A stretch of 64,000 nt of DNA from Blastocystis sp. Blastoise (taxonomy: Eukaryota > Protista > Bigyra: Opalinata), in the NCBI GenBank assembly GCA_039096225.1, contig JBBPEB010000023.1, forward strand, positions 434,001-498,000. Direction: 5' to 3'. How positions within the stretch are numbered: position 1 is the first letter of the stretch; each line of letters starts with the position of its first letter. A program made the translations under genes and the position numbers. The notes under the pieces were generated by a model. The model saw only the letters and a list, made by a program, of their open reading frames with translations. It made no database searches and was not told the DNA's origin. This document shows, piece after piece, positions 1-64,000 of this stretch.

Positions 1-2565
1 CTATTTCAACAGAAACTATTCCTCAATTAAAACAAACAATAAAAGAATTAGAACAAAGCGTATTTGATATCAATAAATTATATTCTGAAGAAAAGAAAAA
101 AAATGATGAACAATTTAAAGAAATTCAACTATTGAAAGACAAAAAGGATACTGATACTAATTCATCTTCTATTCAATCAAAAGATGTAGACCAAAGTTCT
201 AAGAAACAAAAAGAGAGTGATGATACTATTAAAGCATTAAAGACTATAAATCAACAATTAAAGAAAGATTTAGAGAAATCTCAAATAATATTAGGTAAAG
301 TCAGTGATGAAAATGAACGTTTATATAAAGAAAATAATATTATGAAGAAAGATTATGATTCTATTGTACAACAATTAAAATCTCTATCGAGTTCAAAAGA
401 TTCAACACAATCTTTATTGAATTCTTCTGATAATAATAAAACTATTCAGAAAGATTCAATAGCTACAATTCAATCTCAATATGAAAAACAAATAGCTATT
501 TTAAATTATAGTGTTGTTCAAATACAAAAACAATATGATACTATGAAAGATCGATTAATGAATTTATTAAAGAATTTAAAATATGAAATACCAAATCCAA
601 CTACATCTGAAGATCCAATGGATCATTTTGAAGAAATATTGAATACTTATACAGAACAAATAACTGTTCTTATGGAGGATAATGATAAATTAGAAGAACA
701 AATGAAAGAATATCAAAATAAAAATAGTTCTCCTATGATAAAAGAATTACCTGTATCTACTGTTAAAGAGAATTCTATGTCTTTAATTGCAAATACTGAG
801 AATAATAAGAATTCAATGAAATCATCTGCAATAACAAATCCTTCTAGAAGAGCTTCAACTATATTATCTATGTCTATTCAAAATCAATCCATACATGATT
901 GTACAGATGTTGAAACACTTCAAAAAGAATTAAAATTAATTACTGAAGAATTAAGTCGTTATAAGAAAGATAATGCAAATCTAAATTTACAAATCTCAAA
1001 AATAGTTGAATTAGCTTCACAGAATGAAGAAAGTGCTACGACAACAAAACAACTTTATTCTGAAACTCAAAAGAAATATGAAGAATTAAAGAAACAATAT
1101 GATTCTATAGTAAACTCAAAAACGAATACTCTTTCTCCTTCTTCACCTAGTGGTTTAAGTACATCGAGTATACCTACTACAGTTTCTGTATGTAAGAATT
1201 TATTAGAGAAATGTGGAGTTAATGAAGAACAAGTCATGAGAAATGAACAAGTAAACAGAAGTATGAATATTCTTATGGATAAAAATATGTCATTAGAAGA
1301 AATGAATAAGAAACTTATTGAAGAAAACAAACAAATGAAAGATAGTATTCAATTAAAGAATAGTACTACTAATAATAATAGTAATACTCCAAAGAATTCT
1401 ATTTCTCCTAAAGATATTGATGTTAATCAGATATGTATTAATTATCAAAATTTGATTCGTGAAACACAACAACTCTTTGAAGAAAAAGAAAAAGATACTG
1501 AGTATTGTAGACAATCTATAGAACAATATACTAGAGATAAAACTCGTATTCTTGAATATATAGAAGAAAATGTGAAATTAATGCAAACAAATCAAGAAAA
1601 ATTCTTTAATGATATTCTAGCTAAAATTCAAGCAGATAATAAAGTAAGTTTTTTAAATTTGTTTTTTATAATAATATATATATGAATTTATTTTTAATTA
1701 TATATATATATATAAAGATCCGTGAAAATCAATATAAGACTCTTGTTCAAAATACTAATAGTATACTTATAATATCTATAATTATTTATATTCTATAATA
1801 TATATATATAAATAAAGATTTATTTATATATAGATATTTATAACATATTTATATATAGATACATCAAATAGCATTGTTACATTAGATTCTGTAAAGAATA
1901 TCAATACAGCCTATGTTTGTTATTGTTCATATATGAATTCTCAATATGATATTTTCAAGCAATTATTGAATCTCATTAAAACACCAAGTCTATTATTACC
2001 TGTATATACATAATTATATTAATAATTATTTTTTAAAAATATTCTCTTTATACTGATATTCTATTCTAGATTTTAATTATATATATAAAATAAATAATTC
2101 TACTTATATAGATTAAGGAAAATACATTAGAAATGGCAATTAAACAAAATGAAGAAGTTTATATATCTAATTATAAAGCTATTCAATATCAAAGTCAATT
2201 TAAAGAATTATTAACTGCTGTTCAAAGTAATAATTCTAAACGTATTCAAGATGTATATATTTTATTTATGTTTATTATGTTTTTTTTTGTTTATTCTTTT
2301 TATGTTTTTTTTATATATTTTGTATACGTTTATTATGTTTATTTTTTTTATTTATATATTTATTTTTTATATATTTTTATTTTTATTCTTTTTATGTTTA
2401 TATTTAATTTTATGTTTTGTTTATGTTTATTATATTTATTTTTTATTAATAATAATTAATAAATAATTTTATTATTATATATATAGATAATTAGTAGAAC
2501 TCCTTTAGTTACTCCTCTTGCTATTAATACAAAACATTTTGAACAACAAATTTCTGATCTTACAA

Positions 2566-2661
<96 letters not shown>

Positions 2662-3021
2662 TTTATTATTATTTTTATTATTAATATAAAAAAATATTTT
2701 CATTATTCAAATCTTATATATCTAATATAATAATACAAAATGATATAGGTTGTAAAAACATTAAATACAGAGCAACAACAATTATTAATTCGTTTTGATC
2801 AAGAAGTTCAAAGTTTAATGGCTGTATTAGATACATGTTTATCTGTTGTTGAAAGTTATATTCAAAATAATAATAGTATTCAAGATAAACATCAATCTTC
2901 TAGTTTATCTCAAGAACGTATAAAAGCTATTAATGAACTTAATAAAAAGAAACAAGAATATGATATTCTAAAAAAATCATTTACTAATGAAATTAACCGT
3001 CTTAAACCAATGTCAAAGTAA
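1..3021 (+). CDS. Long coiled-coil protein of unknown function, 5'-truncated; 5 exons visible (<1-1643, 1718-1760, 1859-2001, 2112-2252, 2487-2567, 2749-3021 are approximate and give 6 segments)
   Basis: Open frame from the window start, rich in E/K/Q/L heptads. GT-AG introns join in phase to TAA at 3019-3021. Confidence 0.8.
2569..2656. repeat. (TA)n microsatellite at the 5' end of an intron
   Basis: Uninterrupted TA run immediately after the donor G. Confidence 0.95.
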
Positions 3022-3663
3022 TTCATGTTATTCTTTTATATTCTTATACTTATTACTTATTTTTTAAATACATAACATACTTGAATATTTTTTATTGATA
3101 TTATATATTTTTTGTATTAATTGATATTATATACACTTTGTTATTTGATATGAAAAATAATCATCAGCTCTAATTCTGTTTATTTTGAAATAACAACAAT
3201 ACTATTATTATTATTATGCTTCATTCTTATTATATAAACAAAATATATTTCTTTACAAATCTAAATCAGGGAATTCATTAGCAAAAAAGACCATTTTTGT
3301 TTTTACAGACCAGCTAATAAAATCTAGTTTTATATATATTGATTGTCTAGAGTTTTTGTAAACTATAATTGTGGTATATCAAGTTTTTATGTAAACAAAA
3401 ATGAAATGATCAACAATAAACACATACTATTTAATCTAAAAATTATTCTTACACACTATAAATACTCTCTTTGATCAATATATATGCATAACATAATCTA
3501 AACATCTATGTATATGACATTAAAAAGGATAACAATAAACACAGAATCATAATCATGGAAAAAACGCAAATAAACTGTCTCTTCTGCGAACAAAACAGGA
3601 AAAAGAAAGATTTCTATTTACTTTTTATTAATTGGAATAACTCATTGAATTACATTTATTATA

Positions 3664-4927
3664 ATGAAAACAATTCTGTTACTCCTTCTACCATTTCTCT
3701 TCGTTGTTTGTATGTAATTGATTGATGATTATTCTCTACTTTTTCAACAAATAGGTCAATCGTCATGTGCTCAAGGTGAAGTTGAACTTAGTATACGAAG
3801 AGACTACTCTGTATATCCAGAAAATGAAGTATTTGAAATATGGAATCCCTCTGAAACGACTCAATCACAATTATTTGTTCAACGAGGTAATGAAACGGAT
3901 GTAAATACATCATATACATGGACTCTATGTACGAAACAAACAGAACATTTACTTGTTTTGAAATCTATGTATATAAATTTTACATATTTTTAAAATCTTT
4001 TGATTTTTTTTAAATAAATATATATATATTTATATATATTTATTTTTATAGTGATGGATCTGGTTGGAAATCACAGAAAACAAATTCTCTAATTACAATC
4101 ACTATTTTTGGAATTCCAATAATAAGCAAATCTATGGAAATAACAGAAGAAAATACTCTTTATACAACAAATTATTTATTTAATAGTATTTTATTTTTAT
4201 AATAGATAGTTATTTTTATAATAGATAGTTATTTTTATAATAGATAATTGTTTTTATAATAGATACTTATTTTTATAATAGATATTTATTTTTATAATAT
4301 TTATTTTTATAATAGATAGTTTTTTTTTATAATAAATAGTTATTTTTATAATAGATATTTATTTTATAATGGATAGTTTTTTTATAATAGATATTTATTT
4401 TTATAATATATATATATATATTCTTTTATATATTTATTTTTAGCAAAGTTATATGTTTTTGAAGATGTTCTTTTTCGTTACAAAGACACAATTGCTGAAG
4501 ATCCTGATTGGAAAACTAAAGAACCAAGCACGTGGCCTCAAGTGACTCATTCGACAGTTCCTTCAATGACGAATAATGTACGTTATTATACGTTAACAAT
4601 CCCCCTTCCTACAGATATTAACAGTTACGATATGACTCTTATCATTCGTACGGAGTACGGATTCATATCTTATGTTAATGGACAAGAAATGATACGTCAT
4701 AAACTCCCTCTGTATATATATAAATATTGAAAAAGATATTCTATTATATAAAATATATGTCTTATTATAATATTGATTTAATATATATAGTATCATAATA
4801 TTGATTTAGTATATATTATTAATGTATATAACTCGATATATATATATATAGAGGGACTATAGATCCATTAACAAATTCTACTTCTCCTAATGATTCTATA
4901 CCTCAATATATAAGGTATATATATATA

Positions 4928-4958
<31 letters not shown>

Positions 4959-5452
4959 TTCTACATGATTAAATAACATTCTTATAAGCAATACTATTCA
5001 TTTATATATATTTATAGTTCAAATATTCCTTTGAGTTTACTTACTGGTTCTTCTATATATATAGCAATAGAAGTTCATCAATATATAGAATACCCTCCTT
5101 CTCATGCTGATCCTTTTGATGTGTATATATATATGCAACCATTATCTGCTAACGGTATATATATATTAATATTATAATTTATCATTATAGATTATTATAT
5201 AATAATTATTAGTATTATACTTATTATATAATATAATATACTATATATATTTTATTCTTATGATAATATTTATATTTATAATAGTATGTAAGCCTTTATT
5301 TGAATCTGGATCTTCTATATGTACATATGATGGTACGAAAGATTGTACGGAGAACTGTCACGCTGCCTTTAATACAATATCTTCTTCTTCTCTGTATTAT
5401 CCAAATGTTACTACTGTCATTTTAGATTATTTCTTTAATGATAATATGTATA

Positions 5453-5490
<38 letters not shown>

Positions 5491-8400
5491 TCATATTGGA
5501 TTTATTATTTATATTTCATTTATTACTATTTATATATTAATTTTTTTGAAGTATTACTATATTCTATTATCATTATATAATAGTACAACTAAGAATTTTT
5601 ATTGGTCAAATCAGTATTCTGTTACTTCTTCATTCTCCTACCAATCCTATGCTCCTACTTCATGGACCCTCATTGGATATAACGGCAATCAACGTATTGT
5701 ATTAGATATACGTCAAAATATGACTTTTATACATCCCGGAGAAACATTAACATTTAATTATAATTATAATTCATTAACCTTTGATCATTATCAACTTATT
5801 ATTGGTATATATATTATATTGTTATTCTATGTGATAATAATAATAATAATAATAATATATATATATATTCTTATTAATTATAAAATAAAATATAATACTA
5901 ATAATAATAATTAATAAATAATATAATAATACTAATAATAATAATATATAGAAGAATCTGTTCCTCGTCCATTGTCTATTAATTCATTTCAAATATATAG
6001 TTGTTCTCTTCCATCTTCTACTATTCTTCCTCCTTCTCCAACATTTCAATATCCAAATAATAATACTATTCATTATATTATAGGAGAAGATAATCTTTCT
6101 ATTCAACCTATTGACTCTATATATACAAATGTTACTGCAGATCCTGAATTCCCCGCGGGAATCTATATAAATCCAAAAAATGGTTTTATTTATGTTAATA
6201 ATTTACTTGCAAATTCATTGGATTATATATATAATATTTCAGCTATTAATATAAATACATATACTAGTGAATCTCTTTCGTTACATATTCATATTGAAGG
6301 TATGTATAATAATTTACATATATATATATATTAATTAATCTATATATAATAATTAACATATATATATATTAATTAATCTATATATTAATTAATCTATATA
6401 TAATAATTAACATATATATATTAATTAATCTATATATATATACATTAACATATATATATATACATAACATATATATTAATTAACATATATACTATTCTTA
6501 AAACGAAATACTATTTTTTTAAATATATAAATTAATTATTATATATATATATATAGATTGTTATTCAAATGGTGGTTATTTATATATATTTAAAAAAGTA
6601 TATAATTCCCATGGGAATGAAGAATCTTTTTCTATAGAGTCAGAATCTCATGAACTTCTTTATACATCTCCTTCTGTATTAAATATAGCTTCTATTTCAC
6701 ATACATTTTGTCTTTACGATAATTCTATTTATATACATTTATATTCTATGAATGGTAACGGATGGGATCCTAAATCCTATTTATATATATCCTTAAAATC
6801 ATCATCACCTTATGGTATTCAAGAAAAACCTGATAATTATCAACGATTATTTTTAAATAATGGATATCATATTCAATATTCTTTATATATACATCCTCAA
6901 ATACCTCATTATGATACTAATTGGAATATAACTATGAATAAAGATATTAAAGATTGGTATGTAAATAATCCACAAAATAATACATTTATTCCATATATAT
7001 ATGAACCTGTTATGAATAGTACAAGTACAAATTGGTATTTTAGAAAGAATATATATATAAATAATATTACACAATTTGATAGCGTATTATTTAAAGTTGC
7101 TTTTCGATATGGTATGGTTATATATATAAATGAAAAGAAATGGTATTCTCATAATTTACCAGGTGGTTCTATTGTTAATGCTTCTTCTATATATAAATAT
7201 AAATCAGAAAGAACAATGAAATCATTTTCAGGTTTATTAAAATATTTTAAAGAAGGAAATAATTTAATTGCTATAGGAATAGTGAATAGTATTTATTACC
7301 CTGTTTCTACAGTTGATTTTACTTTATTTATGCTTTTATCAACTTCTTCTTCTTCTCTTCCTCCTTATAGTAAAATAGACTCTATTTCTGCATCAGGAAG
7401 TACAGAAAATATTGAAGCATTAACAGATATGTCTACAAAAACAGATTGTTTATTACAAGGACAATTTAGTATATTAATAGATACATTTTTTGAAAAAGAA
7501 TATCATTATGTTAATAAATATTGTATTACTAGTAATACATATAATCAGGATTATGATCCTTTTGAATGGAAAGTACAAGGTATATATATGAGTGGAGCTG
7601 TAAGAACATTAGATAAACAATCAAATATTATTTTTAATTCAAGACAACAAACAAAATGTTTTTATATAAATTTATTAACATCAACTCCATTTGATCAATT
7701 AACTATAGAATTTTTAAAATCATATCATTCATCAAAAATACAAATACAATTACAAATATCAATATCAGAAATACAATGGTATATAGAAGATGTTTCTTCT
7801 CTTATTCTTTCTCCTTTTACTATTTCTCCTTTATCTTCTTCTCTTTATTATAATGTACCTTTTAATACATATATACCTTCAGATATTCATTATCAAAATT
7901 ATACATATAAAGGATTAGAAGAATATATAGAATATGATAGTCATTCTGGTATAGTCATAGGAAAACCTTATACTGATCATTCTATTCCTTTTAATCTTAC
8001 TATAACAGCATTAGATTTTTATGAGAATCAATATAATACCACTGTTTCTTATATTACATCTACTTGTCCTATACCTATGAATCTATTTACTATAGCTATA
8101 CAAGGTAGTTCTTTAGGTGAAGGACAAGGATTAAGTATAGAAGATAGTAATCATACAATTATTTATAATGTTAATAGTGTTCGTTCTTCACTTCTTAATT
8201 ATTATAGTTTTTGTCATCTTCCTGATCTATTTACTATTCATTATATATCATCTATACCTCATGCTTGGGATGAAGGTTATTTAAATATATATATAGATTC
8301 TTCTATACTTGTATATAGTGGATCTTATTCTAAATATGATCTGAATACATCTGAATCATGCTATTTAGGTTATTATATAACACCACTTTATAACATATAT

Positions 8401-11076
8401 AATTTTACTATGGAATCTGTAGATCCTGATTGGATATTATTTGATTATGATGATTCTGATTGGTCTATTGTTTCACAACCTTCTCCTATTTATAATGAAG
8501 ATATAATTACATTTTATTATAGAATGAAATTTATGATCTATTCATTAATTGATATTGAGTATTTATATTTATCAATAAGTAGTTATGGTGGTTCAGTAGT
8601 ATATATAAATAATAAAGAAGTTTATCGTTATAATTTACCTGATGGACCAATAAATAGTACTACTTATGCTCTTGAAACTTATAATAATAGAAAAACATAT
8701 GGTATTCCATTAGATATCCATAATATAACATTATATATATCAAATACTAATGAGAATATATTAGCTATAGAAAAACATAGAAGTAAAGAAGATGATATAC
8801 GTGTTACTCAATTAACTACTACTTTATCTGGTATTCCTTCTCATTCTAGAAGATCTATTAATATGAATAGTCAAAGTAATTTAATAGATGATTTATTAGT
8901 TCATACATTAATAGATAATAATAAAAATACTATATATATAAATGGACCTCAATGTGAAGATACTATATATTCATTTGGATATAAAGATAAATCACAAGAT
9001 ATTATTAATCAATATAGTATTACATTTGGTTTATTATGTAATAGAAGACATCCTAGTAATTGGAATCTTGAAGGTAGTAATGATAATATAACTTGGTCTA
9101 TTTTACATATAGCTGAACATATATATGTAAATCAATCATATGCTACTTATGTATTTAATATTCCAAATCAAAAATCATATAATCAATATCGTATTGTTAT
9201 AAATGAATGTAATAATATACCTTTTGAAAATGATAATGATATACAATGTCAGAATAGTGTTATTAATCATTCCTATGGTATTCAAATATCTGATATTTCT
9301 TTATATTATCATAAACAACAATATACTTGTGATGATACTATATATGGAAAAGGTATTCAAAATCAATATTCATATATTAATTGTGGACCTGATTATATTG
9401 GCTATTTTAGAAGATTATGTTATGAAGGTCAATATTTATCTATAGAAAATACATGTACTTATTATCCACAAACATATATAGAATATAAAGAATATTCATA
9501 TATAGTATATCGTGATTTATATTTTGAAATTATACCTATTATTAGAGGTAAAGATATACATATATCTATATCTCCTTCTCTTCCTCAAGGAGTTACTATT
9601 AATTCACAAGGAGTTATTTCAGGAATTTCCTCTAATACATTATTCTCTACTATATATACAATTCAAATAACAAATAAAAAAAGTACTTCTACAACAAAAA
9701 TACAATTAACTATAAATATAGTTTCTTGTTATCATTCTGGTGAATGGCCTAATACTCCAATTGGAAAATATGCAATTTTACCTTGTAAAGATTCTGATTA
9801 TTATTCAGGTGAAAGAAGACGTTTTTGTGAATTATCTTATCCTCCTAGTTGGAAAGAAGAAGAGAATTTATGTCGAATTAAAGCACCTATACTTCTGTAT
9901 CCAAAATCAATATATACATTTTTTGTTAATAATACAATAACTCCTATTATTCCTTACATAGGTGGATTATTATTAAGTAACATATCTTCTACTTCTTTAC
10001 CTAAAGGTATAACTATAGATTCTGTTACAGGAATAATATCAGGAACACCAATTCATATACAGAATGGTACTATAATAATATCTATATCAAATCCTACAAA
10101 CAGTACATCTTTTTCTATCGAATATTCTATAACATATGCTCAATGTTTACAAGAGAAAGAATGGCCAGCTAGTCTATATAATGATATTATATATATACCA
10201 TGTGGTAATAATCAAGTTGGTTATCAATATAAACAATGTGATAATAATAATGGAATTTATAATTATACTATTTCAAATACTACACAATGTTCTATTTATA
10301 AAGGTGAATCTGAAATACCTTATTATAATTATTTATATAGTTATTTATATTTTAGTGCAAAAGGTGTGTCAGCCGTACAAATGAATGATCCAGAAACTTA
10401 CTCTATATTTTACTCAACAATACAATCTTTATTATCAAATGTAATTCATAAAGATACTATTCAATATATTAATAATACTCAAGATGGTTATGATACAACG
10501 ATTATTTTATTCCGTTATTTAATATATGCTGATTCTTATGAGCATTTAGTGAATGTTTTATTGGATAGTATTCACGTAGATCAATCTGGAAGTTCTCCTT
10601 TATTAGCATTATTATATAATACAAAGAATTCTAATTTAATGTCTATAACAAATATAAGAATAAAAGGAGGACATATTGTAACTCGTGATATTCTATTAAT
10701 CTATATAGGATATGCCTTGATTACTATTATCTTCTGTTGCTTAATATTATATATGTTATATCCTTATATCAATAAAATAATACAAAAATATTTCCCTATA
10801 GAAGAAGAAGAATATGAAGATGATGAAGAAGGATATGAAGAAATTATTGAGAATACTATAGATATATCTCCTGAAAACTCTATGTTGAATGATAAAAATT
10901 TAAAAGATACTGCTGAAATAGTTTCAGATAGTTCTCAGATAATAAATAAAAATAATTCAGAAGAAGATATAAATATAAATAATAAACAAGATTTCTGTAT
11001 AGATAGTAATCAAAACCAAAAAACTTCTCAAAAAGATATTGATACAAATATGAATATACCTATAAATACAAACTAA
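3664..11076 (+). CDS. Giant type-I membrane surface protein: signal peptide, repeated galactose-binding-like / F5/8-discoidin-like / putative-Ig (He_PIG) modules, Cys-rich HRM-like modules, TM helix, acidic tail; 9 exons
   Basis: Signal MKTILLLLLPFLFVVC. Eight in-phase GT-AG introns, then one exon of about 4.5 kb. Motifs VYINNKEVYRYNLP, RRHPSNWNLEGSND, SPSLPQGVTINSQGVISG, CYHSGEWPNTPIGKYAILPC; TM ILLIYIGYALITIIFCCLILYMLY. Confidence 0.85.
4188..4410. repeat. Intronic minisatellite, ~19-bp unit TTATTTTTATAATAGATAG, about 11-12 degenerate copies
   Basis: Tandem array seen directly, filling most of intron 3 of the surface-protein gene. Confidence 0.9.
6315..6492. repeat. Intronic tandem repeat of TTAATTAATCTATATATAATAATTAACATATATATA-like units
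   Basis: Degenerate tandem copies seen directly. Confidence 0.75.
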
Positions 11077-11896
11077 AATTTATGTTCTTTATATAATTTT
11101 TTGATTTATTTAATTGTTATATATTTGATTTTGTTTGTTTACATTGTTCAAAATATTTTTCTTTAAAAGTTTATATTTGTTTTTCAAAAAACAGCATTTT
11201 TTTAATATATAAAAATGCTAATAAACTATTCGTAATTAAAATTCTGAAGTTTACATACAATTCTAAAATATAATATATGATCTCTATACATACAAACGAC
11301 AATTCACATAAAATTTCCGTTTCTTTGAATCATTATTGTATATTTTATATTACTCACTAATTGATGAGATGCATGTATATACCTTAATCTATTCATAGAA
11401 TCATATTAAATTATTTACATAGATTATTTTCCCATATTCACAGAAAATAGCTTATTTTCGTATTTTACAATTGTTTTTATTTATTTTATATCCTTACAAT
11501 AAGCAAGAGTGCATTTTGTTCATCAAATAAGAATAAAAATGATGAAGATCCATCAAAATAGTATTTTGATTTCACGAATTCTATGATTTTCTAAAGATTA
11601 TTCATATTCCCTTCTATCTATCAACCAACTAATCAAAAATATATATATCTTCCATATGAAAATGATTAAAAATAAATGACGACAGGGAAATATATTGGAT
11701 TTCCACGGAAATTTTTGTTAATTAAACCAAAATTTAATAAAAAGAATTAACAAAATTAAATGTGAATTAACTGGCTATTTTTAAGAAAATATCGAATCAA
11801 ATCGCAAATAAAGTCCTCAAAGAAATTTAATTTTTTTTTATGTTTTACAATTCTATTTATATACAGTAAAGATAACTAACCATATCGCATTATAAG

Positions 11897-14800
11897 ATGA
11901 TTTTACTGTATTATATGATTTTCCTTATGTGTTCATACAACGGTAAATACTTTTTGTCTTCCTTTGTTAAATGTATTTAGTCATGGCAGTTTCTGATTGT
12001 ACTAGTGAACCTGTTTCTGCTTGTACTGGTGGAACAGTTTCTGTTAAAATTGATATGACAATGCATCATTCTGAAATATTGGAATTATATAGAGGATCTG
12101 AAAATGAAAAGGTTTTTCAATATTCATTTCGTCAAACAGGGCTTTTTAATACGTGCCTGAGTCGTCAATTATATACAATTTCTGCCTCTTGCGAGTAAAT
12201 ACATTATTTGTTTATTTTTCTTTTTATTTTATTGCTATTTGATTTCAACATATATAGAAGGAGTAGTGGTGATATTCAAAATTGTACAGATAGAAGATCA
12301 TTTTTTAGTTTGAATATTGAAGGCATTACTGTACTTAAAGATTCACTAGATTCTTGTGAATCAAGAGAATGGACTTTTTTACGTATATATATTAATTATT
12401 TTTTTATTAATAATTTATATAAATGTATATGTTATTAGTTATTCTTTAAATAGTAGTATTTTTTGTTAATCAATTTTATATAATAAATAATTATATATAT
12501 ATATATATATATATTATTTATATAGCTTATTTACCATTAATTAAAGAAAGTAAATGGAAACAAAGTTTTCAAGTACAAAATACATTAGATTGGACATATT
12601 CAAATTATAATGATAATACTTGGAATGAATATATATATAATGAATATGATAATGAATCACGACAAGGTAGACGTTATTATAGAACAGTAATAGATTTAAA
12701 AACATATAGTACGAAATTTACTTTATTTGATTTAAATACAAATATACAATTTGGTACAGTAATATATTTTAATGGAATTGAAGTAGTACGTTATAATATG
12801 AATGAAACAGAAATTATTACTTCTTCTTCTCTTGCTACTAATATGGAACCTCAAGCTGTTATTGAAAGAATTACAGGAAATCTTCAATATTATTTACAAA
12901 ACTCAACAAAATTAACAATAGCTATAGGTATTTTTCCTTATCATTTTAATGATGATCTTAAAGATTCTTTTTATTCTATTTTATTTTTACATTATGGTAA
13001 TGATATATATCGTTCTGGTGGTACTGCTAGTGCTACAACATTTAATCAGCCAAGAGAAGATATGCATTGTTTATTTGATCATAATCCTAATACAAAATGG
13101 CTTGGAGTGACAACTGGGGTTATTCAAAATATAGTGAATTATACTTTTCCTGCAAGACATCGAGAATGGATTAATAAATATACACTTGTATCTGCTAATG
13201 ATCATATAGAACGTAGTCCTAAAATATTACATATATATGGATCAAATGATAATGGAAATACCTGGATATTATTAGATAGAAATAGAAATATAACATTTAA
13301 TGGGTATTTTGAACCTCAAACTTTTTATATGTTATCAAATATAAAAGCATATAATAAATATCAATTTGTATTTATAGATACACAACAACCTAATTGTCCT
13401 AATGTTCAATTAGCTGATATAGTATTATATAGTAGTAATATTCCAACTATTACTAGTTTTCAATATGAAAAGGATTCATACCTTTGGTATACAAACAAAA
13501 AAATACATATAAAACCAATATCATCTGGATATATTTCTTATTCTCTTCTTTCTTCTTCTTCTATGCCTAGTGGATTAACTTTTGATACATTATCAGGAGA
13601 AATTTATGGTGAAACCACTCAATCTTCTAATAATATATTAAGTATAAGTGCAAGAAATATTTTAAATGAAATTGAATATACTACATTAAATATAACAATT
13701 ATTACATGTGATCTTACTACACATTCTTCTTTAACTTTTTCATTTTCTTCACATTCCAGTATTCCTTCAAATGAAATATATGAATTACAAACAAAAGATG
13801 GTGATATTATTCATAGTTCTTATGGTAAAAAGAATGATAATAATAATATTGAAACTATTGCTATTTGTGTTGAAGATAATGATTATTATATTATCCTTCG
13901 TAATTTAATTGAAACAGAATGGTCATCAACTTCTTTATTAACGATAAAAAGAAAAACTAAAGGTGATACTTCTTATATTATATATAGAGATTCTTTAAAA
14001 GAAACTGATTATTCAAGAGCTTTAATTCATATAAAAAATGAACATTCATTTATTGATACAGATATATTATGTTATTTTTCTTCTGAAAATATTCAAGAAT
14101 TCCCTGATATTACAAGTATATCAGATTTATTTTATCCTTGTTTTATAAATAATACAAATAATAATATGCTAACTGCAAGTTTTTCTCAATCTCTACCTTA
14201 TCATTATTATATATCTACAATCGAAACTCCTAATGATATTTCATTTCATGGAATTGAAATTCGTATTAGGTATTATTCTACAATTACTTTATATATTAAT
14301 AATACTTATTATTTTTCTTCAAATCAAAATCAAGATAATTCTGATGATTCGAATTCAAATAATTCACATACAGTTACGTTAACAATTGATCCTTATTTAT
14401 TTATTCCTGGAACAACTACTACTTTATCATTTTATGAATATTTTGGTTCATCTATTCCACAAGAACATACTATTTTATTTTCATATAGTAGTCGCTTTTT
14501 ATATGAAGTATCTAATCATTCACGTACTTGGGATATGAATGCCTCATTATCAGGTTTAGCTCCTATAAATCCTAATGATAACTTATATCCTATTATTGAT
14601 GGCTTATATAAAAATGGATATAATGGAAGTTTTACAGGAAATAATTTTTCTCCATTAAATATATCTATAAATTATATAGAAAATCGATATGAATTTATTA
14701 ATAAATATTGTTTTATTAATTATTATAATTCTTTTAATACTGATCCTATTTCTTGGAATGTATATGGTTGTATAAATAATAAATGTAATATTTTTATGAA

Positions 14801-17606
14801 TTCACCATGTATAAGTTGGTATAAATCATCACAAACACAATGTTTTTATCTAAATGGTAATCATGAATCTTATAATAAATATATATTTGAAATAAAAAAA
14901 ATTAAAGATATGAGTTTATCAAGAATGTCTTTAGGAGAAATATTTTTATATAGTGTTAATATTAATAATGAAAATATAAATCCTTTATCTTATCCTAATC
15001 CTAATATAGAAGGTTATAGAAATATAGAATTAGCTCCTAATATACCTGATTCTTATTATCATTCTTTTACTATTTCTCCTCCTCTTCCTAGTGGAATATC
15101 TATTGATCCTGCTTCTGGTTCTATATATGGTATACCTGAAGTTATTTCACAAACTACTATATATAATGTTACTGCATATAATCTTAGAAATGAAATTGTT
15201 TATACTTCTATTACTATTCGAATTCAAAATTGTTTTGATGAGAATACAACATTATTAACAGTTGAAATTAATGCTGGAAAACTTCCTTCTGGACAAAATT
15301 CATTTATTATTTATCTTAATGATTTAATAAAATATCAAGAGTCTTCTTTTTCTTCTCATTTTACTTCTATTTATAATTATTGTGTTGAATATGGACATTA
15401 TTCATTATTTATTAAAGGTAATAGTGAACATGGATGGAATGGAGCATTCTTAAAAATATATTATCATCATTATGTAGCTTTATTAAATAAACCTATTCAA
15501 TCTGTGAATATTAATAAATATTATTCATTACCTATTTTATATCGAAATATATTTTTCGCTAATTTATGTTATTATCAAATTAATAATAATAATACTATAG
15601 TTGATTTATCATGGACTACAGGTTCTTTAACTCCAGAATGGTCACATAGTATTATTGATATAGATACTATAAATTCAATTACTCAATATTATCGTTATTC
15701 ATTTAATATGAATAGATCTAAGAATTATAATGTATTTAGTTATTCTGTTGCTGTTAATACCGGATGTATTGTATATATAAATGGTATAGAAGTATATCGT
15801 TATAATTTACCAGAAAATAATGTAAATTCAACTACATTTGCTTATTCTATTTCAGATACTATTCAATATGTTGGAGGTAGTTTATCTACACTTGTAGGTC
15901 CTGTTGAATTTTATAATACTAGTAATATATTAGCTGTAGAAATTCATCAAGAATCAGAATATATGCATACACATATATTTAGTGTTAATGGTTTTTTTGT
16001 TGGTGATAATCAGACAATAAGTTGTTTATTTGAAATATCTAGTACAAATAATCAATATTCATCAACTCAACAAGTTACAAATTTATTTGATAATGATTTA
16101 GATACAAAATATTATAATAGTGAGACATGTCTTAATACATATATACAATGGACATTTGTATATCATCGAAAAGAGTATATAAATTATTATATTTTTTATT
16201 CTGCTGATGATTGTAATATACGTCATCCTTCTGGTTGGATTTTAGAAGCTTCTCATAATGATGGAAAATGGACAAGAATACATACAGCAAATAATAATAT
16301 ATTTACACAACCTAAACAAGGTATTGGATATACTATTGCTAATACTAATAGTTATGAAATGTATAAATTTAAGGCAACTGAATGTAATAATACAATGTTT
16401 TCTTCTTCTCAACAGGATGATCAATTATGTATAAATTCTTTTCAATGTTCTGAATTACATTTAGAAACACATTCAGTTAATAATATATGTCTAACAAATC
16501 AAGGATTTCCTGCTGTTTTTGAAAATGAATATTCTTATAAACCCTGTAATCAATATTTTACTGGAAATCAAAAACGATTCTGTTCTCATGGTAGTTTTGG
16601 AGATATTGATACATCTAATTGTATATTAAATCCACCTTCTATATTTTATTATAGTCAATCTAATATTGAATTAATATTATATTCAGAAATAATACCTATA
16701 GAACCTATTATAGATGCTACATCTTTAAAATATACTATAACTCCTTCTCTTCCTAATGGATTATTATTGAATAAACAAACAGGAATTATTTCTGGTACTC
16801 CTTCTAAACAAATTGAAGATACTTATTATAATATTACTTGTCAAAATACTAGTGGTTCTAAACAAACAAGTATACTTATTTCTATTTCTAAACCTGAACC
16901 TTGTTCTGCTGAAGATAATTGGGTAAGTACTCCTGTTTATAATACTGCTTATACTTTTTGTAATAATACAAAATTATATTATCAAAGTCGTTTTTGTAAT
17001 ATTAAAAATAGTAAAGGTAAATGGGATAAAATTAATAATGAATTATGTTTCTATGAATCATTTTCTGGCCAACCTTCTTCTGGTTATAATTATTATAAAT
17101 TTACATTATTAATAACAAATATAACAAATGATTTTACCGCTGAAAATTTATATAATATTCGATATTTATTATCCTCTAAATTAGAAAAATATTATATACC
17201 AAGTACTATGTTTGTAACAGATTCAATTTATCCTACTTTTTATAAAAATCAAGATTCTTTAGCTATTTCTTACACTATACTCGTTTCTTCTTCTTATACT
17301 CAAACAATAAGTGAGGTAATGCCTTATTATATAAATAATAATATGTATAAAGATCTTTATAATAGAGATACTACGTTTAAATGTAGAAATAGTGATTTAT
17401 ATCTTATAAATGAATCTATTGTATCTAATACAAGTATTCTTATAGTTATTATAGTTGTTATTGTAATTATTATCATTATTACAATTATTCTATTATCCTA
17501 TTATTTATATCATTTATTTAAACCTCGACATTTATTAAGAATGCATCGAAATAACCTTGAAAATTTACCCGAATCTCATCATCAATCTGTAGCTAAAGAA
17601 ATTTAA
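11897..17606 (+). CDS. Second giant modular surface protein, tandem paralogue of 3664-11076; 4 exons
   Basis: Signal-like start MILLYYMIFLMCSYNVMA. Three in-phase introns, then one exon of about 5.1 kb. Same motifs (VYINGIEVYRYNLP, RHPSGWILEASHND, SPPLPSGISIDPASGSIYG); TM ILIVIIVVIVIIIIITIILLSYYLY. Confidence 0.85.
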
Positions 17607-18801
17607 ACTGAACAAATAGCACGTATTTAATAATTATAAATAATTAATATTATTCTCTTCCTTTTCTTTTATTTTTTTGATATATAGTATTAGATTTATT
17701 CATATATGTTATATAATATATATAAAGTTATTATCGATATATCATGTTCTTCTTATAAATATGCTTTATCATATATATATATATATATTTCATTATCTCC
17801 ATTAAAACTTTTACAATGTTTCACTTTCTTCTTTTTTTTTATTCTTTTATTCTTTTATTGATAATTATATTAGTATATCTTTAGAATCATCAACATTAAA
17901 ATTCTTTCTTTTCATTTATTTATTAAAATCAATCCTATTTATATATATATATATACAAAATTATTTTCATCATCATGTTATATATATATATTTTCCCCTT
18001 TTCTTTTAATCGTATTATAATATATCTATATATATAAATTTATTTTTGTTAGTATTTCTATTCAATTATATCTACTTGTATATATAGATTTATATACAAC
18101 TTTTTAATTATTACTATTAAACAATTTTATATATATGTTTTCTTTTGCAATTTTCAAATATATTCTTTTCAAATAAGTTTTCTTTTTCTCATATAAATAT
18201 TTGTTGTTGTTGTTTTTTTTTGGATGCTTTTTTTTCCTTTGTTATCATTTATAGATTTATTTATTTCTTATTATCAAATTTACATGTATTATATATTAGT
18301 TTATTGTTAATAAAACAAATATATTCCTTATTCACTTTTTTAAAGTCTCTAGTCATATTTTAATGTTGGTCTATACACATTTTTAAAAATGTTTCTATAT
18401 TTAAAATATTTTTTAAATTTCAAATTTTTTTTAAATACAATTAAATTCACTTATTAGTTCTCTCTTTCGTAGTTAAAAAAAAATTTCATATGAACAAAAA
18501 CAGGTTTTGTAAACATACTTTGTGTATTTATTATATATAAAAACAGTATACTATATTCTTTTATCAAGCTAATTTTGAGAAACCTGGTAAAAAAAGATAC
18601 TTAACAGTTGTTTTTAATAATAGTATTTAGTAGTAAATATTATGCCTTCAATTAAATAAATATAAAAATCAAATATTAATATAATATATATGGGAATATG
18701 AAATAGTTCTAAAACAGAATAGTATGTTAATTGGAATAAAAAAATTAACAATTAAAAAAAAATCATAATAAAAAGTATTTAAAAATGCTACTATAAATAA
18801 A

Positions 18802-21372
18802 TTAATTGGTTAAATGAAGAAGGAAATCAATAATATTATTATTTCGAATAAGAGAAGTAGTAATAATAACAATATCAATAGATAGATTCTTTTTAATTTT
18901 ACGAATAAGTTTTAATTCCTTGAAAGTAAGTCCTCCTAATAAAACGATAAATAGTTTTGATTGTTTTTCACCAATTAATCCTTGTTTTTTAAGAGGAGAC
19001 AGAGGTATAGGATAATCAGAAGGAGGAGTAATAAGAAAAGGAAATAAATTATGATCTAAATAACCACATTGTAATTGCTGTAATATACTTGATAAACTAT
19101 TTGTCATTTGAATTGAATTATCATAAGATTGACGAGAATGTGGCATTATTGAACGATTATATCTTCTATATATAGGGTATTATTATTATTTTGTATTTAT
19201 ATTATATATAATAATTATTATATGTATTATTTTTATTAATAAATATATTATTAATATATACATAAGATTATCTAATGCTTTTATATATTGTTCATTTTTA
19301 AAATTACATCTTGATAAATATTTTGAATAGGTCTCATCATGAAATATAGTTACTATATTATGTTTAATGTAATATATATATATATATATAGGTATTTTAT
19401 TCAATTTTTAATATATATGATATATATATATATACTTTTATAACATAATATATATAACGCTAATAATTTCATTTTTTCGTCATCAGACATACTTATAGCA
19501 GATAAAAATAACTCCATCTTTTCATTTACCTATATATATATATTTAAATATATTATGTATAAGTCTTGTATATATACATATTTTTCATCAACAATATGAT
19601 CTTTATAATGATATAATAATGTTTTTTCTAATTCTATCAAATGAGGTAAATCAATATACTATATATATATATAGCATTTATGTATATATATGTATTATAT
19701 AAATATATATATATACTTCAACTATTCTTCTTAATGAATTTACAATAAATAAATGATTATCCGCATGTTCTCGTATTAATAAGGCATTCTCCAATTTACG
19801 TGACTATATATATATTATTATTATTATTATTATATTTTATAAATAATAGTATTCTATTTATCATTTATTAAATACTATAAATATATATATACCGTACTAT
19901 ATAAGGAGCGAACAGTAGAAGAACGTGAAGTAGCTACATTCATCGTTTGTTCACAAGCAACTAAACTATCACGAAGTTCTATTTCAGCATCTATTTATAT
20001 ACAAATCATGAAATATATTATATATAAAATACTATTAAAGAAGAATAACATTATTAATAAGCATAATATAATATAATAATAATATATATATACCCTCAAT
20101 TGTTTTATCTCTAATAGTACACCAAAGATCACTATGTGGATTAATAGAAGATTGTTCATCGATCCCTCCACATAAATAAGTATATATACTCTCTTTATAA
20201 GTACTGATACGACCATTGGGACTCACATATAAGAAATTGTTTATTAATGACTAAATAATTGATATACATAATATAAAAATCCTTTTATAATAATATTTAT
20301 AATAGGTAATTAATTTTATAATAATATTAAAATAATTTATAATAATATTTATAATAGGTAATTAATTTAATAATAATTAATAATAATTTAAAACACCATA
20401 ATTTCATATAGTGTAAATATATATATACTTCATAAGAATTATCATGTGTGAAGATACTTAATAAATCTCCTTTTCGTGATATAGAAAGAAATGTGGATCG
20501 ATATTCTATTTTCCTAGCACCATGGTACCTATATATATATTATTATTACTATTACTATTATTATATTGCCTTCATTATTTCTATTCAAATAATAATATAT
20601 ATTAATATATTGAATATATATATAAAATAATAATATATATACCAAAAATCAGCATCTTTTCGAACGTGATTATTTAATTCAAAATAAAATTTTCCAGTTA
20701 AATGTCCAGTTATAGGGAAAGAGAGATCGAAACGCAAATATGGATATTCATTTAAAGAAATAATAACAGATATCTATATAATAATATGAATAATATATAT
20801 ATATAAATATGTTATTACTAATTTCTTTATTAATAAACTAATAGCTTTTTCATGAAATTTGTTTGTTCTATCTAATAGAGGTCCTTCTATATCTTCCTAT
20901 ATATATGTAATATATATATATAACATATATATATAATAAATACTAATATATATACCATATTATTTAATAATATAATATCATCATTTATTGTTGTAAAATC
21001 ACCACCAAAAACAATTGGTGGTGTATATATATTCTTTAATAATGTGGAAGAAAACTTTATAATTATTATTATTAATAATAATAATATATATATATACCCA
21101 TTGTTTTCTTTCTTGAGAAGATGGTGAGAGAGTTATATATACAAATATATGCATATATCCTTTTTTTGTTTGTTTTAAATCATCTTTAAAACGATGATAA
21201 CTACTTATTCCATTCTATATATATGTATATATATATAATTATATATTTATATACTTCATAATAAACAGGATTAATAAAATAAATTGCAGTTTTTTCAGGA
21301 TATACACGTCTATTTGGAGATTCAAGCATCTATATATATATATTTAATCCTCATTATATATATATAATATTC

Positions 21373-21404
<32 letters not shown>

Positions 21405-24400
21405 CTTGTAATACATGAACATTTTTCTTTCTTAAATCTGATTTCGTTAATACACAAGTTAAACCATACATTGAAGGCTATATATACATATATAAGAAAT
21501 AATAATCATTTCAAATAAATCTTTAATATATATATATATATATATATATAATAATAATATCTCAAATAAATCTTTAATATATACATATATAAGAAATAAT
21601 AATAATCTCAAATAAATTTTTAATATATATATATATATATATACTCTATCTAGAATGAGTGTAATACTTTTACAATTATCGACGACGCATGCGTCAATCG
21701 CTTCTAAATATCGAGAACGAATAATAACAGAGAGTGGCATATAAAATGTTCTTTCTATATATAATAATAATAATAAATAGAAGAATAATAAAACAATAAT
21801 ACTTTGAATAAGATCAAATTCTGGATTAAAATATTGAATAGCACCTTCTGCAGAAAGACTATATATAATAATAATAATAATAATAACAAATATACATATT
21901 TTCAGTATTTTCAAATGTTTTTCTTTTACTTGTCATATTTATTATATCAAAAGCTTCTATATATATTAAGTATAATATACTTAATACATAGAATCATACT
22001 TTGAAGTTCTTTATCTTCTTCTTCTTTTATTATATTCTTATTTATTTGATCATTTTGAGCTTCTTTCTTACCCTCCTCTACTATATATATTAATAACAAT
22101 AATAATAACACAAGAATATAAAAAAAAACTTATATATACATATATATACATAAAATATTTTGAATCCCTTTACCTCCTTCTACTCCATTATTTTTATATA
22201 AAGAATCATGATTATTTTCAATTTGAGATTGTTCTTCTTTATTATTACATATTTGTTTATTATTCTGTGTATATATATTAGATGAATTCTCTTTGATTTG
22301 TATATTGGATATTGAATCATTATTGATTGTATTTCCGTGATTATTCTTATCTTTAGAGAGGTTATCTAATGAATATTTCTCATTTGAATCATCTAGAAGT
22401 GATTCATTATGATTATGATTAAAATATACCTGATTATTATTATTATTATTATTCATTTCTTTATCATCACCAATCTCTATATGAATATATTTATTATTAT
22501 GATTTCTATTTAATTTCATATCTTCATGATTCTTAGAATATTCAATTGGAATACTATTCGGTTTGGGAGAAGGAACAATAACATAATCATTTACTGTATT
22601 ATTATTCATATATTTATGAGCATCTTGTGATTTTAATAAACTATTCTTATTCTTCTTATTCTTTATCGAATTCTTATGAATATCTTCTATATATATTTCA
22701 TTATTAATAGACTCATTCTCATATGTTTTATCTAAACTTTGTTTTTTATATTCTTTTTCATTCTCTATATATTCATCATCTTCATATAATATTGAATCTA
22801 TATCTAGACCCATTGAAGATATATACTGTTTCTTATTATAAAATTGCTCTTTTTCTTTTATTTCATTTTCTTCTTGTTTTAATATATATTCATCATTAGT
22901 AGATATCACTTTTAAATCCTTATTTTGATTTATATCTGTAGAATAATGATTTAGATTATTATTATTATCCTCTTTAATATTTTTATTTCCTTTTAAATCA
23001 TTAGATTCAGAAATAGGTTCCAAAGGAACACAATTTGTTTCTCCTAATTTACATAAATTATATCGTTCACTTTTTGTTTTTAAAATAGGACGTTTTTTAA
23101 ATGTAAATAATGAAATAGTATCATATTCTAAAGGTAAGTGATTATCAATAGATATATTATTTGGAAGAAAAGAAGAAGAAGAAGAAATGCTTTTATTTGT
23201 TTGAAAAGGAATAGAAGAAGATATATTCTTATTTAATAAAGGAGAAGAAACAGTAGTAGTAGTAGAAGAAGATAGATTTGAGTCTATTAAAGAAGAAGAA
23301 GAAGAATTATAAGTAGATACATTCGAATCTACTATAGAAGGAGAGATTTCATTTATTTCTGAAGATTCATGAACAGAATCGTGATTCTTTGAAGATATAT
23401 TTGATGTTAATAAAGGGTTTATATAACTTGAATTTGGTAGAATAATAGATTTATTGGAATTATCTTGAGATAATGATAGATTGAGATTTGAATCTATATT
23501 TGTATTTATAGGATTGTTTAAAGAAGAAGATACAGGTTTTATAAGCGAATTTTGATCTATATTATTATTATTATCATTATGAATCTCATTATTATGATTA
23601 ATAGAAGAAGTATTAGTATTATTTATTACTGTTATTTCTTCATAATCATCATCAGAAGGAGATGTATATATATATGGAGATATAGTATGAGAATAATCAG
23701 GATTAGCATGTAATAATACATTAGATGAAGAGGAAGAAGATGATTGTGAAATAGTATTATGATTTGTAGGAATAGCAGTTGATGGAGATAGGAGTATATT
23801 ATTATTCGGATTCTGATTATGAATCATATCATATTTATTTGAAGAATGTATATTATTATTCTTTATATTTAAATAATCATTATTACCGACATAATAATAA
23901 GGTTTTGCATAATAATTATCTATATTATTATACATATATAGAGATTGAGGAGATACAGGAGTCGAAGGAGATGTTTGAATAATATGTAATGCATTGTTAT
24001 TGTTATTATTAATATTATTTATAGTAACATTAGAAGAAGAAGAAGGAGGAATAGAAGAAGAAGAATTAGGATTATTCACTAAACATGGGATAGTAACGTA
24101 GGAAGGTCAATTATGATATGATTATTATTAATAAATATATAACAATTATATTGATTAATTGAGTTATTATTTTTTTAAGGAGGTGAGGGATCCATAATAA
24201 GTAAATTAAAACAAATAATATAATATATAATATATATATAATAATTATATACTATCATAATGATTATGTTCCATGAGTAGATTTGGATCTGTAACGTTTC
24301 GAATACTTTCTTGTTTGATTGGCTGCTTTGAAACACTATTCGATTCATCAGCAAAAGTAGATATATCTAGATCAGAAAATATCTATAATACTTATGATTA

Positions 24401-25177
24401 CTTATATATACTTTTTTCATCTTCATTATATAAAATAGAATCTTCTTTTTCTTGAATTTCCTTACGATTATCAACTTTTTCTTCTTCGTTTTCCTTATTT
24501 CTTATCTTTTTATTCTTTATTTTCTTTTGTTTTTTACTTTTAATAAAATTATCATTTGATAATTCTATTTCTTTACTTGCAGATTGACGATATTTTATTT
24601 GCTTTTTCATTCTCTTCTTTAATTTATAATCATGGTATTTTTGTTTTATTCTTTGAATCCATCTTATCAACCAATTCTTCTTCTTATTATTATTATTATT
24701 CTTATTAAGTATATCCTTTGAATATTCTTGTTTTTCTATATTATTATTATCTTCATCAGAATTTAAAGACAAAGAAGATGATAAAACTGGATTCTTTTTA
24801 GATACTATATTTATACATAATAAAACTAATATATACATATATACACTTAAGTTTCTTAAATTCTTTTTGATCAACAACAATTTCATCATTATTCCCTTGG
24901 TTTTTCTTTATTTTTTTCTTATTATTGTTATATTTATGTTTATTATAGAGTAATCTATTCAATAAAACAGAATAATCAACAGAATCTATAAATAGAGTAG
25001 TATAGTCATTATAAATAATTCTTATTTTATTATATAGTTATAATAATATGAAGACTTTTTTATGTGTTATATATATATAATATTATATATATATATGTAC
25101 TATCCATTTCTATATATCCTATTCCTTGATTTTTCTTTAATTCATATAAAGAAGGTTCATATGTAAAATCATTAATT

Positions 25178-25239
<62 letters not shown>

Positions 25240-26372
25240 TGAAGATTCGAATTGTTTATTATAGGATCTCTTTAATGGTGATGTTATTTGAGGAGAAGAA
25301 GGAGATATATCTTCTTCTTCTACTGGAGTTAATACTATATATATATATAGAATATATAGAATATTATTTTTATAATATATTGAATATTATTTTTATAATA
25401 TATTGAATACTATTTTTATAATATATATATAATATTATTATAATTCTAATTATGTATAAAAAACAATAATTATTATAAAATATAGTTGAATACAATTCGA
25501 TGAGTTCGAAACAGATAATTGTTTATTTACAAATAAACTTGGAGAAGGAATATAATTATTTTTTGTACTTCTTTGTTTTCTATATTTTCGTTGTAATTCA
25601 GAAGCACTAAAAGAAGAATCATCTTCATTCATAGAATATCCAGGAGTACTACATATAGAATAATAATAGAAAATATTATATAATAATAATATAAAAAAAA
25701 AATATAATAATAATATTAAAAAGAATATATAATTATAACATTAAAAACAATAATTAATATAATAATAATAAAAAACAAATCATAATCATTACTCTCTATA
25801 TTCTATTTAAATAATAATAATTATCAACTATACCTTGAATAGTCATCATTTGGATTTGTAAAATCTGTTTCAATTGTCAGTTTTTTCTTCTTTCTATATT
25901 AAATATTAGTTAATACAGATATTTTTATACTATCAAATTAACAGTAAATACATTTTAGTTTGAGAAGAATGAGCTACTGGATACTTTAACGCATTAATTG
26001 TCGACATGATTTTCTCAGCCCAAAGAGATAAATCTTGACGACTTTCCGAACGAAGACATAATGTATCGTTTTTATCATTAAATATTCTTAAAGTGTAATA
26101 CTTATAATCATACCTAATAAAAAAATTAAAATATGAAGAAAATATTTATTTTTTTACTTATCTTTTACTGTAGAATAACTAGTTAGTTGAAATATCATTT
26201 TTGCATCTAAAACAGAGCTTCCTATTCTTCGTGAAGTAATTATTCCATCGGAATACAAAGTGATTGTTCTATACTCTCACAAAAATTGCATTGAAAATAT
26301 ATACCGTTTCTTCCACAGATGCGAAACATATCCGCGCTTCATTAAATCATTTTCATATACAACATAAGCCAT
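18802..26372 (-). CDS. PH domain + long Asn/Ser/Lys low-complexity linker + divergent Sec1/Munc18 (SM) domain; about 28 exons
   Basis: ATG at 26372. N-terminus LMKRGYVSHLWKKRTITLYSDG...LCLRSESRQDLSLWAEKI is PH-like. C-terminus TLILDR, RRVYPEKTAIYFINP, SLNEYPYLRF, DLLSIFTHDNSYE, DLWCTIRD, FIVLLGGLTFKEL...IITTSLI is Sec1-like. All introns were traced as in-phase GT-AG. Confidence 0.8.
21480..21642. repeat. Intronic tandem triplication (~55-60 bp unit containing AATAAT(C/A)TCTCAAATAAATCTTTAATATATA)
   Basis: Three degenerate copies visible. Confidence 0.75.
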
Positions 26373-26799
26373 GTTGTGTTTTTGATGTTGACTTTAAATT
26401 AAATATGAAAAGCCGTGTATAGTTGTTTTGATATTCTATTACTTTAAAATTAATACTTCGATAGTTGCTTACAAAAAAATCATTATTATTTTGAACACGC
26501 AATTGAATTTTGTTTATTTTATGCAGTTAAACAATAGTATTGACTGTCAAAATAAAGATATTATATTCTAGTGATAATATTGGATATTAGTTTTAGCATA
26601 AATAAACGATATATATGTTCATTCTTAAAATGAGGATAATTACAACAAGAAAACAAATAGTATTATAAAAAAAAAATCTTTCATCATAGATTAATTTGTG
26701 AAACACGCAAAAAAAGATGAAAAAAAAAAAAGCAATACATATATTATACAAAATAAAAAACAACATATATGTAGGTAGAATTTATGGAAACAATAAGAA

Positions 26800-29503
26800 T
26801 TATAAGTAAGCTCGAATAACAAACATGGATTTAATGCATATTATATGGTTATTTTCTGGATAGATTTTATCAAATAATTCACAGAATATAGGATACTCTT
26901 GGAATGGTGAATCTTCTTGTTTATAATGAAAAACCATCGATTCATGACTTCCTCTGTAAACAATGCATAAAGTTTCATTTCCTAACATTATTAATGCTCC
27001 AGGTTGAGTATATGTAAAGAATGAAGATTTTCTGGTATCATCAAGATTATAAAAATGAAATAATTGTTTTTCGCATTCATAAGTAAATAAGAAAACAGAA
27101 GTATCATAAATTATTTTATTTTCTGGTTCATGAATACACTCAGCAGTTGATTCCTTATTAGCCTTACACTCATAATCTATATGTATTATATATATATTAA
27201 AAAAATTTTTATATATTTTAAACACTATTAATATATATATATAGACTAAAAAAAACTATATACAATAATATTTTGGTTTACATTGTAAATGTTCTGTATA
27301 AAAGCCAAAATAGATTCCAGCATCTTTTTCATCTTTTTTTGTATGAAATATTAATATATATGGCAAACCATCATATATATAAGGTTGAATATCTGCAACT
27401 GGATTGTTTTCTTGTTCATTAATTCTATAAAAATAGTATAGGTAACTCTTAATAAATTAAATATATATTTATATATTTTTTCAAATATAAATTAAAGAAA
27501 AAAACAATAAATATTAAAAAAAAAATTAAAAAATAGAAAAATATTAACAATAATATTATTATACTCATGATAATATAATATAGACCAATTTGGCTCATAT
27601 TGATGTTCATTAATTCTTTTAATAATATCACATATAAAATAATGAGCATTATTTTTAGATAATATAGATGAAAAATCATCTCTGTTGTAATTAAAATTAG
27701 TTATATTATTCTTTGTATAGAGTGATATTCTTTCAAGAGAATTATTATGATTATCAGGTTCTTGAATAGTATAAGAAGGTTGTTCCGTCGATGTATATTG
27801 TGAATTAGAAGAATTATTATTATTATTTGAAGAAGTAGATGTATTTAAAAGAGATTTATTAGAGTTATTAAAAGAAGATTGTGAAGAGTAAAAAGACATT
27901 ATGGAAGGTTGTCGATCATGATTTGGAGAGAGAGGTATAGGAATAGAAGGAGTTGAATTTGCACGATCTATGTTAGTCATATTATTTGTATTAATTGAAT
28001 AAATAGTTGAGCCACTATAATTATTAGCAGTAGGAGTATTAATAGAAGGAATATTAGTAGGAGTATTAATAGTAGGAGTATTAATAGAAGGAATATTAGT
28101 AGGAATATTATTAGTAGAAGTATTATTGTTAGTAGGAATATTAATAGAAGGAATACTAAATGAAGGACTATTATTAGGCATATAACTAGTAGGAGTATTA
28201 TTATTAGACATATAGTTAGTAGGAATATTAGTAGAAGGAATATTAAAAGAATGATTATTATTAGGCATATAATTAGTAGGAGTATTAATAGAAGGAATAT
28301 TAGTAGGAGTATTATTATTGGGCATATTGTTAGGACGATTATAATTAGTAGGAGTATTATTAGTAGGAGTATTATTATTAGTAGGAATATTGTATATAGG
28401 ACTATAATTAGTAGGAATATTAAGATGAGTAAAACGATTAAGAGATATTTCAGAATGAGAATTTATGTGGTTTGATTGTGAACCTGCTATATTATTTTGA
28501 GTATTTATAGGTATACAACCAGTGGAAGATTGATTATATGTATCATACATACTAGAATTAGCAGGATTTCTATTATTATTTGCCTGCATAGATTGATTAG
28601 AAGATAATGATCGATTGGAATTGTCCATAGTATCATATAGACTCGTATTACTCATATTATTATTCATATTATAATTATAATTATTATTCATATAATTATT
28701 ATTCATATAATTATTATTCATATAATTATTATTCATATAATTATTATTCATATTATTATTATTCATATTATAATTATAATTATTATTCATATTATTATTA
28801 TTCATATTATTCATATTATTATTATTCATATTATAATAATCATTATTATTATTATTACTGTTTTGTTCACTATATCTATATATATAAATACTAAATACTA
28901 TATATGTAATATATATACGGTTTAATTAAGTATTTTGTTACTAGACATTCGTTTATATTAATTTTCTTATTATCCAACTTTTGTAATGGTCCTTTTGATA
29001 TTATATTAAGAGGATTACAATTCTTTATTTGTTCAATCTATAATAAAATAATACTTATTATTATTATATGAATTTATGTTTAGTTACATACAAATATTTT
29101 CTCTTCTTCAGATGTCGATTGTTGGCCATTATTTTTCTATATACATAAAACCTAAAAATGTATTTAAAAAAATATACATCATCATAATCATAAAAACTTT
29201 CGGTTATTTTTTTTTCTTTTTTAAACTGTTTTGAATATAAGTCATAATGTTTGTCTTTTTCCTAAAAATATATATATATAACAAGTATATATAATAAATA
29301 TATAGTATATATACATTTAATAATTTAAATAGAAGTTCTGATGGATACAGTCTGGCTGTATATAATTGTATACAATCTTCTATAATACTCTTTATACTGC
29401 TCAACAAATGCAATTTTTCAATATCCACTTTATCATCTCTTTTTTTTTCTTCACTAATTGCTTTTTCTAGAAAGGCCATATCTAATTGAAAATGTTCACT
29501 GGA

Positions 29504-29550
<47 letters not shown>

Positions 29551-30744
29551 TTTATTATATATATATACGCATGGTTCATAAAAATTGTCATCAGTACAAT
29601 TATCTATAAGCATTTTCATAATTATATATAACGTCAAACCAAAGGCAAACATATCATACTATATAATAATAAACATATATAATAATAATAATAAATATAA
29701 TAATAATAATAAGCATGATAATAATAATAACTATAATACATTTAAAAAACATTTAAATTTTTCATTATAATATTCTGGTGGTACATATCTGGTTGAGTGT
29801 CCAGGTGGTTGTATAAGTGCACCATCTGCAGCATACAAAGAAATACCAAAATCAACTGTATATAATAATAATTATTATTTTTATTATTATTATTATTATT
29901 ATATTATTATTTTTATTATATATATATATATATATATACTTAATTTAAATCTTCCTTGATCTTTAGAATATACTATATTATCTGGTTTAAAATCCTATAT
30001 ATATAATAAACATAATAAATATAATAAATATAATAAATATAGTAAATATAATAATATACAGCCCAAATAACTTGGTGTTTCTGTAATGTACAAAGTGCTA
30101 ATAGAATTTGAATAATAAACTCCTTTATATGCTGACGAAACCATTCATGAATATCATAAAAATCTTTTTGGTTCTTATATTTATTACGAATATTCTCAGC
30201 TTTTTCTTTTTTTTCTTTGTTATATTTATTCAAAGCTATATCTATACAAAATTTTAATACATATATATATAAATAAATATAAATATATACTATTCTTAAT
30301 AATATCTATTAAAGAAATGTCACCCTTCTCCATATAAATCTAAAAGCAATAAAAAATAATAGAAATATTATTCTTTACAAAAAAATATACATATTTTTCT
30401 AAACCATCACGATATCCATAGAAATTAATAATATATGGAGAATAAAGAATAGCTAGAAAATATAGATCACGTTCGTATTGATTGTTTTCATATTCTTTAA
30501 CGATGATGTAATTATTTATTTCTTGCAAATAAAAAAAACTAATTATGTCTATTTTATTTTTTTCTTCTTGTGCTTCTCGTTGTTCTACTATCTCTAGTTT
30601 CTCCAGTTTTTCTACATCAAATATAAAGAATTATGATTACATAAGCATACCTAATTTTGGAGAATTATTTTCAAGATATGCTTTCACACAAGCAGTTGTC
30701 TTTAATACATCCAATATATTATGTTTCTTTGTATCCCTGTTCAT
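26800..30744 (-). CDS. Divergent Ser/Thr protein kinase + Asn/Pro/Thr repeat linker + C-terminal TLDc-like domain; about 14 exons
   Basis: Spliced motifs IIVKEY, SPYIINFYG, IYMEKG, VIWADFKPDN, FKLIDFG, STRYVPPEY, YDMFAFG. C-terminus WSILYYH...PYILIFHTK...IYFGFYTE...SVFLFTY resembles TLDc. Confidence 0.8.
28030..28830 (-). repeat. Coding tandem repeats (NNNYM and NIPSINTPT-type units)
   Basis: Visible in the DNA and in the translation of ORF 27492-28829. Confidence 0.9.
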
Positions 30745-32033
30745 TTATTTAAAAAATTATATGAAAAATAAAAATATAAATTTGATGTATATTGTTCTTT
30801 AAAATTATCTTGTTCAATAAAGATTTTTAGTAAAACCTCAAAAATACTACGATTATTTTAATTTTTTTGCTTAAAAACTAAAATAAAACAAGAAAATTAC
30901 TCGAGACTTACAAAAGAAACTAGGTTTCATAGAATTTAAAAAAAAATTATTCCTTTTTTAAAAAGTTCTACTAGATTTCGGTGTCTTACTTAATAAGCGT
31001 GCCATGCATTATATGAGATGAATAGAAATTTGTTTTATTTTCTCAAAACAATCACTAATGTGATTCGTGAATAACAGAATCACATAGAAACATACAGAAT
31101 ATATTTGAAATATATGTTTTGTAAAAAGTAGAATATGAAAACCAAGAAATATATGTTGAATGAATAGATATAATAAAATGTATATTCAAAATGAAGAAAA
31201 AGTTTTGACACAATTGTTATGGTGGTCTTTCACCTAATCTAGTTTCAAGCACTTATTTATGGAATTGGTTGTCATTCTTGATTGAAGAGATTTTGAAACT
31301 TTGAATGATAAAAAAACAATACAAATGTTTTTTAATAGAAAAATAAATATCTTTTTTGTGTACATAATAATAATTATGTAGATCAATAAATAGTATATAT
31401 CAATATATACATATATACAAGTAAATAATAAGTATACATTATTTAACATGAGTTTGATAGTATATATTCTTATTATTGTGATTTTATAATAGGTTACCTT
31501 TATGCTTATAAATACAAATATAGATATGAAATTATGATTTATATTATAATCAAAAATTTATTTAAAAAATGAAATCAAAGAAATGTAATAATTATTTGAA
31601 TGTATATAGATTGTGAATAGAAGAAAAGGATAAAGGATTATCATGTATATAATTAAATTGTTTAAAAAACGTTTTTAGAGCATATTTCTTTTTCAAATAA
31701 ATGTTTACAGAATTATATTCAATTAAAAACTTGCCGTGTTATTGTTATAAAGAATTCAATGAGAATAATATTATTTATATATATAAATTATTATCACATG
31801 ATTAATATAAATGATATTGAATTGTAGTTTTCTTTTTAAAAGAAAGAAATAATTAAAAAAATATATATATATAATTAAGAAACAGAATGTGATTGATATA
31901 TGTTAAAAGTATAAATCATTTTTATACAAGGGTGATAATAATAATTGTAACAATAATTTAAATTGAATAAAAATAGAAACATTAAAAAAGAACTAATAAT
32001 ATATTATTATATTAAAAAAAAATAGAATAAAAA

Positions 32034-32960
32034 TTATAATAATTTAGCTTTTACAAAACGTCTTTTAAGTGCATAAGTTTGTGAGATACTGATGGAAATT
32101 AATAAAATCTAGAAGAATATGTATATAGATATTATATTATATTATATAGTAGAGTATATAGTATATATTATTTAAAAAAATGTTATTTAACTAGATATAT
32201 ATATACAATAGTAATCACACTGAATAAAAAGATATTATAATCGATAGTAGCTGAAATATCACGAATTTGAGCTTCTCTTTCTTGAATGGTTCTAAAATAT
32301 ATATATATATATATATAATTGAGATAAATCATATAAATAAAATATAATTTAAAAAAAAAAAAAAAAAAAAAAGCAAAAAAAAAAAAAACAAATATATGTA
32401 TACTCAATAGTTTCATCAACTTCATAGAGTGAATCGACAATCCATTGCATTTGAACTTCAATTGGTTCTAAATTTTGAACTTGAGCAAGATGAGAATAAT
32501 CTTTAGCATCAATACCATAACGGAACTTTAAAGAAACTTCAGAATCTTGTGGTCCTATATTATATATATATATAATATTATTAATTAAAAAAAAATTAAG
32601 ATTAAAAAAATATATGAATATTGATCATATTAAAAATAAATATATATTTTTATAACAAATTCAGATTATTATACCTTTATTTTCAATGCAAACTTTATAT
32701 TCACCTTCAGTTTCAGTGTTAAATAAGAATCTACCTCTTCCAGTAACCTTATCAGTATAGATGACTTTCCCAGATGGATTCCAAACAGTAATAACACATG
32801 TCTTGACTTCATTCTCAGCGTAATATGTTCCTTTAGCTAAAACATTATCACTTAAATGTTCAGTAAAACATTTTGATTGAGTACCATGAATAATCATTCC
32901 AAATGCATTGGATCCAACAAATAGAAGACTGAGAGTAATTAAAATAAATGTCGATCTCAT
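32034..32960 (-). CDS. p24/emp24/gp25L (TMED) cargo receptor; 4 exons
   Basis: Signal peptide, GOLD domain (KCFTEHL...GRFLFNTETEGEYKVCIEN), GIDAKDYS, coiled coil, TM, tail LKRRFVKAKLL*. Confidence 0.92.
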
Positions 32961-33396
32961 TATTCAATATAAATAAATATATATAAGAATTAAAAAAATA
33001 ATTTAGTTCTTCCAGGGAAGAATCTATGAATCACGGGAAATTATTCTGTATTAGGTGAAAAAAGTGTTATTTTTCAAAATATATATCATGTATTATATTC
33101 TTATCGAATAAGAGTTTATTATGAATGGTAAAGGTAGTTTCCTTTTTCATTTTTATCCTATGCTGATCATGAAAGTTGTCCATTCATAAATTTTAACATT
33201 TTCGGTTAATTACTATATGATAACCGTGTGTATTGCCTTTTTTAGATTTTTTTTATTTGTATAGACTACATTAGAAAGCTGTTAGAAACAAAATAAAAGT
33301 TCTTAAACAAGAATAATAATATTTTTTAAAACATATTTTTAAAAATGTTTTGAAAATATAATATTTTTCATTCATAATAAGTAGAGAGTGTCAATA

Positions 33397-35036
33397 TTAT
33401 ATGAAATCATTATCAAAGTCATCTTCTTGTTGGTTTTCTAGAAAGAATATATATAAACTATTTAACAATAAAATTAAAGAAAACATACCTTTCCTTTTAT
33501 TTGTAAATTCGATAATAAGTTCTTTTGGAAAAGACTATATATATATCAAATTTTATTATTATATGAATATAATAAAAATACAGTTTTCTTTGTAATCATA
33601 GTAGCTTCATAATCCTCTTTTATTTGTTTTAATTGAAGGGCATCAATAGGTTCATGTGAAAATCTATATATTATATATTATATATATAATAGTATAGTAT
33701 ATAATATACATTATATAAAAATATATAATATAATATAATAGTATATAATATAATATTATATTATATATGATAATAAAGTTTAAAAATTAGATAATAAATT
33801 ATTTTATATATACCTGCAATTTGATCCATAACTACAGTTATTAAATAAATGAAAAAATTGACAAGGAAATGAATGTATATCATGTGAATATATACATGTA
33901 TCTAAAATTAGATATAGTTTAATAAATCATTCTTAATTGAAAAGAAATCATATATAATTATATAATAATTATATAATAATAATAATATAATGATAATAAT
34001 AATAATAAAAAATAATAATAATATAATAATAATATAATAAATATAAGAAAAGAAAAAAATGTTAAAAATCAAAAATATATTATATACTTTCTTGACAATT
34101 TCCATTTAAGAAATCATTACATAAAGGCTTTGGGATATTTGGATCATGAAAATAAGGGCAATCATTCTGTTTATATAATATATTTAGACTATATAAAAAT
34201 AATAATAAAGTAAATATACCTTTCGACACATTCCTAATTTATAGAATCGACAAAGAACAGATTTATTTGTTTCTTTTCTAATCTCAGCCTATGATACGAC
34301 ATTATTTTTATAGAATAGTAGTTAAAATACAGCACGAATAAAGGCATTTTGTAAATGTGTGCTATTTGAATTCCTTTTTTGATTATTTCTTAAGTTTTGA
34401 ACTTTATCCGCACTTTTCTCTTTCTCTACTAGTTTATCTAAAGGAGAATCTGTGATATTTGTTGATGATGAAAAAGAAAATAGTGATTTTGATCGATTTT
34501 CATTTTGTAAAGTCTGCTTATTATTCTTTAAGGTTGCTCTATCTATTTTCTGTAACGGTTTAGGTAGTTTTTCAAAATCATCTTCAGATATTGATTTCGT
34601 TTGAGAGTTTTGTGAAGTAAATATAGGCTTCGGATTACCTGGGAATGAAGGTATCTTCTGATTTACATAATCAGCCTTCAAAAAAGAGTTCAATTCTTGT
34701 TGATATGTTCTATCGGTTGAAGTCGTGCTGATCGTATTCAAATCTGTTTTTTCTGAATTGTTCTCAAACGGAAAACTTTCAACAATCTCTTTGATATCTG
34801 AAGGCTGTAATTGGTCGATCATTTTGAGAAGTTGGTCATAATACTCTTGAAGAACATCATTTGATACTGTTTTTGGTAACTCTATATTTTAAATAAATAA
34901 ATATATACTTATTCAAAAAACAAATATAAATAATATATAGTAAACAATAAAATGAGTTCATACCTGTTGTCGGTAAAGAATATCTTGGTTTTGGTAAATC
35001 ATTTGAATTTTTAATAGTATTGAATAAGTCGTTCAT
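33397..35036 (-). CDS. Triple CCCH zinc-finger protein (ZC3H4/6/8-like finger array); 8 exons
   Basis: Spliced fingers CRFYKLGMCRKNDCPYFH, CNDFLNGNCQENTCIYSH, CQFFHLFNNCSYGSNCRFSH; introns in phase. Confidence 0.85.
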
Positions 35037-35419
35037 TTATTTTAAGAATTTTTAGAATAAATCCTAAGAATTGAATTCATATCATAAGAAGAACAAAATT
35101 TATTGATATACGAATAATAAATAAGTTTAAAAAATACAAAAAAAAAGCAAGAAAGGTTCACAATTGAATTCTTCTTAAAAAGTATTTATGTTTTTATTGG
35201 GAATTGAAGAATCAAGACTGTCCACTCGAATAAGAAGCGTCATCAGAATGATCCAACCAATAACGTAGTTAGGATAAATGAGGGCCATTTGTATAGTGGT
35301 AAATAAAGGGGATGATAATCATTAAAACTTCTGGTTATAAAAGATAATGAGTGGTTTTTAAGAAAAATAGATTTTATTTTTTTGGCATTCATTTTCTTCC
35401 CAACTCTATTACTATAATC

Positions 35420-35978
35420 ATGGCTCACACGATTACTGCTGTCCAAGGTGAGTTTCTAGGTGTTGCTTAATGCTATAGATATATAGGATCTCTTCAAAAC
35501 CTTGTCAAGATTGAACGTGCTCTTTTATCTGTTTCTGATAAGACTGGTCTTGTTGAATTAGGTAAATTCTTACAAGAACATGGTGTAGAAATGCTCTCTA
35601 CTGGTGGTACTGCTAAGGCTCTCCGTGATGCTGGCCTTACTGTTAAGGATGTTTCTGAATACACTGGTGCTCCTGAAATGATGGATGGACGTGTTAAGAC
35701 TCTTCATCCTAAAGTATGTCTTTTTTTTATTCTTTATTTGTATATATAATTCGTGTATTTGAAAATATGTTGTTGTTATTATTATATTTATATATTCATT
35801 TTATACAGGTTCATGGTGGTATTCTTGCTGTAAGAGGTAATCCTAAACACGAACAAGATATGAAGGATAATGGTATTCAAAACATTGATTTAGTTGTTCT
35901 TAATCTCTATGCTTTTGAACAAACTGTTGCTAAGGTATTCTTTTGTTAATTATTATTGATTTATGATTGATAAATTTT

Positions 35979-36014
<36 letters not shown>

Positions 36015-36839
36015 TAGGGTTCTGATTTTGATACTTGTATTGAAAATATTGATATTGGTGGTCCTTCTATGCTTCGTTCTTCTGCTAAGAATCATCGTTC
36101 TGTTGTTATTTGTAGTAATCCTTCTCAATATGCTAGACTTATGTCTGAAGTATGTTTTTTTATTATTATTTTGTTTTATAATTTTGTTTTATTATTATTT
36201 TTTATTTTTTATTTTTTATTATTATTATATACTCTATATAGATGAGTGAAAATGAGGGTTGTACTACTTATGATTTCCGTAGACTTTGTGCTGCTCAAGC
36301 TTATGCTCTTTCTGCTGTATATATATATATATAATTATTATTATTTTTTTTTTTTTATATAAATTATTTTCATTATTTTATTAATAATTCTTTATATATA
36401 TATATATAATAAATAGAATTATGATTCTGCTATTTCTTCATGGTTTGCTAAACAAGTTTCTGAACCTACTGGTAAAGATATTATTGCTACTCGTCCTTAT
36501 GTACAAGTATGTGAACTTAAATATGGTTGTAATCCTCATCAAAAACCTGCTGGTCTCTATAGACATATGGGTATGTAGATATATAATATATTATTCAATT
36601 CATTATTATTATTATATTCAATTACTCTATATATTAATATACATAATTAATGTATATATATATATATATTATATACTCTATATGGGTGGTCAACTTCCTT
36701 TTAATATTGTTTATGGTCAACCTGGTTATATTAATTTATGTGATGCTTTAAATAGTTGGATGCTTGTTAAAGAAGTTGAACAATCATGTGGTATTGTTGC
36801 TGCTGCTTCCTTCAAACATGTCAGTCCTGCTGGTATGCT

Positions 36840-36883
<44 letters not shown>

Positions 36884-38167
36884 TTATTATTATTTTATTT
36901 TTATTTATCATGTAATATATCATCATTATTATTATTTTGTTATTTTATTTATTTTTATTTATATAAGAATAACAAATATATATATCTATATAGGTGCTGC
37001 TATTGGTACACCTTTAACTGATCTTGAAAAGCAAGCTTATGAAGTTAATGGTGACTTCTCTCCTGCTACTATTGCTTATATTAGAGCTCGTAATGCTGAT
37101 CCTATGAGTTCTTTTGGTGATTTCGCTGCTTGTTCAGGTACTGTTGATGTCTCTCTTGCTAAATTCTTAGCTAATACTGTATATATTCATATATATTAAT
37201 TATTATTATGTTCTAATTATATATTACTATATTATTATTATTATTTTTTTTTTTTTTTTTTTTTTTATTTATTTTATTATTTTAGATTTGTGATGGTATT
37301 ATTGCTAAGGGTTATGAACCAGAAGCTCTTGAAATCTTAAAGGGTAAGAAAGGTGGTAAATTTATTGTTCTTGAAGGTAATATTAATTATAAAGTTCCTG
37401 AAATGGAATTCAGAGAACTTCATGGTGCTATTCTTTCTCAAAAACATAATGATGCTCTTATTACTAAGAAAGATTTAGAAAATATTGTTACTAAGAATAA
37501 GAATATTCCTGAAGAAGCTATTAATGATTTAATTCTTGGTTGTATTTGTCTTAAATATACTCAAAGTAATAGTGTTGGTTATTCTCTTAATGGTCAAATG
37601 ATTGGTGTCGGTGCTGGTCAACAATCTAGAATTGACTGTGTTAAACTTGCTGTATATATATGTTATTATTTTATATATTTTATATTATATAATATATATA
37701 TTATATATACTATTCTTTATTTACAATAATTATAATAAAGTAAATAAATAAATATATATATATAGGCTCGTAAAGTTGCTTGTTGGTATTTACGTTTCCA
37801 CCCTAAGGTTCTTGGTCTTAAATTTAAGCCTACTGTAAAGAGACAACAACGTGTAAATGCTCGTGTTCGTTATATTGAAGGTGATTTCACTGAAATTGAA
37901 AAGAATCAATGGTTAGAAAACTTTGAAGAAATACCTCCTGAGTTTACTCAAGAAGATCGTACTTCTTTCTTAACTACTCTTAAGAATGTTTCTCTTACTT
38001 CTGATGCTTTCTTCCCCTTCCGTGATAATATTGATTGTGCCTCTAAATATGGTGTTAAATATATTGCTCAACCTGGTGGTTCTGTTCAAGATGATGGTGT
38101 TATCGTTGCTTGTGATGAATATGATATGGCTATGGCTTTTACTGGAATCCGTCTTTTCCATCATTAA
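35420..38167 (+). CDS. ATIC: Bifunctional AICAR transformylase / IMP cyclohydrolase; 10 exons (intron 6 has a non-AG acceptor)
   Basis: [96 protein letters not shown]. Confidence 0.97.
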
Positions 38168-38495
38168 ACATCTCCTCTTTTATAGTTCTCAAAATGTATA
38201 TAAAACCACATTTTTATTATTTCTCTTTTTTTAAAATTAGTTCTATCGTTTATTCATTTTTGTTTTGTTTTTTTTCTTTATTGAATTATATATTATTATT
38301 TTTATTCATTAATCAATCAATTATATCAAAACAAAACACTACAAATATGTTAATTAACGATATAGTATATAATTATTCAAAAGACAAAATCAAAAGGTAT
38401 TAAAATATCTATCTCACATGGATCAAAAGATATAAAGTAAGAATGAGAAATAAAAATCAGATTACAAATCTATAAGGAAATCTTAATTAAAGATT

Positions 38496-39269
38496 TTATT
38501 CTTCCTTTTCGTCATTTTTCTTACATAATTGAACACATTTCATTATAGAAGCACTGATGAATAAAAGAACCCAACTACCAACAACAGCTATATAAAAAAA
38601 TATATTATTTATATATAGATGAAATAAATAGATGAAATAAATAAATAAAAATATTACTAAATAAAAATATAAATAAATAAAAATATAAATAAATAAAATA
38701 TAAAATATAACTAAATAAAAATATATATATAGCAGAAACAGTTAAGATACCCCACCACATTCCGTTAATAGGAGCACAATTTTCAACAAAAGTATACTTT
38801 TCAGAATTACCCATGAAAGGTCTGACAGCTTCAAGTTGTTCATCAAAGAAAGTTTGTTGTAAAGTAGCATATTTTTCATTGAAATCATAAGCAAATCTCC
38901 AGTGGCAACGATCCCAAATAACTTCTTGTAAATAAGTCTATATATTTATAGATTCATTCATAATTAATTCAAATAAAAAAGAAGAAAAACTCATAAAATA
39001 AAAACAGTAACAAAGCATCAATATTCAAATATCTTTAAATTACAAATACATACAATACAAGTCTTTTCAGCTTCAGTATTAGTACATTCAGAAGAAATTT
39101 TAACATTAGCACACTTTAAAGGATATTGTTTTACAAATTCACGAGCCCAGATACCATATGTAGAATTAGTACTAACAATACCAGGACAAGCAGTGGAATA
39201 CTTTTCAATATTGCTTTCTTCAGCAAAGGCAATAGCAGCAATAAGTAAGAGAATAGCAAAAGATCTCAT
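38496..39269 (-). CDS. Small Cys-containing type-I membrane protein of unknown function; 3 exons
   Basis: Signal MRSFAILLLIAAIAFA; six ectodomain Cys; TM GMWWAVVGSWVLLFISASIM; tail KCVQLCKKNDEKEE*. Codon bias resembles ATIC. Confidence 0.8.
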
Positions 39270-40431
39270 ATTGGTCAATAATCTATATGAAAGAAACAAA
39301 GATTAATATGAAATCAATTCAATTTTTCTTTTATATACATGTTTCGTAATTTTAAACAAGAATTTTTCTAGGATATTTCTTCATTATTGATTAGAGAATT
39401 ATTTATAATCGTGATTATCTTTTATAGATTCTATGTAGTGATCAACTAAACTCTATGATTCTTATAAAATCTTAAACAAATGTATTCCTTCAGATGGCTT
39501 GGTTCTCATAAACTGTTTTTATTGGACAAAAACCACCCGAATTGTCATTTTTCTCTATGAATCCATTTCCTCACGATTATCGACCTTTTTATAGAGAAAA
39601 AAATAAAATTAGCAAAGATTCTTTTTTATCCTAGTCCGCCATTCATTTTGTCTACAAGAATAACATGGGAATATGTATAATCATAATAAAAAAATCAAAA
39701 TAACCAGATTATTGTTGTGTGGATTCATTGTTTTAAACAGTCTCTAATATCATCTTATATTCTATTACCAAATATATTCAGTTATCGTAATTAAATGACA
39801 AATTGAATAAAACAGTGATTCTAGTAATGATAACGATTACAACGATTGATTTGTCGTGTTATTCAATCTTTTACTTATTCTGTAAATACTACTTGAGATA
39901 TAAGATTTGCTAGGAATGTATTTTTAGTTATTCAAGTTAGTAGCTTTTCAATTCATTTTAATTTCAACTTGTAATATCACTCTCAATTAACTTTAAAGGT
40001 TCCAGTGTACACATGTAATTGTTTTTCACTATCAAAATTTGAAGATCAGTGAATACAATGATTATTGTTGACTCTCTAATGTGATATTAATATTGTTTTT
40101 GATATTCCACGTGTGATAGCTTTGATATATCTATGCACAAACGTAAAAAATTGTGTTTTGAAACATTTAAAAATGAGAATTCACTGTTTAAACAGGTAGA
40201 ATGCATATATTTTTTGATAATACATATATATGTTATAAATTGATATGTAAAATAAATAAAAAGCATTTTTTAATAATTTACAAAATAATTATTAACAATA
40301 AAGAACAATCGTATACAAAAAATAAAAATAAAAAAGTTTAAAATTTATATTATTTTAATTCCTTACATTGAATATCAATTAATCGTTTTTATTATTTACA
40401 AAAGATTTAACTGATAAGGAGAATATATATA

Positions 40432-41491
40432 ATGGAAATTGAAGTATGTAAATGTGATACATTTGTCAATTGTCATTTTATCTAGAGTTCTACACAACAA
40501 AATACGCATAAAGACACCTTAGAATGTCAACAAGCTTATTTATTAAATGGTCATTTAGGGAGTGTTACATGCATTAGGTTTTCTCCGAATGGCAAATATT
40601 TAGCTTCTTCATCTGCTGATGGAACTATAAAATTATGGGATACAGATAGTTGGATAGAGGTTGCACTTCTAGAAGGTCATCAAAGTGGTGTTAATCATAT
40701 ATGTTGGTCAAATGATAATCGATATTTAGCTTCTTGCTCTGATGATAAGACAGTACGACTTTGGGATGTTGAAAATCATATTTGTTTACGTGTTTTGGAA
40801 GAGATGAAAGAATATGCTTTTACGATGGCTTATCACCCACGAGTATATTATTATAATCATTCTTCTTACTCTATTTTTGTGGTATTACATATATTTTATT
40901 TTATTTTTTTGCAGATTTTTAAATATATATAATATTTTCATTAAATAATAAATTTAGATTCATATATGAATATATTTTGATTATAAATTATTATTCTTTA
41001 TTCTTTCTAGAATACTATATTAGCAACAGCTGGAGATGAATATATATATATATGGGAAACTCACACAGGCACGTGCTTATATAAGATTCAGGCACACAAT
41101 CATTGTATAAGTTCTCTGTCTTATAGCGCAGATGGTAGTATTTTAATTTCTTCATCTTTAGATGGATTAGTGTATATTTATAATGATATATATATAACTT
41201 TTATTTATTATGTTATCCTATATATATATATATTAGTCGTCTTTGGGATGTTAAAACTGGAAGTTGTTTACGTACTGTTTTAATTAAGAATAATGAAGTT
41301 CCTATGTATATATATATATATATTTATAGAATATATTCTCTTATTCATTCAATATATACATATATATATATATGTATAGATCTAATGCTACTCTTACTCC
41401 AAATTCAAAATATTTATTAATTTCTACAAAAAATAATATTATGTATTTATATAATATTTTTACAGACAAATGTATTGCTGAATATAAGGTA

Positions 41492-41544
<53 letters not shown>

Positions 41545-41757
41545 ATTTTTTTTCTCTATTCTTTTCATATATTATAGCATGAATATGCTAAACATAATAA
41601 TATATTATATATAGGGTCATCAAAATACATTATATTGTTCGACACCGTCTTTCTTAATTACACCTCAAAATCAATATATACTTACATCAGGTGGTATATA
41701 TATATATATACTTTTATTTATGTATTTATTTTTCATGATTAATACTATTTCTTTATT

Positions 41758-41802
<45 letters not shown>

Positions 41803-42049
41803 GAAGATTCTTCTGTTTATATTTTTAATGTTAAAAACTCTCTACCTGTTCAAAAAATAGATCTTAATAAAGGTATATATAGTTATTATTATTATTATAT
41901 TTCTTATACTTATTATACTTATTATACTTATTATTATAGATGCTGTGATTGGTACTGATTGTCACCCTTTTAAGCCTATATTTGTTTGTGGAACACTAGC
42001 TTCTGGAGGAAATATATTTATATATACATATAAAGAAATACAAGAATAA
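40432..42049 (+). CDS. WD40-repeat protein, WDR5/Swd3-like; 8 exons (missed by the ORF track)
   Basis: GHLGSVTCIRFSPNGKYLASSSADGTIKLWD, LEGHQSGVNHICWSNDNRYLASCSDDKTVRLWD, EYKGHQNTLYC, DAVIGTDCHP. Confidence 0.9.
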
Positions 42050-42269
42050 TATTATATATATATATTCAATTATAAATAATACATAGATTCTTTCTGTTTA
42101 CGTGTGTTTTGCTAATATATATATCTTCTTTATTCAACTGAATATTCATAAACAATATAGTCATCTCTAAATACAACATTTAAAAAATAATATTTTTTCA
42201 AAAAAAAAAAAACAAAAATTAAAAAAAATAAATAAAAATAAAACATAAATAAGATGTTTGATATACCTC

Positions 42270-43979
42270 ATGAAGAATTTTTCTTTTGTTTTTTTATTTA
42301 TAGGAATCATCTTATCTTCAGTCCTCTATCATACTGTATATAAAAATAACTTCTATCTCACGCTCTTTAGATTGATCTCTTCATTGATATTGGTGTATAC
42401 AAATTTATTTCTATCTCTATTGTATAAATAGCTTGTTGAGTACATCAAAGATGTTCAGTCATTTAAAATCATCGATCAATTTCTTGATTGTTCTCCTCTC
42501 GACGTAAATTCTTTATTAAACTATCCAATTGGATTCAAAAGTATGTTTACAACATAGTACACTCATTTATATCTAATATACATTCATTTAGAAAAGAGAT
42601 TCAGATATATTACTCCTTCTTGGATTCATCAAAATCAAAATGAGTGTAGAAAAAAGATTATCATTGTGAATGAGAAAAGAAAATCTATTAAAAATGCATC
42701 TTTAGATTTGATGACTTCTTTTCTACTGTCTTTAAAACATTCTGATGAGGATAATGAAATCAAGAAAACGAAATGTAAATATTTATTAGTTTTTATAAAT
42801 AACAACATCCTATTAACCTGTATTTTCATTTTTAGATAACGATTTATCAGATCCTCTGGTGTCAAAATTTATTGGAGAGAATACTAAAGTGATTTATAGT
42901 CAAAAGTAATATAAATATAAACTTTTATATATATTTTTAATAATATATAGTAATTATTTACTTGTTTTAATTGTATATATGAGAACTCCACATGTATATA
43001 TATATATACTATTATTATGTTAGTTCTAATTATATCAATTTATTTTTTTTTATAATTTATATATAATAATTATATATATATAGAATAATAATTATTTATT
43101 TCAAACTCAGAAACTTATGTTATATTCACTCTCTCTTCTTCCTAGTTCTATTAAAGTTATATTATATACTAAAGTTAAACAATATACATATATTTGTGAT
43201 GAATATAATATCACTTATTATACATCTTATACGTATATATATATATAAGTATAAAGTATAATATTATTCTTTTTTATTTTCATTATATAACAATATATGA
43301 ATTAATTTATTGACGCAACTATATATATATAATTATATATATAATTATATATATATATAACTGTATATAGATAATTATGTATATATAATTATATATATAT
43401 AGTGAGAGTAAATATCACGCCCCTCTTTTTATTCCAATTATATCTTCTATTCAAAAACAATATAAAGGCTTATTTTATGGATATATTCACGGGGAATTAC
43501 TGGTTTCTAATAATATAGATACTATCTTAACAAATATATATAGTTTAATTGAATCTGGTATTATTCAAAAGAAGGTATATATATGTTTATATTATATATA
43601 TATATATATATGTTCATATATTTTTATATATATGTTCATATATGTTTTTATATGTTTATATATTTTTATATATATATTCATATATAACATAATTGATTTT
43701 CTACCTATATTTCTCTATATAAATTATCATATATATATATAGGTGTTTTTATCTGGTTTATATTATAGTCACGTGGAAACAACAAATATTTATTTTGGTA
43801 TATATATATATATATAATTGTATTTATTAGTTATAATTTAATATATATATATATATATATATATCATTATATTTATAAGGTTATCATTTAATATATATAT
43901 AGAATTATCTTCTAAACGAATGAATCGATATATAAATCGTAATATAAAATATACCGGAACAGATATACCTATTAGAATA

Positions 43980-44022
<43 letters not shown>

Positions 44023-46068
44023 AATATGCTAATACATTATATATTATTTAATTTTTATTTAAATATAAATATTTAATAATTCATAATCATATCTTAAAGA
44101 AATAATATATATATATAGGATTATTTTATGTTTTCTGCTGTTACTCTTTCTTCTGTTATATCTATGAATAAAACACAAATCGATTCATCATTAGGAAGAA
44201 TACTGTTTAATTATGTTTCTAACAGAAATGATATAGATACAATAGATATCACAAATGCTTGTATATATATATATATTCTTTTTTATAAATGTGTTTATCA
44301 ATATGTTTATTAGTGTATTCTTGATTGATATTTTATAAAATTCTATTTTTATTCATTAAATATATATGTATATAAATAAAATATTTTCATATTTATTATA
44401 TATATTGATACTATAATATTTATAAATATCATTAAATATCTAAACTATTCTAATGTTCATTAATACATTCAATATATTATTAATGAATCACTATTGTTTC
44501 TCCAGTAATTGTGTTCCATCCTTCTCTTTTATCTGAAAAACAGTTTTATGACGTTCACAGACAAATGTCGTTAAATAATCTATTTCGGCTTCCAAATAAC
44601 CGCGGTTCTTGGTCTATTCATAACAGTCTTTATACTTATAGTATTTTTTTTTTGTTTCTTTTAATATATTATTTGTTTATAATGATTAAAGTATTATTTT
44701 ATATTTCTTTTTTATTAGCTCGAATGATAGATGATTCATACTATTTATATTCCCGTGGTTATTTTGATGATACTTTTGACTTTTCAGAAATATCATTGCT
44801 TCAACAATATATCAACAAAAATACAAGTATGAATATATATATATTTATGTAAATATATATTGCTATTATTGAATAGAGAGTATTTGTTTGTTTATGAATC
44901 TATATTATATATATACATAATAAAGTTATAAATAAATATATATATAGGATTGGGATTATATTTAAGTAGTTATTCCCAGGGTTATTTTGCATCCTCTGTT
45001 TCCTTTTATAAAGCAGTTCATTTTGACTATTGGAAATGGTATATATATATATATAGTTATTTATATACAATTCAAAAGGATAATATGGTTTTTATGTACA
45101 CTATCCTAATATACAAACGAATTTGATAAATTTTATTTGTTATTATTATTATTATATAAATAGGAACCATATATCAGAGAACGTGACAAACTACTTTTTG
45201 AATTCTTCGTTTCTTATTAAACCAAAGTATATAATATTTATTTATTTATAGTATATTTATTTATAATCTATTTATTTATAGTATATTTATTTATAATCTA
45301 TTTATTTATAATAAACACGTTATTCTTCTTTTTATAATAAATATGTATCATTTCTAGTGTGTTTAGAACAAGTAATGATATTTGTTCTTTATATTATCAT
45401 TATTATCAATCTCTCTTCTCTTCTTCTTCTTCTTATACTGTTATATATATCGATGCTCCTTGCATCATTCATATTCTTTCTAATATATCCTTTATATTAT
45501 TATTATTATTATGCATATATTGAAATATAACTTTTTTCATTTTCAATGATTTTGTTACTAATATAAAATGATATAATATAATATAATAAAAATAATATAT
45601 TAAAATATTAAAATATAATAAAATATAATAAAATATAATAAAATATAATAAAATATATTAAAATATAATAAAATATATTAAAATATATTAAAATATAATA
45701 AAATATAATAAAATATAATAGTATATAAACAATACCATTTCCTTTATATATTTACGCTTATCAATATACTTCTTCTAGTACTTTGTTTATTATTAGAGGT
45801 TTAAATCAATATAATTATAAATATACAAAACAAATGATTCTTAAAGGATTCACATTAATTAACGAGTATATATATATATATACATACTTTGAATATAAAT
45901 TTTATTAAATATATAATAAAATAAATATATCTTATTTATTAATATTTCTATAAATTTAATTTATTTAGATATATTCCTTTAAATAATAAAGGTTTGTCAT
46001 TATCTATATTTCAGAAGAAAACAAAACATTTCTTTAAGTCTCTTATAGAATCTTTATATACTTTGTAA
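42270..46068 (+). CDS. Type-II membrane protein with a degenerate glycosyltransferase-like domain and a degenerate SAM-methyltransferase-like domain; about 18 exons, including a probable micro-exon and a U12 intron
   Basis: N-terminal anchor MKNFSFVFLFIGIILSSVLY; FYGYIHGELL, DYFMF, IDITNALIVFH; C-terminal GLYLSSYSQGYFASSVSFYKAVH and YTVIYIDAP. Exons join in phase to TAA at 46066-46068. Confidence 0.6.
45485..45755 (+). other. U12-type (minor spliceosome) AT-AC intron
   Basis: 5' end ATATCCTTT; branch-like TTTCCTTTAT at 45738-45747; 3' end TTTAC. A phase-0 join restores the frame, and the upstream exon has no usable GT donor. Confidence 0.8.
45590..45720. repeat. 10-bp minisatellite AAATAT(A/T)ATA-type array inside the U12 intron
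   Basis: About 12 tandem copies seen directly. Confidence 0.9.
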
Positions 46069-46974
46069 CATTAAGATATTCAGATACTCTTTTGGTAATA
46101 CTTTTATTTCTATTATATATATATAATATTCTGTTTGTTTTGAATATCTTTTTCCTTTTGTATATTCTATGAATACAAACGATACTTGAACACTGATAAT
46201 CACTAAAATACTTTCTAAATTCTTATTATTTGTATATAACTTGCTATTTGTGATTGCTTATTGTATTATATCGTTTTTTTTAGTATTCATTTTTTCAACT
46301 ATTTGTTTTTTTTGTAATATTATATATACTTGTATATTTTCTATATCACTTAAGACTTTCTTAAATATTATTAAATCATTATAAACTCAGTTTTGTTGTT
46401 GATTAATACATTTATATTTCACATTTTTGAAAAACACTAATACTAATTTCATGTAAGCAATCCACATATATTAATAATGATGAATACTCTTTAGAATTCA
46501 TTTTAGTTTGAGAGATTTATTGAATAAAACAACAATTACAGCATATTTTCAATTAGAATCGTTGAAAAAACTAGATAACATAAAATACTATTGTAAACAA
46601 TAATAATCTCCTTAATTAGTATAAGATTGATATGAATATCAAAGAAAGAAAAATAAAAATATTCTTTCGTTTCCCATGTTTATTTCATTCCCTAAAGTGC
46701 TAAAAAACAAATTTGTTTTTAAAAAATGTAAATCGACTTTTTGATTGTGTTTTGTAAAAATGGATTCTTTTATAAATCACGGGGATTTTGTTGTTTTTGA
46801 GAAAAGAACTGTACACGAGTCAATTATGGAAGGATACTTCTATGATTATTATAGGAAAAAATACCTGAACATGTCTTTAAGATGTTTTTATTTTATTTTT
46901 TGAAGAATTCCTCTAAGATTGCACAAAACATCTTTTGTTTTACCTTTTTTCTTATTAATTACATATAAATAAGG

Positions 46975-47689
46975 ATGGCTACTCGTGTTTTAACTATTGA
47001 ATATAATAATTTACAAAAACAATTTCACCGTCTCACCAATAAGCGTAATCAAGGTCAAATGGCCTCTCTTATTGGAAATGAAGATAATCTCAATAAACAA
47101 CTTTCTTCTGAAGTTGATGCTCCTTTTTGGGTTGAACAAATTAAGAGAATCAATAATGATTTAAAGGATATTGAGACAAAGTGTATATAAATATAAATAT
47201 ATTAGTTTTTATGAATCTATTTTGTGTTTTCATTTAAGATTTTATTTTATTTTCTTATTTTTATAGCTACCACTCTTGAAGCTACTTATAAAAATAGATT
47301 ATCTGCTGTTTTTGATGATCAAATTAAAACAGCTGAAGTCAATATTCAAATTCAAACTCAAGCTATCATGGATTCTCTTAAGAGAGTTGAAATGAGATTA
47401 AAAAGACTTGCTGAAGGAAGAGCTGATCAAAAGACAGAATCTATTGTTCGTCAAAATGTTCAACGTGGTTTAGCTTGTCGTCTTCAAGATCTTTCACTTA
47501 ATTTCAGAAAAAATCAGAAAGATTATGTTACTAAACTTCAAAATAAAAAAGTATTCTTATTTTATTATTATATTATTATATATAATTATAGGCTGGTGGT
47601 GCTGGTAATAGTGATGATGTTTTCAGTGGATTTGTATATATATATATAATATATATATATATATATCATTTATATATTGTAATTCAATA

Positions 47690-47727
<38 letters not shown>

Positions 47728-48372
47728 GGGTCCTGACATGAATGATCGTCAAAATGCTGCTGTTGATATGATGAAACGAAATGTACAAGAAAGAGATCAA
47801 GAAATACAAAAGATTTGTATATATAGAGTTATATTGATTATTATTCTATTTATTATTCTTATATTCATTATTATTCTTATATTCATTATTATTTTCATAT
47901 TATAAATAGAATTCTATAATAAACTATTAACTAATAATAATTATATATATAGCCAAATCTATTGAAGAATTAGCAATAATGTTTAAGGATTTAGGTACTT
48001 TAGTAATTGAGCAAGGATCTATGGTCGATCGTATTGATTATAATATGGAACAAACAGTGGTACGTATGAAGGAAGGTGTACAAGAACTTGTTAAAGTATA
48101 TCACTTTATATATAGTTATTTATTTATATAATAATTATCTTACAATTTATATTTTCTATTTTTCTTTTAATAAAAAATAATAATTTTCTAAAATAATTCA
48201 TAAAGAATCATCTTATAATAAATATTTCTATATATATATATAGGCTGATGAACATCAAAAATCAAGTAGACCTATGAAAATTATGATGACTTTAGCTCTT
48301 ATTGTTCTTGTTCTTGTTATTATTATTATCGTTAAAATGGTTAATAAAGCAAATGCCAATAAAACAGAATAA
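46975..48372 (+). CDS. STX16: Syntaxin-16/Tlg2-like Qa-SNARE; 6 exons
   Basis: MATR N-peptide, APFWVE, RLQDLSLNFRKNQKDY, SNARE motif ERDQEIQKISKSIEELAIMFKDLGTLVIEQGSMVDRIDYNME, C-terminal TM. Confidence 0.93.
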
Positions 48373-49048
48373 AAAAATAATTCTATTCTATATTTAATAT
48401 ATATGCTTCTTTTTTTAATTATCATTTATTTTATTAATTATAAAAAAATATTTCTGTACCAAATTATTTGTGTAGTATTATAGAGTGATACACTTCATTT
48501 TCCTTTATTGTTTTTATTCATTATTAACTTTCTATTTACTATTTAAAATACCATAAATGTAAACATAATAATTTAGGAAGAAAAAAAAGTTATATATAGG
48601 TTATTACAATCTTTATTATAATTATATAAACAAAATAAAAATAAAAAGTAGTATTATTAAATAATTTTCCAGAACTCAAAGGATAGGAAGATTTGTTTAT
48701 TGTATAGTACATATACATATAGTAATATAAATAGAAAATATAGAATATAAAAAAAAAGACTTTTTTAAACAATAGTAAGAAATAGAGGAGTGTTTATATA
48801 TATAGTGAAGTTAGCAAACCAAAGAAAATGATTCAATATAAATTTATAATTATGCATATACACAGTATAGAAAACAATAGCAATATAATTGGAATATAAT
48901 TAATAAAAAAAAAAGAGAGAAAAGAAAGAGTCTAATAAAGAATAATATATATATATATATTTAAATAAAAATATATAATAATAAAAATTGAATATTAGAG
49001 GATTATATTGTGTTTTTAAATATAAATTTATTTAAAATAAATCGATAT

Positions 49049-52000
49049 TTAAACAAATGAACGTAATTGTTTTTTAGGGAAATAAGTAGGATCATTACGA
49101 AGCCAATAATTATCCCAAATACGAAGATGTTTAAATGAACAATCCACATAAATAGATCCATCTAACATTTCATATTGGTTATTCATAAATTGTTGAATAT
49201 TAGCAGGATCATTGACATAAGTCCAAATAGAAACAGTCTTTGTTTTACCACTTCTTTCCATCTTTTGACGTTCACAATCATATAAGAAAGTACCAAAACG
49301 ACCTGAATAGAAATGATCTGCTAAGAATAACAAAAGATTTTCATTGAATTCAAAAACAGTAGGATATTGGCACATTATTTGATAAAGACAATCTAAGAAT
49401 AATAAGAAAACAGGAGAACGTTGTTTCTCATCAAAATCATGATTATCAGCACCAGTACGTAAACGGAATTGATGACCAAAACTAAAATAAATAAAAAAAA
49501 AATTATTATTATTATTATTATTATTATTTAATATTGTTGTATATAAAGAATAGGAATATTAATTAAATAATAATAAAGACTATAATAATAATAAATAAAT
49601 AAAATAATAATAAAGACTATAATAATAATAAATAAAAAAATAATAATAATAATAACAATGAAAAAACATACCTACACCATTCTTTTTCAATAAGTATTTC
49701 AAATCCTTTAAGAGTACGATAATAAGGATCCATACATAATTCACCTCCAGCGACCATTTGAGCAGTTCTATCCCAACCATCAGAACAATGAGCTAATACA
49801 GAACAACCTTCATCTTCCATATATTCAACAATACGAGTTAATGATACTAAAATACTATGGACTTGTTCATACCATAAAGCATCAGATAATAACTTATAGA
49901 AATCTTCATCACCTTTTGTAAAATCAGGAGAATATAATTCACTATAATATATATATATTATTATTATAATATATAAAAAGATAAAATATATAATAATAAT
50001 AATATTAGATAACATTAAAAAAACAATATATAATAACAACAATATTATATAAAAATAAAAAAACAAAAAAATGAAACATAAAAAACTACATACACCATTT
50101 TTTGAAGAGAAGTTCTAGCAGCATGAATATTAGCAATATTCATAAATAAAATATCCGCACCAGGATAATGTGATAAGTTTTCAGTACCTTTACCTCCAGC
50201 TTGATTGCCCATAGCAGCAATTCGACTACGTGCATCTACAATATAATAATGATCTGTTTTAGCACCACCAGCACCCATTAATAAACGTAAATGTTTTTCA
50301 TCTTCAGGACATCTTTTGACTTTAATACCCACCATAGGTTGTGCACAACGACATAATACAGCATGTGTTTTAGGATGCATCCATACAGCACAAGGTACAC
50401 GAGCTTTTGAACGATATTTACATACTTTAGCAAATTCATCTTCATCGATTCCACTTGGTATTAAGAAACGTTGAGGATAAGTAGGATTAGTATCATATCC
50501 TTGCATATATAATTGTAATTTAGGACAACTTAATAAACCAATACGTTCGTAATCAGTATATGCATCATATAAAGACCAACCATTCAAATCATTACTTGGA
50601 ATCAAAGAACGAGCCTCAGGTCTAGTTATATATATAATTTTATCATTATTAGAGTATTTGTGATAGGGTTATAAAATATATATTTATATGTTTATAAAAA
50701 AAAAACAAAAAAATAAAAAAGTAATTAAAATTAATATTGAAAAAAAAAATAATAATAATAATAAAAATAATAATAATAATAAAATCAACCTACCTATAAG
50801 CAAAAACATCATCATATTTAGCAGGGAAAGCATGATTTTCAATATATTCTGTAAATGTAGAAGTAGATTTAGAAGAACCAAATTGGAAATGAATCGTTTG
50901 TTTTGCTTTTAATATTAAATAAATATTTTTAGCACCAACTTCTTTAATTTGATCAATAGCTAATAAAGGACATTGCCAATCTTCTACACCAAGAGGACCA
51001 GGTATAGTTTCTTCAGTGGTTTCTTCAATAGGTATAGGAGATATATCTGTATTTGTAGTAGTAGAAGGAGTATCACTTTCTTCACCTTCTTTAGGACTAC
51101 GTGGACTACGAGGAGTAGTAGTAGTAGATTTATCTTTTTTACCATTCTTTAATTTTAAATAAGGATGGAATATAATACGATAATTAGTCACTATCATACG
51201 TCCTTTATGATATTCATATATTAATTCATAAAAAGAACCTTTTATTAATGGAACACGGAAATTACTTTCAACATTCACCATAATCTTTTCACCTACTAAT
51301 AAATAATCAGGTAAATAAGAATCAGAAAGATAAGATGATTTTTTAGATTTAGATTCTTCTAATTTTTGTTCTAAAACAGAACGTTCAACAAATTTAAGAT
51401 TTACAGGACGACCTGCAGCTTTGATTTCTTTAACAGCAGCACTAGCACTACCCTTCTTCTTCTTAGATTGAATAGGAGTATCATTAACAGCTATTAATAC
51501 AGCACCTACGTCTAATAAACCTGTTTGTTCAGCTACACCAGGTAAACCATTAGATTGTCTTTTAAAACGACTTATAATAACAAAAGGACCAGAAGAACCT
51601 AAAGTTAAACCTAAAGCACCTTCACCAAATTCAACAGTAACTTCAGACCATAATCCACGTTCTCTTTCTTCTAATTCAGATTTAACAGTAGCTTGATGTT
51701 TTTCACGATAAGCATTTATTTTATAATCAGGTAATGAATTAGCAAATGTTAATGCATTTTGAATAGTATTATTTGTATCAACTTCAGATAATTTTTGGAA
51801 TCCTTTCTTAATAGCATGTTGAGCTTCATCAATATCATCTTTTTTAATAAAAGAAGAAGAAGCAGTAATAGCTAATTCAACACAAATACAATCTATAATA
51901 GTATCAACAGAAAAACCTACATTAGCAGAATCATAAGCAATAATACAAAAACATATATCTAATATATGTAAAGCCATTTCTTCAGATATATCTCGAATAA

Positions 52001-52613
52001 AGAAAGAAGTAAATATACGTGTAAAATAAGGATTTAAATCAATGTCCATTGTATTCATATGATTAAAAATAGAATTATCTCTTTCAGATAATAAACTTTT
52101 AATAACACGAGTTTCACTTACATAACCTTTAGCATCTAAACCAAAATAAGGCTTGAAATTCTTATCGAAAAGAAGAATTAAAATAAAGAAAACATCAGTT
52201 TCAGAAACATATTTTAATAATACTTGAGCAATTAAAGCTAAACCTAAGAGATATTGATTCTTAGCATCATGAAGAGAGAAAGCCTTTAAGATCTTCTTTA
52301 AAGTAGCCTTGACGTCTTCATCTTCTTCATCAAGAGAATTAATATCACTATCAATATCAGCAAGAAGATCTTTTATTTCATCCTCACTTTGATCCACTAA
52401 TTCTTCATAACCGAAGTTCTCTTCAGCAGAAAGTTGAGCAATAGATTTATCTAAAAGAGCTTTCCAAGCAGTAGAACGATATTTATCAGGAATGTTATCA
52501 ATAGATAAGCATTGCTTTATAGTCTCAACGCTATCAGATGAATCAAAGGAAAAGTCTTTCCAAAAACTCTTCTTCTTATCATCAGAAATGGTGTTTCCAA
52601 ATAAAGTAGACAT
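49049..52613 (-). CDS. Myotubularin-family phosphoinositide 3-phosphatase with N-terminal TBC-like, PDZ-like and PH-GRAM domains; 4 exons
   Basis: Catalytic HCSDGWDRT, PTYP, LCRCAQP, IVDAR, GKGTE, IANIH, KEWCSFGHQF, QYPTVFEFNE. TBC-like IPDKYRSTAWKALL; PDZ-like EGALGLTL...AEQTGLLDVGAVLIAVND; GRAM-like GRMIVTNYRIIF. Confidence 0.92.
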
Positions 52614-53393
52614 TTTTTATTGGTTTATCTATATACTCTAATATTACAAATTATTAACAATTTATATACTTTGAATAATTACCCAAGTCAGTCTATAAAA
52701 TATGATGAATGTATTTTTTAACAAAATCTATTTTCTTTCTGTTCAGTGATCAAGTTATTCCCCACAAATCACTGTTTTTCCCACGAATAACCTCCCATTA
52801 TTTCGATATAATCTTTTGTCAATATCAACTCTTATAATAATCATACCATTTCCTGTTATTGTTTTATCTTCATTATAGATTCTATTTTTATTCGATCATT
52901 AAGAATGATTAATCTTTGTTTCTCATCTATTGCGTTGATTCGAATGATATGTATGAATTAAGAAGAAGTATATTAGGATTTATTTGATGAATAAACCCTA
53001 ATTTAAATGTGTGTTGTGTTCTCTAATGTTCTTTTTTACATTATTTACTTGAACTGCTAATTATTTAGAAACAGAATTTTAAAAAGAAAAATATTTCAAT
53101 TGTTTAATAAAAACAAAAAAAAATACACTACTGGCGAAGTGTGAATTTTCAATGTATTTCATAAACTTATGAGTTATAATAATATTTATAATCATTTATT
53201 GTGATTAAAAATGAATTCTTACCACTTTTTGAGTGATATTATACAATTAAAAGTCTATAAAATTAAATTAAACAACTAAGAATCCTGCTAAAAAACTAAT
53301 ATATCAAATAATTTACATTTCTAGGTAATTTACGCAAATAGAAAACGAACAATAACGCGACCATCATACTTTTTTATTCTTATTCATTTAGAA

Positions 53394-53866
53394 ATGAAGT
53401 CTTCTATTGTTCTGGTTTTATTTCTTATTACATTAAGTATTCCTACTTCTTATGCACTATCAAAAAAAGCTCCTGATGCTGTTTGTTCAATTGTTCTTCC
53501 CATTTTACATTATTATTATAGGTTTTACAGGAGATCAATTCGATAGAGCAGACGTGTTTATCCGAAAAATGTGTTCATTTGAATGAATTTGAAAATGGAA
53601 ACTGTGTGATGGATTGTATTTTTTTTATCTAAAATAAAATAAGTTATTTACATGTAGGTATAAGTCATTATTGTTGGAACCTTGTTTATTCTAGAGATCC
53701 TGTATGAATATTATAGGATATTTTTGTCATTTATATTTTTATTTATCTATTCTTTTAGTTAGAAGATGGAGAGATCGATGAATTACGTTTGAAAACATTT
53801 AAGGATTGTGTAATGAATGAAAGAATAAAAAGATATGAAGAAAGGAAAGAAATTCCTGTTGAATAA
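53394..53866 (+). CDS. Small secreted Cys-rich protein, DUF4787-like; 4 exons (missed by the ORF track)
   Basis: Signal peptide; spliced NCVMDCISHYCWNLVYSRDPLEDGEIDELRLKTFKDC matches my recollection of the family pattern C-x3-C-x-S-x2-C...DPLE-x-GEID. Confidence 0.8.
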
Positions 53867-54361
53867 TTATTGTTAAATATCTCTTTTTCTCACTTCTGTT
53901 GTCGTAAACTATATGTATGATCGGATATTTATTTCTAATATATACAAACATCGTTAAATTCATTTAATTGTTCTTCTTCTACGATTTTCATTTTTGGTTT
54001 CTTTCATTTTTTGTTTTCTTTTTAAATATTTTTTTTTTAATTCTAGATTTGTTGTTATATACAAATATGTTCATGAATATTATGTATTTGAATATTTAGT
54101 ATTAGTTATAAGAGTGATGTCTGTCGATGAAATGATCTAAAAAATTATTAAAAATCAGTATAACTTTATCGTTGATAAGAAACAATTACAAGTGTTATAA
54201 ACATTATTTTTTAAGGATTTATAAAATTCTTTATAAAAATAAACGAGAAATGAGAAAGTTCGTAGATTTGAAAAAATTGACAAAAAAATTTATTTTTTTT
54301 GTTACTATTGTTCATTAGCCTCGTTCTAACGTTTTATATTATATATATTTAATATATACAA

Positions 54362-57300
54362 ATGAGTGTTAATGGAAATAGTACTCGATTGGATCCGAAA
54401 TGTGGAACAATAAAATCGATCAAGCTAGAGAACTTTATGTGTCACAAAAGTTTATATGTGAAATTTTCCCCTGATATCAATTTCATTACTGGAGCTAATG
54501 GGAGTGGTAAAAGTGCTGTGTTAGCTGGCATTCAAGTATATATTTTTATGTTCTTTATGTTTTATAACTATGAAATCTTAGACTGTATTAGGTGTACAGT
54601 CAAATTCAAAAAGAGAGAAGAAAGCATCCAATTATATTCGACATGGATGGGATGGTTCTGCTGTTGTTGAATTAGAGATTTGGAATACTGGTATATAATT
54701 TAGTGTTTGAGATATTTAATATATGATTTTTTATTATATTCTTATTATTAGATATATAATGTTCATTCTTTCTTTAGGTTATGGTGCCTATCAACATGAT
54801 ATATATGGTGATATATTAATAATAGAAAGAATTATATCTAGAACTAGTAGTCGTTATAAAATCAAAAGTGCTTCGTATGAATTATATATTTGTTTTTAAA
54901 TAAATTTTTTAAATTATTTTTTTAAAACTATTTATATATTCTAGTGGTGAAGTTATTTCTACAAGAAAACAAGATATTACAAAATATTTACAGTATAGTC
55001 ATCTTCAAGTATATATATAAAATAATAATGAAATTATATATATAAAGATATTTGAATTTTTTTTAAGAATTATATATATTAGAATTATTATTTTGTATAC
55101 TATTTTATATATAGCCAGATAATCCGTTAGTTATATTAGATCAAGAGAGTGCAAAGCAATTTTTGTACGGAGAAGAAAAAGATCGTTATGAATTTATGAT
55201 GAAAGCTGTTGAATTAACAACTGTTGAAGATATGTATATATATTTAATTATTTATAATTAAATTATTGTATTATTTACAATGATAATCTAGATATATATA
55301 TATAATATTGTTTATTATATTGAATAAACTATATGTTACATATTTTATCTATTTCTCTTGAATATTATTTTTATGATCCTCTAAATATAATAAAAAATAA
55401 TAAAATATTTAATAAATTATAATGTATTATATATTTGTATATAAAATTAAAATTATATATTCTAAAATTATTTTTTATATAATATAATAGTATATAATAT
55501 AATTATATATAATATAATATAATATAAAATAAACATACCATAATATATATAGTTACATGAGTGGTCATAAAGGAATAGAAGAAATGTCCCGTTTAAATGA
55601 GAATTTCAAGAATTCCGAATTATTAGAATTACAGCGTATATATGAATCAAAAGAAGAGACCTTTAAAAAGCATGAAGAATTATTAAGAGCACCTATATAT
55701 GAAGAACAGAAGAAGAAATTAATAGAATGGGCAAAGATACAACAAGTCGAAATAGATATACGCTTAAAAGAAGAGAAATTATCGAATGATCAGAAAGCTA
55801 TTGATTCTTTAAAAGTGAATTTAGATAAATTAACTGAAGAATATAATAATGCTATGAGTAAGAATGAACAAATATCGATTCAATTAAAAAGTTTGCATGA
55901 AGATGTAGATAATTTAAATCATGAATATAATGATAAAAATAGAGAAAAACAAAGTATAATGGGACCTATAAATGAATTAAAAAATCGTATACGTTCTTGT
56001 CAATTTGAAATTAATAAAGAGAAAAAGAATGAAGATCGAAATCGTAAACAAGCTGAAATATGTTTTAAGAAAGCAAAAGAACAATCTGAAAAAGAAGATA
56101 TTATTCATTTAATTGAAAAATATCAATCACAAAAAACAGAATTATTAAATAGAAAACAAGAAAAAGAAAAAGAACGTCAAGAATTAAGAAATGAACAATT
56201 AGTATTAAGAAGAAATGTAGATGATTTTAATCAAACTCAAAATGAATATAAACGACAATTAAAACAATTACAAAATGAATTAAATGATATTTCTACAGCT
56301 ATTAAGAATTGTGAACGTGGTAAAAATCAAAGTTTATATAAGTATATTTATATATTTTTATTAGTATAGAGTATCGTTTTTGCATACCCATTTTTATAAG
56401 TTTTTTTATTTCATTATTTATATATTGAATTTTTTGTAAGTCTTATATTATTCATTTTTTTTAATAATAATATTTGAAGAATAATAATATATTTTTTTAA
56501 ATAATAATATTTGAATAATAATAATATTTTATTTTAATACTAATAATTTATATAACTATTTATATGAATTTAAATAGAATTTTTTTTATATTTATAATCA
56601 AACGCTATAAATCATTTTAAAATTCTTCTATATATATATATATGCTTATATATATAAATTTGGTGAAGATGTTGTTCGTTTGTCATCAGAAATAGAAGAT
56701 AGAATAAAGAGTTTTAAAATAAAACCTATAGGTCCTATAGGTCAATATATAAAGATAAAACCAGAATATAAGAATTGGTCTTTTGCTGTCGAAACTATTA
56801 TAGGTCGAGGATTACGTAGTTTTATATGTTTTGATGGTAATGATATGCTATTATTAAATCAAATCAAAAAGAATTTAAATATACGTAATGTACAATGTTA
56901 TACAAAGAATTCTTCTTGTGATTATTTTGATTATTCTGCTTATCGCCCTAATAGTCAATTTTTATGCGCAATGGATGTACTAGATATTTCACATCCTGCT
57001 GTACAAAATATTATATTAGATTTAAATAATTTAGATCAATATTCATTAGTACAAACAAGAGAAGAAGCAGATCATTATATGGAAAATGGAAATCATTATT
57101 CTATGCCTCAAAATATACGTTTCTTTTTATTACCTGATGGGGACCGTACATTTGCAACATGTGGTTCGTTAACAAATCAACCGTTTCAAGGTCGTATACA
57201 GAAATTATTAGAATCAAGTCAAGAAAATCGTATTGAAGAATATAAACAAGAATATATATTACAACAGAAGAAAATAGAGCAATTAAATTCAGAAATGATG

Positions 57301-58982
57301 ACAAGTCGTCAGTCACAAACAAATAGTGGATCTCAAATGAGAGAATTAGAGAAACAAATAGGTCAAATAGAGAAAGAAATTGATACTATAGAACAGAAAT
57401 TATCTGAAATTAATAATATGATATCTTCTTTACAAGAGAAAGAGAAAGAGAATGATTATTTATTAGATAGTCAGAATTATACAAATGAAGCTGAAGAGAA
57501 TCATAAGCATATTTCAGAACTTGAGACTTCTTTAGAAAGTATTCAAAAAGAATTAAGTATAAAGAATGAATTATATGTGAATATTAATAATGAATTATCT
57601 AATTTACGTAATAAAATACAAGTTACTCAAGATTCTATAGATCAGATGGGTACACAAAGTGAGGACTTAAAGAAAAGTATTGTTATAGATGGTCAACGAA
57701 AGTTATTAAATGATAAAATTAATAATTTAGTATTAAAGATAAATGATGATTCATTAAATATACAGAATACTAAAGAAACAGTTCAACGAGCTATAGATAG
57801 TGCAGGTGGAGAAGAAACACGTCCAAAGAAACAATTGAATTTAAATCGATGTGTTGCAGACTTATCAAGATTTCAAGAAAAAATTAAAAGTCAATTAACT
57901 CAATTAGGAACTGATTCTATAGAAACATTAAAAGATGATTATATACGTTCTAAAACACAATATGAAGAATCTAAACGTAAATATGAAGATAGTTATCAAG
58001 CTCAACAAGAAATGGTATTATTAGATGAACGACATCGAAAAAGACTGAAAGAAATACGTAATAAATGCTATATTGATCTTAGGTATGCTAATCATTTAGT
58101 TTTTTAGTTTTATATGATATTTTTAGTATTATATATTATTTTTATTATGATATGATATTAATTTTATTATTATATAAGTTTTATTATTATATGATATTGA
58201 TTTTATTATTATTGAATAGATTGATTTATTTGAATAAAAACTATATTTATTTCTTATAATATTCAATTTGTTTTATTATAATATATATATATTTATCAAC
58301 AATGAATAAATAATTATAAATTTATTTATCAACAATAAATAAATAATTATAAATTTATTTATCAACAATAAATAATTATAATTTATATCAATAATAAATA
58401 AATAATTATATATCTTTTTTCAACAATAAATAAATAATTATATATCTATTCATCAACAATAAATAAATAATAATTATAACTCTATATAGACGTACATTTA
58501 AAGAGATTTTAGCTGAACGTGGTTATGAAGGTGATTTAGATATACAAAAAGGTGAACAAAAAATGGCTATTTCAATATCTACTTCTGATACTCAATCTGA
58601 TGGTTCACATGTAAAAAATTTAAAAATATTAAGTGGTGGTGAACGTAGTAATGTATGTTTATGTCTTATATCTGCTATGTCTAGACTTATGAAAACACCT
58701 GTTATGATATTAGATGAATTTGATGTATTTATGGATGAAGCAAATCGTACATTAGCATTTACAACAATGTTACATAATGCTGAAGAAAAAAGAAGACAAT
58801 ATATTTTTATTACTCCTCATTCTTTACAACCTGTATTACAAAAAATGGGTAAATTTGATATTCCTATTCAAACATTTCGTATGGAAGATCCATCTAGAGT
58901 TTCTAATTTTAATAATGATACCAATAATAATAATAATGAAAATGAAGAAGAAGAAGGTGATGGTGATGCTAATGAAGAATAA
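54362..58982 (+). CDS. SMC6: Structural maintenance of chromosomes protein 6; 8 exons (intron 6 has a probable non-AG acceptor)
   Basis: LENFMCH, Walker A ITGANGSGKSA, DNPLVILDQE, hinge KPIGPIG, signature LSGGERS, Walker B LDEFDVFMD, QYIFITPH. Confidence 0.96.
58290..58475. repeat. Intronic minisatellite, ~30-bp unit TTTATCAACAATAAATAAATAATTATAAA, about 6 copies
   Basis: Seen directly in the last SMC6 intron. Confidence 0.85.
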
Positions 58983-59667
58983 TTTGATACCTTTTCTTTA
59001 TTATAATTGAATTCATATATATATATATATTCTTTTTATTTAAACTTATCTTTTCATTTTGATCTTCTCTTTTTTTTATTTCTTATCGTTTTATTTGTAT
59101 TGATTTGTTTTCTTATTTTCTTGTTCATTATTTCATTCGTATACTCAATAAATAATTATAAACAATAATAACAAAGAATAATAACAATACTATATGAGAT
59201 TTCTCTACAAAAAGCCGGTTTTTTGTTTGATCATTCTCTTTATTGCTATAGTATTATCCTCGTATCTTCATGTAAAGATGATTTTATTTTACATTGCGTG
59301 AACTTAAATGATGCTAAACATAAAAGGAATACATATTTACTTTAGAATTGTCAAAAAAGTTAATTTCTTTTTATTCTATGAATTCTATACAGTATATATC
59401 TTTTTATAAATGATGAAAAATTAATAAACACTATCAAATTAATTTGTACAAGAAAAAAAACTTAGATAAAAAAATAATAATTGAAAAGAATTCTTTTTGA
59501 CTTTGTAACATGATAATTTCCAAGAAAAAATAGAGAATCATTACTGGAAGCTTATTTTTCATTGAGAACATAATATTTATTTAATTATTTATAATTGAAC
59601 TACTATTATCGTTTGTAAGCATTAAACAGAGATCAAGAAGACATTAATCTATTCATTTAAAATAAAA

Positions 59668-61475
59668 ATGTCTGTTATTCTACCTTACACTCGTGGTCAA
59701 AGTGTTGCAAAATATTCTGAACCATCTACTATTTTGGATTCTGATAAATATGATAAGTCTAAATTATCATTTAAGAAAATTTTTACTGTAATTTTCATTA
59801 CTTGCTTTTAGTTTACATGTATAGGTAGTTTATGCTATTTTTTTGTGGTATTTCTTTAGTCTTTGTTCAACTATATTAAATAAAACACTTGTGTCGAAAG
59901 ATATATTTCCTATTACGTTGACTTTTACGCATGTTTCTATTAGTACAATTTGTGATTGTATGTATATATGATTTATAGCTTATAATTATTTGTAATTTTC
60001 AATTATCTCGTTTTAAATATATTAATAAAATCCAATTTATAGTAGTTATTATTAATGGTATTAAACATAAAGAATATAAGGCTACAACACATTTAACAAC
60101 TAGTCAATTGATTCAATCTATACTTCCATTATCTTTAGCTATGGTTCTTACTCAATTATTTACTTATATAAGTTATAGTTTAGTTCCTGTTTCTTTAACA
60201 CATACAGTAAAAGCATTGCAACCTTTATTTAATGTTATTATTGTATATTTATGGACAGGAAATAAAGTATCTATAAAAGTTGTGCTTTCTTTAATTCCAA
60301 TTATTTCAGGTGTTGCTTATTCTTCTGTTAATGAATTACAGTATATAGTATTATATTTCATATATTATTTATTATTTTTTTTAATTTTTTTTTAGTGCTT
60401 TTTTTTATATAGAAAATGATTTCTTTTTGTATTTCTATAAATAATTAATTTATATATATATAGATTTAATATGCGTGGTTTTATTTTTGCATTATTATCT
60501 ACATTAACTAGTGTTTGGCAAAGTATATATGTAAAAATGCTCATGAGATATGGAATAGATAAAGATTATGTATATATAGTATATATTACTGAAATTTTTT
60601 TAAATATTTTTTTTATAATAATAATAGTTATATAGTTTATTATTATTATTTGTTTTGTCTATTTTTGTTAGTATTGTATAAGAATAGTAGTATTATTATT
60701 ATTATTATATATATAGCTTCATTTATTAAATGGCTTATTATCTGTTATCCTTTTATGTCCATGTGTAATTATTTATGAATATTATAATAAAACATATGAA
60801 TCTATTAATATAAAAGGGATGATTCTATGTTCATTACTTCAATATTTTGCGTCTATTGGATCATATAAAGTATATTAATATTATTTATATTATTTATATT
60901 ATATAATATTCTATTATTTTATTTTATTAATATTATATTATATATTTTATTTTATTTATATTATTTATATTATTTTTATTATATATTTTATTTATATTAT
61001 TTATATTATTTATATTATATATATAGTCATTATCACTGATTAGTTCATTAACTTATTCTATTTTAAATACTTTTAAACGTGTTGCTATTATTATTATATC
61101 AGCATTATATTTTGGAAAATATTTATCTTCACAAAATATTTTTGGAATCGTTATCGCTGTTCTAGGTATATTATTATTATTGAAATTATTATTGAAATTA
61201 TATATAAAAATTATTTTTTCTACTTATCATGTTCATCATTATTCTTTTATATATATATAAATTCTTATTATTATATATTCAATATTTTTATACATTACAT
61301 CAATTCTACTATTATTCTATATATATATATAGGTGTATTAGGTTATAATTTAGTATGTCTTTCTGAAGATAAATCTCTTAGAACTCCAAGATCTCCTCAA
61401 TTTACTCCTCATGACAGTATTGATTATAGAAAATATCTAAAATCATCGAATAGTGTACCAAAAATTATTATATAA
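59668..61475 (+). CDS. Triose-phosphate/nucleotide-sugar transporter family (TPT, SLC35E-like); 7 exons
   Basis: LWYFFSLCSTILNK, FPITLT, VPVSLTHTVKALQPLF, LSLIPIISGV, FNMRGF, ISSLTYSILNTFKRVAII. Confidence 0.92.
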
Positions 61476-63211
61476 TTATATTATTAGTTATATATACTTT
61501 TGTTTTCTATATATATATATAGATTATTATTAATTTCCTTTTTTATTTGAATCACAAATTCAACTATTTTTTTATATATTTTATTTTTCTTTCCATTTTT
61601 CTATAACAATATTTCTTTTTTTTATTCTAATATTGTTTTTTACTTTTACTCTGAAATATCATTTTATGATTTTTTCAATTCTATTTTTATGGAAATTTCT
61701 TTATTATTATTTTATTTTTTTAATCTTTTTCATATTCATTTTTTTATATCCTTTTATATGTGTATGTATTTTGCATTCATTATGATTATTCTATTTATAA
61801 TACCATATTAATTAACTTTTTATATACATTACTATAAAGTTTTATATCCTATATATAAATAATCTCTTTATTTTGTTTTGTTTTGTGTTTTCACGTATTC
61901 ATGTGACTTTTAAATGAATCATAGTCTTTTAATTTGTTTTTTTCTATTCATAATTTTTTTATAAATATTATTGAATATAGTTGAAAGTCTATTTGCTTTT
62001 ATTAATGATAGTAGAATTGTTTTAAGTATTCTTAAGATAGTAATAATATATCATGTATTATTTATATCCCTATATATGCACATTAATATATATATATCTT
62101 ATTTATCGTTTTATCCATCAAAAATTGAATAACAAAGAATATATATATATTGGTATGTATAACGAAACAATGAAAATGTCAATTAATTTTTTTACAATTT
62201 TTTTAAATGTTTAAAAAAAAATGTTTTTGCATTTACTATTTGAAAAATGATTTATAATATCAATATATATATGATTCTATTATGGCTATTTCATTATAGA
62301 CTTCCATTGAATATAAAACACATTTACTTGCCTATATTCTTTACTAATATAAAAATATCTAAGAAATGCACTAACATACTATTGTATAAAATTTATATGT
62401 ACATATATTTAAAAATAGAAGAAGAATTAGAATACTTTTCAAATAATGATCGTAAACTTGTCATCTTCTCAAGAATAATGTAAAAAAATTATATTTAAAT
62501 ATAAATATGATGTTTAGCAAGAAAAACAATCTGTGTTATAACGAAGTACCACACTGTTTTTACGATGCAGTTAATGATTGCATAATATCGAGAGACGCAT
62601 TGATTTCTGTATAATTATTACAATATTCTTAAATGTATCTTTACTTGTATTTTATTAAATAACGCGTAGTTGAACTACAATAACTGATACTTCATAGTTT
62701 TTATCCATTTTTATAGTTCATAGAAAATACTTACCACTATAGCATTTGCCCCATTATTTTCATCACTAACGATCAATAACATTCAATTTTGACTCAAGAA
62801 ATTCAGAATACCATCAAAAACTTTCCAAATTATTTGAATATTATACTTTGAAATGGTTACTTAGAACATGCACAATACAATGTTTTAAATAGTTCAACTT
62901 GAACATATCTACGAGATACTATACAACGCTTCAAAAGATTTTTTTTATATAAAAGAAGAAAACCGTGACTATTTGATGGTTTTCTGAGTAGATATAAGTA
63001 CTTACAATACACCTACTTGTAAGTTTTCATAATGTACGTAAATTCTCCAAGTATTAAGTTTCAAGTTTCACTTTTTTATTGTTTCAATGACTATTTCGCA
63101 ATTATCATTATCTATATGAAATTCTTGGAATTTATCTATTGTATATTTAGCGATATATATATAACGATAAGTTACTTTATAATTCTTAGTGAAAATAATT
63201 GAATTTTACTA

Positions 63212-64000
63212 ATGTCAGACGCTGAGTTTCATTTCACTGATGATAAATGTAATTCTATATGAATAAGATTATTTAACTATATTTTTAGATTTATTTACGT
63301 TTCAAGATGAGACGCAATTATGGATTCCTAAAAGAATTATTGAAGAATATCCGCAACTACCGTTTCAGAATCTTATTCAACACTCTGATAAATATGGAGA
63401 TGGCAGCTATTATATAGATATGCTTCCATTTCATATGGAAAAAGTAATTCATTTTTTGATGGAAGAAAACATCGATGTTTTGTTGTTCAACTTAAGGGAT
63501 AGTTTCGATATATACAAAATATTCGTTGAGTATTCAGTTGTGATTAGTAAAGAAATACAACGCAATTTAATATTTCATATTGAAGAATTATTTGTTGATT
63601 ATTTAAATGAGAATAATTATCGTGTATATGTATATAATAATGTGCCAAGTTTTATTATGGAATATTTCTCTTCAACCAAGAAAAAGCTTTCTATTCATGG
63701 TATATATACTATAATTTAATTAGTATATAATATATGTGTATTAGGATTGATTACTCCTGAGAAACAGAAGGAATTATTATATTATGAATTACTGTTTAAA
63801 ATGATGAATATTACTGAGGTTGATATTAATTGTAAATATATTATATATAGTATAAATAATAATATATATAGATGAATATGCTTCAAATATTCCAATAGAA
63901 TATATATGTCCATCGTGTATTCAAGATATATTCCCTTCATTAAAAGAATTAAGAGTCACTGTAACTACAAATTATGTGAAAAGTGATAAATTATTAAATC
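63212..64000 (+). CDS. Hypothetical protein with a BTB/POZ-like N-terminus, 3'-truncated
   Basis: ATG at 63212, in-phase introns; YLFTFQDETQLWIPKRIIEEYPQLPF...YYIDMLPFHMEKVIHFL loosely resembles BTB/T1 domains. Confidence 0.6.

Follow-up and report, generated by a model that had tools for sequence, protein, structure and literature searches.

A GT-GG intron in the ATIC gene of Blastocystis sp. Blastoise, best explained by a transcript-templated overwrite of an ordinary acceptor

The ATIC gene and the ends of its sixth intron

The window analysed here is a stretch of 64,000 nucleotides (C32:434001-498000) of the 33.3-Mb, 34-contig assembly of Blastocystis sp. Blastoise. It is very AT-rich, with about 15-30% G+C in the profiled part at 30000-42000. 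The genome paper describes three tortoise Blastocystis isolates with 21-23% G+C and long introns, and names BioProject PRJNA1041441 for poly(A) RNA reads (PMC12129017). R9 sequencing chemistry was used for Rus-B, and R10 for Rus-S and Hermann's.

The ATIC/purH gene lies at 35420-38167 on the + strand and has ten exons (35420-35447, 35487-35713, 35809-35934, 36018-36149, 36242-36316, 36417-36570, 36686-36832, 36994-37178, 37286-37651 and 37766-38167), which form a clean open frame of 613 amino acids when intron 6 is taken as a GT-GG intron. Database searches were run exon by exon, and the joined model was used only for the frame check and for protein comparison. Analysis using Pfam models found PF01808 (AICARFT_IMPCHas) on exons 6, 7 and 9 and MGS (PF02142) on exon 2, and exon 7 matched residues 225-272 of the solved human and avian ATIC (PDB). 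The 613-aa product showed 58.7% identity over the full length with an environmental stramenopile ATIC (P0126) and 64% identity with the ATIC of Ectocarpus (P0413). There was one copy of ATIC in the assembly. We identified SAICAR synthase and two GARS genes of the purine pathway in the genome, so ATIC should be needed. Codon bias, expressed as CAI against RPL3, was 0.71 for ATIC, 0.65 for cytosolic HSP70 and 0.34-0.42 for proteasome genes; by this proxy ATIC fits a gene of the high-expression type. The upstream neighbour at 34322-35037 (- strand) encodes a low-complexity protein, is apparently lineage-specific and has very low codon bias (CAI 0.19); ATIC is flanked by poorly and strongly biased genes.

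Eight of the nine ATIC introns have GT-AG ends, with acceptors such as TATATAG, and the odd one is intron 6. The donor is GTATGT in three introns (2, 4 and 6) and GTATAT in three. Exon 6 (36417-36570, +) ends with CTC TAT AGA CAT ATG G, whose last base opens a Gly codon (phase 1), and exon 7 (36686-36832, +) begins with GT GGT CAA CTT CCT and is translated as (G)...HVSPA(G). Intron 6 between them (36571-36685, +) is 115 nt long with 12% G+C; its 5' end reads GTATGTAG and its 3' end TACTCTATATGG.

The sequence-only reading had described this intron as GT-GG without an AG acceptor, and both direct reading of the sequence and enumeration of splice sites agree. Reading through from exon 6 meets the stop codon TAG at 36576-36578, and the conserved frame restarts at 36686. 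The only AG within the intron is at 36577, and none occurs between 36579 and 36753; over 36571-36800 the enumeration gave AG at 36577, 36754, 36771 and 36774 and no more. It had also been claimed that a downstream AG would cost a conserved block of 10 residues, which is true for every in-frame GT/GC-AG pair enumerated. The anomaly is confirmed as present in the assembly.

With the GG junction the spacing from NPHQ to GYIN is 22 residues, as in the closest full-length eukaryotic homologues. A TG acceptor three bases on (36687-36688), with one Gly fewer, is conceivable because short bacterial-type PurH mostly has 21 residues in this interval, but it is less likely than the GG junction.

Apart from its last bases, intron 6 looks like its sisters. 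The donor GTATGT (36571-36576, +) is the consensus of the sister introns, and the acceptor context TACTCTATATGG (36674-36685, +) shares 11 of 12 bases with the acceptor of intron 4, TACTCTATATAG (36230-36241, +). The deviant base is the G at 36684 (+), where a canonical acceptor has A, and it equals the base at -2 of exon 6 (36569). Judged as a U2-type intron, it has the lineage donor and a sister-like 3' context, and lacks the terminal AG.

The two junctions carry a direct repeat, ATATGGGT (ATATGG/GT, the stroke marking the junction), at 36565-36572 and 36680-36687 (+). As had been reported, both copies are exact, and a count found exactly two occurrences in the 64-kb window. As a bare 8-mer this is not above chance (two seen, 1.9 expected); as a junction repeat, its 8 nt stand against 0-3 nt at the other eight ATIC introns. 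A hand check found that sliding the intron along the repeat gives a canonical pair in no register, again in agreement with the earlier claim. The repeat is explained equally well as a by-product of a one-base overwrite and as a target-site duplication. The frame of exon 7 is also open backwards through all of intron 6, as part of a mechanical ORF of 152 aa (36421-36879); the last intron codons in this frame read L-Y-M-G, an echo of the L-Y-R-H-M-G at the end of exon 6, and CTCTAT...ATGGGT is found at both the exon 6 end and the intron 6 end.

Searches for relatives returned distant homologues. The word search with the 152-aa ORF holding exon 7 gave only fragments of at most 75% identity, and those inspected were short bacterial-type PurH. 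The representative-protein search with exon 10 gave no match above 67% identity, and the metagenome scan with exon 7 none above 73%. Word searches with P0126, including its parts aligned to single exons, returned other stramenopiles only. No ATIC protein from a sister isolate or derived from transcripts was found among the protein word-search and metagenome matches. Introns 2, 7 and 8 of ATIC lie at, or a few residues from, intron positions of Tribonema or Ectocarpus.

Non-canonical introns elsewhere in the genome

Odd intron ends are concentrated in genes whose codon bias is of the high-expression kind. The two RPS5 paralogues (on contigs C1 and C21), with 92.8% identity and indels inside their introns, carry identical GT-TG, GT-AA and GT-AT introns; intron 5 has T at -1 in both, which is no copy of the mRNA base. 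RPL17 has a CT-AC intron between GRIGP and YLSHP which is canonical in no register, and a further AT-AC intron with a 6-nt repeat. RPS3A (C19:568150-569330) has three introns, all of them non-canonical in the assembly (GT-TG with a 10-nt repeat; GG-AG; GT-GC or TG-AG); intron 3 contains a GT...AG pair one base off frame, and its deviant ends are unlike the mRNA. In RPS7, apparently single copy, intron 2 (C20:151780-152010, - strand) shows GT or AG in no register and no recognisable donor, the whole donor being equal to the far-exon sequence (GATCTC), and the 8-nt repeat ATGATCTC lies on either side.

The two RPL15 paralogues (C33:1213400-1214560 and C2:26660-27800) give the direction of the change. 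Their exons differ by 1 nt; GT-CG and GT-AA introns were present in both, and neither gene is fully canonical. Intron 2 follows an exon ending in CAAG; its own end is ATTATTATAG in the C2 copy and ATTATTCAAG in the C33 copy, the latter copying that exon end. Intron 3 starts with GTATGTTG in the C33 copy and GATGCTG in the C2 copy, where the downstream exon starts GATGCT; the C2 form is derivable from the C33 form by one deletion and one substitution. The change therefore runs from canonical to mRNA-like.

We counted the deviant bases by hand in the introns of RPS5, RPL17 and RPS3A, using the registers of minimal change from GT-AG, and 8 of 11 equal the far-exon base, against 1/3 expected (binomial p ~0.009). 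Junction repeats were 2-8 nt (mean 4.5, n=6) in non-canonical introns and 0-4 nt (mean 1.5, n=23) in canonical introns (Mann-Whitney p=0.001). Junctions of the proteasome (~9) and HSP70 (17) families, analysed with an automatic resolver and with hand checks where Pfam matches overran into introns, showed no odd ends among the resolvable introns, all of which have a GT-AG solution.

Some genes had no intron in the matched domain: both RPL3 genes (C3:1632298 and C2:230369) and the five best-scoring HSP70 loci (C25:695280, C16:1451521, C16:1552281, C4:1827034 and C8:407314), which comprise three identical-scoring cytosolic-type copies and two more. This could fit frequent intron loss from highly expressed genes.

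Two more introns may be recorded here on their own account. One of the four NAGLU paralogues (C4:202414-202668) has a 45-nt in-frame GT-AG intron made nearly all of TA repeats. In the window itself, the intron at about 45484-45756 has consensus U12-type ends (ATATCCTTT...AC): it starts with ATATCCTTTAT, has TTCCTTTAT eight bases before the terminal AC, and holds a long AAAATATAAT-type tandem repeat.

Source of the deviant base

The odd G matches the spliced message, which points to an overwrite of the intron 6 end from the transcript, whether in the cell or through polishing of the assembly; most likely, then, 36684 was formerly A (TATATAG) and was overwritten from the spliced transcript. Four options had been offered by the sequence-only reading: tolerated non-AG splicing, repeat-guided excision, cDNA-mediated gene conversion, and polishing with spliced reads. 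The core common to the last two is supported by the 11 of 12 bases shared with intron 4, by the fit of six read-overhang lengths described below and by the direction of change in RPL15. Repeat-guided excision found no support of its own, since an overwrite would itself create the 8-nt repeat, and tolerated non-AG splicing is required as well if the G is real.

We favour conversion in the cell, templated by cDNA, at a rough probability of 0.45; the G would be real DNA, and the intron would still be removed or be sheltered by another allele. Intron 6 would originally have been an ordinary major-type (U2) GT-AG intron, GTATGT...ACTCTATATAG. A reverse-transcribed spliced ATIC message would pair with the gene, the heteroduplex would reach a few intron bases past the exon 7 border, following the prior match ATAT-G, and repair would copy the cDNA base. 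The penultimate intron base would in this way take on the letter that the spliced transcript has there (exon 6 end ATATGG); TATATGG would result, with the 8-nt junction repeat as a side effect. With only one ATIC copy and a purine pathway in place, the cell must still produce the message: GG may serve as the 3' splice site, set by branch point and distance and not by AG, or a second, unconverted allele may supply the message.

The deviant base equal to the far-exon base, in an intron end which is otherwise a normal acceptor, supports this proposal, and the same pattern is seen at the independent loci RPS5, RPL17, RPS3A and RPL15. The uneven changes between the RPL15 paralogues argue for it too, since rare mutational events need not hit both copies alike. 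The high-expression type of ATIC fits as well, none of the ~26 introns of the HSP70 and proteasome families being odd. In one model, introns are lost by recombination with reverse-transcribed spliced cDNA. The proposed conversion resembles that process in its spliced-transcript template and in favouring high-expression genes; here, in contrast, the intron is retained and conversion is limited to 1-6 bases at its ends. Two observations weigh against it. GT-AG is kept by most introns, a sign of constraint on the splice dinucleotides, and the donor of RPS7 intron 2 could hardly be used by a normal spliceosome, which favours an assembly fault or a sheltered allele.

It is known that polishing long-read assemblies with RNA-seq reads gives reference errors, when spliced overhangs are misaligned into introns. 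The true DNA would then be TATATAG, and spliced RNA short reads in a polishing round would have turned A into G: reads ending 2-7 bases past the joint of exons 6 and 7 would be placed in the intron with one mismatch. We regard this as a serious possibility, though we lean away from it. It requires no unusual biology, and it accounts for destroyed donors in essential single-copy genes such as RPS7. A deviant base equal to the mRNA base, the restriction to high-expression genes and the best overhang fit are all expected from it, and errors of this kind likewise hit ends with microhomology most and break public gene models. In a bwa-like model six overhang lengths back exactly A>G at -2, the top of the 18 ATIC intron ends (1-3 at the others); in ribosomal-protein genes the overhang support was k=1, 1, 2, 2, 2, 4 and 7 at changed ends and mostly 1 at unchanged ends. 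The genome paper gives the POLCA round only as "short-read polishing", with the read set unspecified, and states that RNA and DNA libraries were prepared together (PMC12129017). The same paper, however, describes the three Polypolish rounds as Illumina DNA polishing.

The pattern of changes also differs from what such polishing should produce. A deterministic pile-up, blind to the RPL15 copies, should change both alike, but different ends were changed. Tracts of 2-6 bases and an indel (GATGCT, GATCTC, CAAG) would demand several rounds of minimally supported single-offset changes; neighbouring ends of the same transcripts with equal overhang fit stay intact: RPS5 intron 3 is altered and intron 4 is not, and RPS7 intron 2 is heavily altered beside a canonical intron 1. 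Changes with greater pending support were left unmade. Finally, some deviants are unlike the mRNA (RPS5 intron 5, RPS3A intron 3); overwriting by reads explains none of them, so some non-AG ends look real.

In Daphnia, repair of staggered double-strand breaks leaves short direct repeats on both sides of new introns, and intron 6 could by analogy have been born with GG: AT-rich DNA would have entered ...CATATGGGTGGT..., duplicating 8 bp as a target site or at a staggered break. GT would come from the first ATATGGGT copy and GG from the second, and removal would need a tolerant spliceosome or depend on the repeat. Such an origin, which we think improbable, agrees with the exact repeat at both junctions, with the absence of the intron 6 position (phase 1, codon 248) from the ATIC genes of Ectocarpus, Tribonema and Chrysoparadoxa, and with RPS7 intron 2, where an 8-nt repeat likewise flanks an intron without splice signals. 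A direct repeat at both junctions and a lineage-specific position are also features of the new Daphnia introns and of introner elements, which have target-site duplications (PMC9860276), and repeat-flanked non-canonical introns exist in Amoebophrya (PMC7789003) and Euglena (PMC12501133). Daphnia introns and introners, in contrast, are GT-AG, and introners are multi-copy, while the assembly held no dispersed family related to intron 6, its matches on the two strands being diffuse and of AT-rich low complexity. Terminal inverted repeats were not convincing: TA-rich inverted matches were numerous, but none belonged to the ends in particular, and pairing of the ends was no better than in shuffles (fold z -0.57). 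The 3' end moreover is a normal acceptor context, one base from TATATAG, and the RPL15 repeats come from altered canonical ends of existing introns, not from inserts. An introner or MITE origin was rejected on the lack of a multi-copy family in the genome, and a structure bridging the intron ends on pairing that does not exceed shuffles.

A change without a template, be it a random error of base calling or a simple A>G mutation that crippled the acceptor, with ATIC decaying or the TG at 36687-36688 in use as a cryptic site, has a slightly smaller chance still in our judgement. The intron is indeed a single base apart from a canonical acceptor, and the shorter spacing of bacterial-type PurH would suit the cryptic TG. 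A random call error sits poorly with an assembly which was short-read polished, as stated in the genome paper (PMC12129017). We estimate a chance of about 0.5% that a random change gives both the exon base and the 8-nt match; the rest of ATIC is intact with strong codon bias, the pathway is present, and the closest full-length eukaryotic homologues share the 22-residue spacing of the GG model.

Introns of the minor-spliceosome (U12) class tolerate GT-GG, GT-AT and GT-TG ends, and their 3' site is picked by the distance from the branch site. Intron 6 resembles the non-canonical U12-type introns in its terminal dinucleotides and in having a 3' site set by something other than AG; GT-GG is listed among the ends of such introns in human and mouse (Sheth et al. 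2006, PMC1557818 Table 2). Blastocystis is rich in minor introns (PMC10639083), and the window holds the consensus example at 45484-45756. Intron 6 is nevertheless excluded from this class on the defining 5' splice-site and branch-site motifs: its 5' end is GTATGTAG in place of RTATCCTT, and it has no CCTT or TCCTTRAC-like branch site anywhere, where the class has TCCTTRAC 10-15 nt from the 3' end. The AT-AC registers 36565-36676 and 36559-36676 keep the frame, but were rejected as they carry no U12 motif.

Comparison with other lineages and significance

The non-canonical introns of Amoebophrya (PMC7789003), dinoflagellates and Euglena (PMC12501133) also have non-GT/AG ends, direct repeats at the borders and a slidable junction. 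In those lineages they are the majority, whereas here they are a small minority, with none in unbiased samples. Amoebophrya introns carry inverted repeats of 8-20 nt, and Euglena introns a CAG/CTG code with pairing of the ends; neither motif was found here, and in intron 6 the Euglena-type CAG/CTG motif is absent at +4 and at -6 to -8 (code as in PMC12501133). The introns of this genome, unlike those of Amoebophrya and Euglena, resemble ordinary GTATGT...TATAG introns that are one or a few bases off.

Term searches of the literature found no description of a partial conversion of intron edges, and a search for work on non-canonical splice sites in Blastocystis gave nothing on AG/GT-independent splicing or on rewriting of edges. 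A term search of the genome paper (PMC12129017) likewise gave no mention of transcript-templated intron-edge mutation or of AG/GT-free splicing. On balance, an ordinary acceptor overwritten from the transcript is the best explanation of the intron 6 end.

A wider statement would be that, in this Blastocystis lineage, partial cDNA-templated conversion returns spliced sequence to the intron edges of the same gene, eroding GT and AG in highly expressed genes, while the introns are still removed exactly. We consider it doubtful. If it were true, the splice dinucleotides would be dispensable where internal signals or junction repeats remain, and the lineage would show both a new mutational process and a relaxed or repeat-assisted choice of splice sites.

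Were the G at 36684 real, a single-copy gene for an essential enzyme would rely on a GG acceptor, and ATIC would join the ribosomal-protein introns with ends rewritten from mRNA; this would mean that intron edges undergo transcript-templated mutation and that the spliceosome can do without AG (or GT). Were it an artefact, systematic splice-site errors would run through the most highly expressed genes of the published tortoise Blastocystis assemblies, breaking gene models and misleading studies of intron evolution in the genus. Either way, the non-canonical introns of this genome are to be judged jointly, by one test.
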